Positions 1-64,000 of a stretch of 64,000 nt of DNA are shown here, piece by piece. Within the stretch, counting starts at the first letter, position 1. The number at the start of each line of letters is the position of its first letter. The position numbers were made by a program, and so were the translations under genes. A model generated the notes under the pieces. The model worked only from the letters and a program-made list of their open reading frames with translations, was not told the origin of the DNA and searched no databases. The stretch covers positions 35,739 through 99,738 of the forward strand of contig PSLL01000003.1 of NCBI GenBank assembly GCA_040289575.1, given 5' to 3'. This DNA comes from Candidatus Dadabacteria bacterium. Its GTDB lineage: Bacteria > Desulfobacterota_D > UBA1144 > Nemesobacterales > CSP1-2.

Positions 1-105
1 GAGTTAAAGACCATCAACGACCTTGTAGAGGGCTTTGTGGATAAGGTTTTAAAAGTAATTGGAGTTGATGATGGACGCGGATGGAGGCATGAGGAGCTGG
101 AGTAG
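1..105 (+). CDS. ubiX: C-terminal end of UbiX-family flavin prenyltransferase (partial, window edge)
   Basis: Frame 1 reads ELKTINDLVEGFVDKVLKVIGVDDGRGWRHEELE*, resembling the UbiX tail (pkTidDlvdfvvgrvLd.lG). A UbiD-family gene lies 1.9 kb downstream. Confidence 0.6.
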   Translation, partial: ELKTINDLVEGFVDKVLKVIGVDDGRGWRHEELE

Positions 106-182
106 TTAATTCGGTTAGAAAATTTGATCCGGCAGTAGAAGGCCAAAAGTAAATTTGGTAATTTTTGCAAAAAGGAGACCAA

Positions 183-393
183 ATGACGACGTTGCTTTCA
201 AAAGCAATCAAAAAATTGAGAATTTGCCACCAGAGCTACAAGACAAAATCGCCAAGCAAATTTTAGAGGATATTTNNNNNNNNNNNNNNCTACACTGAAT
301 CGGTCACAAAGCAAGCTTGAGAAATTGGCCAAGAAGGCTCTTGAAGAGTCAAAAGCCGGAAAGACAAAGAAAATGGGATTCGACGAATTATGA
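183..393 (+). pseudogene. Small type II antitoxin-like gene, frameshifted and spanning an N gap
   Basis: MTTLLSKAIKK, then a shift in the A-run to IENLPPELQDKIAKQILEDI, the gap, then TLNRSQSKLEKLAKKALEESKAGKTKKMGFDEL*. Its stop overlaps the toxin start (ATGA, 390-393). Confidence 0.65.
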
Positions 394-666
394 AATTAGA
401 GCTAACTGAAGATTTCATTGAGTGTTTTCGCAAACTGCCAGAAAGAGTAAGACAAACAGCCCGAAAAAATTATAAATTGTGGAAAGAGAATCCCTACCCT
501 TCCAGTTTAGAGTTCAAGCCTATAAAATCAACCAAGAGCATTTACTCCATACGAATAGGAATTGTATAGCGAGCCTTTAGGTGTGATGAAAGAGGGAGAG
601 TACACGGTCGTGTGGTTCTGGATAGGCTCGCACAGCGAGTATAAAAATTTGCTAAAGATGTTCTAA
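390..666 (+). pseudogene. RelE/HigB-superfamily toxin, disrupted
   Basis: MKLELTEDFIECFRKLPERVRQTARKNYKLWKENPYPSSLEFKPIKSTKSIYSIRIGIV, TAG at 567-569, then a frameshift to LGVMKEGEYTVVWFWIGSHSEYKNLLKMF*. The WIGSH..Y tail is typical of this family. Confidence 0.75.
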
Positions 667-751
667 GGACATTTTAACGGATAAACGGAGTTGAAAAAAA
701 GCCCAGGTTCTTATAAAATAGAATTAAGAGTTCTACAAATAGATATGGAGG

Positions 752-1132
752 GTGAAGATGGCTAAGAGACTAATCGTAATTTTAATAATCCTATTTACCC
801 CCGCCGTTGCATTTGGAGATGCCCCTAACCCAATATGTAAAAATAATCCCAATGGAATAGTTAAGGATTACTATCCACACGGAGTGGTGCAGACTGAATG
901 GGGGTGCAAAAACGGCCATCTAAATGGAGTGACCAGGCTTTACTATGAAAGCGGTGCATTAAAGAAAGAGGTGCATTATAAAAATGATAAGATGGACGGA
1001 CCGTCTCGCACCTACTATGAGAGTGGGGCGTTAGAGGGCGCATGTAGCTACAAGGGTGGCAACCAGGTTGGAGTACGTAAGATTTATTTTGAGAATGGGA
1101 CATTGAAGGAAGTATTGAATTTTGGAGAATAA
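752..1132 (+). CDS. Secreted MORN-variant repeat protein (YwqK-like)
   Basis: Signal peptide plus repeated G....YYESGALK..Y.N...G units. GGAGG RBS before the GTG start. Confidence 0.85.
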   Translation: MKMAKRLIVILIILFTPAVAFGDAPNPICKNNPNGIVKDYYPHGVVQTEWGCKNGHLNGVTRLYYESGALKKEVHYKNDKMDGPSRTYYESGALEGACSYKGGNQVGVRKIYFENGTLKEVLNFGE

Positions 1133-1351
1133 TAAGCACAGCCGAAGGCAATCATTATTTTGTTGGAAGAGAAAATGGCATTTTAATTATATTCACCAGT
1201 TGATGTGTTTCCCATAATTTTTCTCGTGCCTATTGATTTTGCAAGATATTTTTAATTATACTCCTAAAACAAAAGAAAAAGTGATAAGCTGTTTTTATAA
1301 CTAAGAGTTATGCTCTTTCCCATTTTTCCAGCCATCGCTGAGGGACAACCG

Positions 1352-1837
1352 ATGAATATAACAACAATCTTGGTAGCCGCCGCCACCTTCGTTATTGCGT
1401 GGTGTGCCTCAGGACAGTTCGAATCCGGTTCGGCTTCGGCACGGACCGAGGTCTGTAAATCAACCGATGAGCAAGAGATCGCAGCACTATTCGACCGGTG
1501 GAATCGCTCCCTACAGAGCGGTGACCCACGCAAGGTTGTTGCCAACTATGCCGAACGTTCGATCCTCCTTCCTACTCTGTCCAACAAGCTGCTTCTGACC
1601 GCTGATGAGAAGGAGAACTACTTCCGTCATTTTCTCAAAAACAAGCCTGTAGGGAAGATCAACTTCAGGATAATAGAGATTGGCTGCAATACGGCGGTTG
1701 ACGCCGGGCTCTACACATTTACCTTCGGCACGACTGGTGATAAAGTCGAGGCTCGCTACACATTCACATATAAGTGGGATGGCAAGCAATGGTTAATCAC
1801 AAGTCATCACTCCTCCATGATGCCGGAGAAGAAATGA
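1352..1837 (+). CDS. Secreted NTF2-like SgcJ/EcaC / CaMKII-association-domain-like protein
   Basis: IAALFDRWN..L.SGDP..V...YA, DAGLYTFTF, ARYTFTY and WLITSHHSS.MPE motifs. ATG at 1352 has a GAGGG RBS (ORF track starts at 1310). Confidence 0.85.
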   Translation: MNITTILVAAATFVIAWCASGQFESGSASARTEVCKSTDEQEIAALFDRWNRSLQSGDPRKVVANYAERSILLPTLSNKLLLTADEKENYFRHFLKNKPVGKINFRIIEIGCNTAVDAGLYTFTFGTTGDKVEARYTFTYKWDGKQWLITSHHSSMMPEKK

Positions 1838-1839
1838 CG

Positions 1840-1906
1840 TACTAACAGACATAATTCTTCATTTTGGCGGAGCGCCTCCGGCGGCCGCTGAACCCAAGCG
1901 TTAGCC
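1840..1906 (+). mobile_element. Degenerate attC-like integron recombination site
   Basis: Immediately after the stop codon: TACTAAC ... GC-rich core ... CCGCTGAACCCAAGC-GTTAGCC. The right arm looks like an attC L'/R' box; the left arm is eroded. Confidence 0.4.
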
Positions 1907-1994
1907 TACATCAATTAAACACTAATTTTCTTTTTTTGTGACTTTGCGCCTTATTAGTGAGCAGTTACAGGAAAATGGTATAATCAAAGGGCAG

Positions 1995-3770
1995 ATGAAA
2001 AAAAGGAATTTCTCCGACATTCAGGAATTTATCTCATACCTAGAATCTATCGGCGATTTAAAAAGGGTAAAAGCCGAAGTAGACCCGATTCTGGAAATCA
2101 CAGAAATCTCATCGAGGGTAATTAAAGAAAGAGGTCCTGCGCTTATATTTGAGAATGTAAAAGGCTCTCCTTTCCCCCTTGCAATCAATCTCTTTGGGAC
2201 TGAAGAGAGGATTGAATTTGCCCTGGGGAGAAAGCCGAGAGAGGTCGGTGAGGAGCTGGTATTTCTCTTTGAAAAAATGAATCCCCCTTCAATAAAATCC
2301 TTCTTTTCAATTCTTCCAAAGGCTATAGGGCTTCTTTCTATGAGAACGAAGAATGTAGGAAAGGGAATGGCTCAGGAAATTGAGGAGGAGCCTGATCTCG
2401 ATAGGCTTCCCGTAATTAAGTGCTGGCCCAAAGACGGTGGCAGGTTTATCACACTGGGACTGGTTTTAACCCAAGACCCGATTACAAGAAGGAGAAACCT
2501 CGGAATCTATAGGCTTCAAATCTACGATAAAAAAACGACAGGAATGCACTGGCATCCACATAAAGGCGGCGCAGCCCATTATCACGAGGCCTCGAAACTC
2601 GGAATGGACCTTGAAGCCGCTGTGGTTCTGGGCGGAGACCCTAAGATGATATTCACTGCCATTGCTCCCCTCCCCGAAGGTATGGATGAAATCGCATTTG
2701 CAAGCTACCTTCGAGGAAGCCCGATGCCTATGGTTCGGGGCAGAACCATATCGCTGAGTGTTCCTGCGAATGCCGAGTTTATTATCGAAGGGGTTGTTCC
2801 TCAGGGGGAGATGCGAATTGAGGGTCCGTTCGGAGACCACTTCGGGTACTACTCAATGGAAGCGCCTTTTCCGATCTTTAGAATAAACGAGATAACACAC
2901 AGGCATAATCCAATCTATCCCGCTACGGTTGTTGGAAAGCCGCCTAAAGAGGATATATTTCTCGGAATTGCGGCGGCGGAGATGTTCTCTCCACTTATAA
3001 AGATTATTCAACCCGAAGTGAGAAGGATGTGGGCTTACCCAGAAGCTGGGTTTCATAACCTCCTCGTTGTCTCTGTTGATGAGAGATACCCAAAGAATGG
3101 AATTAAAGCTATGCTCGCACTCTGGGGGACAGGACAACTACTCCTTACAAAGTGTATGATAGTGGTATCAAGCGACATAAACCCACGGGACTGGAGCGCT
3201 GTTCTTAGGGAAATAGGAGAGAATTTTGACCCCCGCGAGGATTTTCTCTTAATTCCCTGGGCGCCGCTCGATACATTGGATTTTACAAGCGGGAAGCTCA
3301 ATGTGGGGAGTAAGATGGGAATAAATGCCGTAAGACGCGCAAATGGCGGAAGAGAAAAAAGAAGAATCCCGAAAGGGGTTCCCGATCCGAGGGAGAGGCT
3401 AAGCGATGTAACGGATTTCAGGCTTCTTCCGGGAGGATTTTTAGTCATAAAGGTCCAAAAAAATCCGAAGGATAATATCCGCAGGCTTTTTGACATACCC
3501 GGATATGAGGATGTTAGAATTATTGTAGCCCAGAGTTCGGATATTGACCTGCATAATGATACCGATCTGATCTGGGGCATATTTACAAGGTTCGATCCAT
3601 ATCTCGATGTTATATTTGAGAGGACAGAACTCAGAGGCTCGGCAGTAGTCTATGATGGAAGAATGGGTATAGATGCCACGTTTAAAGAATGGTATCCTGA
3701 AGTAATTGAGATGTCGGAGGATATAAAAGAGAAGGTGAGAGAGAGATGGCCGGAATACTGGAAAGTATAG
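1995..3770 (+). CDS. UbiD-family menaquinone (futalosine pathway) decarboxylase, MqnL-type
   Basis: UbiD motifs RRNLGIYRLQ, EGPFGDHFGYY, VVGKPPKED, DTLDF and a duplicated C-terminal MGIDAT segment. Overlaps mqnE. ATG 1995 preferred over GTG 1938. Confidence 0.9.
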   Translation: MKKRNFSDIQEFISYLESIGDLKRVKAEVDPILEITEISSRVIKERGPALIFENVKGSPFPLAINLFGTEERIEFALGRKPREVGEELVFLFEKMNPPSIKSFFSILPKAIGLLSMRTKNVGKGMAQEIEEEPDLDRLPVIKCWPKDGGRFITLGLVLTQDPITRRRNLGIYRLQIYDKKTTGMHWHPHKGGAAHYHEASKLGMDLEAAVVLGGDPKMIFTAIAPLPEGMDEIAFASYLRGSPMPMVRGRTISLSVPANAEFIIEGVVPQGEMRIEGPFGDHFGYYSMEAPFPIFRINEITHRHNPIYPATVVGKPPKEDIFLGIAAAEMFSPLIKIIQPEVRRMWAYPEAGFHNLLVVSVDERYPKNGIKAMLALWGTGQLLLTKCMIVVSSDINPRDWSAVLREIGENFDPREDFLLIPWAPLDTLDFTSGKLNVGSKMGINAVRRANGGREKRRIPKGVPDPRERLSDVTDFRLLPGGFLVIKVQKNPKDNIRRLFDIPGYEDVRIIVAQSSDIDLHNDTDLIWGIFTRFDPYLDVIFERTELRGSAVVYDGRMGIDATFKEWYPEVIEMSEDIKEKVRERWPEYWKV

Positions 3771-4855
3771 AGAGGCTCTGTTGGGATAAATCCCTTTTGT
3801 TCATACTTGAGAAAGTCGAGAATGGGGAACGGCTCAGTTTTGAAGACGGGCTTATGGTTCTTAGAAGTCCTGACCTTAACGTAATCGGTATGATAGCAGA
3901 TTACGTTAAAAGAAAAAGGGAAGGGGACAGGGTTTACTTTGTTGTAAACCGTCATGTAAATCCGACAAATATATGTGCGATCTCATGCAAGTTCTGTGCC
4001 TTTGGTGTGACACAGAAATCTCCAAATGCTTATGAACTAACCCATGATCAGATACTTTCCATGTTAAATGATGAAATAAGGGAGGTTCATATAGTTGGAG
4101 GGCTTCATCCTGATTGGAAATTCGACCATTATCTCGATATTGTAAGGCTCATTAAGAGTGCGTATCCTAAAACGCACGTAAAGGCATTTACTGCCGTTGA
4201 GGTGGATTGGTTTACTGAGATTAGCGGAAAGGGCATAGAAGAGGTGTTGATAGTTTTAAAAGAGGCGGGAGTGGACGCCCTTACCGGCGGCGGTGCGGAG
4301 ATTCTCCACCCCGATATAAGAAAAAAGATATGCGCGCCCAAAACCGTCGCGACGAGGTGGGAGGAAATACATAAGATTGCACACAGGCTCGGCATACCGA
4401 CGAATGCCACGATTTTATACGGACACATAGAGGAGCCTTTTCATGTCGTTGACCATCTTGAGAGGCTGAGAAGAATTGAAGACGAATCACCGGGATTCTT
4501 TGCATTTATCCCAGTTCTATTCCAGCCCGAAAACACTGGGCTTAAAAAACAGGTGAATTTTATCCCCGGCTCTTATGACCTCAAAATTCACGCACTTGCC
4601 CGCCTCTATCTCGATAACTTCCCTCACATAAAGGCCTACTGGATAACACTCGGTGAAAAGCTCGCTCAGGTTGCCCTCCACTTCGGGGCAAGCGATGCCG
4701 ACGGAACCATTATGAGGGAGAAGATCATACACGATGCCGGTGCGCCATCTGAGCTTGGACATACGAGGGAATTTATGGTGAATATGATAAAGAACGCCGG
4801 ATACATTCCGGTTGAAAGAGACGCGCTCTACAATGTGGTGAGGGTGTATCAATAG
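3746..4855 (+). CDS. mqnE: Aminofutalosine synthase (radical SAM, CofH/MqnC/MqnE family)
   Basis: CAISCKFC radical-SAM motif, EVHIVGGLHP, GGGAEI, LYGHIE, HIKAYW and ERDALYN. Adjacent to the menaquinone UbiD. Confidence 0.88.
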   Translation: MAGILESIERLCWDKSLLFILEKVENGERLSFEDGLMVLRSPDLNVIGMIADYVKRKREGDRVYFVVNRHVNPTNICAISCKFCAFGVTQKSPNAYELTHDQILSMLNDEIREVHIVGGLHPDWKFDHYLDIVRLIKSAYPKTHVKAFTAVEVDWFTEISGKGIEEVLIVLKEAGVDALTGGGAEILHPDIRKKICAPKTVATRWEEIHKIAHRLGIPTNATILYGHIEEPFHVVDHLERLRRIEDESPGFFAFIPVLFQPENTGLKKQVNFIPGSYDLKIHALARLYLDNFPHIKAYWITLGEKLAQVALHFGASDADGTIMREKIIHDAGAPSELGHTREFMVNMIKNAGYIPVERDALYNVVRVYQ

Positions 4856-4919
4856 AAGGTTGTTGTGCTATACATACACATAGAGGTTTTCGACTGAAAT
4901 TTTTAAGGGATGAATTGTT

Positions 4920-5482
4920 ATGTCAGTTCAGGTTACAAAACGCCACTTCAACATAACAGAATATTACCGTATGGCTGAGGTCGGTATCCTATCAGAGGAT
5001 GATTGTGTTGAACTCATTGAGGGAAAGATTATAAAATGGCTCCCATTGGCAGTCGTCATGCCAGTTGTGTCAGTTGTTTAAATGCTATATTCAGTCGTCA
5101 AGTTGGTGAGACTGCATTAGTAAGTGTACGGAATCCGGTACGTCTCAGCGATTTCTCAGAGCCACAACTCGATATTTCTTTGCTAAGACCGCGTGATGAT
5201 TTTTATTCTAACTCACATTCAACCCGTGCCGATGTATTGTTGATAATATAGAGGTCAGCGATACCTCTTTGGAATATGACTGGGACATAAAAATCCCTCT
5301 TTATACCGCCTCATTGATATCTGAGGTGTGACTTGTGAATCTGATTAAAGACATGGTTGAAATCTATAGAGACCCGCGAGACGGCATGTATCGAGAAGTT
5401 CGATATGCCACACGTGGAGAATCGTTAAGCTCAAAGTACAATCCAAATCTCCACAATTAGCGTTGATGCTATTACTGGTTAG
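4920..5482 (+). pseudogene. Uma2-family (PD-(D/E)xK) endonuclease, disrupted
   Basis: MSVQVTKRHFNITEYYRMAEVGILSEDDCVELIEGKII / MAPIGSRH...SEPQLDI...LLII / EVSDTSLEYD..IKIPLY...EV*LVNL. Several frameshifts and a TGA at 5329-5331. Confidence 0.88.
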
Positions 5483-5808
5483 TAGATGAGAATTGCTTCA
5501 ATTTAAGTACGTTTCGTCTCTTGTAGATGTCGTTTATTGTAATATGTTTGAAAAAAAATAAGCTTCAAAAACTCGTACGCTTGCGGGAATTGTGTTAGAG
5601 CAAGAAAACAAGTTCTTACAGCAATGCTTTCTCAAAAGATCAATCAACAAGTGGGGTGAGATGCCACCGTCAATTCTCGGTCTTAATAATGAACGTTACT
5701 ATCAGTTCTTAATACTTCGAGAACTACTTTTACATTTCGAGTTATTGCTGGTGGTTGAAAAAGACAATTTTGATCTAGTGCTTTTTTCTCCTTACCCTCT
5801 AAACTCTC

Positions 5809-6246
5809 TTACTTTCCCATTCTCAATGTTGAATGTGATTTGCTTGACATATCTTTTATATCAAAAGCTGCTTTTCCACCTTCTTCAAAAGGGGGCTTTT
5901 GAATTCCCCAGCTCCAGACCTTCTGCGATGTAATTTCAATGTAAAGCCCCTTGCCGAATCTACCTGTGCGCTCCACAATCTCTGCAGTACCGTGAACCTT
6001 AATCCCCCTGGGCTTCCAGGGATTGACGGATTCCAGGTCGTCAATCACAAGGGCCACTTTGAGATTTCCATTTTTTATGTTTTTGTACTTGAGTGTCTTT
6101 TCCATATCGAGACTCGGGATTACAAATTTGTCTCCTTCGAGTTCATAACTGACGGGTGCGACATCCGGCTGAAGTCCTTTTGAGACTGTAGCTATTCTTG
6201 CGAGTTTTTGTGATCTTAGGTAATCAATCTCTTTATCTGAAAACAT
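5809..6246 (-). CDS. PPOX-class (split beta-barrel) probable F420-dependent oxidoreductase
   Basis: YLRSQKLARIATV, QPDVAPV, KYKNI and VALVIDDLESVNPWKPRGIKVHGTAE. Confidence 0.85.
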   Translation of the reverse strand: MFSDKEIDYLRSQKLARIATVSKGLQPDVAPVSYELEGDKFVIPSLDMEKTLKYKNIKNGNLKVALVIDDLESVNPWKPRGIKVHGTAEIVERTGRFGKGLYIEITSQKVWSWGIQKPPFEEGGKAAFDIKDMSSKSHSTLRMGK

Positions 6247-6513
6247 GAGTACTCCTCCTTTTTAAAACCCTGTTTTAATGATAAAGTTAATTTTAAATTG
6301 TACTATATTGTGACTGGTTTTTTAGATGCGGTATTTAAGTAGTTAGATATGGTATCTTAGTAAGAGAAAGGAAAACCGAAACAATACCGCCTAGCGGCGG
6401 ACACGGCTATTTTGACATGAGCACATACGAAGAGTATTTTGCGGGTAAACTAACAAACTATTGTTTGCCTCATGATTCTTAACTCTATGACTAATTATCA
6501 AGAGGAGACACAC

Positions 6514-9114
6514 ATGACCGAAAATTCAAAGAATCCCATACTTCTACCCTGGGGTGTTGAGCCGCTTCATTATAACCTTGAGATTAAAACCGACTTTGAG
6601 GATTTTACCTTTTCGGGGAAAGAGGATATAACCATTAACATCAAACAGCCGACTTCCAAAATCACCCTGCATGCCGTTGATTTAACAATAAACAAAGCCT
6701 ATCTAATAATTGGTGATGAGGTGATCAATGCAAGGAGAATCTCATTTAGCAAGAAAAGGGAAACTGTTAGTTTTCATTTTGGCAAGAAAACGGAGGGCAG
6801 TGCGGTACTAAGGATTGAATACGACGGCGTGCTAAATGACAGGATGCACGGCTTCTATCGCACATCATACAGCATAAACGGGGTCAGGAAATACGGCGCC
6901 GCAACGCAATTTGAGGCGACCGATGCCCGCCGGGCGTTTCCCTGCTGGGACGAGCCGTCATATGAGGCGAAGTTCAGTGTTACCCTGATTGTGCCTAGGA
7001 ATCTTACCGCGCTTTCCAATATGCCTATCGTCAGTGAAGAGCCATACAGAGATTCTGATTTAAAAAGGGTCACATACGATACAACCCCTATTATGTCCAC
7101 ATATCTCCTTGCTTTTGTTATAGCCGATCTTGAGTCTATTGAATCCACAGATAGAAACGGTGTTCCGATTAGGGTTTGGACAACCCCCGGTAAAAAGGAG
7201 CAGGCACGATTTGCCCTCGAATGCGCCCTTCATACACTTCCATATTTTTCCGATTGGTTTGATATTCCGTATGCGCTTCCAAAGCTCGATATGGTAGCCC
7301 TTCCGGATTTTGCTGCTGGGGCTATGGAGAACTGGGGGCTTATAACCTATCGCGAGACCGCGATGCTCGTTGACCCTGAAAATTCTGCCGTTACTGCGAG
7401 ACAGCGTGTTGCCGAGGTCGTTGATCACGAGCTGGCGCACCAGTGGTTCGGGAATCTCGTGACGATGGCGTGGTGGGATGATCTCTGGCTCAATGAAGGA
7501 TTTGCCTCATATATGGGCCCGAAGGCCGTTGATCATCAGTTTCCGGAATGGGATATATGGACTCAGTATGTCGCGGATGATTTTCTTGTAGCACTTCATA
7601 AGGACAGTTTGAAAAACACCCATCCGGTTGAGGTTCCTGTGAAGAATCCTTATGAAATCGGTGAGCTCTTCGATGCTATTACTTATAGAAAAGGCTCGGT
7701 GGTGAACCGGATGATTGAACACTATCTCGGGGAAGAGGATTTCAAAAAGGGGCTAAATGTTTATCTTAACCGTCATGCCTATGGAAACGCAAAAACAGAA
7801 GACCTCTGGCAGGCACTTGAGGATGTATCGGGAAAGCCCGTAAAAGCCATTATGGCGAGCTACACAAAACAGCCCGGATATCCGGTTATTATAGTGCAGA
7901 GTGACAGGCGCGGAGAAGAACTCATACTTAGACTTGAACAAAGACGTTTTATGCTCGACAGAAAAAGAGATAAAAAGAACCTATGGAAGATACCAGTTGG
8001 TATTTTAACCTCAAATACAAGAGACCCGATATTCAAATATATGGAAAGTCAAGAGATGGATTTTCCCCTGAAAGCCGAGATGGGTGAATGGATAAAACTC
8101 AATCCGTCTCAAAGTGGGTTCTACCGTGTGCTTTATTCCTCCGAACTATTTAACAATTTAATTCGGGCAGTAGAGTCCGGAAGGATTGGAACAGTTGATA
8201 GACTGGGGTTTCTCGATGACGTATTTGCCCTCTCACAGGCGGGTTTTATAAAGACATCCCAGGCGTTGACCGCATTAAACGCATATCGGTACGAGACCAA
8301 TTTTAGCGTGTGGATTGCAATCTCTAAGAATCTCGAGTTTCTTCATAATTTGATTGTGGGAGAACGCTGGAATGGGGCATTCAAAGCCTTTGCGAGGGAA
8401 TTTTTTCGACCGATTGCGCTTTCAAAGGGATGGGATAAATCAAACGGGGACAGCCATATTGATATAATGCTGAGGTCACTTGCTATAAGGAATCTCGGTG
8501 GTTACGGCGATGCATCAACAATCGAAGAGGCAAAGGAGCGTTTTAGAAATTTTGTCAACGGCGGCAGTCTCGATCCAGACCTAAGGCATACCGTCTATAG
8601 GCTTGTTGCAGAGAACGGGGGAGAAGAGGAGTTTGAGAGATTATTGAGGATTTATGACTCAACGGATCTTCATGAAGAAAAAAATAGAGTACTTTCAGCA
8701 ATCGGTGGCTTCCATACCGAGGGCATTCTAAGGGCGGTTTTAGAGTTTGCTTTCTCGGAAAAGGTGCGCCCACAGGATTTACCAATCGCCCTTTCCTCTG
8801 TCGGTCAAAATCCATTGGGTAAGGATCTAGCCTGGGAATTCGTAAAGAAAAATTGGCAGACGATTATGGATCGTTACCACGATGGTGGCCTTTTCCTTAT
8901 CGGGAGGATTATTGAAGGGACAACAACCGCTTTTACCACTCTTGACAAATTCCAGGATGTAAAGGGATTCTTCAAGACCCATAAGGTTCCGGGGGCAAAG
9001 CGTACTATAAAGCAGTCGCTTGAGATGATTAGGCTGAATATCACAGTCCTTAACCGCGATCGAGAGGATATTAAAGAGTGGCTAGAGGCATATAATTATA
9101 AAGCCGACGGCTAA
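6514..9114 (+). CDS. M1-family zinc aminopeptidase with ERAP1-like C-terminal domain
   Basis: TQFEATDARRAFPCWDEP, GAMENWGL, HELAHQWFGN followed by WLNEGFA. GAGGAG RBS before ATG 6514. Confidence 0.96.
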   Translation: MTENSKNPILLPWGVEPLHYNLEIKTDFEDFTFSGKEDITINIKQPTSKITLHAVDLTINKAYLIIGDEVINARRISFSKKRETVSFHFGKKTEGSAVLRIEYDGVLNDRMHGFYRTSYSINGVRKYGAATQFEATDARRAFPCWDEPSYEAKFSVTLIVPRNLTALSNMPIVSEEPYRDSDLKRVTYDTTPIMSTYLLAFVIADLESIESTDRNGVPIRVWTTPGKKEQARFALECALHTLPYFSDWFDIPYALPKLDMVALPDFAAGAMENWGLITYRETAMLVDPENSAVTARQRVAEVVDHELAHQWFGNLVTMAWWDDLWLNEGFASYMGPKAVDHQFPEWDIWTQYVADDFLVALHKDSLKNTHPVEVPVKNPYEIGELFDAITYRKGSVVNRMIEHYLGEEDFKKGLNVYLNRHAYGNAKTEDLWQALEDVSGKPVKAIMASYTKQPGYPVIIVQSDRRGEELILRLEQRRFMLDRKRDKKNLWKIPVGILTSNTRDPIFKYMESQEMDFPLKAEMGEWIKLNPSQSGFYRVLYSSELFNNLIRAVESGRIGTVDRLGFLDDVFALSQAGFIKTSQALTALNAYRYETNFSVWIAISKNLEFLHNLIVGERWNGAFKAFAREFFRPIALSKGWDKSNGDSHIDIMLRSLAIRNLGGYGDASTIEEAKERFRNFVNGGSLDPDLRHTVYRLVAENGGEEEFERLLRIYDSTDLHEEKNRVLSAIGGFHTEGILRAVLEFAFSEKVRPQDLPIALSSVGQNPLGKDLAWEFVKKNWQTIMDRYHDGGLFLIGRIIEGTTTAFTTLDKFQDVKGFFKTHKVPGAKRTIKQSLEMIRLNITVLNRDREDIKEWLEAYNYKADG

Positions 9115-9140
9115 TTAATTCCTCATTATTTGTGTGTTTT

Positions 9141-9302
9141 GGTGAAGTTGCTGGTCTGCCCCTTGAGTGTGTGCATCTCGGCGATACACTTATTGTCTTT
9201 CCGCAAGAGATTTGCCCGATTGATGGAACCGTAATTGAAGGGCACGGTGTAATGGATAAATCTTACCTCGTTGAAGACGCCAGGTTCGGAGGTAAAGAGT
9301 GA
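9141..9302 (+). pseudogene. Fragment of a heavy-metal P-type ATPase actuator domain
   Basis: A startless frame reads VHLGDTLIVFPQEICPIDGTVIEGHGVMDKSYLVED, matching the GD...pGe.iP.DG.v.eG...vDes.lTGE pattern. Confidence 0.7.
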
Positions 9303-9303
9303 T

Positions 9304-9990
9304 TCACTTCGAATAAATAATATCCCTCCTCTTTTCACCACAATTGAGCAACATATCAAGCGTAGACAGGTTATGTATAAACCCTCCCCATAACTGAGGA
9401 TAGACAGGCGGATGAAATCTAGAAAACTCGATTTGAATTCCTGATTGATTCATTAGAACCGTGTCTAGGTGTTTTTCTACAATGGGAAAAGTCAAGTAGG
9501 TATCAGCCTGTAGGTGTTTGCAAATATTGATGATTAACTCAATACCATTTCCAGTGACTCCTAGTTCGGATTGTAGATATAATTTGTTTTTAAGCACGAG
9601 TGCATCCCAAAGGAATTTTATGATATTGAGATTCAGTTCAATTAGCAGACGATTATTTCCTCTATAAATAGACTCCAGGATGGGGAAATATTCCCGCAGA
9701 TATGGAGCATTGGTATAACTCTGACGAATGCTTTGCAGGTGCTTTCTTTGCCAGTCTGTTTCATTGCATATCTCGACCTTCCGAATTATCTGAAGTCCGC
9801 GCCCCTTTTTCCAAACAGGCACAGTCAACCACATCTCCCCCTGCTCATTTTTCAGGCGATTTCGATTAACCCAGCCACGACCTTGGGGGAACTGCACGTC
9901 ATCAAGTAAAACCATGCAGTCAGCCTTCATAGCCTTAAAGAAGAATCCAGGCCAGGGTAAAAAGATGGGCTGGTGTGTTGCGACTATCAT
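9304..9990 (-). CDS. WbqC-family protein
   Basis: HQPIFLPWPGFF.K, LDDVQF, W.NRNR, WLTVPV, YPQLWGGF...LSTLDMLLN.G. Confidence 0.9.
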   Translation of the reverse strand: MIVATHQPIFLPWPGFFFKAMKADCMVLLDDVQFPQGRGWVNRNRLKNEQGEMWLTVPVWKKGRGLQIIRKVEICNETDWQRKHLQSIRQSYTNAPYLREYFPILESIYRGNNRLLIELNLNIIKFLWDALVLKNKLYLQSELGVTGNGIELIINICKHLQADTYLTFPIVEKHLDTVLMNQSGIQIEFSRFHPPVYPQLWGGFIHNLSTLDMLLNCGEKRRDIIYSK

Positions 9991-10163
9991 GGTTTACTCT
10001 TAATCTTAATTTGTCGCACAATTATTGATTAGGGAGACACCTTAGATTATACTCCAAAGAGAGAAGACACAAGGATTTCCGTATAACATAATATCCGTTT
10101 CCATTCTTCGATTTTGCATTTACACTATAGTTAGTATAGCGATTATAAACAAGGAGCTGTCGC

Positions 10164-10788
10164 GTGTCGGTACGGATTGATGTTTGGTCAGATTTTGTTT
10201 GCCCCTTCTGCTTTCTCATTGTCCCTGGCTTGGAGGAACTCCAGGGAAATTATGACATCAGCATTTGCTGGCGTGCATTCCTGCTCCGTCCGCCAGGCAC
10301 TCCGCCTATATCTGCCCAGAGGCAGGCCATGATTGAAGCAGAGCGTAAACACGTTAAACACTTAGCACGCACGCGGTATGGCCTTGAACTCAATCCCGGT
10401 CCTATCGGCATCAATACACTTACCGCTCATATTGCTGTCAAATACGCCGAGGCCCACGCAAAAGGGAATGCCTTTCATTCTGCTGTTATGAAAGCCTTCT
10501 GGCAGGAAGCGCGCTTGATAGACGATAAGGAAGTACTAAAGGGTATCGCTTCTCAGGTTGACCTAAATGGCGAGGACATTGCAACCGCCTGGAGGGATTC
10601 TACATTTGCCTCCGCTGTTGGTACCGATATAAATCTGGCTTCGACATACGGAATACGCAGCGTCCCTACACTCTTTTTTGATGAGAGGTACTTGGTGATC
10701 GGTGCCCCAGCCGTATCAAGTGCTTAAGCGGGTCATGGACAAGTTACAAGAAGAAAGTAGCAACCGCATAGAAAATCGGGAGGTATGA
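10164..10788 (+). CDS. DsbA/FrnE-like thiol-disulfide isomerase with a frameshift near the 3' end
   Basis: WSDFVCPFC, GIRSVPT. The conserved GAQP motif is split at GGTGCCCCAG (~10701-10710); the other frame continues QPYQVLKRVMDKLQEE to TGA at 10786-10788. Confidence 0.8.
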
Positions 10789-10792
10789 GTAA

Positions 10793-11098
10793 ATGAAGGT
10801 AAATACTGAGAGTGTTGTAGTTGAGAATAATGAATCCGCAAAGCGGTTCGAAGCGTGTGTGGATGGGAATATAGCGTTTCTCCAGTACTACTATTTCAAA
10901 GGTAGCATTGTACTTGCCCATACCGAAGTACCCTCTGTGCTCGAAGGACAGGGGCTTGGGGGTAAGCTGGCTCGCACGGCGCTTGATTATGCTCAGGCTC
11001 ATAAACTCACAGTAATCCCGCTCTGCCCATTTGTGGCAAGCTATATACATAAACACCCTGAGTATCAACCACTTGTTCACCCTGAGCACGGCGAGTGA
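10793..11098 (+). CDS. Small GNAT acetyltransferase (YjdJ-like)
   Basis: HTEVP..LEGQGLG.KL, VIPLCPFVASYI.KHPEY. Confidence 0.92.
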   Translation: MKVNTESVVVENNESAKRFEACVDGNIAFLQYYYFKGSIVLAHTEVPSVLEGQGLGGKLARTALDYAQAHKLTVIPLCPFVASYIHKHPEYQPLVHPEHGE

Positions 11099-11201
11099 GC
11101 GTTATCCAGTCTTTAATAACTTTAAACGGCCCCGTGATTTTTATTCAATAAATGCAGAAACTTATCTTGTGCTGTAACTGAACATCCCTATAATAATAGG
11201 G

Positions 11202-12479
11202 ATGCGTATTACACCTGCCCGATTTTTCATAAGCTGTCTCATTATTTTGATGGTCTCTTGTGGAAGGACTCCTATTAAGCATGCCCACCAGGCCATGCGG
11301 TTGACCAAACCGCCTGAAACCATTATTGATGATCTTCCGCTAGATCAATTGGCAGGTGGCATGGAAGAGAACATAGAGCAGTTAAATAAATTAAATATTC
11401 AATCACTGACTTTCGGACCCAGGGTCGTCTTAAAGGATGATTATGTTTTGGCTCTTAACTATCTTGTATATCAGATTAAATCGGGCGTCTCGAGAGCCCA
11501 TTTTATCGAAACCGTGGTTAACAACTTTGATTTTTACGAGGTCTACGGAAAGGATAAGTGGGGTGAGGTTTTAATAACCTCCTATTTTCATCCGATCATA
11601 CCGGGGTCAAGAACAAAAACACCCAGGTATTCTCAAGCCCTCTATTCTATTCCGCCCGATTTGGTAAATATACGTCTGGATGAATTTGTTAAGTCTGTTG
11701 AAACACTCTCTCCGATTAAAGATCAAGTGCTTGACCAGACATCCCGAATTGGTGTCTTGCAGGGACGTTTGGTTACATCTGAGTCGGGGGGTGCGGTAGT
11801 ATTGCCCTATTACACACGAGAAGAAATTGATAGCCAGCAAGTGTTGAAGGGAAGGAATTTGGAGTTAGCTTGGGTGGACCCAATTGATGCGTTCTTTCTG
11901 CATATTCAGGGATCGGGAACGGTGGTATTCGAGGACGGTAAAGGGATTTCATTAGGATATGCCGCTAAAAATGGGTATCCTTTCGTTCCAATTGGTAGGT
12001 ATTTATTGGATGTAATTCCCCGGGGAAGAATGAGCATGCAGGCTATAGAGGGCTATTTGCGCCAATTGCCTGAAGATGAGATGAGAAAGATTTTATATAA
12101 AAATCCGAGCTATGTTTTCTTTCAGGAATTGAAAGGAAAACCGGTTACCACTCTAGGTACAGAGGTGGTGGATGGGCGGACAATCGCTACGGATCAGGGC
12201 TTTTTCCCCAAGGGGGCCCTGGCGTACATGGAATTTCCAAAGCCCGTGTTTGCGGATGGAACCTCAATTGAACCTGTGGGATGGAAGACGACTTCTCGAT
12301 TTGTTCTGGATCAGGATACAGGAGGGGCTATACGCGGCCCCTATCGTGTGGATCTCTATTGGGGAAGTGGGAAAGAGGCCGCCAGGTACGCGGGGGTTAT
12401 GAAGGAAAAGGGTCGTTTGTATTATCTGGTTCCTAAGGCTGAGTTTTTGCAAGGGCTTTTAAAAGGTCGGGGTTTATGA
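11202..12479 (+). CDS. mltA: Membrane-bound lytic murein transglycosylase A
   Basis: Lipobox MVSC, TSYFHP, FFLHIQGSG, NPSYVFF and the 3D-domain DQDTGGAIRG...VDLYWG. Confidence 0.93.
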   Translation: MRITPARFFISCLIILMVSCGRTPIKHAHQAMRLTKPPETIIDDLPLDQLAGGMEENIEQLNKLNIQSLTFGPRVVLKDDYVLALNYLVYQIKSGVSRAHFIETVVNNFDFYEVYGKDKWGEVLITSYFHPIIPGSRTKTPRYSQALYSIPPDLVNIRLDEFVKSVETLSPIKDQVLDQTSRIGVLQGRLVTSESGGAVVLPYYTREEIDSQQVLKGRNLELAWVDPIDAFFLHIQGSGTVVFEDGKGISLGYAAKNGYPFVPIGRYLLDVIPRGRMSMQAIEGYLRQLPEDEMRKILYKNPSYVFFQELKGKPVTTLGTEVVDGRTIATDQGFFPKGALAYMEFPKPVFADGTSIEPVGWKTTSRFVLDQDTGGAIRGPYRVDLYWGSGKEAARYAGVMKEKGRLYYLVPKAEFLQGLLKGRGL

Positions 12480-12553
12480 GGCTCTTGGTAGACAGATAAT
12501 TTATAACTTCCATCTTTACTTATAATAATTTTTCGACACTAGGAGAGGCATCT

Positions 12554-12830
12554 GTGATAAATTCAGATGTTATAGGGTGGATAGCCTTTTCTATCATGGT
12601 AATCTACACATGCATCGGGCTGCCCATTTAGGTACGCAAGAACTATGTGAAGAAATCCACGGCGGGACTCTCTTTTTTATGATGGTCGTGTTGTTCTTCA
12701 CCTTTTCAATCTGGATAACGTATGGGCTAGTAAGGTCTCCGAAAGATTGGTACATTATTGGCTCTAATATCCCAGGCATGGGCTGCATCTTTATCATTTT
12801 ATGTTAGTTCTGGATTTACCGTTTTAGTTT
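12554..12830 (+). pseudogene. SemiSWEET / PQ-loop family transporter, disrupted
   Basis: AGGAGAGG RBS, GTG 12554: VINSDVIGWIAF...IGLPI*VRKNYVKKSTAGLS, then a frameshift to ...IWITYGL...YIIGSN...ILC*FWIY. TAG at 12629 falls at the expected PQ glutamine. End is approximate. Confidence 0.75.
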
Positions 12831-12850
12831 TAGAAGGAGAGAAATAACAG

Positions 12851-13216
12851 ATGAAAACACTCGACGACATTCGTCAGGATAAGGCACTGCAATCCCAAAT
12901 CTACTGGGACATGAAGCCGCGGGAGAGGATACGGCGAACGGAAACTGAAACCCAGGGAGAGGCGGAACAAATTACAAAACAACTCCAAGACAGGGTCGGA
13001 TACTATTTCTACATAGATGTCCGAAACCTCCAACCCGCTCTTTATCTATACGAAAATTACCCTGATGGCTCTGGCAGATTCGTTGCAGAAATAACAGAGA
13101 TTCCCGAACAGATGCTTCGCGAAGCAGTCCGAGAAGCCGGCGGGGGAATAGAGACTGATGGTCGCTATCCTATAGACGACTCGATAAAGGCATGGCTGAG
13201 AAATCAGCTGGCTTAG
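12851..13216 (+). CDS. Hypothetical protein, possibly DVU0772-like
   Basis: AAGGAG RBS and an intact 121-aa ORF. The IYWDMKP, YFYID and IKAWLRNQL pattern recalls the DVU0772 family. Confidence 0.6.
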   Translation: MKTLDDIRQDKALQSQIYWDMKPRERIRRTETETQGEAEQITKQLQDRVGYYFYIDVRNLQPALYLYENYPDGSGRFVAEITEIPEQMLREAVREAGGGIETDGRYPIDDSIKAWLRNQLA

Positions 13217-13240
13217 TAATATCTTAAAAAGGAGAACGAG

Positions 13241-14256
13241 ATGTCTAAAGAACTAGATTCTTCACGTATCTTAGATGTAGGATTGGGGTTCTGGCAATCC
13301 AGAACCCTACTTAGTGCAGTAGAATTGGGGGGTACTCTACTCGGAAAGAAATCCATGAGGGGTGAGGATATTGGAAATGAGATCGGACTAGGTCCAGGGG
13401 TATCTGGGACTTTATTGATGGGCTTGTTGCCCTTGGTTTTTTAGAGCGGGAAGGCGTGGCGTCGATGGAAGGTATTCTAATACTGAATTAACATCGGTTT
13501 ACCTTGATAAAAACAGTCCAAATTATATCGGCGGCATGCTGGGGATGGCAGGTACTCGCCTATATCGCTACTGGGGCGATCTCACCGAAGCCCTGAGGAC
13601 GGGGAAACCGCAGAATGAAAGTAGGCATAACGAAGAACCCATTTTTGATGTTCTGTACAGGGATCCTGTTAAGCTCGAGGGGTTTATGAGGGCTATGGCG
13701 GGACTATCCGCCAGAAACTTTGAATCATTTGTAGAGAGGTTCGATTTCTCAATGTATAAAACCCTCTGTGATATAGGTGAGGCAACGAGTCAGCTCTCAA
13801 TACTCGTTGCAAAAGCTAATCCGCATATGCGATGTATCTCATTCGATCTCCCGGTAGCCCATTGCTAAAAGATATATACAGGATTCCGGTGTTGCCGACT
13901 GTGTAAAGACTGCATCTGGAGATTTCTTCCAGGATCCGCTGCCCAATGCCGATATTATAACAATGAGCATGATACTCCATGACTGGAACCTGGAGAAGAA
14001 GATGCATCTTATAAGGGCGGCGTATGCGGCGTTTCCAGAAGGTGGGGCGTTCGTAGCCATTGAGAATATTATAGATGATGCCAGGCGTAAAAACGTATTC
14101 GGTCTTATGATGTCTCTTAACATGCTGATTGAATTCGGCGATGCATTTGATTTTACAGGTGCGGATTTTTCAAAGTGGTGTAAAGCGGTGGGGTTTAAGG
14201 ACACCCAGATTTTACCGCTAGGCGGACCGGCAAGCGCTGCAATTGCTTATAAATAA
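13241..14256 (+). pseudogene. Class I SAM-dependent O-methyltransferase (dimerisation + methyltransf_2), several frameshifts
   Basis: Fragments GFWQSRTLLSAVELG, WGDLTEALRTGKPQNE, TLCDIGEA, FDLP, GDFF.DPLP.AD, ILHDWN and MSLNMLIEFGDAFDFT lie in different frames. Confidence 0.9.
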
Positions 14257-14294
14257 TGGGATGGAATGTAACCTTCATTTTTAACTAGACAATT

Positions 14295-14828
14295 CCCTAT
14301 AGCAAGCTACAGGGTTAGCTTATTGTAGTAATCTGTATGTGTGGGAAAAGAAGCGGATGTAAGGAAAGGGTATCATTGTGCATGGCATATACATTATCAC
14401 ATAGTATTTCCAGTGAAATACAGGAAGGCATTGTTAGATAAAGAGGTTGTACAGATAATAAAGGAAACAGCACTTGGGATACAAGAGCGTTATGCAATAG
14501 AGATTGAAGCAATGGGAATGGACAAGGGCAATATTCATATACTTTGTGGAGCACATCCGAAAGTATCAGCCGGACAGATAGTGCAGACATTCAAAAGCAT
14601 AACAGGACAAGAGATATTCAAGCGCAAGCCGGGGCGGTAAAGCGGGAATTATGGGGAGGGGAGTTTTGGACAGATGGGTATTATACAGATGGGTATTATT
14701 ATGTAGCCACGGTTGGGAGAGAGAGCAAACTGGGCAACAGTGGAAAAATACATACAAGAGCAAGGAAAGCCTAAAGAGGAATTGAAACAGCTAGAGTTGT
14801 TTTAGATACCTTGCAGCTTGCTGCAGGG
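14295..14828 (+). mobile_element. IS200/IS605-family element (tnpA only) with terminal hairpins
   Basis: Hairpin CCCTATAGCAAGCTACAGGG (14295-14314) and the related inverted hairpin CCTTGCAGCTTGCTGCAGGG (14809-14828) flank a Y1 transposase. Confidence 0.88.
14341..14805 (+). pseudogene. tnpA: IS200 Y1 transposase TnpA, inactivated
   Basis: HYHIVFPVKYRK, GNIHIL (HUH first His lost), FKSIT, LWGGEFWTDGYY, KYIQEQG. Frameshifts near 14635 and 14725, and a 15-bp duplication. Confidence 0.9.
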
Positions 14829-14889
14829 AGTTTCATTGCATTTTATTAATAGCAGATTCCATTTTTATTCTATGATCCCCCTAGCTACG

Positions 14890-15548
14890 TCACCCACTCT
14901 GTCCCCACACTCTCCTAATTCACGATATTGTCTCACGAAGAGGTTCAATAAACCCGTATGTGTCGAAGTGGGTTACGCCTTCTACAATCTTAAGCCCTAC
15001 ATCTGCATTTCTCTTCCTGAGAAGTTCTACGGCTTTTACCGTGTATTCAATGGGGAATATCTCATCNNNNNNNNNNNNNNNNNNNNNNNNNNNNNNNNNN
15101 NNNNNNNNNNNNNNNNNNNNNNNNNNNNNNNNNGCGGGGATGGGCAACACTCCTGCGAATTCATTCTGATTCCTTGCCGCAATATACCATGTCCCAATCC
15201 CGCCAAAGCTGTATCCGACAATGAGGGTCTTGCCCTTTTTGATTTCATATTGATCCAGAAGCCGCCTGTGCAAATCCATAACATAAGCCTCACTTACCAG
15301 ATCATCCCAACGGTCTGAAGGGCAATCGGGCGAGACGATAATCGCTCCCAAATCACCGAATGCAGGTATTCCAAGACCGGATAAAATCTCCCACCCTTTA
15401 AAAGGATAAAACGGCCCTTTCCAGTGAAGCAGCATTATCAATGTCGGTTCTTTATCTTCAGTTGAAATCTCAGGGATGTAGATTGTATAGCGTCTATCGT
15501 CGGAAAAGATTTGTTTATATACGCTCGGTTTTTTATAGGCTGATTCAT
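14890..15548 (-). pseudogene. Alpha/beta hydrolase (carboxylesterase/peptidase-like), disrupted and spanning an N gap
   Basis: GYSFGG nucleophile elbow, DEIFP, GVTH. The start ATG at 15548 is out of frame by one base in an A6 run; TGA at 14920-14922 precedes IRRVWG. Confidence 0.7.
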
Positions 15549-15549
15549 C

Positions 15550-17034
15550 TCATACACCCACGAACATTTCTTTGTGATGTCGGTACCAGTCGCTCTGGAA
15601 TCGTTCTTCGGGATCGTATTTCTTCTTTAGCTGAAGGAATTCCGGAAACTGAGAATAACAGGCTTTGACCTGCCTGGATGTGGCAAATTTGTGGTTCGTA
15701 AGATAGTAGCTTCCTCCATGCCGAATCGCCATGTCTATAAGACGGCGGTATGCCTGAAGGGTTTGTTCCACACCCTCAGGGCTATGTACGGTGTGGACAT
15801 TAAAGCTCATCCGCCCCCAGGGCTTCCTTGCGTAGGCTAAAAAGCTCTCATCATCCCGCTGTATTATTCCGATATCTCCAAAGATCAAATTCACACGGTT
15901 CCTGCGGAAATCTTCGCGGACTTCATCTATAAAATTTATAAGCGCTTCCTTTGGAACATAGACCTCAGTTGTAATGTCGGATGCCTCAGGGGTGTGAAGC
16001 ATCCGGTCAAGTATATGGTGGTAGCCTTTAATGTATAATCCCATCTGATGTGTGTCCGACCAAGAGAGATTGCCGGAGGTTGAAATATAGTGGCTGGATA
16101 CCTTCTGGAAGTATTGCCCTTTGTCGGCATGAGCCAGATAGCGGAGGTTTATCCATTCCTCATTAGAGGGCTGCTCTTCGTAGTTGGGCACCGGCTTTGC
16201 TGTATCCACCGGGCGGTAGCACACGAATATTCCCTTCCTAAGGAAGTCATCCGATTCCGGATTGGCGTTGTAGAGAAAGGTGCCGTAAGTAAACCCGTCT
16301 GCGATGCGCTTTTCGTAGGCTTGCATCAAATTCTCTACACCTATAATCTCGGCAACGCGCTCGACCTTTTGCCGGGGAACCAGGCGCATTGTAACGGAGT
16401 AAATAATCCCGAACAAACCGTAGCCGCCAATGGCGAGTCGAAAGAGTTCTGTATTCTCTTGTCTGCTGCATCTTTGTTCATTCCCATAGGCGTCAATCAT
16501 TACAAAGGACTCGACATCCTGAATAAAAGGCTTCATCCTGAGTCCCTGTCCGTGCACATTGGAGCCAAGGCTCCCGCCGATAGAAAGCCAATCGGCCGTC
16601 TGCTTTTGGGCGATTCCCCACTGATTTGACCGACCCTCTTGTGTATTGAGCAGGTAGCCGATAATTAAAGGCCACTGTATACCGGATTCGACCTCGATAG
16701 TGCCCTTTTCAGGATTGAAATTGATTACGCGGCTCATTGCCGTTGTATCAATTAAGATTCCGCCGGTTGCAAACTGCTGCGCCCCCATCGCATGACGGGC
16801 GCCGGCGATACAAATTACTTTTCCTTCACGACGCGCACTGCGTATGGTTTCATAAACTCCATCAATGGAATTTGGATAAACGATGCGGTCTACAATAGTC
16901 GAGTTAAGCTCTGTGTGAACATCATTGACTAAAACCCCTTTGGGTTTTGTTATCTGGCGCGCGCAGCCGGTGGGCAATATGCCGATAATTCCGGGCACCC
17001 CTAAAACCGTCTTCAAAAAATCCCTTCGGTTCAA
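15550..17034 (-). CDS. Tat-exported FAD-linked oxidoreductase (VAO/PCMH, ALO/DprE1-like)
   Basis: RRDFLK twin-arginine motif, LPTGC lipobox-like, GARHAMG, SIGGSLGSNVHG, GGYGLFGII and KKKYDPEERFQS. Confidence 0.9.
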   Translation of the reverse strand: MNRRDFLKTVLGVPGIIGILPTGCARQITKPKGVLVNDVHTELNSTIVDRIVYPNSIDGVYETIRSARREGKVICIAGARHAMGAQQFATGGILIDTTAMSRVINFNPEKGTIEVESGIQWPLIIGYLLNTQEGRSNQWGIAQKQTADWLSIGGSLGSNVHGQGLRMKPFIQDVESFVMIDAYGNEQRCSRQENTELFRLAIGGYGLFGIIYSVTMRLVPRQKVERVAEIIGVENLMQAYEKRIADGFTYGTFLYNANPESDDFLRKGIFVCYRPVDTAKPVPNYEEQPSNEEWINLRYLAHADKGQYFQKVSSHYISTSGNLSWSDTHQMGLYIKGYHHILDRMLHTPEASDITTEVYVPKEALINFIDEVREDFRRNRVNLIFGDIGIIQRDDESFLAYARKPWGRMSFNVHTVHSPEGVEQTLQAYRRLIDMAIRHGGSYYLTNHKFATSRQVKACYSQFPEFLQLKKKYDPEERFQSDWYRHHKEMFVGV

Positions 17035-17052
17035 TGCAGCCTCACTATCTCC

Positions 17053-17451
17053 CTATTTATTTCCGTTTTCTTTATAGGGGATGTCTTTAAGTTCGACGAT
17101 ATAACCATGAATCTCGTTGTTCCCGATGTTCTCTACGGTGTGCTTCACCGGACCTACCCATAGTGCTTCACCTTGTTTTCCCTCAATCTCTACGGCTTTG
17201 CCATTGGGATAGCCGATTCTGACCTTAGTAGGAGTCAATTCGATGTGAACAGTAGCAGGATGGGTATGCATTTCCTGTTTGTCGCCGGGTTTCATCCTAA
17301 ATTCGAGAACCCTTATGTGCTCATTTTCCAGAAGGACTTTGAACTGCTCAGGTGCCACCTTCACCACATCCTGGGCTACTGTTGCCTTAGTGACGAAGAA
17401 CAACATCAGTAGAGCCATCACGCCAATAATAGGATAGTATGAGTTTCTCAT
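17053..17451 (-). CDS. Secreted cupin-domain protein
   Basis: Signal peptide (VAQD), LLENEHIRVL, PGD...MHTHP, HTVENIG and VELK. Confidence 0.88.
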   Translation of the reverse strand: MRNSYYPIIGVMALLMLFFVTKATVAQDVVKVAPEQFKVLLENEHIRVLEFRMKPGDKQEMHTHPATVHIELTPTKVRIGYPNGKAVEIEGKQGEALWVGPVKHTVENIGNNEIHGYIVELKDIPYKENGNK

Positions 17452-17608
17452 TATTGATTCCCCCCTTTATTTTTCTTATTTTTAGAGGACCTTTTGGTAT
17501 AATCCTTTTATATCATAAAGGCTTACATTTCGCAATTTGTAAATCACTGAGAAAGGAGAAATTGCAATGGTGTTTTTTGAGGTATAATCTCACATATTTT
17601 CCCCTTCG

Positions 17609-18307
17609 GTGAAAAACTCCTTGAATCGTTTTCTCGGCATATTAAGAAAATTCATCCTTTATTTTCTTGCCGTGACAATTGGCTGGGTTATTATTTACCG
17701 ATTTGTTAATCCTCCCATTACACTGCTGATGGTTATACGGTATTTTGAGAGTAGCAGCGGAAATAAATCAATTAATAAAAAATGGAAGGATTATGAATAT
17801 ATTTCCGAGAATATGGCATTGGCGATAATCGCCCCGGAAGACCAGAACTTTTTCGAACACCATGGTTTTGATATAGAAGCCATTGAAAAAGCACTTCATA
17901 GAAATAAGAGGGTTAAAAGGATTAGCGGGGCAAGCACCATAAGTCAGCAGGTGGCAAAAAATGTATTTCTATGGTCATCAAGGACTTGGCTGAGGAAGGG
18001 GCTTGAGGCTTATTTCACGCTTTTAATTGAGACATTCTGGGGTAAGAAGCGAATACTTGAGGTCTATATGAATGTAGCTGAGATGAGTGATGGAATATAC
18101 GGCGCGGAGGCGGCCGCACAGGTATATTTTAAAAAACCTGCTATAGGTCTGACCAAAGAAGAGACCGCACTAATAGCGGCTGTATTGCCGGCCCCAAGGG
18201 CATTGTCTCCTGCAAAGCCATCGGCATATTTATATAAAAGACAAGAGTGGATAATAGAGCAAATGAATAATTTGGTTAGCATCAAATTCTTAAGTGAAAG
18301 TGAATAG
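17609..18307 (+). CDS. mtgA: Monofunctional peptidoglycan transglycosylase
   Basis: EDQNFFEHHGFD, GASTISQQVAKNVFLW, RKGLEA, KKRILEVYMN. Confidence 0.93.
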   Translation: MKNSLNRFLGILRKFILYFLAVTIGWVIIYRFVNPPITLLMVIRYFESSSGNKSINKKWKDYEYISENMALAIIAPEDQNFFEHHGFDIEAIEKALHRNKRVKRISGASTISQQVAKNVFLWSSRTWLRKGLEAYFTLLIETFWGKKRILEVYMNVAEMSDGIYGAEAAAQVYFKKPAIGLTKEETALIAAVLPAPRALSPAKPSAYLYKRQEWIIEQMNNLVSIKFLSESE

Positions 18308-18344
18308 ACCGGGGTTCTAAATGGGTGGATGACACAGGGTTTAA

Positions 18345-18767
18345 ATGGCATCGGCAATCTCTCACGCGTTTTTCGGACTTGCTTTGGGAAGGATATATAC
18401 AGGCAGAGGGATGCCACTCCGCTTTTGGGTCTTATCTGCGGCGTGCTCGGCCCTACCGGATGTGGATGTTATAGGATTCAGTTTTGGCATCAAATACGGC
18501 GACCTTTTAGGGCACCGCGGATTCACACGTTCCCTTTTATTTGCCCTAATCCTGGGCTGTTTTGTCGTATTGGTTTTTTTTAACGGATTTAAGGATGTAA
18601 GCAGACGGGCGTTGATTGCCTATTTTCCCCTTGTAACTGCTTCACACGGGATGCTTGATGCGATGACTGATGGCGGATTGGGAGTGGCGTTCTTCTCTCC
18701 ATTCAAAAATACGCGGTATTTCTTTAAAACGGGGTATGAGATAATTCGGATTGACCTCTGGCTATGA
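18345..18767 (+). CDS. YdjM-like membrane metal-dependent hydrolase, probably 3'-truncated
   Basis: MASAISH, LPDVD, GHRGFTRS (second His replaced), SHGMLDAMTDGGLG, RYFF. It ends soon after RYFF. Confidence 0.75.
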   Translation: MASAISHAFFGLALGRIYTGRGMPLRFWVLSAACSALPDVDVIGFSFGIKYGDLLGHRGFTRSLLFALILGCFVVLVFFNGFKDVSRRALIAYFPLVTASHGMLDAMTDGGLGVAFFSPFKNTRYFFKTGYEIIRIDLWL

Positions 18768-18886
18768 CTAGAAGCGGTCTCATAAAGATAGCCAACCCGT
18801 TTTTGTAGGGGCAAATATAAGATTCGCCAGCCTGTCCTGAGTATAGTCGCTCCGCCGCTTATACAGGCTTCGGTCTGCCAATATGA

Positions 18887-19234
18887 TTAAAGCAGGTTAT
18901 ATATGAGCACAAATATATAGGGTAAATTGGGCATAGTTCTCTGTAGTTCTAATCTTGCTTCCATTGTGCTGACGCTGGGGGTAAGAAATGAGTTGTAATG
19001 CTCCGCTACGCGCACGAACTCCTTAAAATTAATTATTGCTGGTTTGTGGACTGTAAGGGGGCGGACATTTTTCTTGGCTCCCTCAATTTTGATGTTTTCT
19101 CCATCTAAGGTGGCAAGAAACCATCTTTCAGAATCGGGTAGGGGTAATTCAATTCCATCTCCAATCTTTGACCTCAGTTCATTCCACTCTCTTTCCTTGC
19201 TCTCGCTAAAGTCTATTTTTCTATCTAGTAACAT
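18887..19234 (-). CDS. Hypothetical protein
   Basis: Intact 115-aa ORF with an AAGGAG RBS. No motif recognised. Confidence 0.7.
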   Translation of the reverse strand: MLLDRKIDFSESKEREWNELRSKIGDGIELPLPDSERWFLATLDGENIKIEGAKKNVRPLTVHKPAIINFKEFVRVAEHYNSFLTPSVSTMEARLELQRTMPNLPYIFVLIYNLL

Positions 19235-19334
19235 TGTTACTCGTCTCCTTTATATTCTTAAAATATAACATAGATTTGATATGACTTTTCAAGAGGGACG
19301 ACATGCACAATGTTAATCATACTCGACGATTATC

Positions 19335-20757
19335 GTGCATTCCTCATGTATAATTATTTTACAATTAGGCAGCCCTCTGCTCATGCTGCTCAGATACGGT
19401 TCTCTAATACCATCATTGTGTTTCATATATGCATTACTAATAGGTGGCTGTGCTTCATTGCCGACACGGGAGGCGATTTTAAGTGAGAGTTTTCGTAATT
19501 CTGTGAATCTGCGGATTAAGAATGCAACCGGTCATATAAGTCTTCAGAAAAGCGAATACATTCTCAAGCGGGCGGTAGGCGATGAGGACGATAAAGAGCA
19601 TCTCAAAGAATTCATCCGGGCGGAACAGGGCATTACCGGACGACCACTTGTAGCGGGCAATCGTGTTACGCTCCTTGTAGATGGCCCCGCAACCTACAAG
19701 GCAATGTTCGAGGCCATTGGGAATGCAAGAGACCACATTTATCTGGAAACATACGTTATGACCGATGACGGGATCGGCCAAAGATTCGCCGATATGCTGC
19801 TTGAGCGGAGGGCTGCCGGGGTGGATGTCAAGGTTATTTATGACAGCATAGGCAGTAGGAGCACGTCGGATGCGTATTTTGACTATTTGCGCGATGGGGG
19901 GGTCTTGGTCTACAAATTCAATCCAGTGGGAGACCTCCTTTTCTGGCGCGACTTTCAGCGTGATCACCGTAAGCTCCTCATTGTTGATGGCAAGATTGCC
20001 TTTACAGGGGGGATAAATGTCAGCGGCGTGTATTCCCAAAGCTCATTTTCGGGTAGGCGGAAAAAGCATTATCTCGATAGTCATTGGAGGGACACCGAGG
20101 TGCGTATCGAAGGGCCCGCAGTCGCCGAATTTCAGAGGCTGTTTTTGCACACTTGGGCTCAAAGCGGGCAGAAAGATAACTGGCCGGAGCATGACTTTCC
20201 GCCTCTAAGTGACGTTGGCCATGACCTGGTGCGCGTTGTCGCCACCATCGGGGGGGAAAATAAGTACAGTATTTATAAAGCNNNNNNNNNNNNNNNNNNN
20301 NNNNNNNNNNTGCGCGGCAGCGTGTTTGGATTACACAGGCATATTTCGCCCCCAACGACGAATTTATTGATGCACTAAAGGCCGCAGCCCATCGCGGGGT
20401 TGATGTGCGAATCCTGTTGCCCGGCTTCTCCGACCACAGAATGATTTTGTATGCCTCGCGCGCACGTTATACGGAACTGCTCGAGGCAGGCGTTAAGCTG
20501 TACGAGAGCAAGGATCGACTGCTCCATGCAAAGACGGCTGTCATTGATGGTCTGTGGTCCACGGTGGGATCGAGTAACTTGGATTATTTTAGGCAAATGC
20601 GGTTATTCTGGGGCGCGATTTCGGAAGGCAGATGGAGGACCTATTTCAACTCGACATAGGGCGTGCGCAGCCTATAGAATTGGAAAAGTGGAGGCAGCGC
20701 TCCGGGTGGGAGCGATTTAAAGAAGGGTTAGGCGGTTTGTTTAAATACTGGTTTTAA
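19335..20757 (+). pseudogene. Cardiolipin synthase / phospholipase D (ClsB-like), gap-interrupted and with a frameshifting deletion
   Basis: Two HKD motifs (HRKLLIVD, HAKTAVID). After GSSNLDY the usual RS...N.E segment is missing and the frame shifts to ANAVILGRDFGRQMEDLF...KYWF* (20755-20757). Confidence 0.8.
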
Positions 20758-20780
20758 GGAGGGACAAGACTATACAGGAG

Positions 20781-21200
20781 ATGACTAATACTGAATGGAG
20801 AGATTTCCTACTTGTGGGTACCTGGGCGGGAAAGCTCGCAACGGTGAGGAGGGACGGGCGCCCGCATGTGGTTCCGATCCGGTTTGCCCTTGACGGCGAG
20901 ACAATAGTATTCACAAGTGGGGGTGAGTCGGTTAAGGCGAAAAATATCAGGCATGACCCGCGTGTGTGTATATACGTTGATGACCAGACGCCTCCTTTTG
21001 CATTTGTTCAGATTGAAGGTACGGCAACCTTGAGCGACGACCTTGACGAACTGCTCAGCTGGACGACTCGTATCGGGGGCAGATATATGGGGGCCGAACT
21101 AGTTGAAGCCTATGGCAGGCGCAATGGCGTTCCAAGCGAATTGCTTGTGCGCGTTATGCTGAGCAGGATTATTGCCCAGAAGGGTGTTGCTGGTTGGTAG
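20781..21200 (+). CDS. PPOX-class probable F420-dependent oxidoreductase
   Basis: GKLATVRRDGRPHVVPI, KAKNIRHDPRV, DD..PPFAFVQIEG, RYMG. Confidence 0.9.
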   Translation: MTNTEWRDFLLVGTWAGKLATVRRDGRPHVVPIRFALDGETIVFTSGGESVKAKNIRHDPRVCIYVDDQTPPFAFVQIEGTATLSDDLDELLSWTTRIGGRYMGAELVEAYGRRNGVPSELLVRVMLSRIIAQKGVAGW

Positions 21201-21980
21201 CGATTGATAGTAAGCCGGATTTGATATGTAAAACGATACAAAATTGATTCAAAGGGATATTCATTTTATATTTCTTAGTCATTGGGCTTATCAATATTGA
21301 TTGGCTCGATGCGTGATGACGCAACGGAAGCGACCTGTGTGAGCTTTCGGATGCCATATGCTCTATAGCTACTTTGGTAGGTGGTATCCTATTGCTCTAC
21401 TGATGCGACAAATAGGAGCATCAGGTCAGAATAAACCGAGAGCCTTCGTGGCTAAGGCGTCCAGTTGCTGTCTGTTCGTCACAACTGTTTCATCGCAACA
21501 GTTTGCATCTCGCAAATCTTTGTTTTATGCAAGGCTATTTATACCACGAATAAAAGTCTTATGTCAATGAACCATAGCGGATATATAAAGATCTCCGTGC
21601 CATATTGTAAGTTATTAAATTTATTATATTTCTTATTTCTGCACGTCTATAAAACGTAAACAGTATCTACAACATTTTTATATTTAGAGGGATTTTTTTA
21701 TTACTAGCGACTTAGGACATTGGGGTTTTCCAATCGGCTCTCAATGTGTAAAGAAGGTTTACACATTGTTGTAGATTTCTCCGCCGTGTGAGAGATTGTT
21801 GAATGTTGATGTTACTCTAAATAATTTCATTATATCCATAACCCTTTGACCATTCTAGTGCCGCTATTGCTAAGGATTTAGAGAATATTTAGAAATTATC
21901 AGAGGAGAGTTAAAAAAGCCCTACATCAAATGAATTATATAATTCCGCTATTGCCCCTTGATTAAAGCAGATTGCGTAAC

Positions 21981-22841
21981 TTATGACAATATTATAAATA
22001 AAACACCAAGGATCATAGCTAAGGCTCCAATCAACCTCTTTTCTATACCCCTTTCATTGAAGATCAGATGGCCAAAGAGCACACTCATTATTACGCTCGT
22101 TCGCTTTATTGATATGACATATGCCACATATGTCAGGGTTATTGCCTTCATTTGAAATATAGCCGTTAGAGCACCAAAAAGGCCAATTGGTATTAGGGCT
22201 ATTAAGTCTGCTGTTTGATTTACGTTCCTTCGAGATTTATAGAGTACTATTGGTGCCATAACAACCGCTATAAACGTATCTATAGCAATAATCCAGAATA
22301 TGGGAGATGAATTCCCAACACCCACCTTATCAAAATTGGAGGTTATACTCCATATAAAGGCCACAACCATCATGAGTTTTGATCCCCTTTCTTTTAAAAG
22401 TGCTTTGAAAGGGGCTAAGTACCCTCCATGTTTTTCTTTGATGTTCAATATATATGATCCGGCAACAATAAGAACAATCCCGACTAAACCGAGGAGCCTT
22501 GGGAATTCACCTACAATCAATGACGATGTTATCAGAAGAAATAAAGGCGTGAATGCAACCATAGGAACAGTTATTGATAAGTCTGAGTACTTAATTGCCT
22601 TCATATAGAGTATTGTGGCTATAATATTGAGACTCCCTCCAAAGAATAACGCCACCCAGAATTGATTTCCCAGGTGCGGAATTTTTATAAAGAACAGGAA
22701 TGGAAGTAAAAAGGGAAGGGCAAAGAGTATCAACGACAAGGAAACTGCATACTCATCGATATTTTTAAGGTTTCCTTTACTAAAAACGTCTTTTATAGAT
22801 TCAAAGAATGCCGTTAGGACTGAATATATAACCCAAGTCAT
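21981..22841 (-). CDS. EamA/DMT-family transporter
   Basis: About 10 hydrophobic helices, SDLSITVP, YVISIKRTS...SV.FG. Confidence 0.9.
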   Translation of the reverse strand: MTWVIYSVLTAFFESIKDVFSKGNLKNIDEYAVSLSLILFALPFLLPFLFFIKIPHLGNQFWVALFFGGSLNIIATILYMKAIKYSDLSITVPMVAFTPLFLLITSSLIVGEFPRLLGLVGIVLIVAGSYILNIKEKHGGYLAPFKALLKERGSKLMMVVAFIWSITSNFDKVGVGNSSPIFWIIAIDTFIAVVMAPIVLYKSRRNVNQTADLIALIPIGLFGALTAIFQMKAITLTYVAYVISIKRTSVIMSVLFGHLIFNERGIEKRLIGALAMILGVLFIILS

Positions 22842-22917
22842 ATCTGTATTCCATCTAGTTTATTATAAATTCCTGTTCTCTTGATTTTATGTGTTTCTGA
22901 ATATATATCAATAAGCC

Positions 22918-24546
22918 ATGATAAAACCCTATTCCTGGATTGGAAGGGGCGATATAAATGCCTTCTTCGGGCTTATGATTGACAATATCACAAACCTTGT
23001 GATTCTTTCGGGACTTCTCATCGGGGTTTTTAGGTTCCCGAAAGAATTAGTCTTCTTTCGTATGATTCCCGGAACCGCCATAGGGGTTCTGTGCGGGAAT
23101 CTCATATTTACCTACCTTGCATAGAGGCTCATGAAGAAGACCGTAGTGTCTAATATTACCGCAATGCCGCTCGGAATTGATACCGTATCCCTTTTTGGAT
23201 ATACACTCGGTATTATAGCACCCGTATATGCTACGACGAATAATGCCGAATTTGCGTGGCATGTAGGTACGGCAACAATTATTCTTACGGGTGTTATCTC
23301 GGGTCAATCGCGGGGGTTGCGCTGCTTCTTATATCATTTCTCCCAAGCGTGTCTCTGTTTAAGTCTCCAATTGTCGGCTTTATATCCCTGGGGATTATTT
23401 TCATCAGCTTTTTCTCAAAAAGGAAACCCCTCTTTGGGCTTCCCGGGGTTCTTTGGGCTGTAATTATTGGAACGGCTATCTACTACGGACTGAAATCCTT
23501 CGGCATTCATGCAGTAGGCAATACATTGAGTAAGGGGATTCCTCTTGGAATTCATATTCCTCTGCCATCACTTGGTTCTTATGAATCATTTCGCAAGGCA
23601 TTTAGTTACATATCCATAATTCTTCCTCTCAGCATTACAAATGTCATAGGCGGGATTGATGTAACCGGAAGTGCCGAGGCGGCAGGCGATCCATACGATG
23701 TTAGGCTCATTATTTTTACCGAAGGGATTACGACACTCATCGGAGGGCTTTTTGGCAGCGTGCTTCAGACAACCCCTTACATCGGTCATCCAGCATATAA
23801 AAAGATGGGCGGAAAAGCGGGATATACATTGGTTACGGGATTATTTATAGGGCTTGGAGGTATACTAGGATATATCTCCTTTATTGCAAACTATCTACCT
23901 CAGGAGGTCATTGTTCCGATTCTGATACTCATAGGGCTTGAAATTACATCACAGGCATTTCACCGTGTTCCTGAAACCCACGCCCCCGCTGTGGCTATGT
24001 GTTTTATCCCATCAATTGCAAACCTGGTGATTATTGAGGCGGGTCAGCTTGGACTGAATGAGGGTTCTCTTTCAGGAGATAGCCTCTGTACATTCAATGT
24101 GATAAAGATTCTGTCAAACGGCTTTATCGTTACAGCTCTTATCTGGGGAGCGACTAGCGACTATGGTGAGCCTTATTGAAGAGAACCTCAGTCGCACATC
24201 GATGTTTCTTCTTCTCGGAGCCCTATTCTCACTCTTTGGGCTTATGCACTCCCCATACGCGCACGGTGCACTTTTTCTCCCTTGGAGAATACCCGATAAA
24301 ACCCCTCTCTATCTCTCGCTGTCATATTTCATCCTTTCGGCTCTTTCACTCTCGGTGTATTATTCCGAACGTGGTTCTGTAAAAAAAGTGGAGAGCAGGG
24401 GTCTTATCCCGAGAAAAACCAAAAGGGTCACGGAGATTAAGAAGGAGCATGTTGCAGCGCATCCCCTATGGGAGCAATTAGACACCCTGTGCCGTAAGTC
24501 AACGGCACCTATCTTCTGTCTGTTTGTCGGAGTAGTAAAAAAGTAA
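22918..24546 (+). pseudogene. NCS2/AzgA-like purine-type permease, disrupted
   Basis: GDINAFFGL..DN, TAMPLGID, SAEAAGDPY, QTTPYIGHPAYK.MG, NGFI.TAL.W, FGLMHS. In-frame TAG at 23122 and frameshifts near 23298 and 24160. Confidence 0.85.
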
Positions 24547-24551
24547 CTCGG

Positions 24552-24581
24552 TTGACACATTCAATTTCTTAGTCTTAAAAT
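24552..24581 (+). promoter_or_regulatory. Sigma70-like promoter
   Basis: TTGACA (24552-24557), 18-nt spacer, TAAAAT (24576-24581), upstream of the ORF at 24623. Confidence 0.55.
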
Positions 24582-24622
24582 AAAGTGTTAAGTCTCTAAA
24601 ACCTTATATCCAAAATGGACAA

Positions 24623-24955
24623 ATGGACCTTTTGATCTCTATGAAGGCCGAAACTATTGAGAAGGGGTTTGAGCCTCAATGGAGTATAATGAGTATGCCC
24701 ACCGCCCAATCGGGAGGGTATTTCATTGCCGAGTTTAGGGAATCAGACCGGGGGAAATTGGATCTTCTCAAGCGCTATGCTGAGATACTCAAGGACAGGC
24801 TCGATGGGAATAATTTCAAAATAGATCTTACGTCATACGGATTTATGGTTAAAAAAAGGGTTGACGAGGATACCCCGTATATGGAGGCATGGGAAAGGTG
24901 GGTTAATTTTTCAAGAATGATATACAATGAACTCCTGGATGTAATCGGGAATTAG
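24623..24955 (+). CDS. Hypothetical protein
   Basis: Intact 110-aa ORF preceded by a consensus-like promoter. No family recognised. Confidence 0.7.
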   Translation: MDLLISMKAETIEKGFEPQWSIMSMPTAQSGGYFIAEFRESDRGKLDLLKRYAEILKDRLDGNNFKIDLTSYGFMVKKRVDEDTPYMEAWERWVNFSRMIYNELLDVIGN

Positions 24956-25277
24956 TTATAAGCGAGGAGATATATAAATGAATTTATCATTTAATAGAGG
25001 GATCAGGTGCAGTGCCTTACTGCTCAACCTGATTCATACATAGCATAAATGTGATTCCATTATGTAGACAAAAATGGAATAATGCATACGATAAATGATA
25101 TTACTCCAACACCTCAAAAATCCTTTTTAATTCTGAAAGTTTCTTAGACTCTTCGGGTGAATTCGGATTTGTTTGTGTTATAATACCCTCCTTAAATGGG
25201 GGATTAGTTAAAAGGATTCAATAAATATGTCTCTGCATTATGCCCTTTAGACAAATAAATTCGGCATCTAGCCATCT

Positions 25278-26561
25278 ATGATTGACTCAATATTACACGA
25301 ACTATTTATACCCTCCACAAACAGTCTCGGTTCGGTGCTTCCTCTTTGGAGCCTCTCGCCTTTTGTTTGTATGCTCATTGCCATTGCAATTTTTCCTCTT
25401 ATACACGGCCAGTGGTGGGAGAATAACAAAAACAAGGCCCTTGTCAGCCTAGTTCTTGGGATTCCTGTCGGGATTTATTTTCTATTTGCAGACCGTCATC
25501 AGTTGGTACACACGGCTATGGATTATATCTCTTTTATAATACTCCTTGGGTCTCTCTTTACGATCTCAGGTGGTATTTTACTGCGGGGAAACCCGCGGGG
25601 GACGCCAATGATAAACACGATTTTCCTCTTTGTGGGAGCGGTAGTTGCAAACCTGATTGGAACAACCGGCGCGAGTATGCTCCTTATAAGACCATTACTG
25701 AGAACAAATGACACAAGAAGACATATAAAGCACATACCGATATTCTTCATATTCCTTGTAAGCAATATAGGCGGTTCACTTACGCCTCTCGGTGATCCGC
25801 CGCTTTTTCTCGGATACCTACAGGGCGTGCCGTTCTTCTGGACTCTGAGGCTTTTGCCTCTTTGGACTATGGCGGTTGGGACGGTTCTTCTCATATTCTA
25901 TTTGTTTGAAAGACAGGCATGGAAAAGGGAAGCACCCGTTGATATTGTAAGGGACGAGATCCGTAAGGAGCCGATTAGGATTGATGGGAAACTCAACCTT
26001 CTCTGGTTCCTCGGCGTATTGGCGGCGGTGTTTATACCCATGCCCTATAGAGAGATAACAATGGTCTCTATGGCGTATCTCTCATACAGATTCACTGCCA
26101 GGGAAATCAGAGTGCAAAATAGATTCACATTCTATCCCATAAAGGAGGTGGCTGTGCTCTTTGCAGGGATTTTTGCCACAATGATTCCTGCGCTTTTAAT
26201 TCTCAAGGCAAGGGGAGCCGAGATTGGAATCAAGGAGCCCTGGCAGTTTTTCTGGATTACGGGAGGTCTTTCATCATTCTTGGATAATGCCCCTACATAT
26301 CTTACATTCTTTTCCCTCGCTCAGGGATTGGATATTGGAGGCAGTACAATCAGGATTCCAGAGGATATTCTTATTGCTATAAGTAGCGGGGCGGTTTTTA
26401 TGGGAGCGAATTCATATATAGGAAACGGCCCGAATTTTATGGTGAAATCGATATGCGAGGAAGCGGGTATTAATATACCGAGCTTTTTTGGGTATATGTT
26501 ATACTCAGGTTTGATTTTAATACCTGTGTTTATACTGATAACCGCCGCCTTTTTCCTATGA
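25278..26561 (+). CDS. IT-superfamily putative sodium:proton antiporter
   Basis: IGTTGASMLLIRP, SNIGGSLTPLGDPPLFLG, LSSFLDNAPTY, GAVFMGANSYIGNGPNFMVK. Confidence 0.9.
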   Translation: MIDSILHELFIPSTNSLGSVLPLWSLSPFVCMLIAIAIFPLIHGQWWENNKNKALVSLVLGIPVGIYFLFADRHQLVHTAMDYISFIILLGSLFTISGGILLRGNPRGTPMINTIFLFVGAVVANLIGTTGASMLLIRPLLRTNDTRRHIKHIPIFFIFLVSNIGGSLTPLGDPPLFLGYLQGVPFFWTLRLLPLWTMAVGTVLLIFYLFERQAWKREAPVDIVRDEIRKEPIRIDGKLNLLWFLGVLAAVFIPMPYREITMVSMAYLSYRFTAREIRVQNRFTFYPIKEVAVLFAGIFATMIPALLILKARGAEIGIKEPWQFFWITGGLSSFLDNAPTYLTFFSLAQGLDIGGSTIRIPEDILIAISSGAVFMGANSYIGNGPNFMVKSICEEAGINIPSFFGYMLYSGLILIPVFILITAAFFL

Positions 26562-26564
26562 ATT

Positions 26565-27920
26565 CTAAACGGATTTCCTGGGGGGTATAATGGTTGCCTC
26601 TCCTACTTCTTTATGAATCTTCAGCATCGGAAATGGGTCTTTACCAGTAATTAAGAGCGCGCTGCGCTTTCTTGTAAAGTAGTTCCAAGCCCATTGGAAG
26701 AGAACTAGAACCTTATTATCAAATTCAACCAGATTAAGAATATGCACAAAGACCCATATCAACCAGGCAAAGAATCCATCGAACTTGAACCTACCTAAAT
26801 CTGCCACTGCTTTATTTCTTCCAATCACCGCAAGGCTGCCCTTGTTATTGTAACGAAAAGGTGGAGGGGTATTGCCTTTAATACGCTCTTTAATGGCATT
26901 TGCCACATACGGTCCTTCCTGCATGGCTACGGATGCCACACCGGGAAGCGGTTTTCCATTATCGTGCGGATAATTGGCCAGGTCACCAATCACAAATATA
27001 TTTGGATAATTCGGTATGGTAAAATCGGGCTGGACTATTACACGTCCAACGTGGTCTAATTCAACCCCAGTTCCTTTAGACAGGACCTGCCCCAAGAAAG
27101 ATGCCTTTACCCCTGCAGCCCAGAGTATCGTTTGGGCCTGGATTTGATCTATGCGATTGCCATTGCGCGTTGTTACGGTGGTGCCTTTATTAATATCGGT
27201 TACCATTGTGTTGGTTTGCACTTTTACATTCAGTTGGGCAAGCGCCCGCTGTGCCTTTGCAGAAAGGTCCGGCGGATATGTAGGCAGTATCCGATCGGCT
27301 CCTTCTATCAATATAATTTCCGATTCCGCCGTATTTATATTCTGAAAATCATCCTTGAGCGTGGTATATGCAAGCTCTCCTATGGCTCCTGCCAGCTCTA
27401 CACCCGTGGGGCCGCCTCCGACTATAATGAATCTCATCCATGCACGACGCATCTTCGGATCCGGTTCCCGCTCTGCCACTTCAAATGAGAGAAATATACG
27501 TCTGCGTATCTCCAGCGCGTCTTCTACTGTCTTTAACCCTGGAGCCATTTGCGCCCACTCATCATGACCAAAGTAGTGATGACTTGAGCCTGTGGCAACG
27601 ATCAAAGTGTCGTAAGTGATTTCCCCATCACGGAGAATAACCCTTTGTCCGTTCGGATCAATGTCAACTACCTCGGCAGTGAACACCCATATATTTTTAT
27701 AACGGTTTAATACAGCGCGTATTGGAGAAGCGATATCGCCGGGAGACAGCCCGCCTATAGCCACTTGATAGAGAAGCGGCTGGAACAGATGGAAATTGCG
27801 TTTGTCTATAATCGTGACCTTTACCGGAGAGTTTCCAAGTGTTCTTGCGGCATAGAGCCCCGCAAAGCCGCCTCCAATAATTACTACATGATGAATATAA
27901 CCGTTTTTTCTATCCGCCAT
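26565..27920 (-). CDS. ndh: Type II NADH dehydrogenase
   Basis: GGGFAG, FQPLLYQVA, GGGPTGVELAG, WAAGV, IGD.A, A.QEG. Confidence 0.93.
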   Translation of the reverse strand: MADRKNGYIHHVVIIGGGFAGLYAARTLGNSPVKVTIIDKRNFHLFQPLLYQVAIGGLSPGDIASPIRAVLNRYKNIWVFTAEVVDIDPNGQRVILRDGEITYDTLIVATGSSHHYFGHDEWAQMAPGLKTVEDALEIRRRIFLSFEVAEREPDPKMRRAWMRFIIVGGGPTGVELAGAIGELAYTTLKDDFQNINTAESEIILIEGADRILPTYPPDLSAKAQRALAQLNVKVQTNTMVTDINKGTTVTTRNGNRIDQIQAQTILWAAGVKASFLGQVLSKGTGVELDHVGRVIVQPDFTIPNYPNIFVIGDLANYPHDNGKPLPGVASVAMQEGPYVANAIKERIKGNTPPPFRYNNKGSLAVIGRNKAVADLGRFKFDGFFAWLIWVFVHILNLVEFDNKVLVLFQWAWNYFTRKRSALLITGKDPFPMLKIHKEVGEATIIPPRKSV

Positions 27921-28109
27921 GATCTGATTTGTCTATCCTCATATTAGTTAATCACACAAATAGTATGGTATCAACAAAAACTTTTGGAAGAAACAACCAT
28001 ATTGAATACAGATTTGTTAGAGAGTCTAAACCTGTTTTGAAAGTGTAGATTAGGAATAAAAAATTGGGTATTTCACCAGTTTTGCCGACGAACTTATGTT
28101 ATATAATCA

Positions 28110-29495
28110 ATGCGAGGTCAGTATGAAAATGGTATAACTAATAGGGTGAAATCAAAAAGAGATACCACACGTCTGTTGGCTTTTAAAATACTAAACAGAG
28201 TGCTCTTTGGAGGGGCCTATCCAGACCTCGTGCTCAAAAGCACATTTGAGAGAAACCCGGACCCCAACCATCTGGATAAATCCCTTTTGACGGAAATAGT
28301 CTATGGCGTTATCAGATGGCTGGGGAAATTGGACTACATAATAGCCCTTTTTATAGAGAGGAGGGTTAATAAAAAGGAGATTCTTAATATACTGAGAATT
28401 GGACTATATCAACTCCTATTCTTAGACAGCGTTCCTAATTATGCCGCAATCTCCGAGACTGTAGATGTTGCAAAAGGCGTATTCGGAGAGAGGGTTGCCG
28501 GATTTGTCAATGCGATTTTAAGAGGGTTCTTAAGAAGCAAAGAGAACATACGCTATCCTGAGAAGGAGTCAAGTCCAATAAGTTACATATCTGTAAACCA
28601 TTCTTTCCCTCAGTGGCTTGTAGAGAAGTGGATAGATTCATTTGGGTTAGATTTCACAGAAAGGCTCTGTTATTCGCTTAACCGGATTCCACCCCTTACA
28701 GTAAGGGTAAACACGCTCAAGACAACAAGGGAGAATTTAATCCAAAATATAGAAGATAGAGACATCGAAGTGATAAAGACTAAATATTCGCCGACTGGAA
28801 TCTCATTTTTAACCGGTATCAACCCTGTAGAGATTCCAGGATTTGAATCAGGGCTTTTTACAGTTCAGGATGAAGGAGCACAGATTATTTCCCTTCTCCT
28901 CAATCCAAGGCCGGGAGAGAGAATACTCGATGCATGCAGTGCACCCGGCGGAAAATCCACACACATTGCAGAACTCATGGAGAATCGGGGAGAGATTATA
29001 GCGTGTGATATTAATCCATCAAGACTAAAACTGATCGAGTCACAATCAAGAAGATTAGGAGTAAAAATAATTAAAACGATTTGTGCCGATGCCTCTGACA
29101 AGGGGTTTCTAGAAGGAGAGAGGTTTGATAGGATTCTAATTGACGCTCCGTGCTCAGGGCTTGGAACTATTAGAAGGAACCCAGATACAAAATGGAAGAG
29201 AACACAAAACGATATACTTGAACTCTCGGATATCCAGTTTAAAATTTTATCTAATGTATCGGCTAGACTTAAAGGAAATGGTACAATCATCTATTCGGTG
29301 TGCACGCTGATGCCAGAGGAAAATGAGGGTTTGATACGGAGGTTTCTATCTTCACACCCGGAGTTTAGGATTGACTTAGAGATAGAATCAAACTCATATA
29401 TTAAAGACTTTCTAGATGAAAATGGATTTTTCATTTCCAATCCGATAAGGCATAATATGGATGGGTTCTTTGCTGTACGAATGAAAAAAAATTAG
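28110..29495 (+). CDS. rsmB: 16S rRNA m5C967 methyltransferase
   Basis: NusB-like N-terminus (GFVNAILR), VQDEG, DACSAPGGKS, DAPCSG.G, YSVC, MDGFF. Confidence 0.95.
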   Translation: MRGQYENGITNRVKSKRDTTRLLAFKILNRVLFGGAYPDLVLKSTFERNPDPNHLDKSLLTEIVYGVIRWLGKLDYIIALFIERRVNKKEILNILRIGLYQLLFLDSVPNYAAISETVDVAKGVFGERVAGFVNAILRGFLRSKENIRYPEKESSPISYISVNHSFPQWLVEKWIDSFGLDFTERLCYSLNRIPPLTVRVNTLKTTRENLIQNIEDRDIEVIKTKYSPTGISFLTGINPVEIPGFESGLFTVQDEGAQIISLLLNPRPGERILDACSAPGGKSTHIAELMENRGEIIACDINPSRLKLIESQSRRLGVKIIKTICADASDKGFLEGERFDRILIDAPCSGLGTIRRNPDTKWKRTQNDILELSDIQFKILSNVSARLKGNGTIIYSVCTLMPEENEGLIRRFLSSHPEFRIDLEIESNSYIKDFLDENGFFISNPIRHNMDGFFAVRMKKN

Positions 29496-29514
29496 GTAGG
29501 GAATCATAATCAAT

Positions 29515-30204
29515 ATGAAGAGATTTATAGTTCCTTCTATTCTTTCCTCCGATTTTACTAGATTGGGAGAGGAGGTAAAAGCTGTCCAGAGGGCGGAAGC
29601 CGATTGGATTCATGTGGATGTAATGGACGGTCATTTTGTACCCAATATAACCATAGGGGTTCCTGTGGTGAGGTCGCTTAAGGACCTGAATCCACCTATG
29701 ATGGATATCCATCTTATGATTGAGAATCCTGACAGATTTATTCGATCCTTTATTGAAGCGGGAGAGCCGTTTGTAAAGGCCATAACGGTTCAGGTAGAGG
29801 CATGCGGGCTTCTCTATAGTACTATAGCTGAGATTAGGTCTTATGGAGTAATGGCTGGGGTTGCAATCAATCCGGGAACCCCGATTTCTTCAATAGAGGA
29901 GATTCTTCCCTATATAGATTTGATTCTTGTAATGACAGTAGAGCCGGGTTTTGCGGAGCAGAAGTTCATTAAGACGATGATTCCGAAGGTAAAACGATTG
30001 AGGCATATAATTGACAACTCAGAATACAAGCCACTTATTTCGGTTGACGGCGGAATTAAATTGGATAACATTCGAGAAGTGGCCGAGGCTGGGGCGGATA
30101 TATTTGTTTCTGGTTCAGGTATATTCAAGACCAAAAACTATGCCGAAACTATATGGGCAATGAGAAGAGAGGTAGAAGATGCTGGAAGGAAAAGTGATAG
30201 ATAG
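29515..30204 (+). CDS. rpe: Ribulose-phosphate 3-epimerase
   Basis: PSILS.DF, HVDVMDGHFVPN, DIHLM, VDGGI, SGS.IF. Confidence 0.95.
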   Translation: MKRFIVPSILSSDFTRLGEEVKAVQRAEADWIHVDVMDGHFVPNITIGVPVVRSLKDLNPPMMDIHLMIENPDRFIRSFIEAGEPFVKAITVQVEACGLLYSTIAEIRSYGVMAGVAINPGTPISSIEEILPYIDLILVMTVEPGFAEQKFIKTMIPKVKRLRHIIDNSEYKPLISVDGGIKLDNIREVAEAGADIFVSGSGIFKTKNYAETIWAMRREVEDAGRKSDR

Positions 30205-31201
30205 TACCCTTTGGGTAAAAGGACAGATTGAGGGAAAGATTGAGAGAGGGCATTTTAAATCCGCCATTCCTCTAATTGAGAAACTCCTAAGACTTGGGCG
30301 AAACAGCCTAACCCTCAAGGAGTTTGCATACGCAAACCTCGGACACGCATACCTATCTCTAAGGAGGTTTGATAAAGCCGAGTACTGCCTAAAGAAGGCT
30401 ATTAAATTAAACCCTAGGGAGTCGCGTTATCACTACCTTCTCGGTCTTGCCTATAGCGCATCTGGCATGATTTCAGATGCCCTTAAGGAGTTTGAATACA
30501 CAGTCCAAATAGTTGATAATAAAAGCGAGTATCAGCGTGCCCTTGGTTGGGCAAAGTTCGTTTCTGGACAGACCACAGAGGGAATAAAACACTTAAAAAG
30601 GGCATTGGATTTGGATAATAGGAATGTCTATGCCTATGCTGACCTTGCATCATGTTATATGAAGATGAACCGGTTTAATGAGGCAATTAGAACTCTAAGG
30701 AAGGGACTCTTGAGGGTTCCGGGGGATCCCTTTTTACTCCGCACACAAAATGTGGTTGAGCGTACGGGGGATGAATATAAGAAGGTTAAAGAAGAAGAGA
30801 AAAGGGTCAGGTATAGAATTGATAAGATAAAGGATTCTGAATTTCACAAGGTAAGAAAATCGCTTCTTCAAGGGATGAGGCTGGCTGGATATAGCGAGAC
30901 TCAGAAAAAGAGCGCCGAGAAGCTCTGGTACGATTTTTATAAAATGAGGAAGCTCCAAATCAGGCGTCCCGAGAGCTGGGCTGCTGCCCTCGAATACACT
31001 ATAGCGAGGTTGGACCTAATAGAAGGGGAAACACAAAAGACGGTTGCCTCTAAATACGGTGTCTCGGAAACGATTGTTTCTTCTCGATTTAACGATATAT
31101 GCCGTACACTTGACATTAGGGTCTTTGATAAAAGGTACTACTCTATAGAAGAGGATTTCTTCATAGGTATATTGCATGGCCTCTCTCTCAGGGATGAGTA
31201 G
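30179..31201 (+). CDS. TPR-repeat protein with C-terminal TFIIB/cyclin-like helical domain
   Basis: About 4-5 TPRs (AYANLG.AY...A...LKKAIKLNP), then RRPESWAAALEY...ETQKTVASKYGVSETIVSSRFNDI. Overlaps the rpe stop. Confidence 0.8.
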   Translation: MLEGKVIDSTLWVKGQIEGKIERGHFKSAIPLIEKLLRLGRNSLTLKEFAYANLGHAYLSLRRFDKAEYCLKKAIKLNPRESRYHYLLGLAYSASGMISDALKEFEYTVQIVDNKSEYQRALGWAKFVSGQTTEGIKHLKRALDLDNRNVYAYADLASCYMKMNRFNEAIRTLRKGLLRVPGDPFLLRTQNVVERTGDEYKKVKEEEKRVRYRIDKIKDSEFHKVRKSLLQGMRLAGYSETQKKSAEKLWYDFYKMRKLQIRRPESWAAALEYTIARLDLIEGETQKTVASKYGVSETIVSSRFNDICRTLDIRVFDKRYYSIEEDFFIGILHGLSLRDE

Positions 31202-31228
31202 TGTGTCGGGTGTTGGATATTAGGTGAT

Positions 31229-31903
31229 ATGTATGTGCTATTACCTGAATATCTAAGAGATATGGCATATAAAAACTCATACATTAGTGACATACAAAAT
31301 TACTTTCTTTTTCTGGTTGACAGGGGAATTATGCTCTCCCCTAAGGATTATGATCTCATTATGAAATGGAAAAGAAGAGGAGTTCCCAAGGAGATTGTAT
31401 ATAGGGGTATAAATAAGGCGATTGAGAATTTAAGGAAGAAAAGAAGCAGCATCTCATTTTTAAGAGGTCTTGATGAATGCGCTCCGTTTATTGAGGGGGA
31501 GATAAGGAATCACCGGAGCAGTATGGAGAATGAATCTGTCATCGAATCAACCAGAGGTGACATTATTAAAAGGGTTGCCGAGAGACTTGCCGCAATAATA
31601 ACGAATGAAAATATGGAGAGTATAAGGCGACACTATATAGAGATTAGAAAAAGGGTTTTGGATTTGACGAATTCAAATGAGGATGTTTTTAAGGCAATAG
31701 AGAAAATAGAAGAGGAATCCTATGAGGACTTTTTTCAAACCCTGTCCCCAGAGGAAAAAAAGAGGATAGGGCAGATGGCCGAAGGTATGATTGACAAGGA
31801 AAGAGGACATCTTATGACCGATAAGGCCCGACGCGAAAGTGTTTTATCATTTCGTAATGAGATACTGAGGAGGGATTACAAACTAATTAGGATATTCTCA
31901 TAA
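31229..31903 (+). CDS. Hypothetical protein with DnaD/DnaB-like N-terminal segment
   Basis: RGIMLSPKDYDLIMKWKRRGVPKEIVYRGINKA resembles the DnaD lSp.e...i..W.....e.i..A motif. Charged helical C-terminus. Directly precedes a DnaC-like ATPase. Confidence 0.6.
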   Translation: MYVLLPEYLRDMAYKNSYISDIQNYFLFLVDRGIMLSPKDYDLIMKWKRRGVPKEIVYRGINKAIENLRKKRSSISFLRGLDECAPFIEGEIRNHRSSMENESVIESTRGDIIKRVAERLAAIITNENMESIRRHYIEIRKRVLDLTNSNEDVFKAIEKIEEESYEDFFQTLSPEEKKRIGQMAEGMIDKERGHLMTDKARRESVLSFRNEILRRDYKLIRIFS

Positions 31904-31915
31904 CACTTAAAAACC

Positions 31916-32773
31916 ATGGTGAGGGTAATTAAAGGCAAAACCATAGGGTGTGACGGTTGTCGTTGGAGGGGATACTCTGTTGAAAAGAGGGGAGACCTTT
32001 CTATAGCGAGGGTTTGTGAGTGCATATTAGGAAACCTAGAACGCAAACGCGCTGGTTGCCCGGAATGCGGTGGTAGCGGTTCGGTTCTATCTAAAAATGA
32101 AAGAGGGTACACCTGCATCAATATCTGTAGTGTGTGTGGGATAGCACGAAGAAAGGTAAAATTATACAACCTGGCAGGTATTCCGGCTAAGTATTGGGAG
32201 GTACTTCAACCGGATACATTTTATCCCAAGAATGGATCGCAACAAGATGCACTTACGTATGTAAAGGACTTTGTAAAACAATACCCACATAAGAAGGGTT
32301 TTCTTCTTATGGGAGGGCCTGGTCGCGGCAAAACACATCTTGCCATTGGAGCTATATCTGAGCTTACACTGGAGCGCGGAGTGAAATGCATGTTTAAGGA
32401 TTTTTTTCACCTTCTTTCCGAGCTTAAAGAGGCATACTCAGAGGGAACACCGGAGAATACGGTGCTCTTTCCCCTTATAGAAACCGAGGTTCTTGTCATA
32501 GATGAGCTTGGTAAAGGAAAGAGCAGCGATTGGGAACTCAATATACTAGATCAATTGATTTCAAAGAGATATAACGCATCAAAGATGACTTTGGCAACCA
32601 CGAATTATGTTTCCAGAGGGTATGCAATGCGGAAGGATGAAGAACAGCAAATACTTGAAGACAGAATTGGGGAGAGAATTGCTTCAAGGCTCTATGAGAT
32701 GTGTGAATTCATATATATTGAGGGCGACGACCATAGAGGCGAGGGCCATAAAAAGGCAAGAAAGAGGGCCTAA
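31916..32773 (+). CDS. DnaC/DnaI/IstB-like AAA+ ATPase with Cys-rich N-terminus
   Basis: CDGC, CEC, CPECGGSG, CSVC; Walker A GGPGRGKTH; Walker B LVIDELG; ISKRYN, TTN, ERIASRLYEMC. Confidence 0.9.
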   Translation: MVRVIKGKTIGCDGCRWRGYSVEKRGDLSIARVCECILGNLERKRAGCPECGGSGSVLSKNERGYTCINICSVCGIARRKVKLYNLAGIPAKYWEVLQPDTFYPKNGSQQDALTYVKDFVKQYPHKKGFLLMGGPGRGKTHLAIGAISELTLERGVKCMFKDFFHLLSELKEAYSEGTPENTVLFPLIETEVLVIDELGKGKSSDWELNILDQLISKRYNASKMTLATTNYVSRGYAMRKDEEQQILEDRIGERIASRLYEMCEFIYIEGDDHRGEGHKKARKRA

Positions 32774-33804
32774 AACCTCCAAAACCCGGAGTGTATCCTT
32801 TTTACATTCTCTATAACAGGGTCTACCTTTGTCTCTTGTGTTAGGTCTTCATAATCGGTCTGTGTCTTTTCAAGTAATTCATCGATCACCGCTTTTGTAG
32901 ATTCCCAGAGGCCGTCTAGATTATATCCGCCTTCGAGGATTAGAATTATCTTCCCCTTGCAGTGTTCCTCTGACATCTCTTTTAAAAATCTGGTCATTTG
33001 GGCGAAACCTCTCGGAGTGACCTTCATTCCTCCGAGGGGGTCTTCATAATACGCGTCGAATCCGGCGGAGACCAGGATAATCTGAGGTTTATATTGGTCA
33101 ATAACAGGCTTTAGAATCTGGAAGAAGATTCTTATGTATTCTCTATCTCCCATCCCCAGAGGAAGAGGCACATTAATCGTGTATCCCATTCCCTTTCCCG
33201 TTCCTACTTCTTCTATTCTCCCTGTTCCCGGATAGTATGGATACTGATGCGTGGAAAAATATAGGACATCGGGGGAATCATAGAACATATGCTGAGTTCC
33301 ATTTCCATGATGAAGGTCCCAATCAACTATTAGTATGCGTTCCATTCCGTAGAATTTATTGGCATAAGCCGCGCCTATCGCGACATTATTAAATATACAA
33401 AACCCCATAGCCTTATTCCTCTCGGCATGATGTCCGGGCGGGCGGACAAGTGGAAATGCCATATCAACCTCCCCTTTTAAGACACTATCAACTGAAGAGA
33501 CCATTCCGCCTGCAGCCCGAACCGCCGCATTAAACGACACAGGGCATGTGGATGTATCGGTGTCCAGAAATACCCTCATTCTTCCTCTTGTTGACTGAAT
33601 AAAGTCAAAGTATCTAGGTTCGTGGACGAGTGTGATTTCCTCTTTTGTCGCATCGCGGGGCTGAATCATTATTAATTCATCAATGAGCCTTGTTCCGTTC
33701 AGCATATCAACAATTGCAAGAAGCCTTTCCTGAGACTCGGGGTGTCCACTGCCGTTATCATGGTCAAAGTAGAGTTTGTCAAGAACGATACCCAACCTTT
33801 TCAT
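32770..33804 (-). CDS. Zn-dependent deacetylase (HDAC family)
   Basis: HPES..RL, RPPGHHA, GFCIFNN, DWDLHHGNGT, SAGFD, LEGGY. Confidence 0.95.
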   Translation of the reverse strand: MKRLGIVLDKLYFDHDNGSGHPESQERLLAIVDMLNGTRLIDELIMIQPRDATKEEITLVHEPRYFDFIQSTRGRMRVFLDTDTSTCPVSFNAAVRAAGGMVSSVDSVLKGEVDMAFPLVRPPGHHAERNKAMGFCIFNNVAIGAAYANKFYGMERILIVDWDLHHGNGTQHMFYDSPDVLYFSTHQYPYYPGTGRIEEVGTGKGMGYTINVPLPLGMGDREYIRIFFQILKPVIDQYKPQIILVSAGFDAYYEDPLGGMKVTPRGFAQMTRFLKEMSEEHCKGKIILILEGGYNLDGLWESTKAVIDELLEKTQTDYEDLTQETKVDPVIENVKRIHSGFWRF

Positions 33805-33875
33805 TTGGTTAAAAGGTAACACAGGTTAAAATAGGGCGCAATATTGCTAATAGCACAAGAACCGAAACTTCAATC

Positions 33876-35132
33876 CTATTTTTGAAGACTTTTTATAGCC
33901 CCAACCAAGTAGAGAGAACCAGTAATACACACAGGAAATGAAAGTGACTTTACCCTATAGAATGCCTCCCTAAAATCCTCTACGATCTCCACCTCATCTA
34001 AAAACTCCTCTGCTATCTTAGCCAATTTCTCTGAGTTAACACTTCTTTGAGACGGCACATCGGTTATTATAATAGATTGAGCAACCTGAGAGATCTCACT
34101 CATATACCCCTTATGATCCTTATCCGCAAGCATCCCAACTAAGAATACAAACCTCATTCCCGGAAACAATCTCTGAATTGACTCCCTCAGAGCCCGTGCC
34201 CCACCCGGATTATGCGCACCATCAAGAATAATAGGCGGGCTGTATCTCAGAAACTCCATCCTCCCCTCCCATTTTACAGATAAGAGTCCAGTTCTCAGAT
34301 TCTTCTCTTTTATCTCCATCCCATAGAACCGACAGAGGAATTCAAGCGTACAAATAGCGACAGAGGCGTTTTCAATCTGATAAAATCCGGGTAGGGCAAA
34401 CCTAAGGTGGTCGAGGTTCCATTCCAATCCGGAATAACTAAAATCATCTGTGCTCTCTCCAGCGCTCATAAAATCCCTTTCCATTACACTAATTGGGGCA
34501 GATTTCCCATAAGCTACGGACTCAATTACATCAAGTGCCTCTCCCTTTGCGGCAGTTACAACAGGCACACCGGGCTTTATGATCCCAGCCTTTTCAAAGG
34601 CTATCTTCTCTACAGTATCTCCCAAAAACTCCGTATGGTCTTTTGAGACGTTTGTGATAACCGAAAGAAGAGGGGCAACTACATTAGTTGCATCCCATCG
34701 TCCTCCCATCCCCACCTCAACCACAGAAAAATCCACCTCTTTTTCCAAGAAGTAGAGAAACGCACACGCTGTAAGAACCTCAAAATAACTCGGCTCTTGT
34801 GAGAAACAAGAAGAAAGATTCTTAATATCCAAAATCAATCTGGACAGATCATCAATAAGAATCTCTTCATCATTTACCTTTATCCTCTCCGAGACCCTTA
34901 TAAGATGAGGAGAGGTATAAAGCCCAACATTATAGCCATGAGATCTGAGAACGGATGCAATTGTGGCCGAAACAGAGCCTTTTCCATTTGTTCCTCCAAT
35001 AATGATGCTGTGCATTCTATCCTGGGGATTCCCAAGGGCAGAGAGAAGTCTGGTAATCCTCTCAAGACCAGGATTTACTCTATGGAGTCCAAGGGAATTA
35101 AGATAAGAGATTGCATCCACTTTTATTCTCAA
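33876..35132 (-). CDS. folC: Folylpolyglutamate/dihydrofolate synthase
   Basis: GTNGKGS, YTSPHL, EVGMGGRWDATN, LDGAHN, TGSLYLVG. Confidence 0.95.
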   Translation of the reverse strand: MRIKVDAISYLNSLGLHRVNPGLERITRLLSALGNPQDRMHSIIIGGTNGKGSVSATIASVLRSHGYNVGLYTSPHLIRVSERIKVNDEEILIDDLSRLILDIKNLSSCFSQEPSYFEVLTACAFLYFLEKEVDFSVVEVGMGGRWDATNVVAPLLSVITNVSKDHTEFLGDTVEKIAFEKAGIIKPGVPVVTAAKGEALDVIESVAYGKSAPISVMERDFMSAGESTDDFSYSGLEWNLDHLRFALPGFYQIENASVAICTLEFLCRFYGMEIKEKNLRTGLLSVKWEGRMEFLRYSPPIILDGAHNPGGARALRESIQRLFPGMRFVFLVGMLADKDHKGYMSEISQVAQSIIITDVPSQRSVNSEKLAKIAEEFLDEVEIVEDFREAFYRVKSLSFPVCITGSLYLVGAIKSLQK

Positions 35133-35145
35133 CCCAATAGAAATC

Positions 35146-35490
35146 CTAGCCCGGAGGCCATGTCATATGCCTTCCGCCCAAGAGGTGAACATGGACGTGC
35201 CAGACAGTCTGGCCGCTTTGCAAACCACAGTTTATAACCAATCTAAATCCCCGCTGGCTGATACCCTCTTTTTTTGCAATACCATTTGCGACATATATGA
35301 GGTGCCCAAGAAGGGGCTTATCCTCCTCAGTCGATTCAACCACTGTCCGTATATGTCTTTTAGGAATTATTAGGATATGAGTCGGTGCTTGAGGTTTTAT
35401 ATCTCTAAACGCAATTGAAATATCATCTTCATATACAATTGTAGCCGGAAGTTCTCTATTTACAATCCCACAGAATACACAGTCTTCCAT
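35146..35490 (-). CDS. hinT: Histidine triad nucleotide-binding protein
   Basis: DCVFC, PQAPTH, GQTVWHVHVHLLGGR.M.WPPG. Confidence 0.95.
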   Translation of the reverse strand: MEDCVFCGIVNRELPATIVYEDDISIAFRDIKPQAPTHILIIPKRHIRTVVESTEEDKPLLGHLIYVANGIAKKEGISQRGFRLVINCGLQSGQTVWHVHVHLLGGRHMTWPPG

Positions 35491-35639
35491 ATCTTTTCTC
35501 CTTAATAATGCAAACGTCAGAAGGTTATTTTATTATATCACACCCCAGAAAAAATTCGTGTTTTCCAAGTAACTACTATACAGCAAAAGAGACAAAAACA
35601 ATAAAAAGAAAACAGTAATGATTTCCACTCGGTATTAAC

Positions 35640-36173
35640 TTGATATTGGAGTTCCACAAATGTAGAATTGATATTGAAAACCATTTATTAAAAGGCAAAG
35701 AAGAATTGATCTCCAGACTAAGACCAAAGGCCGAGAGAAAAAAGGCACTAAAAGAGTATATATCAAAGAAGAAGCTCAAATCCACAAAGCAAAGGGATAC
35801 GATTTTTGATGAATTTTTCAACCACCCTGGGCAACACATAACAGTAGAAGAGCTCTACGAGAAGGTAAAAAAGCAGAATCCAAAGATCGGGTATGCCACA
35901 GTCTATAGAACCCTAAAACTCTTTAAAGAATGTGCCTTGGCCTTTGAGAGAAACTTTGGAGATGGCAAAACCAGGTATGAACCAGTTAAATTTGAAGGAG
36001 AACACCACGATCACCTCATTTGTATTGGATGCGGAAGAATCACAGAGTTTGAGAATCCACACATTGAACACTACTCAAGAGAGGTCGCAAGGGTCAACGA
36101 ATTTAAGGTTGTAAACCATAAGCTTGAGCTTTACGGCTATTGCTCAGCATGCACAAGAAAAAAGGACAATTAG
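35640..36173 (+). CDS. fur: Fur-family metalloregulator (start uncertain)
   Basis: TKQR..I, IGYATVYRTL, HHDHLICIGCG.I.EF, LYGYCSAC. Confidence 0.9.
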   Translation: MILEFHKCRIDIENHLLKGKEELISRLRPKAERKKALKEYISKKKLKSTKQRDTIFDEFFNHPGQHITVEELYEKVKKQNPKIGYATVYRTLKLFKECALAFERNFGDGKTRYEPVKFEGEHHDHLICIGCGRITEFENPHIEHYSREVARVNEFKVVNHKLELYGYCSACTRKKDN

Positions 36174-36193
36174 TAATTTCGCTAGAGATAAAT

Positions 36194-36571
36194 CTATCTC
36201 TCAAGAACTACGATCGCCGTAGCATAATCACCGTCATGTGAAATTGATACATGGACAGCATATATATTCATCATCTCCAATACATACTTTGCCCTCCCGT
36301 AAGAATTGATATAAGGCTTCCCATATTCATCCCTTAGAACTTCAATATCAACCATCCTAATGTTGTTTTTAAGACTCCCTCCAATGGCTTTAAAAAAGGC
36401 CTCCTTTACAGCAAAATTTGCGGCAAAGCGCTCAGAGCTCCTTTTATAACGCTGAGAATTATATATCTCCCTCTCTGAAAATACCCTCTTCTTAAACCTG
36501 TCTCCCCAATTCTCTAAGAGCCTCTCGATTCTACAGACATTTACAATGTCAATTCCCACACCTAAAATCAT
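36194..36571 (-). CDS. acpS: Holo-ACP synthase
   Basis: GVGIDIV, FAVKEAF.KA.G, VSISHD. Confidence 0.95.
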   Translation of the reverse strand: MILGVGIDIVNVCRIERLLENWGDRFKKRVFSEREIYNSQRYKRSSERFAANFAVKEAFFKAIGGSLKNNIRMVDIEVLRDEYGKPYINSYGRAKYVLEMMNIYAVHVSISHDGDYATAIVVLER

Positions 36572-36604
36572 ATCTAGACACAGAGAACCAGTAAAAATAA
36601 GCAG

Positions 36605-37318
36605 CTACATACAAATCTCAATCATTTCCCTTACAGCTCTTTCAATCCCGACAATTATAGCACGTGATATGATACTATGACCGATATTTAGCTCCTCAAT
36701 CCCATCTATCCGAACAATCCTCTTTACATTTATGTAATTTAGCCCGTGTCCTGCTGCAACCCTCAATCCAAGCCCAAGGGTTATACTTACGGCCTCTTCA
36801 ATCTCCCTTAATTTAGCCTCTTTTTCCCAATCTTGTTTTGCCTCTGCATATCTGCCCGTGTGAATCTCGACCATATCGGCTCCCACGGTTTTTGCAGCCC
36901 TAATCTGATCCAGATCGGGGTCCATAAAAAGGCTTACAAACAGACCGCTTTCCTTAAGTTTTTCTACAACACCGAGAATCTTTTCAGAATTGCCTAGAAC
37001 ATCGAGTCCACCTTCAGTAGTTATCTCTTCTCTCCTTTCGGGGACGAGTGTTACCATATCAGGTTTTACATCTAGCGCAATACCTATCATTTCGGGGGTT
37101 GGGGCCATCTCCAGATTGAGTTTGGTCTTTACAACCTCCCTGAGAATCCTTATGTCTCTATCCTGTATATGCCTTCTGTCCTCCCTAAGATGGGCTACAA
37201 TACCGTCGGCTCCCGCGAGTTCTACCAAATAAGCTGCAAGTATAGGATCGGGTTCCATTCCTCTTCTTGCCTGTCTCAGAGTCGCCACATGGTCTATATT
37301 TACATTTAATCTGGGCAT
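36605..37318 (-). CDS. pdxJ: Pyridoxine 5'-phosphate synthase
   Basis: [40 protein letters not shown]. Confidence 0.97.
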
Positions 37319-37337
37319 TGACTTATTATTTCCTCCG

Positions 37338-38717
37338 TTATTCTCCAATATCACGCTCAATCAAAGAAGCAATCTCCTGTGCGATCTCTGTTATTAGTGA
37401 TTCATCCTCACCCTCCACCATAATCCTTGCAAGTGGTTCTGTTCCTGAGTATCTGAGATTGATCCTCCCCCTATTTTTTAGATCCCTCTCAGAGGTCACA
37501 ATTAAATCGGAAAGTCCCTTTATAGATTCAAATGGCTTTTTCTCCCTCACTCTTACGTTTAAGAGAATCTGTGGAAAGAGGTCTATTATCTTTGCAAGCT
37601 CAGAGAGCCTCTTTTCCTTTCGCTTCATAATGGCTAAAACCTGGAGGGCGGCAAGTGTCCCATCACCGGTCGTAGTATAGTCAAGAAATATTATATGCCC
37701 CGATTTCTCTCCTCCGAAATTACATCCTCTTACCCTCATCTCTTCTACAACATATCTATCTCCGACTGCAGTTCTGATCAACTCCCCTCCGCTGTCGCGT
37801 ATAAACGCCTCAAGAGACATATTACTCATTACGGTTGAGACAACCGTGTTTTTTAACAACCTTCCGCTCTTAATCATCTCCTCCGCACATATAGCCATTA
37901 TTTTATCCCCATCCACTATATCCCCATTTTCATCACAGAAGATAACCCTATCGGCATCCCCATCCAATGCTATTCCCAAATCTGCACTCGTCTCCTTTAC
38001 CTTTTGTCTAAGCAAATCCGGGTTGAGAGAGCCACAATCGGTATTTATATTCTTGCCATCGGGTTTCACTCCAATTGATATAAGGTCGGCACCCAGCTCT
38101 TCAAACACAATTGGGGAGACCCTGTAAGCCGCTCCGTTTGCACAGTCTAAGACGACCCTAAACCCTTCAAGCGTCAGGTCCTTTGGGAATGCATTTTTGA
38201 GAAATACCACATACCTCCCTCTAGCATCATCGAGTCTCGAAGCCTTTCCAATATCCTTAGGGGAAACACCCATACGGTTAATTCCCTCACTGAAGACAAG
38301 CTCCTCTATCTCCAATTCCCTTTCATCGGGGAGTTTAAATCCGAACCTATCAAAGAATTTTATGCCGTTGTCTTCATAGGGGTTATGCGAAGCGGATATA
38401 ACAACGCCTGCATCCGCCCGCATACTGGCGGTAAGAAACGCAATGGCAGGGGTAGGAAGGGGACCTACAAGAAGCACATCTGCGCCCATAGAGGTAATTC
38501 CTGCGGATATTGCCTGTTCAAACATATACCCTGAGAGCCTTGTATCCTTGCCAATTACTATTCTCAGCCTTTTTGAATCAGTTTTCTTCTGATTTAGTAT
38601 ATATATCAGCGCTTTGCCGAGCTTAAGGCTTATCTCCGGGGTCATAGGGTCATAATTCACCACTCCCCTTACGCCATCTGTCCCAAAAAGACGCTTATTA
38701 GATTCTCTCAATTTCAC
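37338..38717 (-). CDS. glmM: Phosphoglucosamine mutase
   Basis: [34 protein letters not shown]. Confidence 0.97.
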
Positions 38718-38727
38718 CCTCCGTTTG

Positions 38728-39777
38728 TTATTTCCTCAATATTACCTGAATCTCATCAGGCACCTTTTTCTTTAGTATAAGACTACCCTTATAAGGATAG
38801 TTTACATTTACCTTGAGCTTCTGTATCCTCTGTTTGGTGTTTTGTTTAAGTTTACTTGCATCTATATATAGTTCTATATCGTCGCTGTTTAGGCTTTTGA
38901 TGATGCGGTATGGACCCTCAAATACCAACTCGGCTTTGAGTGGCTCAAGAGGCTCGAATTGAACCCCATCAGAATTAAGGAAGGTTATATTTATATCCTT
39001 GAATTCCTTTACCACAGTCTTCTCTTGAATATCCACTGTAACCCTCGCAAATCTCCTGCCGAGTATATCAACCCCCGGAGGCACCTTCAGAGGAACCTCA
39101 ATTGTGAAGCTCGACCTTACACCAGCGGTTGAAACCAGATCGGTAGAGATACTCTCAATCTGGGACACTATCCGTTTTGGTCCTCTAATCCTGACCTTAG
39201 AGGGTGTAATCTCAGGTTCACCGACTATCTCATAACCGGTATCGGGAATAGAGACTGCGGGTTTTATTACTACCTCCTTATCTATTATTTTATCAATATC
39301 TATTTTGACTTCAGCGGGGCTTATTCCTACTACCTGCACCCCCCTAGGCGGTTTTATCTGATCCGTACGGATCTCAAATTTAGAGACCCCGGGGGTGGCA
39401 TGAGAAAGATCAAGCGTAAAGACCATATCCCGAGGTGAAAGCGATGAAAGCTGGGTTCTAGGTCCCCGAACCCTCAGATTTAGTGTTTGAGGGGGATCGT
39501 TCATTATGACAAGATCAGCTGGAAGATTAACATAATTGACCTCAGCCGATACGCTCCTTTCTACGTCCTGCTCAACATTGGCTGAAAACCAGAGGGCTAC
39601 CGCAAAAGCCACGGCGAGAATCTTTTTACCACGGTTCTTAAGAAACAGGCCCTTGAGTCCTCTTACAACCGCCTCTCCTATAATAGGCATCAAAGAACGT
39701 ACTTCATTCCACCACAGAGATAATGCGACTCCAATCCGATTTAGTGTCTCCCACATACTGCGGTCTTTACCTTTCAT
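38728..39777 (-). CDS. cdaR: YbbR/CdaR diadenylate cyclase regulator
   Basis: N-terminal TM helix and repeated V.V.GP YbbR segments. Located between cdaA and glmM. Confidence 0.85.
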
Positions 39778-39798
39778 AATGCATAAACCGGGGTATAA

Positions 39799-40629
39799 TT
39801 AAGCCTCCGTTTTTTCAATCCGCCTTTTCCTCAGAAGACCGAGAATCCCATGCCTTTGAGTCTGTCCTCTTTTTACTCCAAGTATATCAAAAAGACGGTT
39901 ATCAAGAGATGTGGCATCAAGCCCCCTCATCAGATTTCCCCCAAAGGCAAGGGATATTATCCCTGTTTCCTCCGAGGCCACTACAACCGCGGCATCGGTT
40001 TCCCTTGATAGTCCTATGGCTGCCCTATGTCTTGTGCCGAGTTCCCTTTCCAAATCTGGGTCGGTAGCGAGGGGAAAAAACGAGCCTACAGATAATATCC
40101 TATTCTTTCCTATGATCATCCCGCCGTCATGGAGAGGGGAGTCCTTGTTAAATATGGTTATAATCAGCTCTCTTGAGACCCATGCGTCGAGTCTCATCCC
40201 AACCTCAACGAAATCTGCAAGGCTATCTTTTCTTTCAATTGCAATAAGCGCCCCGATTCGACGGCTCGCCAGGAGGCTTGTCGCCTTCACAATTTCATCA
40301 ACGATAAACTGCTCGGATTTTCTGTAGTATGTCTTTAAGCCGAGCGGGTTGCCACCGAATGCGGTGAGGGCCCTCCGTATATCGTTTTGAAAGAGAATCA
40401 CAACAATTAGGATTATAGAGCCTAGGAAATGGTCCAGAATCCAGTTGAGCGTGTAGAGTTCCCACTTCTGAGATAGAAAATAAAGGACAAATATGGATGC
40501 GAGGCCAAAAAGCATCTGAACCGCGCGCGTCCCTTCAATGAGCCTCAGAATGTAATATATAATTAGGGCGACTATTATGATATCTGCCGTATCGGAGATG
40601 AATCTGAAGTGTAATATCGCATCGAGCAT
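39799..40629 (-). CDS. cdaA: Diadenylate cyclase CdaA
   Basis: Three TM helices, LFQ..IRRAL, GALI, PLHDGG, GTRHRAA, SEETG.IS. Confidence 0.95.
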   Translation of the reverse strand: MLDAILHFRFISDTADIIIVALIIYYILRLIEGTRAVQMLFGLASIFVLYFLSQKWELYTLNWILDHFLGSIILIVVILFQNDIRRALTAFGGNPLGLKTYYRKSEQFIVDEIVKATSLLASRRIGALIAIERKDSLADFVEVGMRLDAWVSRELIITIFNKDSPLHDGGMIIGKNRILSVGSFFPLATDPDLERELGTRHRAAIGLSRETDAAVVVASEETGIISLAFGGNLMRGLDATSLDNRLFDILGVKRGQTQRHGILGLLRKRRIEKTEA

Positions 40630-40640
40630 TGTCGCCCTCC

Positions 40641-41504
40641 TTAAATTGACAATACTGCATCTGTCATCCTGGCTACGCGTCTCATATAGAGGACATCGTG
40701 GACTCTTATAAATGAGGCGCCGTTCATAATGCCAATGGCTATGGTTGCGGCGGTTCCTTCCAATTCCCCGTCCAAGTCGCCGATGACTTTGCCTATAAAG
40801 GATTTTCTTGATGTTCCTATCAAGATCGGTTTGCCGAGCACAAGGAATTCACTGAGGCACTTGAGGAGTATGAGGTTATGATGCGGAGTCTTTCCAAATC
40901 CGAAACCGGGATCAATCAGAATACTCTGTGGATCAACCCCTTTTCCCTCTGCCAGTTCTATGGATTCTTTAAGCGACCGAGTTATATCGAATACAATATC
41001 ATTATACTCGGCTTTGGCCTGCATATCATACGGACGAGACGTTGTGTGCATAAGAACAAGCCCGGCTTTGTATCTCGCTGCAATCGAGGCTATATTGGGG
41101 TCAAATTTGAGTCCGCTTATGTCATTTACTATTGATGCGCCTTCCTCAAGAGCCTCTTTAGCCACATTTGATTTGGTTGTATCTATTGAGAGGGCAATGT
41201 CAAACCGTTTTCTCGCCTCTTTTATTATTGGGATCGTGCGTCTTAGCTCTTCCTCTTCTGAGACCCCGATCGATCCGGGCCTGGTTGATTCCCCACCTAT
41301 ATCTATGATGTCTGCCCCTTCGGCTACCATCTCTTCAATGCGCCTTAGTGCATCGCCGGGGTTATAATACCTGCCCCCGTCATAAAATGAATCCGGGGTT
41401 ACGTTAAGTATACCCATAATGTACGTTTTTGAACCAATGGGCAATTCCATATCCCTGCACATAAAGCGGGTTAATTGACGACTTAAAACCTTATTTTCAG
41501 ACAT
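40641..41504 (-). CDS. folP: Dihydropteroate synthase
   Basis: MGILNVTPDSF.DGG, GGESTRPG, DPGFGFGK, SRKSF, RVHDV. Confidence 0.97.
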   Translation of the reverse strand: MSENKVLSRQLTRFMCRDMELPIGSKTYIMGILNVTPDSFYDGGRYYNPGDALRRIEEMVAEGADIIDIGGESTRPGSIGVSEEEELRRTIPIIKEARKRFDIALSIDTTKSNVAKEALEEGASIVNDISGLKFDPNIASIAARYKAGLVLMHTTSRPYDMQAKAEYNDIVFDITRSLKESIELAEGKGVDPQSILIDPGFGFGKTPHHNLILLKCLSEFLVLGKPILIGTSRKSFIGKVIGDLDGELEGTAATIAIGIMNGASFIRVHDVLYMRRVARMTDAVLSI

Positions 41505-41650
41505 CTTCTTTTACTTATTAGACGTCATGTATAGGATATTTTGCTGAAGCGATGCATGAGGTCTGACGTTTGGCTTTTATCTCACAATGAGGCTCTGCCA
41601 GTATAGCCAGAGATACACACCATCGAATGATTACGGAGGAGAAATACCGT

Positions 41651-43522
41651 TTAAGAGTCCTTGTTGGTTCTCATTGCTACCGCGCCCTTTGCGCTGAGAG
41701 AACCTTCCCAGGAGGGGTATTCGGGCCTTGTCTGCTTTACGAGGTCATCAAGCTCCTTTCCATCAACCACTTCTCTTTCAAGAAGCGCCTCGGCAAGCTT
41801 ATGGAGGAGGTCTATGTTCTCTTCCAAGATGGCCTTAGCCCTTTTGTAATTTTCGGTAACTACCCTCCTTATTTCCTTATCAATTTCTAGCGCCGTGGCT
41901 TCGCTATAGTCCTTGTGCCTGGCAAGCTCCTTGCCAAGAAAGATCTGCTCCTCCCTTTTTCCAAATGTCACGGGCCCTACCTTATCACTCATTCCCCACT
42001 CGCATATCATCTTTCTTGCAATTTCGGTTGCCCTCTCAAGGTCATTTCCGGCTCCGCTTGTCTGCTCTCCGAATATTATCTCTTCCGCTGCCCTCCCACC
42101 CAGAAGAACGGTGATTGTATTATTAAGATAGGCCTTAGAGAGTGTGTATTTATCCTCGACTGGAAGCTGCTGTGTGATGCCGAGTGCAAGCCCTCTTGGT
42201 ATTATAGTTACCTTGTGTATCGGATCGGTGCCGGGGGTGAGCTTTGCAACAAGGGCATGCCCGCCTTCATGATAGGCAGTTATCTTCTTCTCTGCATCGC
42301 TTATTATAAGGCTCTTTCTCTCGACACCCATGAGTACCTTATCCTTCGAGTACTCAAAATCAATCATAGAGATTTTTGTTCTTCCCACTCGCGCCGCATG
42401 AAGGGCAGCCTCATTTACCAGGTTTTCAAGATCGGCACCTGAAAACCCCGGGGTTGCACGCGCCACTGTGGCGAGGTTTACATCTTCACCAAGCGGCGTG
42501 TCTCTTGTATGGACTTTAAGTATCTCTTCTCTGCCCCTTACATCGGGCCTTGGAACTACGACCTGTCTATCAAACCTTCCTGGGCGGAGAAGGGCCGGGT
42601 CCAAAACATCCGGACGGTTTGTTGCAGCAATAACTATTATCCCCTCATTCGGCTCAAACCCGTCCATTTCAACGAGGAGTTGATTAAGCGTCTGCTCGCG
42701 TTCATCGTGTCCGCCTCCAAGTCCCGCTCCACGGTGCCGTCCCACGGCATCGAGCTCATCAACGAACACTATACATGGGGCATGACGCTTTGCCTGCATA
42801 AATAGATCCCTCACGCGCGATGCGCCTACTCCTACGAACATCTCCACAAAATCGCTCCCACTGATTATAAAGAACGGTACCCCTGCTTCTCCCGCTATGG
42901 CCTTTGCAAGGAGGGTTTTTCCCGTTCCTGGAGGTCCTACAAGGAGTACCCCTTTTGGAATCCTGCCCCCGAGGCGCGTGAATTTCTTTGGATTCTTGAG
43001 GAACTCAACTATCTCCTGTACCTCCTCCTTTGCCTCGTCAATTCCGGCGACATCTTTGAATGTAATCTTGTTCTGGTTTTCTGAGACCATACGGGCGCGG
43101 CTTCTTCCAAATGACATGGCCTTGGTACCTCCGGCCTGAAGCTGTCTCATAAATAGGACCATAACGACAATCAGGAGTATTACGGGCGCCCAATTAAAGA
43201 GTATATGTATCAAAGGCCCCTCTTTTTCTTTATCAAATCTAAATGATACTCCATTTTTCTTGAGTGTCTTTATAAGCTCATCGCTTGCAGGTCCGGTCGT
43301 TTTAAAACCCTTTTGGGACTCATCCTTTCTATATGTTCCTCTTATTTCATCGCCCTTGAACTCAACATCCTTTATTTCTCCTTGTTCGACGCTTGTGAGG
43401 AATTCACTGTATGAAATCTCGGCATAGCTACTCCTAGGGGTCTGTAGGAATTGATATAAGGCGATAATTGTCACAAATATAACAAGCCATAGAATTAAAT
43501 TTTTAAAAAGCTGACTACTCAC
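41651..43522 (-). CDS. ftsH: ATP-dependent zinc metalloprotease FtsH
   Basis: Two TMs, [28 protein letters not shown] at 43522 with a purine-rich RBS preferred as start. Confidence 0.98.
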
Positions 43523-43587
43523 ATTTGCCCCTTTTGAGTGAAATTTCTTAGAAAAGGATAGCACACACAAAATACCATTTCAACATT

Positions 43588-43663
43588 AGAATACAGAAAA
43601 CAGTAGACAGGGTGCAGGAAAAAAGAAAGCTTCCGATCCCTTGTGTTCTGTATACTGGATTCT
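43588..43663. repeat. Intergenic heptamer-periodic inverted repeat
   Basis: AGAATAC AGAAAAC AGTAGAC AGGGTGC, followed by complementary-type units TTGTGTT CTGTATA CTGGATT. Confidence 0.55.
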
Positions 43664-43668
43664 TGTTG

Positions 43669-44616
43669 TTAACTATCCGATTCGGTGTTGCTAAAAACCC
43701 CGGTGCTTAAGTACCTCTCCCCTGTATCGCAGAATATGGTTAACACCTGTTTCTGAGGGCCGAGCCTCTTGGCAACCCTCACAGCAGCAAATGCAGCGGC
43801 GCCTGACGATATACCAACAAGAAGCCCTTCCATAGAGCAGAGGAGCTTTGTGAAGGATTTGGCTTCATCTCCTGTTACAGTCATTACCTCATCGTATATA
43901 TCTGTGTTTAGAACCTCGGGAATAAACCCTGCACCAATCCCTTGTATGGCATGTGTATTTGCTTCTTTGCCTGAGAGTACGGCGGATTCGGCCGGCTCTA
44001 CCGCGACTATGTAAATATTTGGAAATCTTTTGCGCAGTACCTCTCCTACACCGGTGATGGTTCCGCCCGTTCCAACACCCGATACGAATGCATGTATTTC
44101 TCCCGGGACCTGTTCGAGAATCTCAGGGCCTGTGGTTAGCCTATGTGTTTGTGGATTGGCCGGGTTCCTAAACTGCTGCGGCATAAATGCATTTGGGTTT
44201 TCCCTAATGATCTCCTCGGCCTTCCGAACAGCACCCTCCATCTTTTCCTCTGCAGGGGTAAGAATAAGTTCAGCTCCATAGGCGGCAAGAAGCAGTCTCC
44301 TCTCCAGGCTCATATCATCCGGCATTGTGAGGATTAATCTGTATCCCTTTACAGCGCATACAATGGCAAGCCCGATCCCCGTATTTCCACTTGTAGGCTC
44401 AATTATTATACTCCTGCCCGGGGCGATTTTTCCCTCTTTCTCTGCCGCCTCTATCATAGAGAGACATATCCTATCTTTAACGCTTCCGGCCGGATTGAAA
44501 ATCTCGAGTTTTGCCCAAACCGTAGCCGCCCCCTTCGGGACAACCCTGTTTAGCCTTATTACGGGCGTGTCTCCAATCAGGTCTAATACACTATCTGTAG
44601 CGTCGTATTTAGCCAT
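43669..44616 (-). CDS. cysK: Cysteine synthase A
   Basis: NPAGSVKDR, EPTSGNTG, QQF.NPAN, GVGTGGT, IQGIGAG, DTGERYLS. Confidence 0.96.
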   Translation of the reverse strand: MAKYDATDSVLDLIGDTPVIRLNRVVPKGAATVWAKLEIFNPAGSVKDRICLSMIEAAEKEGKIAPGRSIIIEPTSGNTGIGLAIVCAVKGYRLILTMPDDMSLERRLLLAAYGAELILTPAEEKMEGAVRKAEEIIRENPNAFMPQQFRNPANPQTHRLTTGPEILEQVPGEIHAFVSGVGTGGTITGVGEVLRKRFPNIYIVAVEPAESAVLSGKEANTHAIQGIGAGFIPEVLNTDIYDEVMTVTGDEAKSFTKLLCSMEGLLVGISSGAAAFAAVRVAKRLGPQKQVLTIFCDTGERYLSTGVFSNTESDS

Positions 44617-44636
44617 ATTAGTTTCACCTCTGTAAA

Positions 44637-44713
44637 AGACAGAATACATGAAAAGAGAAAATCTCTAACCCCTGTATTCTTTATTCTGACTTCTGTATTC
44701 TGATACCAGGATT
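44637..44713. repeat. Heptamer tandem repeat with an inverted copy
   Basis: CTGTATT CTTTATT CTGACTT CTGTATT CTGATAC CAGGATT (44672-44713), with the inverted unit AGAATACA at 44641. Confidence 0.6.
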
Positions 44714-45041
44714 CGTCTGACGTTTTCAAAGAGTATCTTCATTTACCTCCTCTTCACTGAATGTATGACTGAGTGCCTCAAATGACCCTCTATATATCTG
44801 AGATGTCCTTTACACCTCTTAGCGTCCATATACATCCGTCGAAATCATATCCGACGGATATGAAACGGGATATAAATAACAAACGAAAGGCAATTTACTC
44901 CTCCCTCTCTAATCCTTAAGAGGTCTATATGGCTTTTAAAAGGGTTCCAAAAAGCGGTGGCTTTCCTCTTTTAGACATGTCCTCTTTAAGGTAAAACATG
45001 TGTAAAAGGGTATGTAGATGTATGTCCCCAAAAACATTCAT
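44665..45041 (-). pseudogene. Membrane dipeptidase (M19 amidohydrolase) relic with a large internal deletion
   Basis: Minus-strand fragments: MNVFGDIHLHT; HIDLLRIREGGVNCLSFVIYIP; GYDFDG..TLRGVKDISD; FSEEEV / KILFENVRRIL. Confidence 0.7.
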
Positions 45042-45144
45042 GATAAGAGGATAACAACTTTGTGGGGTCTATTCAAACATGGTTTCAGGCGTTAGTCTAT
45101 AGATATCCATCATTGGACACAATCCAATATAGAAGGGAGAAGAT

Positions 45145-45357
45145 ATGGAAGAACAAAAGTGTCATGAAGAGGGTGAGATGTTTGATGCATACATCCGTAG
45201 AGTAGAGGATCAAGAGTTAAAAGGGATTCTGCTCAAGCTCAAGAACGAGATGCGGAGGTCTAATGCCTCATGGGAATCCGTAAGAGCGGTTCTGTTATCT
45301 CTATGGAATAAAAAGAAAGAGGCATTGATAGAGGTTCTTCCATTTATCCTGAGGTAA
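45145..45357 (+). CDS. Small hypothetical protein
   Basis: 70-aa helical ORF with an AAGGGAG RBS. Confidence 0.65.
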   Translation: MEEQKCHEEGEMFDAYIRRVEDQELKGILLKLKNEMRRSNASWESVRAVLLSLWNKKKEALIEVLPFILR

Positions 45358-45364
45358 TCATCGG

Positions 45365-46191
45365 GTGTTGTGCATCGGCTGCCGATTTGAGAATAAAAAC
45401 TTAATGAATATAAAAAATGGAATGACTAGTGCCACTCTAGCTGTATTATTCGTATTACTCGCTATTGGGGTGCCGTTTGGTGATAATTTCTTATTTGCGG
45501 CGGACGGTAAATCGAGTCTCAAAGACGCTGAGAAGACATATCTGAGTTACTATGAGGACTCCAGCAATATCGGCAGGGCTATAGATAAGCTCAACAGAAT
45601 GTCGGAACAAAATTCTAAAGACTCACAAGCCATGATCCTTCTTTCCCGTGTTTGGCTAACCTATGGGGATGTCCTGGCCAGAAATAGGGATGAAAAACTC
45701 ATGGCTTGTGAAAATGGCAGAGACATTGCAAAAAAGGCGATAGAAATCAGTCCCAATGACCCCGATGCGCATTTCTGGTATACGGCGAATATGGGCAGAT
45801 GGGGAGAGACAAGGGGGGTTTAAAATCGCTTTTTCTGGTCCCCGAGGTTAAGGAGCAGCTGAATCTAATCCTCGCCATCAACCCCAATTATGTCCCCGCC
45901 CTTGATGTTTATGGGATGCTATATTATGAGCTTCCGGGATTCTTGGGAGGTAATCTGAATCTGTCAGAGAAGTACATTAGGCAGGCGATAGAGATAGATC
46001 CGCACCTAACCGTTACTAGGGTCGACCTTGCAAGGGTTTTTATAAAAAGGAAAAGATACGATGAGGCAAGAAGCCAATTAAACAGAGTCCTAGAAGAAAA
46101 AGAGCCAACACTGTATGGAGATTGGTACGTAAAGGATAGAAAAGACGCCGCGGAGCTGATAGCCGATATTAATAAAAAGCAGGGGAGATGA
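45365..46191 (+). pseudogene. Secreted TPR protein (TRAP-T TatT/RMDN-like), split by a single frameshift
   Basis: ORFs 45365-45823 and 45799-46191 join at AAGGGGGGTTTAAAA to give RWGETRGV-LKSLFLVP. TPR motifs and LYYELPG..GG. Confidence 0.75.
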
Positions 46192-46249
46192 GTCATGACA
46201 CTTGATATTGGTGTATCTCGACTGTAGATTATTGTGCATATAGAGTTAC

Positions 46250-48856
46250 ATGAATCGGCGAATAAACCTATATAAGCAAGGCCAAAGGGTCGCACTATTA
46301 GTTATCGGCATATTTTGTTTCATAATCTTTAGTTCTCTATTCCTCTATGGCGTTTACTGGTACTTTGTACATGATCTGCCGGATCTCACAAAAATCACCG
46401 GATACAGGCCCCGTCTTACAACCGAGGTTTATTCAATTGATGGCAGACTCATAGCCGAGTTCGGCGGAGAGAGGCGCACATTAATCCCATATGAAGAAAT
46501 CCCCAAATATGTAAGGCAGGCTTTTATGGCCGTGGAAGACAAACGCTTTTTTGAACATAAAGGGGTTGACCTCAGGCGCATCATAGGTGCGCTTCTAAAG
46601 AATGTTGAAGAAGGGGAGATAGTCCAGGGTGGCAGCACAATAACACAGCAGGTTGTAAAGAACCTTGCCCTCTCACCTGAGAGGAGCATATCGAGAAAGA
46701 TCAAAGAGGCAATTCTGGCATACAGGATGGAGAAGAACCTATCAAAGGAAGAGATTCTCTATATATACCTCAACCAGATATATTTTGGAGACGGTGCTTA
46801 TGGTATTGAGGCGGCAAGCAGAGACTACTTCGGCAAATCTGCCAGGGATATAAACATTGCAGAGGCTGCATTTCTTGCAGCGATTCCAAAGGCACCTACA
46901 TACTATTATCCGCGTGAGCACTTTGGGAGGGTAAAGGGCAGGCAGGAACTCATATTAAGGTTGATGGAAGAGGATGGATTTATAACAAAGGAACAAAGGA
47001 AACGAGCAGAGGCGCATCCAATTAGGATATTTCCGAGGAGAAGTATAAACCTTGAGGTAGCCCCATATTTTGTAGAGCTAGTCAGACAGCATATGGAGGC
47101 GAGGTTTGGCACAAGAGCCCTCATTGAAGGGGGATACAGAGTATTTACGACGCTAGATGTGGATTTGAGCCTTGCCGGAGAGTGGGCTCTGAGGCGTGGA
47201 ATCTTAGGGATTGAGTCGAAGCAAGGGAGGGGGATTGTCATTGGGCATTTAAACAGCCGCAATGAGATAGATAGATTTATAAGATCACAAAAGGTTAAGG
47301 GTATTGATAAAGGGGCATCATATAGAGCCGTAGTCACAAGTGTTATAAAAGGTGACTTACCTGGGGTTCTTACCTCTGTGGTTGGCATTGGACAATATCA
47401 GGGGATACTTAGGTTTGGAGTAAGCTCTCCTCTTGGGACTGCCATAGATGGGATGGAGCAAAACACATTATTTAAAAGGTATGCCCCTGTTAACGGATAT
47501 GAAGGGATTAGTCTGGTTCCATTTGAACTCAGGGTTGGGGATATAGTCAGAGTAAAGATAGAGAATCAAGACAGCAGTGGGGTCTATTATGTGTCTATAG
47601 ATTATACAACAGAATCCCAGGGGGCACTACTTTCTATGGACACAGCCTCCGGGTACATAAGTGCAATCGTCGGAGGGCTTGATTTCTCTGTAAGCCAATT
47701 CAATCGTGCTACACAAGCGCTCAGACAACCCGGCTCATCATTTAAACCTATAGTTTATTCTGCGGCTATAGATAAGGGATATACGGAGACTACGATTGTC
47801 AGCGACACACCTGTTATGACTAAAGACTGGAGTCCACAGAACTATGACGGTGCATTTCTAGGGGATATTCCCATGAAGGAGGCTCTTGCCAAATCGAGGA
47901 ATCTGGCGAGTGTGAGGATTATAATGGACATAAGTCCTCGATATGCGGCCAGCTATGCGAGGAGGTTTGGATTTACATCGAATCTCAGTCCTTACCCTGC
48001 ACTTGCTTTAGGAGGTTCAGATGTAACGCTTCTTGAGATGGTAAAGGCATTTGATGTTTTTGCCACAGGGGGTAGGCTTGTCAAGCCTAGGTTTATACTG
48101 CGTATATATGACAGGGACGGGAGGCTTGTTGAGGATAACACTATATTGCAGACAGAAGAGGAGTATGAGAGGGCTCAGAGAGAGAAAAAACGCTTGGAGG
48201 TAATTAAACAGATAGCTGCAAACACCGGTGATGCAGAGATAGGCGTGGCTGAATTTACCAAATCCAAAGAGGACAATGAACAGAAGCCGGATGATGAATT
48301 TGTGACAGCCGATGAATTTCTAAAGATTCTGCGGAGCGGCGATTTCTCACGGCTTAATCTGTCATCAAATATGGGGGATCAGGTAATCAGTCCTGAGACA
48401 GCCTATATAATGGTCAATATGCTTCAAGGGGTCATTAAAGAGGGAACTGGACAAAGGGCGCTAGAGTTATCCTCTATTGCACCGATTGCGGGCAAGACTG
48501 GAACCGCAAATGATTTTACAGATGCGTGGTTTATTGGGTTTAGTCCGAGGGTAATTACCGGTGTCTGGGTAGGCAGGGATGACCATAAGCCGATTGGCCG
48601 GGGGGAAGTGGGCTCAAGTGCCGCCCTACCTATATGGATAGATTTTATGAGGGAGGCGCTGAGGAGGTTTCCTGGTGGAAATTTCAGTGTTCCCGATGGA
48701 ATACAGTTTGTAAATACGCCCTATGGATACATACCCTATAAATCGGACTCAATACCGAACGATATAAGGATAGAAGAGGGGGTGGGAAGAAATGAAAACC
48801 CCAGGGGACAGAATAATCCATCAGAGAGCGAGATTGATTTCCTCATAAGGCACTAA
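46250..48856 (+). CDS. mrcA: Penicillin-binding protein 1A
   Basis: GT motifs EDKRF..H.G, GGSTITQQ, RKIKE; TP motifs SSFK, SRN, KTG; OB-like insert. Confidence 0.95.
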   Translation: MNRRINLYKQGQRVALLVIGIFCFIIFSSLFLYGVYWYFVHDLPDLTKITGYRPRLTTEVYSIDGRLIAEFGGERRTLIPYEEIPKYVRQAFMAVEDKRFFEHKGVDLRRIIGALLKNVEEGEIVQGGSTITQQVVKNLALSPERSISRKIKEAILAYRMEKNLSKEEILYIYLNQIYFGDGAYGIEAASRDYFGKSARDINIAEAAFLAAIPKAPTYYYPREHFGRVKGRQELILRLMEEDGFITKEQRKRAEAHPIRIFPRRSINLEVAPYFVELVRQHMEARFGTRALIEGGYRVFTTLDVDLSLAGEWALRRGILGIESKQGRGIVIGHLNSRNEIDRFIRSQKVKGIDKGASYRAVVTSVIKGDLPGVLTSVVGIGQYQGILRFGVSSPLGTAIDGMEQNTLFKRYAPVNGYEGISLVPFELRVGDIVRVKIENQDSSGVYYVSIDYTTESQGALLSMDTASGYISAIVGGLDFSVSQFNRATQALRQPGSSFKPIVYSAAIDKGYTETTIVSDTPVMTKDWSPQNYDGAFLGDIPMKEALAKSRNLASVRIIMDISPRYAASYARRFGFTSNLSPYPALALGGSDVTLLEMVKAFDVFATGGRLVKPRFILRIYDRDGRLVEDNTILQTEEEYERAQREKKRLEVIKQIAANTGDAEIGVAEFTKSKEDNEQKPDDEFVTADEFLKILRSGDFSRLNLSSNMGDQVISPETAYIMVNMLQGVIKEGTGQRALELSSIAPIAGKTGTANDFTDAWFIGFSPRVITGVWVGRDDHKPIGRGEVGSSAALPIWIDFMREALRRFPGGNFSVPDGIQFVNTPYGYIPYKSDSIPNDIRIEEGVGRNENPRGQNNPSESEIDFLIRH

Positions 48857-49392
48857 TCCAGATTTATAAACGGTCTTATAGATTCAAGTCTCTTCTCCTC
48901 TATCCCATCTATGTTGCGCAGCTCCTCTATAGCCCTAAAGGGACCTTTTAGGTTTCTATATTTAACTATTTTCTCGGCCAGCTTGGGTCCGATTCCGGGG
49001 AGGGCCTCGAGATCCTCAACACTGGCCGAATTTATTCCTATAGGAATTCCTAGAGCCAGGCTCTTTTTCCCACTTATTCTGGAGAGTGAAATAATCCCCC
49101 TGTCATTGATTACAATCCTATCTCCGTTTCTGATGTTTTTTAGTTTATAAAGAGAAGCAATCTGCTTTATCTCATCCTCATTATAAACGGTAATGGGAAA
49201 CCCATCGGGTTTAGACACTTCAATATAGAACCTCGGTTCCCGCGTTGTTCCTTGTAATTCGTGTCCTTGATTAGATCGAGGGATAATCCAGCGCAAGGGT
49301 TCTGAATTGCGAAATACAAAAAAGAAGGAGCATAAAAGGGCCAGGCATAACGCCAATTGATTAGAAAAAGGGGACAAGAGATTCTTTCTCAT
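48853..49392 (-). CDS. ComEA-like helix-hairpin-helix DNA-binding membrane protein
   Basis: INSAS.EDLEALPGIGPKLAEKIV.YR...GPF...EEL..I.GI. Confidence 0.88.
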   Translation of the reverse strand: MRKNLLSPFSNQLALCLALLCSFFFVFRNSEPLRWIIPRSNQGHELQGTTREPRFYIEVSKPDGFPITVYNEDEIKQIASLYKLKNIRNGDRIVINDRGIISLSRISGKKSLALGIPIGINSASVEDLEALPGIGPKLAEKIVKYRNLKGPFRAIEELRNIDGIEEKRLESIRPFINLD

Positions 49393-49400
49393 AAAATATT

Positions 49401-49442
49401 AGGATACAGAATACAGGGGCTTGAGGTTTTTTCCTGTATTCT
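49401..49442. repeat. Heptamer-type inverted repeat / possible terminator
   Basis: AGGATAC AGAATAC AGG. A perfect 10-bp IR: AGAATACAGG (49408-49417) / CCTGTATTCT (49433-49442). Confidence 0.55.
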
Positions 49443-49445
49443 AAC

Positions 49446-50237
49446 CTAAAATATTCCCTTGACAATCCCGCCATCGACCTGAATCGTTACCCCTGTAATG
49501 TAGCTTGCCCGCTCAGACGAAAGAAACACAACAAGGTCCGCGACCTCTTTTGGCCTTCCAATTCTTCCCAAGGGGATGTCCTTCTCCCATGAGTTTATTA
49601 TTTCCTTCGTGCTTACCATACCTCTTTTTGCTCTTTCTTCTGCAAGATGTATGATTCTGTCGGTAAGGATTCTTCCGGGGCAGACATTATTTATGAGAAT
49701 ATTATCCCTGGCAAATTCATTTGATATGCTCTTTGCAAATCCTATTACTCCTGCCCTTGATGTGTTTGAGAGAATCAGCCCCTCTATCGGCTGCTTTACG
49801 GCAACGGAGGTGATATTAATTATTCGACCCCATCTTTGTTTTTGCATATAAGGGATAGATTCGCGTGTCATATTAATTGTGCTCATAAGATTAAGCCCTA
49901 TTGCCATTTGCCAGTCATCGGGCGAGAAATTGAGAAAATCCCCAAGAGGCGGACCGCCGGCGTTGTTTACGAGTATATGCACAGTTCCATATTTCTCCAC
50001 CGTTTGGGAGACGATTTTCTTTATGTCCTCCGGTTTGGAGACATCACCATTGATGGCCAGAACCTCTGCACCGGTTCTTGATTTGATCTCCTCAGCCGTT
50101 TCTTCCAGCGTCTCTTTGCCCCTTGAGCAGATGGTTAATCTTGCGCCTTCTTCTGCAAGCCCAAAGGCTACCGCCTTTCCGAGTCCTCTGCTTGAGGCCG
50201 CGACTATTGCGATCTTGCTCCTTATACATAGGTCCAT
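49446..50237 (-). CDS. SDR-family oxidoreductase
   Basis: AASSRGLG, LVNNAGGPP, LILSNTSRAG (atypical active-site motif), VCPG.I.T.R, VDGG. Confidence 0.92.
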   Translation of the reverse strand: MDLCIRSKIAIVAASSRGLGKAVAFGLAEEGARLTICSRGKETLEETAEEIKSRTGAEVLAINGDVSKPEDIKKIVSQTVEKYGTVHILVNNAGGPPLGDFLNFSPDDWQMAIGLNLMSTINMTRESIPYMQKQRWGRIINITSVAVKQPIEGLILSNTSRAGVIGFAKSISNEFARDNILINNVCPGRILTDRIIHLAEERAKRGMVSTKEIINSWEKDIPLGRIGRPKEVADLVVFLSSERASYITGVTIQVDGGIVKGIF

Positions 50238-50394
50238 TTTTTCGCTCTCCTTAGATAAACAGAAATATAAACGCAAGGGTGACAGAGGACAAGGTTTGTA
50301 TTAAAATCTCTGCGTTCTATAAGGGTAGGGGAAGTGGTTTTGATCACAAACTCATCTACTGGTAATATGGTTTTATATCTATAAGAGGCAGGCT

Positions 50395-50958
50395 ATGGTG
50401 GACAATAAAAATAAAGCCCTTAAAGAATGGACGATAACCATTAAGGCACTTGACGAGGGAAGACAGATAATACTTCTAAGAAAGGGCGGAATCCGTGAAG
50501 AGAATAGAGAGTTCAGGGTTGAGAATGAGAGGTTTCTCCTCTATCCTACGTATGAGCATCAGAGAGAAGATCTAATAAAGGAGGAATTTAGAGGTGACTT
50601 CAAAACGATTCAGCGCATAGACAACAATAAGGTAACCATCCGAAATTGGGCTATAGTTTCTGATACATATCAGATAACAGAACTGGAAAGGCTCGAAGCC
50701 ATTTTTCCATACCATATATGGACTGCCAATTATGCAATGGAGAGGCTGACATGGCGGCCGAGAAAGCCGCTCCATGTAATATTTTTGAGGGTCTTCAGGC
50801 TTCCCGAGCCGAAAACCATTGATATACTCCCAGAGTATGGAGGTTGCAGGTCTTGGATTAGTTTATCGGATGAGTTCTCATTTGATAGGACAAATCCGGT
50901 TCTCAATGAAGAGGAATTCAAATATATCTCAGAAAAGATAAAGAACCTGCTCCGCTAA
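50395..50958 (+). CDS. DUF1802-family protein
   Basis: ALKEW, G.Q.ILLRKGGI.E, F.LYPTYEHQ, HIW, YGGCRSW. Confidence 0.9.
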   Translation: MVDNKNKALKEWTITIKALDEGRQIILLRKGGIREENREFRVENERFLLYPTYEHQREDLIKEEFRGDFKTIQRIDNNKVTIRNWAIVSDTYQITELERLEAIFPYHIWTANYAMERLTWRPRKPLHVIFLRVFRLPEPKTIDILPEYGGCRSWISLSDEFSFDRTNPVLNEEEFKYISEKIKNLLR

Positions 50959-51005
50959 GACATAGGCGATTAAGATATAGACGATACTTATTTGAAAATT
51001 GCTTT

Positions 51006-51344
51006 TCATTCAACCTTAACGTCGCTCTTTTCCATATTCGCCATGCCGGACTTTCTGGGTTTCTTCGTTTCTTTTGGCTCAGACCTTTTCTCCGATTGAT
51101 TTCCGTTAACAGAGCCGTTGGCATCGCCTGAGAGTGCCGGATTGTCTTTGGTTACCTCGGATGGTATCCTGGGTTTCTTTACATAGTCGGTTGCATACCA
51201 TCCTGTTCCCATAAGCTGAAATGACGAAAGTGAAATAATGCGATTTACCTTTCCCCTGCAGTACTTACATCTTCTCAGAGGCGGATCATTAAATCCCTCG
51301 GTTATTCGACCGCATTTTTCGCATTCATATTCATAAATCGGCAT
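51006..51344 (-). CDS. FmdB-family zinc-ribbon protein
   Basis: MPIYEYECEKCG, CKYC, F...GTGWYATDY and a low-complexity tail. Confidence 0.92.
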   Translation of the reverse strand: MPIYEYECEKCGRITEGFNDPPLRRCKYCRGKVNRIISLSSFQLMGTGWYATDYVKKPRIPSEVTKDNPALSGDANGSVNGNQSEKRSEPKETKKPRKSGMANMEKSDVKVE

Positions 51345-51536
51345 GACATCACTCCCCTAAACACGCTGATATTGGCTTTATCGGTTTTGATTATCTAATA
51401 TAATCATATAGATCCGATATTCAAGTCTTCACATAAAAAGGAGATAAAACCACCTTTTTCTTTTAGTTGACATAATATATGTTATAGGACATTATTAATT
51501 TAAGTTATATCAAGAAATGAACTGCATCAATTGCTC

Positions 51537-52007
51537 TTAAGATGTTTCTTTCAATAACTCATACCAGAAATCTGTAATTCTTCCTTCTCTCTTTCTTTTG
51601 AAAACCACCTTTACCCTTGATCCAATCTTAATCTTCTTTAAAGCTTCATTTAAGTCTTCCAGGTCTACTCCCTTTACGAAATTAACCATAGATGTACTTG
51701 CCCCATTGAGCAGGACGTAGGCTATGGCATAAGGCGGGTCGGGAAGCCCTTTGAACCTTCCATATACAATTGTAAAGGCTTGAATCGTCCCCTCAGTGCC
51801 GACCTTCACCCATTCATCTGTTTGAACAAAACACCTCTCACAATACGAACGAGGTGGAAGGAGTACCCTTTTGCATACCGGACACCTCCTTCCGAGTATC
51901 TCTTTTCTATCAATAATGGCCCTAAAGAATGCGCTTCCCACCTCTCCTGCGGCGTGATTGAATTTTATATTCCAGGCCTGAGGGATAAATATGAGTTCTC
52001 TTTCCAT
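51537..52007 (-). CDS. DUF35 Zn-ribbon/OB-fold protein (ChsH2-like)
   Basis: GRRCPVC...PPRSYCERC, G.I.AFT, PPYA.A.V.L.GA, GRITDF. Confidence 0.92.
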   Translation of the reverse strand: MERELIFIPQAWNIKFNHAAGEVGSAFFRAIIDRKEILGRRCPVCKRVLLPPRSYCERCFVQTDEWVKVGTEGTIQAFTIVYGRFKGLPDPPYAIAYVLLNGASTSMVNFVKGVDLEDLNEALKKIKIGSRVKVVFKRKREGRITDFWYELLKETS

Positions 52008-52009
52008 CT

Positions 52010-53197
52010 CTAAATCCTATTTGACAATACTGTCACCGTGTAGAACTGTAGTGAGCCGCCCTCTCCAGTAGCCACAGCGGTTCTCGCCCTTTTAACCTGT
52101 CTTTCCCCCGCCCTCTCCATTAACTGAATTGTAGACTCCGCAACCCTGACTAATGCCGTGACACTTATCGGATTTGCAGTAAGCACCCCACCAGATGGAT
52201 TTATCGGTATTCTTCCATCCATATTGAATATCCCCTTTTCATTATATATGCCTGATTCGCCCCTTTCACAAAACCCAAGAGCCTCCACTGCCGCAAGCTC
52301 CGTGGATGTAAAAGGTGCATATATCTCGGCAAAGTCGATTTCCTTCCCTGGATTCTTTATCTCCGCCATCTGATAAGCCCCTTTTGCCGCCAAAAACAAA
52401 CCCTCGGCATCGGCATAGTCATTAATCCCAGAGCCATCCATCCTGTCGCCTATGAAGTATGAGTTTGTACACCCGGCAATGCCTTTTATCCACGCCACAT
52501 TCTTCTTATTGAGTTTCCTTATAAACCTCTCAGAAGCCATCACAATCGCGCATCCTCCTGTTGACCTGGGACAGCAGTCATAGAGTTTTATTGGATAGCA
52601 AATCATCCTTGAGTTTAATACATCTTCTACTGTGATTTCTCCTCTTATGTGTGCATAAGGATTCTTCAGGGCATTTTTTCTGCTCCTTACCGCGACAAGC
52701 GCCATCTGGTATTCGGATGTTCCGTATTTTTTCATGTGCCTCACTGCCTGGAATGAACACATGTTTACGGCGTTGATCGCAACTGTCCTCTCATAAATCG
52801 GGTCAAAAATCCGATTAAGAACATTTTGCGCATCTGGTGTCTCGCCCATCTTTTCAGCTCCTACGACAAGAATGCAATCAAAGAGCCCGGATGCAATGTG
52901 AAAAAAGCCCGCATGTACCGCCGAGCCTCCGGTTGTGCCCCCTGTATGAACCCTAATAAACGGCTTTCTATAGCCACCTACCGCTCCGGCACACCACTTT
53001 TCTCCCGACTCCATCCCTTCCAATGAATCAAGCGCAAGTGAAAAAACCACGGCGTCTATATCCTTAATCTCAATCTTCCCATCTTCTAGGGCAAGAACCG
53101 TGGCCTCTCTTGCAATCTCAGTTAAGGTAGCATCATCCCTTTTTGTAGTGTATTCCGTCTGCCCTACTCCGATGATTCCTATGTTACGGGGTTTCAT
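52010..53197 (-). CDS. SCP-x-type thiolase-family protein (Ltp3-like)
   Basis: IIGVGQT, RVHTGGTTGGS, NALKNPYAH, EIYAPF, PINPSGGVL..NPI. Confidence 0.88.
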   Translation of the reverse strand: MKPRNIGIIGVGQTEYTTKRDDATLTEIAREATVLALEDGKIEIKDIDAVVFSLALDSLEGMESGEKWCAGAVGGYRKPFIRVHTGGTTGGSAVHAGFFHIASGLFDCILVVGAEKMGETPDAQNVLNRIFDPIYERTVAINAVNMCSFQAVRHMKKYGTSEYQMALVAVRSRKNALKNPYAHIRGEITVEDVLNSRMICYPIKLYDCCPRSTGGCAIVMASERFIRKLNKKNVAWIKGIAGCTNSYFIGDRMDGSGINDYADAEGLFLAAKGAYQMAEIKNPGKEIDFAEIYAPFTSTELAAVEALGFCERGESGIYNEKGIFNMDGRIPINPSGGVLTANPISVTALVRVAESTIQLMERAGERQVKRARTAVATGEGGSLQFYTVTVLSNRI

Positions 53198-53213
53198 CTC
53201 ATTTTAGTAAAGC

Positions 53214-53269
53214 GATACAAGATGCATGATACATGTGGTGTACTATGTTTTTATCAAGCATCTTGTATC
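53214..53269. repeat. Long intergenic inverted repeat between the thiolase genes
   Basis: GATACAAGATGC (53214-53225) / GCATCTTGTATC (53258-53269), extending to ~18 bp with one mismatch. Built from GATACAA/GATGCAT/GATACAT heptamers. Confidence 0.65.
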
Positions 53270-53288
53270 AATCATCTTAAATCCCGAT

Positions 53289-54422
53289 TTAGCTTCCAAG
53301 TATCACCACAGAACTCCCCTGGGAAAATATCCCAGTAAACCCATGAGCTAGAGCCAATCCCGCATTCTTTACCTGTCTTTTCCCTGCTCTTCCCGTCACC
53401 TGAAGTGCCGCTTCTGCAACCCTCACAAGGCTCGATGCAAAAATCGGATTTGAAGAGAGGATTCCACCTGAGGGATTTACTGGGAGTTCCCCACCGAGCT
53501 CTGTGATTTTATTCCTGATAAGACTTTTCCCCTCTCCATCACGGCAGAATCCCAAGGCCTCGTATATCATCATCTCATGATACGGAGTAACATCGCTTAA
53601 TTCTGCAATATCAATCTCAATAAGAGGATTCTTGACCTTTGCCATCTTGTAAGCCATCTGAGACGACCTCCTTAAAGAAGAGAGATTGAATAACTCTCTA
53701 TCACCGGCATAGTATTCTTCAACCGACCATCCAATACCCCGTATCCAGGCACAATCTCTGTTAAGAGATTTTGCCCTCTTTCTTGATGCGATAACCAAAG
53801 CACACGCACCATCCGATTTGGGTGGGATATAAATCTCTCTTATAGGATAAGAAACAAACCTACTCGACATTATCTCTTCTCTTGATGGTCTATGCGAAAT
53901 GTGAGAAAGCGGGTTCTTTAGGGCATTTCCCCTGTTTTTTAGAACTACCCTTGCGGCATCTTCATCCTTAACATCCGCTTTGCCCATATAAGCCGAAGCC
54001 TCAATGGCAACCGAGCTTATATAATTAAGTCCCAACACACGTGTATATAACGGCTCAAAAGCCCATTTACTAACTAAGTCGGGGGATGTCTCAGATGACT
54101 TGGTCCAGCTTACGATAAGCGAGTTCTCAAATACACCTGATGCCACCCTCAAATATCCCAATATAAGCCCATAAATCCCGCCGTCCGAAACCTTGACCTC
54201 ATCCTTTAGATAGGCGCCGCTAGAGCCCGCCGTTAGCATATTTGATATTGCACGCCCGTCGATTTCATCCGATGCGGCGGTGACAACGCTCTCTATTTCC
54301 TCCCTTTGGAGACCCGCGTCATCGAGTGCCTTCTTTGTGGCCTCAAACACCATCTCATCAATTGACTGTTTCTTTTTTTCTCCATAAGTGGTTTGTCCAA
54401 TACCGATTATGGCGACATTCAA
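53289..54422 (-). CDS. SCP-x-type thiolase-family protein (Ltp4-like)
   Basis: VAIIGIGQT, NALKNP, SDGACA, PVNPSGG.LSSNP, LAHG. TTG start at 54422 inferred from the RBS. Confidence 0.87.
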   Translation of the reverse strand: MNVAIIGIGQTTYGEKKKQSIDEMVFEATKKALDDAGLQREEIESVVTAASDEIDGRAISNMLTAGSSGAYLKDEVKVSDGGIYGLILGYLRVASGVFENSLIVSWTKSSETSPDLVSKWAFEPLYTRVLGLNYISSVAIEASAYMGKADVKDEDAARVVLKNRGNALKNPLSHISHRPSREEIMSSRFVSYPIREIYIPPKSDGACALVIASRKRAKSLNRDCAWIRGIGWSVEEYYAGDRELFNLSSLRRSSQMAYKMAKVKNPLIEIDIAELSDVTPYHEMMIYEALGFCRDGEGKSLIRNKITELGGELPVNPSGGILSSNPIFASSLVRVAEAALQVTGRAGKRQVKNAGLALAHGFTGIFSQGSSVVILGS

Positions 54423-54459
54423 CAGTAGGAATCCCCTCTCCTGTTTACAAAGTCTCAAA

Positions 54460-54758
54460 TTATCTGGCGATAATTGATTCTTCTTTTACCAATATATACC
54501 ACCCTCAATGGTTAGAACCTTATACCACCCCTTTATCGGCCCATAAACCCACCTCTCAATTACCTTTTCTATCCTTTGACCCGGTGTTAATGTGTATCCT
54601 ATTATCTCTCTTGAAATGGGTTCACCACATCTGCTGAGAATTAGAAAACTGGGATCACCCCTTGAAACAAACTTTTGACCGCATATGAATGCGGAAGCGT
54701 TATCTACAATCGAAAACAGAAGAATCACTATTAGAAGTAGACAAAGTGATTTCTTCAT
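54460..54758 (-). CDS. Secreted DUF2845-like protein with a probable 2-nt slip near the 3' end
   Basis: Signal peptide, F.CG..FVS.GD....L..CGEP, ERWVYGP..G....L.IEGG. The ATATAT run gives an early stop at 54486; the other frame reads LVKEESIIAR*. Confidence 0.75.
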
Positions 54759-54824
54759 CTTACTCTCCCAACCTTCAATTGGTTGTTTATTTGACAATAC
54801 ACTTTAAAAGGATTATCTTCTAGA

Positions 54825-55964
54825 TCAAAGCTCAAGCCGTTTCGATATAATTTCTCTCATTATCTCCGATGTCCCGGCTCCGATTGTGAGAACGCGTGCA
54901 TCCCTGTAGAAACGCTCTACTGGAAATTCACGCATATATCCGTATCCGCCGTGGATCTGGAGGGCATCGTAAGCAATCCGGTTTGCGACCTCTGTTGTAA
55001 AAAGCTTTGTCATGGATATTTCTTTATCCGTTGCCCTCCCCTGACTGAAAAGCCAAGAGACATAGTATGTAAGCTGACGCGCAGCCTCAATCTGGGTTGT
55101 CATATCGGCGATTCTATGGCGGATTATCTGAATCTTTGAGAGTGGGCGATCAAAAACAACCCTCTCGCGGGCATATGCAATAGTGTCTTCAAGCGCCTTT
55201 TGTGATGCAGAGACGGATATGATTGATACTACGAGTCTCTCGCGCTGGAAGTTCTTCATAATCTCACAGAACCCCTCACCTTCTTGTCCAATGAGATTTT
55301 CGGCGGGGACTCTACAGTCTTCAAAGAAAATCTCCGCCGTATCAGAACACAGCCACCCCATTTTACTGAGCTTTCTCCCGACCTTTAGACCCGGTGTTCC
55401 CTTCTCAACAATGAAAATAGATATACCTTTATGACGGGCGCGTTCATTTAATCCGCCCACAAAATAAATATCCGCGCTTAGGCCATTTGTGATAAAGATT
55501 TTACTCCCGTTTAGGACATAGTATTTCCCATCCCTTACGGCGTATGTATGGATTCCGGCCACATCGGAGCCACCGCTCGGCTCAGTAACCGCGATGGCAC
55601 AGATCTTTTCTCCTTTAATTATTTGAGGAAGGTATCTTCTTCTTTGTTCCTCGGTCCCTGAAAAGAGATGGGGAGAGGCCATATCGGTATGCACAGTCAC
55701 GCTTATCGGAAACCCCATTGAGCCGCATCTTGAAATCTCTTCAATAAAAACCAGTGTGGATATAAAATCCGCACCTGCTCCGCCATACTCCTCGGGATAC
55801 TCAATTCCCAAAAAACCGAGCTCTCCCATTCGCCTCCACACCCATTGCGGAATCTCCTGTTTTTCTTCCCATTCTTCTGTGTGCGGAATTACCTCTTTCT
55901 CGACAAACTGACGAACAGTCCTGCGCAATATACGGTGCTCATCCCCGAATATCCACGATGTCAT
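54825..55964 (-). CDS. Acyl-CoA dehydrogenase
   Basis: AVTEPSGGSD, NGSKIFITNG, DTAE..F, QRERL, LQIHGGYGY, I.AGTSEIM. Confidence 0.96.
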   Translation of the reverse strand: MTSWIFGDEHRILRRTVRQFVEKEVIPHTEEWEEKQEIPQWVWRRMGELGFLGIEYPEEYGGAGADFISTLVFIEEISRCGSMGFPISVTVHTDMASPHLFSGTEEQRRRYLPQIIKGEKICAIAVTEPSGGSDVAGIHTYAVRDGKYYVLNGSKIFITNGLSADIYFVGGLNERARHKGISIFIVEKGTPGLKVGRKLSKMGWLCSDTAEIFFEDCRVPAENLIGQEGEGFCEIMKNFQRERLVVSIISVSASQKALEDTIAYARERVVFDRPLSKIQIIRHRIADMTTQIEAARQLTYYVSWLFSQGRATDKEISMTKLFTTEVANRIAYDALQIHGGYGYMREFPVERFYRDARVLTIGAGTSEIMREIISKRLEL

Positions 55965-56100
55965 CCCTACATCACACTCCCCTCACCAGATCAAACAAAC
56001 TACAATTAGATACTACAAATTAAGTATATCACCTTGCAGATAAATCCGAAAGTTATAGATTCGGGTAGATTTTCCCCTTTTGACTTGGTGAAATAATTGT

Positions 56101-56129
56101 TTGACTTTACATAACGTAGTTTGTACAAT
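56101..56129 (+). promoter_or_regulatory. Sigma70-like promoter of the oxidoreductase operon
   Basis: TTGACT (56101-56106), 17-nt spacer, TACAAT (56124-56129). Confidence 0.6.
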
Positions 56130-56220
56130 TTAAATGGGTAGGCGGTCATTGGGGAATGATTAATGTCTCTGTCTGGGATGAAACAGATCTATAAATATCT
56201 GTTTAATTTGGGGAAGAATA

Positions 56221-57765
56221 ATGACAGTAGACCTTTATGATAGAGATGTTGAAAGACAGTTGCTCACTCAAGGGGGAAGAGAGTATTTTGCCAGTGGAGC
56301 AACTGTAATTGTCAAATCCCTTCTCCAGAGTGGAATATCCTATTTTGCCAGCTATCCCGGCTCCCCTACATCAACTGTTACCAGCCTAGTAGATAGGGTC
56401 AAACACACCGTATTAAAGGACATTGCTATACAAGAATCCACAAACGAGGCGGCGGCTGCGGCGACGCTCAGAGCCTCCATAAGCAATCCTGTGCGTGGTG
56501 CAGTTGCATTCAAGGTCGTCGGATTCAATGTTGCCTCAGATGCAATAGCCCACATATCTTCATCCGGTGTTACGGGTGGGGCCCTAATCCTAGTTGGAGA
56601 AGACTACGGATGCAATAACACCATAGTTGCTGAAAAAACCCTCCCCTATGCCTATAAATCCGGACTCCCGATACTCGATCCGGGCGCATCGCTTCAGCAC
56701 CTTTCGGATTTAATAGAAGACGGGTTTGCCCTGTCGGAATACTCCGGTATGCCGGTGATTGTCCTTGTAAGGAGCAGAGTCGGATACATGTCACAGATAG
56801 TAAAGGCCAGGGATAATAAAAGACCCGAAAAGATTACAGTGCGTGAGGAGATCCTGGAGAAGCTACCATTTCCACCTTATACACAGATGCAGGAGTCAGA
56901 GAAGTACAACATCAGGCTCCCAAGGGCGGTGGAGTTCTTAAAGACAGCCAGGATAAATAAGACTTATAACCATAGGCACTCAAATAAAATGGGAATCATA
57001 ACTCATGGTATATTGACAAGTACAGTACAGAAGGTCCTTGCATCCATGGGTAATGAGTGTCCTATTTATTCTCTCCACTGTCTATACCCTATTGTAGAAG
57101 ATGAGTTAATCCGGTTCCTCTCAGATAAAGAAACGGTGCTTATAGTGGAAGAAGGGATGCCCAATCTCATTGAAAAGGAGATCAGGGCTATATCACAATC
57201 AAATGGACTCACGACAAGGATCTTAGGGAAAGGGATCATACCAAAGGCGGGCGAAATCTCTTATGAAACCGTGATTGAAGGTTTATCTAGGTTCTTTGGA
57301 GTTTCGGTTAATTCAAACGGAGGAATTCCCGACATTGAGATTCCCGAAAGGCACCCAACATTCTGCACGGGTTGCCCTGAAAGACCCATATTTTCGGCGA
57401 TAAAGATTCTTAAAAGGCAAAACCCCAAGGCGCGATTCCTCTTTAGCAGCGACATCGGATGTTATGCTCTAGGGGGATTGCCTCCTTTTAATCTTAAAGG
57501 CTCTATTACGGGGATGGGCACGGGAATGGCAAACTCTGGCACGCTCTCAAAGGTGAGAGGGGAAAGGGCAATTGCATTTATGGGAGATGGAGCATTCTGG
57601 CACAGCGGACTTACAACGAGCATTGCAAACGCATTGAGATTCGATCAAGACGCAGTGCTTATAATCTTCTATAACTACCATACCGCTATGACCGGCCATC
57701 AGAAGAATCTCTCTACTCCACCTGAACTGAGTCTAAAGAGCCTCAAGGGGTTGGAGAACAAATGA
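56221..57765 (+). CDS. iorA: Indolepyruvate-type 2-oxoacid:ferredoxin oxidoreductase alpha subunit, N-terminal part
   Basis: YPGSP, STNE, VEEG.PN.IE, P.FCTGCPER, DIGC, TPP motif GDGAFWHSG, TAMTGHQ. Confidence 0.85.
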   Translation: MTVDLYDRDVERQLLTQGGREYFASGATVIVKSLLQSGISYFASYPGSPTSTVTSLVDRVKHTVLKDIAIQESTNEAAAAATLRASISNPVRGAVAFKVVGFNVASDAIAHISSSGVTGGALILVGEDYGCNNTIVAEKTLPYAYKSGLPILDPGASLQHLSDLIEDGFALSEYSGMPVIVLVRSRVGYMSQIVKARDNKRPEKITVREEILEKLPFPPYTQMQESEKYNIRLPRAVEFLKTARINKTYNHRHSNKMGIITHGILTSTVQKVLASMGNECPIYSLHCLYPIVEDELIRFLSDKETVLIVEEGMPNLIEKEIRAISQSNGLTTRILGKGIIPKAGEISYETVIEGLSRFFGVSVNSNGGIPDIEIPERHPTFCTGCPERPIFSAIKILKRQNPKARFLFSSDIGCYALGGLPPFNLKGSITGMGTGMANSGTLSKVRGERAIAFMGDGAFWHSGLTTSIANALRFDQDAVLIIFYNYHTAMTGHQKNLSTPPELSLKSLKGLENK

Positions 57766-58322
57766 AGAAGGGACCCTATCCGTTTCTAAGAAAACTGTAC
57801 GGGAAATCTGAAACAGATATGCAAAAGACACTCAGAGGAATGGGTGTAAAGTGGGTGGATGTGATTGACCCCTATAATGTCGAGGAGTCTTTAGAGGCAA
57901 TCAAAAACGCATACAAGTCAAAATATAAGGGACTCAAGGTAATAATATCGGATGCCGAGTGTGCACTTGAGGCCGGAAGAAAGATAAAGAGGATTGAGTC
58001 GGACGCCATTAGTAAAAATAAAAGGTGGATAGAGAGAAAACTCGGCGTCGATGAGGATGTATGCACGGGAGATCATTCATGCATCTTATATAACGGCTGC
58101 CCTTCGCTTACCGTGAGAAACAATCCGAACCCCCTGAAGGACGACAAGATCGCCTGGATTGATTACTCGTGCATAGGGTGTGGGCTATGTAGCGAGATTG
58201 CCCATATCGCAAGGCTCTGTCCGTCATTCTATCAGGTAGATAGGATCATTAATCCATCCTGTTATGACAGATTTATGTTCAATCTAAGGAATTTTATCAT
58301 AGAAAGGCTGCTAATATTATGA
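57762..58322 (+). CDS. IOR alpha subunit C-terminal part with ferredoxin domain
   Basis: G.KWV...DPY, KVII...EC.L, CTGDHSC...GCPSL, CIGCGLC, LCPSFY. Confidence 0.82.
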   Translation: MKKGPYPFLRKLYGKSETDMQKTLRGMGVKWVDVIDPYNVEESLEAIKNAYKSKYKGLKVIISDAECALEAGRKIKRIESDAISKNKRWIERKLGVDEDVCTGDHSCILYNGCPSLTVRNNPNPLKDDKIAWIDYSCIGCGLCSEIAHIARLCPSFYQVDRIINPSCYDRFMFNLRNFIIERLLIL

Positions 58323-59719
58323 GGATACTTATTCCGTCTGTGGGTGGCCTGGGGGTTGGGGTTTTTGTAGAATGGCTCTCGGCCGCGTTGATTATGGAAG
58401 GACTAAAGCCAAATGTTCTAAACCTTCCCGGGGTAAGCCAGCGCACAGGGCGAACCCTTTCATATATGGAAATTGGCAGTGATGGCACGTCATTCTCTCC
58501 ATTTCCTACAAAGGGCAATATTGATCTTATAATCTCTCATGAGTTTCTTGAACTCCTGCGTGTTCTCAAGGAAGGGTATGGAGGCAAGGGTTGCAATGTC
58601 ATCGGAACAACATACAGGTACTATACGACTTATGAGAAACTCTCACTGAAGCGGGACATATATACATATGAGAATTTCCGTGATGTTATAGAAAAATACT
58701 CTAAAGACCACATAATGGCGGACATATATAAATTGGGTATCTCTGATTTTAGTAACGCCCATCTCCTTGGATTGTTATGCGCCTCGGGATACATGCCCTT
58801 TATTAGACGTGAGACATATGAGAGGGCTATGGAGGCTGTAAGAATAGATACCGAGAGAAACCTAAGGGACTTTAACACTGGGTGCGAACTCTTAGGAAGA
58901 ATAAAGAGGGACTCAAGCCCCTCTGTGATTGATGAGATCAGCCCATGCGATACACCCGATTTATACATTAAAGAATCAATAGAGAGGCTTGGGCTTACTT
59001 ATGGTAAGGATATAAGGGATGTTCTGTTTGAGGCGGTAGGACAAATAATTGATTATCAGGACGTGAAATATGCGAGGCTCTATATCTCCAGGGTCTATGA
59101 TCTCCACTCCGTTCTCGAATCAAATGGAACAGTACGGATAGGCGTAATAAAGGAGTTTGCCAGGGTTCTAGCAATAAGAATGATGTATGAGGATATTATT
59201 AGGGTTGCAGAGAAAAAAATCAGCAGAGGAAGATTTGAGCGGATAAGGAGGCTCTATAGAATTCAGGATAGGGATGTCTTCTGGATTAAGGACTTCTTTG
59301 GACCTGATATTGATGAACTCTATGGTATTCTTCCCAATTTATTGGGGAAGATTTTCGATAGATTGCTTTCAAGATACAGAATCTCTTGGAAGACAGGGAT
59401 GTTTACTAATCATATATCTGGGTTCCTAATTCTTAAGGGAATATCAAAACTCAGATTCTTAAGAAGGCACTCACTTAGATATGCAAAAGAGAATTCACTT
59501 ATTGAGATGTATATTGACCACATAAGGCGATGCTCAGCCCATACTACAGACTCCGCCCTTCTTGCGGCAAAGGGCGGGGCGATTGTTAGGGGCTATGGAG
59601 ACGTGCGCCGGGAGATGGTACAGAAGTGGAAGGAATTCTCTCAATTAACCAATCCCCATATTATGTCTTTATACCTCGATAAGCTCTTCTCTGAAAAGAG
59701 ATTTGAGTCTATGGGTTAA
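58319..59719 (+). CDS. iorB: IOR beta-subunit family protein with a long C-terminal domain
   Basis: VGGLGVG, PGVSQRTG, DYQD..YA..Y, M.YED.IRVA..K, VRGYGDV. Confidence 0.85.
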   Translation: MRILIPSVGGLGVGVFVEWLSAALIMEGLKPNVLNLPGVSQRTGRTLSYMEIGSDGTSFSPFPTKGNIDLIISHEFLELLRVLKEGYGGKGCNVIGTTYRYYTTYEKLSLKRDIYTYENFRDVIEKYSKDHIMADIYKLGISDFSNAHLLGLLCASGYMPFIRRETYERAMEAVRIDTERNLRDFNTGCELLGRIKRDSSPSVIDEISPCDTPDLYIKESIERLGLTYGKDIRDVLFEAVGQIIDYQDVKYARLYISRVYDLHSVLESNGTVRIGVIKEFARVLAIRMMYEDIIRVAEKKISRGRFERIRRLYRIQDRDVFWIKDFFGPDIDELYGILPNLLGKIFDRLLSRYRISWKTGMFTNHISGFLILKGISKLRFLRRHSLRYAKENSLIEMYIDHIRRCSAHTTDSALLAAKGGAIVRGYGDVRREMVQKWKEFSQLTNPHIMSLYLDKLFSEKRFESMG

Positions 59720-59779
59720 TTATTATAGGGAAATTTAGACCCCTCTGTCCTATTATACTGTATCCTTTAATGGTATATT

Positions 59780-60505
59780 TTGATTATGAAACTAAATGGG
59801 AAAACCGCTCTTGTTACGGGTGCAAGCAGGGGAATTGGAAGGGCTGTTGCAAAGGCCTATGTAAGTGAAGGTGCTTCTGTAATGATCTGTGGACGCAGCG
59901 AACTGGCTCTGCGCAGCGCATATCATGAGATTTCTCAATATGGAGAGATAGAATACATACGGGCTGATATCTCGGATAGGTGTGATGTAAAGAGGCTTGC
60001 CGATATAATAGATGGGAAATGGAAGAGGCTTAATATTCTCGTAAATAATGCGAGTATCTTGGGTGTCCGCGCCCCTATCTTAGACTATCCTGAGGACGTT
60101 TGGGAAGAGGTGATTAGGATAAACCTCAATGCCCAGTTCTTTATAACAAAATCTGTTCTTCCATTAATACTCAAATCTCAAAACGGCTCTATTATAAACG
60201 TTAGCTCAAGTGTCGGAAGGCGGGGGGTTGCAAAATGGGGAGCCTATTCGGTATCCAAGTTCGGACTGGAGGGCTTAACCCAGGTCCTTGCAGATGAACT
60301 AAGACCGTTCGGTGTAAGGGTAAACTCAGTAAATCCGGGTGGAACTAGGACAGAAATGAGGGCAGAGGCCTATCCGGGGGAAGACCCGATGACACTGCTA
60401 TCTCCCGAGGATATTACACCCGTTTTTTTATACCTCGTTTCTGACGAGTCAATTGGTGTGACTGGGATGGAATTTAATGCCAGGGATTGGATTACTAAGA
60501 TCTAG
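59780..60505 (+). CDS. SDR-family oxidoreductase (YciK-like)
   Basis: TGASRGIG, NNAS, SSSVGR.G...WGAYSVSK, NPGGTRT.MRA.AYP. Confidence 0.92.
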   Translation: MIMKLNGKTALVTGASRGIGRAVAKAYVSEGASVMICGRSELALRSAYHEISQYGEIEYIRADISDRCDVKRLADIIDGKWKRLNILVNNASILGVRAPILDYPEDVWEEVIRINLNAQFFITKSVLPLILKSQNGSIINVSSSVGRRGVAKWGAYSVSKFGLEGLTQVLADELRPFGVRVNSVNPGGTRTEMRAEAYPGEDPMTLLSPEDITPVFLYLVSDESIGVTGMEFNARDWITKI

Positions 60506-60515
60506 TTGAGATAAT

Positions 60516-61208
60516 CTATGGATATATAAGTACAATCAACTCCTTCGGTCCGTGAACGCCCAATGTGAGGTTAAGCTCAATGTCTGCTGTTCGGCTGGGA
60601 CCTGTGATAAATGTCATACAGCTTGTCGGCTCGGAGCGGTTTTTCACAAGAAAAAATAATTCATCTAGATTCTCAACAACTACATTGGATCTCATGACCG
60701 CTATATGAATCGGTGGGATTAGGGAAATCGAACGCGGCTGCGTTTCATTTGTAATTAGAACTATTGTTCCTGTCTCCGCTATGGCAAAATCCGTCCCTGT
60801 AATTCCAATATCAGCCCTTGCCATCTCATCTTTGTTAATCGGAGAAGCGAGTTGTAAACTCTTATCCAAAATCAAATTGCGGAGGCCTATTAATAAATCC
60901 GATTCCCACATTGCCAGTAGCTTGGCATTGTATTCTTCTATCAGCCTTGTAATAAATCCTCTAATTTCATCCTCTCCTCTTCCAACCATTACCCTTCCGC
61001 CTGCCTTTGTAATCTCATCTATAAATCGGTTTATCAAATCCCATTTCTTTTCTTCTAGCCTCTCACGAACCTCTGTAATCCTCTGTTGAATCCATTTACC
61101 GTCGGTTGGAGGAGGGAAAATAGTTTCTTTTTCTTCTATTGTATTTGAAGGACCCCGAAGTCCGGTTTTTATACGCCTTAGAATCTCTTTCCTTGAATCT
61201 CCGCTCAT
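60516..61208 (-). CDS. lutC: Lactate utilisation protein C (LUD domain)
   Basis: AIAETGT, R..SL.PP.H, ITGPSRTADIE....GVHGP. Confidence 0.92.
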   Translation of the reverse strand: MSGDSRKEILRRIKTGLRGPSNTIEEKETIFPPPTDGKWIQQRITEVRERLEEKKWDLINRFIDEITKAGGRVMVGRGEDEIRGFITRLIEEYNAKLLAMWESDLLIGLRNLILDKSLQLASPINKDEMARADIGITGTDFAIAETGTIVLITNETQPRSISLIPPIHIAVMRSNVVVENLDELFFLVKNRSEPTSCMTFITGPSRTADIELNLTLGVHGPKELIVLIYP

Positions 61209-61214
61209 TAGTTT

Positions 61215-62636
61215 TTATGTGTCCTTAATTTCTCTCCACATCCTTCTAAAAGGCGTTTTTGATACGGCCGGGAAATCCCGGTGATTTGTCCATCTTGAGA
61301 AAGGCAATGGCAGTGACCTCAGCCTGCCATTCTTGAGCCATGGCTTTTGGACGATATACGATAGTGAAGAGACCAAACTGTAGATTATCTTGTGCTCCAT
61401 AGAAAACCGCCAGAGCCTTACAGCAATCCGCTCTCCGAACCCTGTGTTTTTCCTCCCTTCTTTGCTGTCCTTAACCCTTTTTCTGAGTTCTAACAAAACC
61501 CTGGGGATATCAATTTTTACCGGACAAACATCCTTACACGCGCCGCAAAGGGACGATGCAAATGGAAGGTCCGGTGCTTTATCAATCCCCAAGAGTTGTG
61601 GGGTTAATATTGCTCCAATCGGTCCTGAATATATCCAGCCGTATGAATGTCCGCCTACCTTTCTATATACAGGGCATATGTTGAGGCATGCGCCGCACCT
61701 TATACAGTAGAGCGTTTCTCTTGTCTCTTCATGTGCGAGGATCTCTGATCTTCCGTTGTCCATAATAACCAGGTGAAACTCCTCGGGGCCGTCCGCATCG
61801 CTTTTTCTTTTGGGACCCGTTATAAACGAGACATACGCTGATATCTTCTGCCCTGAGGCACTCCGGAAAAGGACATTTAAAAATGTAGATATGTCCTCAA
61901 ATTTCGGGGTTACCTTTTCTATTCCCATAAGGGCTATGTGTATCCTGGGGATGGTTGTCGAGAGCCTTGCATTCCCTTCGTTCTCGATAATCACAATCGT
62001 CCCGGTTTCCGCTACGGCAAAATTGACCCCCGAGATCCCCATATCGGCGCTGAGAAACTCCCCCCTTAATTTTTCCCTTGCCACCTTGGTTATCTGCTCT
62101 GGCTCTAGGTTTGGCTGTGTATTTAATCTCTCGGTAAAGAGTCTTGCAATGTCCTCTTTTGTCTTGTGGATTGCAGGGGCAAGTATGTGTGATGGACGCT
62201 CTTTTGCAATCTGGACTATATATTCTCCTAGGTCTGTCTCTACAACCCTTATTCCTGCTCCTTCAAGGGCCTGATTGAGCTCTATCTCTTCTGTAGCCAT
62301 GGATTTGCTTTTTACAACCGACTTCACTTTATTCTTTCGCGCTATATCCAGAATGATGCTGCAGGCTTCGTTTCCATCCCTTGCCCAGTGGATTGTTCCT
62401 CCGGCCTTTTTGATGCTCTCTTCGAGTATCTCTAGGTATTGATCTATGTGTTCTATGGTGTTTTTCTTTATCTCTCTGGCTCTTCTTCTTAGATCCTCCC
62501 AGTCTTTAATCTCCCCGGTTGCCCTTTCTCGAATGGCTCTAAAGCGGTCGGTTGCATTTCTTAGTGCCTTTTGGAGATTCTGGTTTTTTAGTGCACTCGC
62601 TGAGTCTATTTCAAACCTTAGTCTTCTAGTCTCCAT
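61215..62636 (-). CDS. lutB: Lactate utilisation Fe-S protein B
   Basis: KSKSM..EE, ETDLGEYI, ENEGN, CIRCGACLNICP, SSLCGAC..VCPV.I. Confidence 0.95.
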   Translation of the reverse strand: METRRLRFEIDSASALKNQNLQKALRNATDRFRAIRERATGEIKDWEDLRRRAREIKKNTIEHIDQYLEILEESIKKAGGTIHWARDGNEACSIILDIARKNKVKSVVKSKSMATEEIELNQALEGAGIRVVETDLGEYIVQIAKERPSHILAPAIHKTKEDIARLFTERLNTQPNLEPEQITKVAREKLRGEFLSADMGISGVNFAVAETGTIVIIENEGNARLSTTIPRIHIALMGIEKVTPKFEDISTFLNVLFRSASGQKISAYVSFITGPKRKSDADGPEEFHLVIMDNGRSEILAHEETRETLYCIRCGACLNICPVYRKVGGHSYGWIYSGPIGAILTPQLLGIDKAPDLPFASSLCGACKDVCPVKIDIPRVLLELRKRVKDSKEGRKNTGFGERIAVRLWRFSMEHKIIYSLVSSLSYIVQKPWLKNGRLRSLPLPFSRWTNHRDFPAVSKTPFRRMWREIKDT

Positions 62637-62673
62637 TGGTAATCTTTGTGTTTTTGTTTGGCTTGTTAATATA

Positions 62674-63423
62674 TTATCTGGAAGCGAGGAGTTCGGCTAT
62701 GTGCATTGTTTTTATTGGAATTCCTCTTCGGCTGAGCGCGCCGCCAATCTGCATGAGACATCCCATATCTGTAGATACAATGGTGTCTGCCCCGCTTTTA
62801 ACAATATTCTCTATCTTTTCATCTAATATTGATGCGGAGACATCGGGGAATTTTACTGAAAACGTCCCTCCAAATCCGCAGCAGGCATCGTGGAGGTTCA
62901 TCTCAATAAATTCAACCCCCTTTACCGATTTTATTAATTTCCTCGGCTCGTCTTTAATCCTGAGTTCCCGTAGGAGATGGCATGAGTCGTGGTATGTTAC
63001 CTTCCCATTATATATTGCGCCTACGTCTTCTACCCTTAGTACATTTACTAGAAATTCTGAGAATTCGTATGTCCTTGACGATATATTATCTAAGACTTCT
63101 ATCATCTTTGGCTCGTTCTTAAACAGCTCCTTATAGAAAACCCTAACCATTGATGTGCATGAGCCCGATGGAGAAACGATAAATCCACTCCGATTAAAGA
63201 CGGAGAGGAATCTCTTCGCAACCTCCTTTGCATCGTGGTGGAACCCACTGTTGAAAGCTGGCTGTCCACAGCATGTTTGGTCTTCTGGGAAATCTATTTC
63301 CACTCCGAGGCTCTTGAGTACTCTTACCATACTCTCTCCGACCTGTGGGAAAAATATGTCTACTAGGCATGTGATAAAAAGAGAGGTTTTTATGTCTATT
63401 GAGTCTTTTTTTGATGTATCCAT
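62674..63423 (-). CDS. lutA: Lactate utilisation protein A (CCG domains)
   Basis: FITCL.D, QTCCGQP, PSGSC, YHDSCH, CCGFGGTF, D.GCLM. Confidence 0.95.
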   Translation of the reverse strand: MDTSKKDSIDIKTSLFITCLVDIFFPQVGESMVRVLKSLGVEIDFPEDQTCCGQPAFNSGFHHDAKEVAKRFLSVFNRSGFIVSPSGSCTSMVRVFYKELFKNEPKMIEVLDNISSRTYEFSEFLVNVLRVEDVGAIYNGKVTYHDSCHLLRELRIKDEPRKLIKSVKGVEFIEMNLHDACCGFGGTFSVKFPDVSASILDEKIENIVKSGADTIVSTDMGCLMQIGGALSRRGIPIKTMHIAELLASR

Positions 63424-63699
63424 TTTTTTTCTTCTGTTTATTTTGTGTGCGGAAGAGTTAAGGAGTTTTATTTTCAATCAATGATGAGTAAATTGTCTGG
63501 GCTTTGGTAGTCTTTTATTTCTAGTAGTTGATTCCAAAAAACTGTTCCTTGATTAATAGGCGTGATATATTTTCATTTTTTTATAACTTACCCCTTATAA
63601 CTCTGCCTTGTTACCAGACCCATTCTATCAAAAACTAGAGACTAAAGTCAAGTAGCCCATTTGCTTGCGATTGGATTTAGTCGCTGTAAAATAAAAGCA

Positions 63700-64000
63700 A
63701 TGGTGTTTGAGGAGTTACCAATTCCACCCCATTTTAATCCAGATAATGTAGGGAGAATCTGGAAGGTAGCCTACGAGGAGATTGCAAGGGCTGCAACAAA
63801 ATGGGCTGAAGAGTACAATATTCAGCCGGCCGCTAAGGACCGATTCAAAGTGTGCTTAGTGGCTGTGGATGTTCAGAACACATTCTGTATTCCGGGTTTT
63901 GAGCTTTATGTCGGTGGCCGATCTGGAACAGCGGCAGTTGATGATAACAGGCGGCTTTGTGGGTTTATTTATCGTAATCTCTACAGAATTACTCAGATTG
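63700..64000 (+). CDS. Isochorismatase/nicotinamidase-like hydrolase (partial, runs off the window)
   Basis: [12 protein letters not shown]...[39 protein letters not shown]. DxQNxF is the isochorismatase motif. Confidence 0.85.

What the first reader, a model, noticed from the sequence alone, without database searches (positions are those of the whole stretch)
30179..32773. Candidate undescribed module: TPR-TFIIB-like protein + DnaD-like protein + Cys-rich DnaC-like ATPase, coupled to rsmB-rpe
Seen: three intact, co-oriented genes closely packed (a 26-nt overlap with rpe, then 27- and 12-nt gaps) in a housekeeping operon, with no phage or IS genes nearby. Established: DnaD/DnaB-domain proteins paired with a DnaI/DnaC AAA+ ATPase load replicative helicases in Firmicutes and phages, and IstB acts with an IstA transposase, which is absent here. 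Inference: this may be a chromosomal (possibly domesticated phage-type) helicase-loading or replication-restart module in a diderm, with a TPR/DNA-binding adaptor as an unrecognised third component.
Basis: partly seen in the sequence, partly recalled or inferred. Interest (0 to 1): 0.72.

Follow-up and report, generated by a model that had tools for sequence, protein, structure and literature searches.

The report
Conserved two-gene replicative helicase loader
Two of the three genes are a conserved pair that most likely loads the replicative DNA helicase in an uncultured bacterial phylum lacking the usual loader gene, while the third (TPR) gene is a recent insertion found only in the closest relatives.

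Summary
The three ORFs exist exactly as described. P3 (285 aa) is a DnaC/DnaI-type AAA+ helicase loader. Its closest solved relative is the DnaC of PDB 3ECC (E 1.1e-38), and it carries an N-terminal eight-cysteine domain. P2 (224 aa) has no Pfam hit, but 32 of 36 orthologues match the phage family 'DnaD-like helicase loader'.

P2 and P3 were each found in 98 of 101 genomes of the order. They are adjacent in 97 of those 98. DciA was found in 0 of 120 genomes of the phylum. The same pair occurs in a second, distant class, usually right behind gyrB.

The TPR gene P1 is not part of the module. Its specific domain occurs in 3 of 120 genomes, all of one genus. Another lineage has unrelated genes inserted at the same spot.

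Verdict: this is a core, vertically inherited DnaD-like plus DnaC-like helicase-loading pair, and a new lineage-level member of a known kind. The three-component idea is not supported. No binding or loading was shown.

The parts
29515..30204 (+). rpe (ribulose-phosphate 3-epimerase), the conserved upstream neighbour of the loader genes throughout the phylum
   Evidence: PF00834, 4.7e-73. The rpe-P2-P3 or rpe-P3 order is seen in the loci.
30179..31201 (+). P1: TPR protein (about 4 repeats, residues ~20-190) with a helical C-terminal domain (residues ~195-340). It is a genus-restricted insertion between rpe and P2 and not a conserved part of the module.
   Evidence: TPR_2 2.2e-23 and TPR_1 4.4e-21. 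The C-terminal domain is found in 3 of 120 genomes of the phylum. Full length is found in 3 of 41 relatives. Two metagenome loci show the same arrangement.
31229..31903 (+). P2: DnaD-like protein. The N-terminal four-helix domain (residues ~15-100) is related to the C-terminal domain of phage 'DnaD-like helicase loaders'. The C-terminal helical region (residues ~108-217) has no recognised family. The true start may be 31235 or 31262.
31916..32179 (+). P3 N-terminal eight-cysteine domain (C12, C15, C34, C36, C48, C51 in a CxxCxGxG motif, C71, C74). It is predicted as two beta-hairpin pairs and is presumably a two-zinc module.
   Evidence: Six Cys are invariant and two are at least 90% conserved in 23 rows. 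Strands 20-25, 28-33, 56-60 and 66-70 appear in the model. The pattern is kept in 7 of 8 rows of a second class and is degenerate in the clade without P2.
32213..32773 (+). P3 AAA+ module of the DnaC/DnaI/IstB clade, with Walker A GPGRGKT, Walker B VIDE and sensor I TTN
   Evidence: PF01695 at 62.3 bits. PDB 3ecc at E 1.1e-38. Foldseek 3ecc at E 1.4e-14, TM 0.85, 36% identity. Motifs.
28110..29495 (+). rsmB (16S rRNA m5C methyltransferase), the head of the co-oriented gene string. It is context only.
   Evidence: PF01189 1e-58 and NusB 1.1e-28. The order rsmB-rpe-P2-P3 is seen in several families.

Best explanation
P2 and P3 form the replicative-helicase loading system of this lineage. The lineage is Candidatus Dadabacteria-type, judged from the titles of related MAG contigs. 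P3 is a DnaC-type AAA+ loader. By analogy with DnaC and DnaI, its AAA+ module would assemble on the DnaB hexamer and on single-stranded DNA in an ATP-dependent way. Its N-terminal eight-cysteine (probably two-zinc) domain would be the protein-contact domain. P2 is a DnaD-like co-loader or adaptor, translated from the same operon, that would connect the loader-helicase complex to the initiator (DnaA at oriC) or to PriA at stalled forks. This is what DnaD and DnaB do with DnaI in Bacillus and what 'DnaD-like' proteins are annotated to do beside DnaC-like proteins in phages. P1 (TPR) is a recent insertion into a variable junction and is not a component.

Shown here: homology of P3 and of the P2 N-domain, intact ATPase motifs, single copy, phylum-wide synteny, conservation of the pair across phyla, absence of DciA, and the restricted range of P1. 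Inferred: every physical interaction, zinc binding, helicase loading itself, and the adaptor role of P2.
For: P3:
- PF01695 scores 62.3 bits against a cut-off of 24.1, and phrog_50 'DnaC-like helicase loader' gives 3.6e-44.
- The profile search against PDB ranks DnaC 3ecc (1.1e-38) above E. coli DnaC 6qel (4.6e-22), 2qgz (1.4e-20), DnaI 2w58 (3e-13) and IstB 5bq5 (5.9e-13).
- The model has pLDDT 90 and pTM 0.87. Its best Foldseek hit is 3ecc, with TM 0.85 by target.
- Walker A, Walker B and sensor I are intact.

P2:
- 32 of 36 orthologues hit phrog_7498 and 12 of 36 hit phrog_16826. Both are named 'DnaD-like helicase loader', and no other PHROG matched at E<=1e-3.
- Remote family members P0137 and P0139 hit phrog_7498 at 3.7e-10 and 3.6e-13.
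- P0137 reaches Pfam DnaB_2 at 22.9 bits against a cut-off of 22, and NCBI names it 'DnaD domain protein'.

Own genome: one DnaB, one DnaA and PriA. There is no DciA. Besides P3, the only PF01695 hit over the cut-off falls in the dnaA ORF.

Phylum:
- P2 is found in 98 of 120 genomes, which is 98 of 101 in the order.
- P3 is found in 114 of 120 genomes, and the same three genomes of the order lack both.
- DciA is found in 0 of 120, with 7 of 14 control genomes ringing as expected.
- P2 lies immediately upstream of P3 on the same strand in 97 of the 98 genomes that have both. I compared the coordinates by eye.

Second class (the class of a MAG titled 'Myxococcales bacterium'):
- P3-type is found in 59 of 61 genomes and P2-type in 45 of 61.
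- P2 is followed by P3 in 8 of 8 loci, one of them cut by a contig end.
- gyrB lies directly upstream and co-oriented in 6 of 8 loci.

Other points:
- Phage A403 has the same gene order, DnaD-like then DnaC-like, 13 nt apart.
- Precedent: B. subtilis DnaB, a DnaD-type co-loader, contacts DnaA, DnaD and DnaI (PMC13326638; abstract and section headings read).
- In the clade that lacks P2 (0 of 19 genomes), P3 has lost the first four cysteines in 5 of 5 rows examined.
Against: - No interaction or activity was tested.
- P2 itself gets no Pfam or NCBIfam hit of relevance.
- Pfam DnaB_2 rings nowhere in the six-frame translation of the own genome at E<=1, nor in 61 genomes of the second class at E<=0.01. 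Only 4 of 36 orthologues give weak DnaB_2 hits, the best at 0.0015.
- Foldseek against PDB and against viral models finds nothing significant for P2.
- P2 lacks the N-terminal winged-helix domain of DnaD, since its model has no strand.
- P3 is below every curated NCBIfam cut-off: DnaC 54 of 357, DnaI 52.6 of 228 and PRK08116 107.8 of 189.
- P2 is dispensable in one clade that keeps P3: P3 is present in 16 of 19 genomes and P2 in 0 of 19.
- Loader exclusivity is not strict. In the second class, 6 of 61 genomes have a DciA-domain hit over the cut-off, and 5 of those also have P3.
- In one family (f7) P3 has Walker B DG instead of DE (4 of 4 rows) and TTK instead of the sensor I TTN motif. ATP hydrolysis may therefore not be universally needed.
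Confidence: 0.72

Rival explanations
1. One reading: a three-component module in which the TPR/TFIIB-like protein P1 is an adaptor that works with P2 and P3.
For: P1 overlaps rpe and sits 27 nt before P2. Wherever it occurs it keeps this place: G000, G001, G002 and two metagenome loci. TPR domains fused to DciA are reported in Nitrospinae and Rokubacteria (Blaine et al. preprint, passage read). The C-terminal fold resembles TFIIB cyclin-like domains at TM 0.59-0.61 (a lead only).
Against: The P1 C-terminal domain occurs in 3 of 120 genomes of the phylum, all in one genus. P1 is present in 4 of 45 loci, which are two genomes fetched twice, and in 0 of 20 loci. The pair works without it in 95 other genomes of the order and in the second class, where gyrB, not a TPR gene, lies upstream. 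The rpe-P2 junction holds unrelated genes in another lineage.
Confidence: 0.08
2. P3 is an IS21-type IstB transposition helper, or the pair is a decayed prophage replication module with no host function.
For: PF01695 is named after IstB. Phage genomes carry the same DnaD-like then DnaC-like order. P3 is 25-29% identical to phage DnaC-like proteins.
Against: P3 is single-copy and no IstA is nearby. The IstB equivalog scores 62.8 bits against a cut-off of 200. IstB structures rank below DnaC and DnaI. Synteny is the same across the phylum, sequence similarity falls with taxonomic distance, and the careful tree recovers two lineage clades with full support while leaving deeper forks open. P2 has no tblastn hit in 50,697 phage records. 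Composition is unremarkable.
Confidence: 0.03
3. P2 and P3 act only in replication restart or another DNA transaction, while DnaB is loaded at oriC by an unrecognised factor or by DnaA alone.
For: PriA is present. In Bacillus the same proteins serve both initiation and restart (recalled). P2 is dispensable in the reduced-genome clade. Five genomes of the second class carry both a DciA-domain gene and P3.
Against: DciA is found in 0 of 120 genomes and there is no second DnaC-like gene. P3 is kept even in the ~1 Mb genomes (16 of 19), as expected of an essential function. It sits next to gyrB in the second class.
Confidence: 0.12
4. P2 is functionally unrelated to P3, for example a small regulator that merely shares the operon.
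For: P2 evolves much faster than P3: 20-71% identity against 33-88% in the same genomes. It is absent from one clade. The C-terminal half has no known family.
Against: P2 and P3 are adjacent in 97 of 98 genomes. The pairing is kept in a second class although the surrounding genes differ. P2 is homologous to phage proteins that sit beside DnaC-like loaders. P2 and the first zinc site of P3 are lost together.
Confidence: 0.05

Closest known systems
DnaC of PDB 3ECC/3EC2 ('DnaC helicase loader'). That it is from Aquifex aeolicus, Mott et al. 2008, is recalled and comes from no call.
   Same: It is the closest solved relative of the P3 AAA+ module: E 1.1e-38 by profile, 36% identity and TM 0.85. 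Both are chromosomal loaders in lineages outside Enterobacteria and Firmicutes.
   Different: P3 carries an N-terminal eight-cysteine domain of about 88 residues that the crystallised fragment does not cover. The match starts at profile position 88. I could not check whether Aquificae have a P2-like partner.
Bacillus subtilis DnaD / DnaB (co-loaders) with DnaI (AAA+ loader)
   Same: A DnaD-type helical domain protein works with a DnaC/I-clade ATPase that has an N-terminal zinc domain for partner contact. DnaI-N binds one Zn through C67, C70, H84 and C101 and mediates helicase binding (PMC2673437, passages read). DnaB contacts DnaA, DnaD and DnaI (PMC13326638, abstract read).
   Different: There is one co-loader gene instead of two. 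P2 has only a DDBH2-like domain followed by a different helical tail, with no winged-helix N-domain. The P3 N-domain has eight Cys and four strands, whereas DnaI-N has four helices, two strands and one Zn. The DnaI equivalog scores 52.6 bits against a cut-off of 228.
Phage replication modules 'DnaD-like helicase loader' plus 'DnaC-like helicase loader' (e.g. Anoxybacillus phage A403 gp40-gp39; PHROGs 7498, 16826, 50)
   Same: The gene order and tight spacing are the same. P2 and P3 hit exactly these PHROG families.
   Different: Here the pair is a single-copy core chromosomal locus inherited along the phylum. Identity to phage proteins is low: P3 is 25-29% identical, P2 has no tblastn hit, and hhalign against two single phage proteins is not significant. 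The phage DnaD-like proteins are longer (281 aa) and match P2 only with their C-terminal third, profile positions 176-271 of 296.
Escherichia coli DnaC (PDB 6QEL/6QEM)
   Same: It belongs to the same AAA+ clade and has the same presumed job (4.6e-22).
   Different: No DnaD-like partner and no Cys-rich domain are known for E. coli DnaC (recalled). The DnaC equivalog scores 54 bits against a cut-off of 357.
DciA (PF05258), the common bacterial helicase operator
   Same: It is presumed to hold the same place in the replication pathway. Brezellec et al. 2016 (PMC5109545, passages read) report dna[CI] acquired at least seven times at the expense of dciA.
   Different: It is unrelated in sequence and is not an ATPase. 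It is absent here (0 of 120). The lineages studied here are not among the seven events named in that paper.

Membership tests
DnaC/DnaI/IstB clade of AAA+ ATPases (PF01695) | Pfam model matched above the gathering score | tested here: met
   62.3 bits against 24.1, residues 126-275
DnaC/DnaI/IstB clade of AAA+ ATPases (PF01695) | Intact Walker A, Walker B and sensor I | tested here: met
   GPGRGKT, VIDE and TTN in the window protein. G136, K139 and D196 are invariant in 23 rows.
Replicative helicase loader (DnaC/DnaI type) as opposed to IstB | Closer to solved loaders than to IstB, with no IstA partner, single copy and stable chromosomal locus | tested here: met
Replicative helicase loader (DnaC/DnaI type) as opposed to IstB | Binds and loads the cognate DnaB helicase | not testable with these tools
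   Needs biochemistry. No P3-DnaB model was run.
NCBIfam equivalogs DnaC (NF005931), DnaI (NF006505), IstB (NF038214) and subfamily PRK08116 | Score at or above the curated cut-off | tested here: not met
   54 of 357, 52.6 of 228, 62.8 of 200 and 107.8 of 189. P3 is therefore not an orthologue of any of these named groups.
DnaD / DnaB_2 domain (PF07261, DDBH2) | Pfam model matched above the gathering score | tested here: not met
   P2 has no hit at E<=0.1 and the own genome has none at E<=1. 4 of 36 orthologues hit weakly, the best at 0.0015. 1 of 70 remote family representatives reaches 22.9 bits against a cut-off of 22. 0 of 61 genomes of the second class ring.
Phage 'DnaD-like helicase loader' families (phrog_7498, phrog_16826) | Profile match of the protein and of its orthologues | tested here: met
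   P2 scores 2.6e-5. 32 of 36 and 12 of 36 orthologues match at E<=1e-3, the best at 1.3e-11.
DnaD / DnaB_2 domain (PF07261, DDBH2) | Fold of the DnaD C-terminal domain | tested here: inconclusive
DnaD proper (Bacillus type) | N-terminal winged-helix oligomerisation domain (DDBH1) | tested here: not met
   The P2 model is all helical. The DnaD-like part starts at about residue 15 and no strand is predicted.
TPR proteins (P1) | TPR repeat models above the gathering score | tested here: met
   TPR_2 at 80.8 bits, TPR_1 at 74.2 and TPR_19 at 67.7
TFIIB (P1 C-terminus) | TFIIB model above the cut-off | tested here: not met
   NF001658 scores 15.2 bits against 384. The Atlas fold rows give TM 0.59-0.61 and are a lead only.
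DciA (PF05258) | Presence of the domain anywhere in the genome | tested here: not met
   0 hits in the own genome, which is 95% complete. 0 of 120 in the phylum, with controls ringing in 7 of 14 genomes.

The most novel reading that the evidence does not exclude
P2 defines a large family of single-domain DnaD-like co-loaders that Pfam does not cover and that I did not find described. The family has 1934 representative clusters at E<=1e-3. It is obligately paired with a two-zinc DnaC-type loader in several non-Firmicute phyla: Dadabacteria, a class holding a 'Myxococcales' MAG, and, by leads only, Acidobacteriota and Aminicenantota. In this reading P2 docks on the first zinc site of the P3 N-domain. 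That would explain why the clade that lost P2 also lost those four cysteines. The pair would then be an ancient cellular loading system alternative to DciA rather than a set of recent phage captures.
Probability: 0.25. Interest if true: 0.65.

Novelty: new member of a known kind. Interest (0 to 1): 0.42.

Why it matters
How DnaB is loaded in bacteria without DciA, outside E. coli, Bacillus and Aquifex, is poorly charted. The 2016 survey named seven acquisitions of DnaC/I-type loaders in 5 of 26 phyla (PMC5109545). Here a whole candidate phylum (0 of 120 genomes with DciA) and most sampled genomes of a second class rely, by inference, on a DnaC-type loader with a distinctive eight-cysteine domain. 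In most of them it has a fixed DnaD-like partner that Pfam does not recognise.

This gives three things:
- a functional name for a widespread 'hypothetical protein';
- natural contrasts for experiments: a clade without P2 that also lacks zinc site I, and a family with a Walker B DG loader;
- a caution that loader exclusivity with DciA is not strict (5 of 61 genomes carry both).

I found no paper on helicase loaders of Dadabacteria (0 papers). For Myxococcota, one search returned 6 papers of which I saw only the listing, and none has the subject in its title. Supplements of PMC5109545 were not read and may list more taxa.

Tried and rejected
- The profile of P2 against PDB sequences gave only influenza haemagglutinin HA2 coiled-coil rows (best 6.2e-5, two weak stretches). 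I read these as compositional noise from the helical C-terminal half.
- Foldseek of the P2 model against PDB and BFVD gave 0 matches at E<=0.001. A 'DnaD-like replication protein' appears at rank 8 with E 1.4, which is not significant.
- hhalign of the P2 alignment against single phage proteins (A403 gp40 and the ORF before the DnaC-like gene of phage TPELB_ph1) gave E 0.55 and 0.86. The A403 alignment does fall on the expected motif (P2 36-63) but is not significant.
- Complex prediction of P3 with P2 (collected) returned no verdict (score 0.00, mark 0.32). It counts neither for nor against binding.
- RNA runs: no RNA holder was listed.
- The promoter and terminator scan of 27800-33900 gave counts equal to shuffles: 13 against 13.2 and 5 against 5.8. 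It says nothing on operon structure.
- tblastn of P2 against phages found no match.
- The search for P0192 in metagenome contigs returned only two close relatives of the window locus and one weak TPR hit.
- The P3 trees (quick, careful) recover f9 and f7 as clades with full support. They leave the deep order and the placement of the two phage rows open because of very long branches, so I draw no conclusion on the number or direction of transfers. All 39 rows were kept. X residues were removed from the 16 rows translated in the script; only one of them, an f9 row, showed X.
- I considered and rejected an Hda- or DnaA-like regulator (TIGR03420 at 20.1 bits against 194.8) and ZapE (31 of 140).
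- Earlier scan notes by place and by sequence gave nothing relevant.

Full report
**Observation**

One search confirms three co-oriented ORFs on the + strand: P1 at 30179..31201 (340 aa), P2 at 31229..31903 (224 aa) and P3 at 31916..32773 (285 aa). Upstream are rsmB and rpe. Downstream is a convergent deacetylase-family gene. Further out lie an NDH-2-type oxidoreductase and a FolC/Mur-ligase-type gene. Base composition is unremarkable. Titles of closely related MAG contigs place the organism among Candidatus Dadabacteria, which NCBI also labels Thermodesulfobacteriota.

**P3**

P3 matches PF01695 at 62.3 bits and phrog_50 'DnaC-like helicase loader' at 3.6e-44. It falls below the curated cut-offs of the NCBIfam DnaC, DnaI and IstB models and of the PRK08116 subfamily model.

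A profile of 23 orthologues ranks the DnaC of PDB 3ecc first (1.1e-38). E. coli DnaC, DnaI-type proteins and IstB follow. That 3ecc is from Aquifex aeolicus is recalled. The AF2 model (pLDDT 90, pTM 0.87) gives the same order by Foldseek, with 3ecc at TM 0.85 and 36% identity. Walker A, Walker B and sensor I are intact.

The first ~88 residues hold eight cysteines. Six are invariant and two are at least 90% conserved. One pair sits in a CxxCxGxG motif. The model places them on two pairs of beta strands. A two-zinc module is inferred and not shown. It differs from the one-zinc, mainly helical N-domain of B. subtilis DnaI that binds the helicase (PMC2673437, passages read).

**P2**

Pfam and NCBIfam give nothing relevant for P2 itself. 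The AF2 model (pLDDT 88.5) is all helical, with an N-terminal bundle (residues ~15-100) and a C-terminal helical region.

The sequence evidence is stronger.
- P2 hits phrog_7498 'DnaD-like helicase loader' at 2.6e-5.
- 32 of 36 orthologues hit phrog_7498 and 12 of 36 hit phrog_16826, which has the same name. No other PHROG matched at E<=1e-3.
- The family is large. It has 1934 representative clusters at E<=1e-3 among 1.84 billion proteins.
- Of 70 remote representatives scanned, one reaches Pfam DnaB_2 just over its cut-off. NCBI names that protein 'DnaD domain protein [Bradymonadia bacterium]'.

Against membership in PF07261: the model rings neither in the own genome nor in 61 genomes of the second class.

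I therefore call P2 DnaD-like, related to the C-terminal domain of phage DnaD-like proteins. It is not a member of Pfam DnaB_2, and it is not DnaD proper because it has no winged-helix N-domain.

**Distribution in the phylum**

The own genome (95% complete) has one DnaB, one DnaA and PriA. It has no DciA and no second DnaC-like gene.

Across the 120 species genomes of the phylum:
- P2 is found in 98, which is 98 of 101 in the window's order and 0 of 19 in a sister clade with ~1 Mb genomes.
- P3 is found in 114. That is 98 of 101 in the order, with the same three genomes lacking both, and 16 of 19 in the small-genome clade.
- DciA is found in 0 of 120, while 7 of 14 control genomes ring as expected.

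By eye from the coordinates, P2 lies directly upstream of P3 on the same strand in 97 of 98 genomes. The exception is G034, where an apparent inversion leaves rpe-P2 on one strand and P3 1.6 kb away on the other.

The surrounding order, (rsmB-)rpe-P2-P3 followed by the convergent deacetylase gene and the FolC-type gene, recurs through the order. In the small-genome clade rpe is followed directly by P3 (7 of 7 loci). There P3 lacks the first four cysteines (5 of 5 rows).

Two lineage clades of P3, f9 and f7, are recovered with full support. The deeper order is unresolved and the two phage rows sit on very long branches.

**Beyond the phylum**

One distant hit lies in a MAG titled 'Myxococcales bacterium'. 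Results in 61 genomes sampled from its class:
- A P3-type gene is found in 59 and a P2-type gene in 45.
- In the eight loci fetched, P2-like is followed at once by P3-like. One of these is cut by a contig end.
- All eight cysteines are kept in 7 of 8 rows.
- gyrB lies directly upstream and co-oriented in 6 of 8 loci. rpe does not.

The P2-P3 link thus survives a complete change of neighbourhood. In that class it is tied to a replication gene.

DciA-domain hits over the cut-off occur in 6 of these 61 genomes, and five of those also have P3. Exclusivity is therefore not strict. MAG contamination is untested.

**Relation to phages**

Anoxybacillus phage A403 carries 'DnaD-like helicase loader' then 'DnaC-like helicase loader', 13 nt apart. 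This is the same order as P2-P3. The window proteins are distant from phage ones. P3 is 25-29% identical and P2 has no tblastn hit. Nothing suggests a recent prophage.

**P1**

P1 is a real TPR protein with a helical C-terminal domain of uncertain kind. Full-length P1 occurs in 3 of 41 relatives, namely the own genome and its two congeners. Its C-terminal domain occurs in 3 of 120 genomes of the phylum, plus one marginal hit at another place in a fourth genome. The large protein collection holds 16 relatives, all 56-100% identical. Two metagenome loci repeat the window's arrangement.

Elsewhere rpe abuts P2. In another lineage a sigma-54 activator and a methyltransferase occupy the same junction. 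The junction is therefore a variable spot and P1 is a recent occupant.

**Mechanism**

The mechanism is inferred. P3 hexamers or spirals engage DnaB and ssDNA with ATP, as DnaC does. The cysteine domain makes the protein contacts. P2 acts as a DnaD-type adaptor between the initiator or PriA and the loader-helicase complex. This parallels B. subtilis DnaB, which contacts DnaA, DnaD and DnaI (PMC13326638, abstract and headings read).

The joint loss of P2 and of the first four cysteines of P3 hints that P2 docks there. That is a single evolutionary event, so the evidence is weak. The one complex prediction available gave no verdict.

**Novelty**

DnaC/I-type loaders replacing DciA are known, and Brezellec et al. 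name seven events, none in these lineages (PMC5109545, passages read). DnaD-like plus DnaC-like pairs are known in Firmicutes and phages.

Earlier notes of this scan report DnaD-like plus zinc-ribbon loader operons in Chloroflexota and a DnaC-like gene beside DciA in an actinobacterium. These notes are unchecked by me.

I found no paper on Dadabacteria loaders. In the listing, none of the 6 papers is titled on Myxococcota loaders. This is a new lineage-level member of a known kind, with a partner family that Pfam does not cover.

Noticed in passing
L063, L068, L072, L074 (family f7 of the order; genomes of 1.2-1.6 Mb): The P3 orthologues have Walker B DG instead of DE (4 of 4 rows). In the two rows shown they have TTK instead of the sensor I TTN motif. 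The loader may be hydrolysis-deficient in this family. P2 is still adjacent there but is only 20-26% identical.
   Followed up: partly
L084-L090 (clade f9, ~1 Mb genomes, another order of the class): rpe is followed directly by P3. P2 and the deacetylase gene are absent. P3 has lost the first four of the eight cysteines, and its Walker B is DD.
   Followed up: partly
L029:931-4237 (also the ~3.4 kb spacing in L036 and L070, and ~1 kb in L041): The rpe-P2 junction holds a PAS/sigma-54 activator and a class I methyltransferase in another lineage. L036, L070 and L041 were not examined.
   Followed up: partly
G124, G126, G134, G136, G159 (class of G120): These genomes give a DciA-domain hit over the Pfam cut-off and also carry the P3-type loader. 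This could be true co-occurrence or MAG contamination. It was not resolved.
   Followed up: no
L024, L025, L035, L040, L051 (record titles): Contigs whose P3 is 61-87% identical to the window's are titled 'uncultured Spirochaetia bacterium' or 'Ignavibacteriales bacterium', while their neighbours in the list are Dadabacteria or Thermodesulfobacteriota. These are probably mislabelled MAG taxonomy.
   Followed up: no
window 31229-31262: There are three candidate starts for P2: ATG 31229, GTG 31235 (7 nt after AGGTGA, and the start in the Atlas record) and ATG 31262 (where orthologues begin).
   Followed up: partly
P0101, P0106, P0117, P0122, P0137, P0156, P0163, P0165, P0172: These longer members of the P2 family (249-307 aa) match the profile in two stretches, and the best-scoring stretch is the N-terminal domain. 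They may carry two copies of the DnaD-like domain, as B. subtilis DnaB does (recalled).
   Followed up: no
L074 (G034:C13): This is the only genome where P2 and P3 are separated. rpe-P2 lies on one strand and folC-P3 on the other, 1.6 kb apart, which looks like a local inversion.
   Followed up: no
window 32770-32773: The P3 stop and the stop of the convergent deacetylase-family gene overlap by 4 nt. This tail-to-tail arrangement is kept through most of the order.
   Followed up: no
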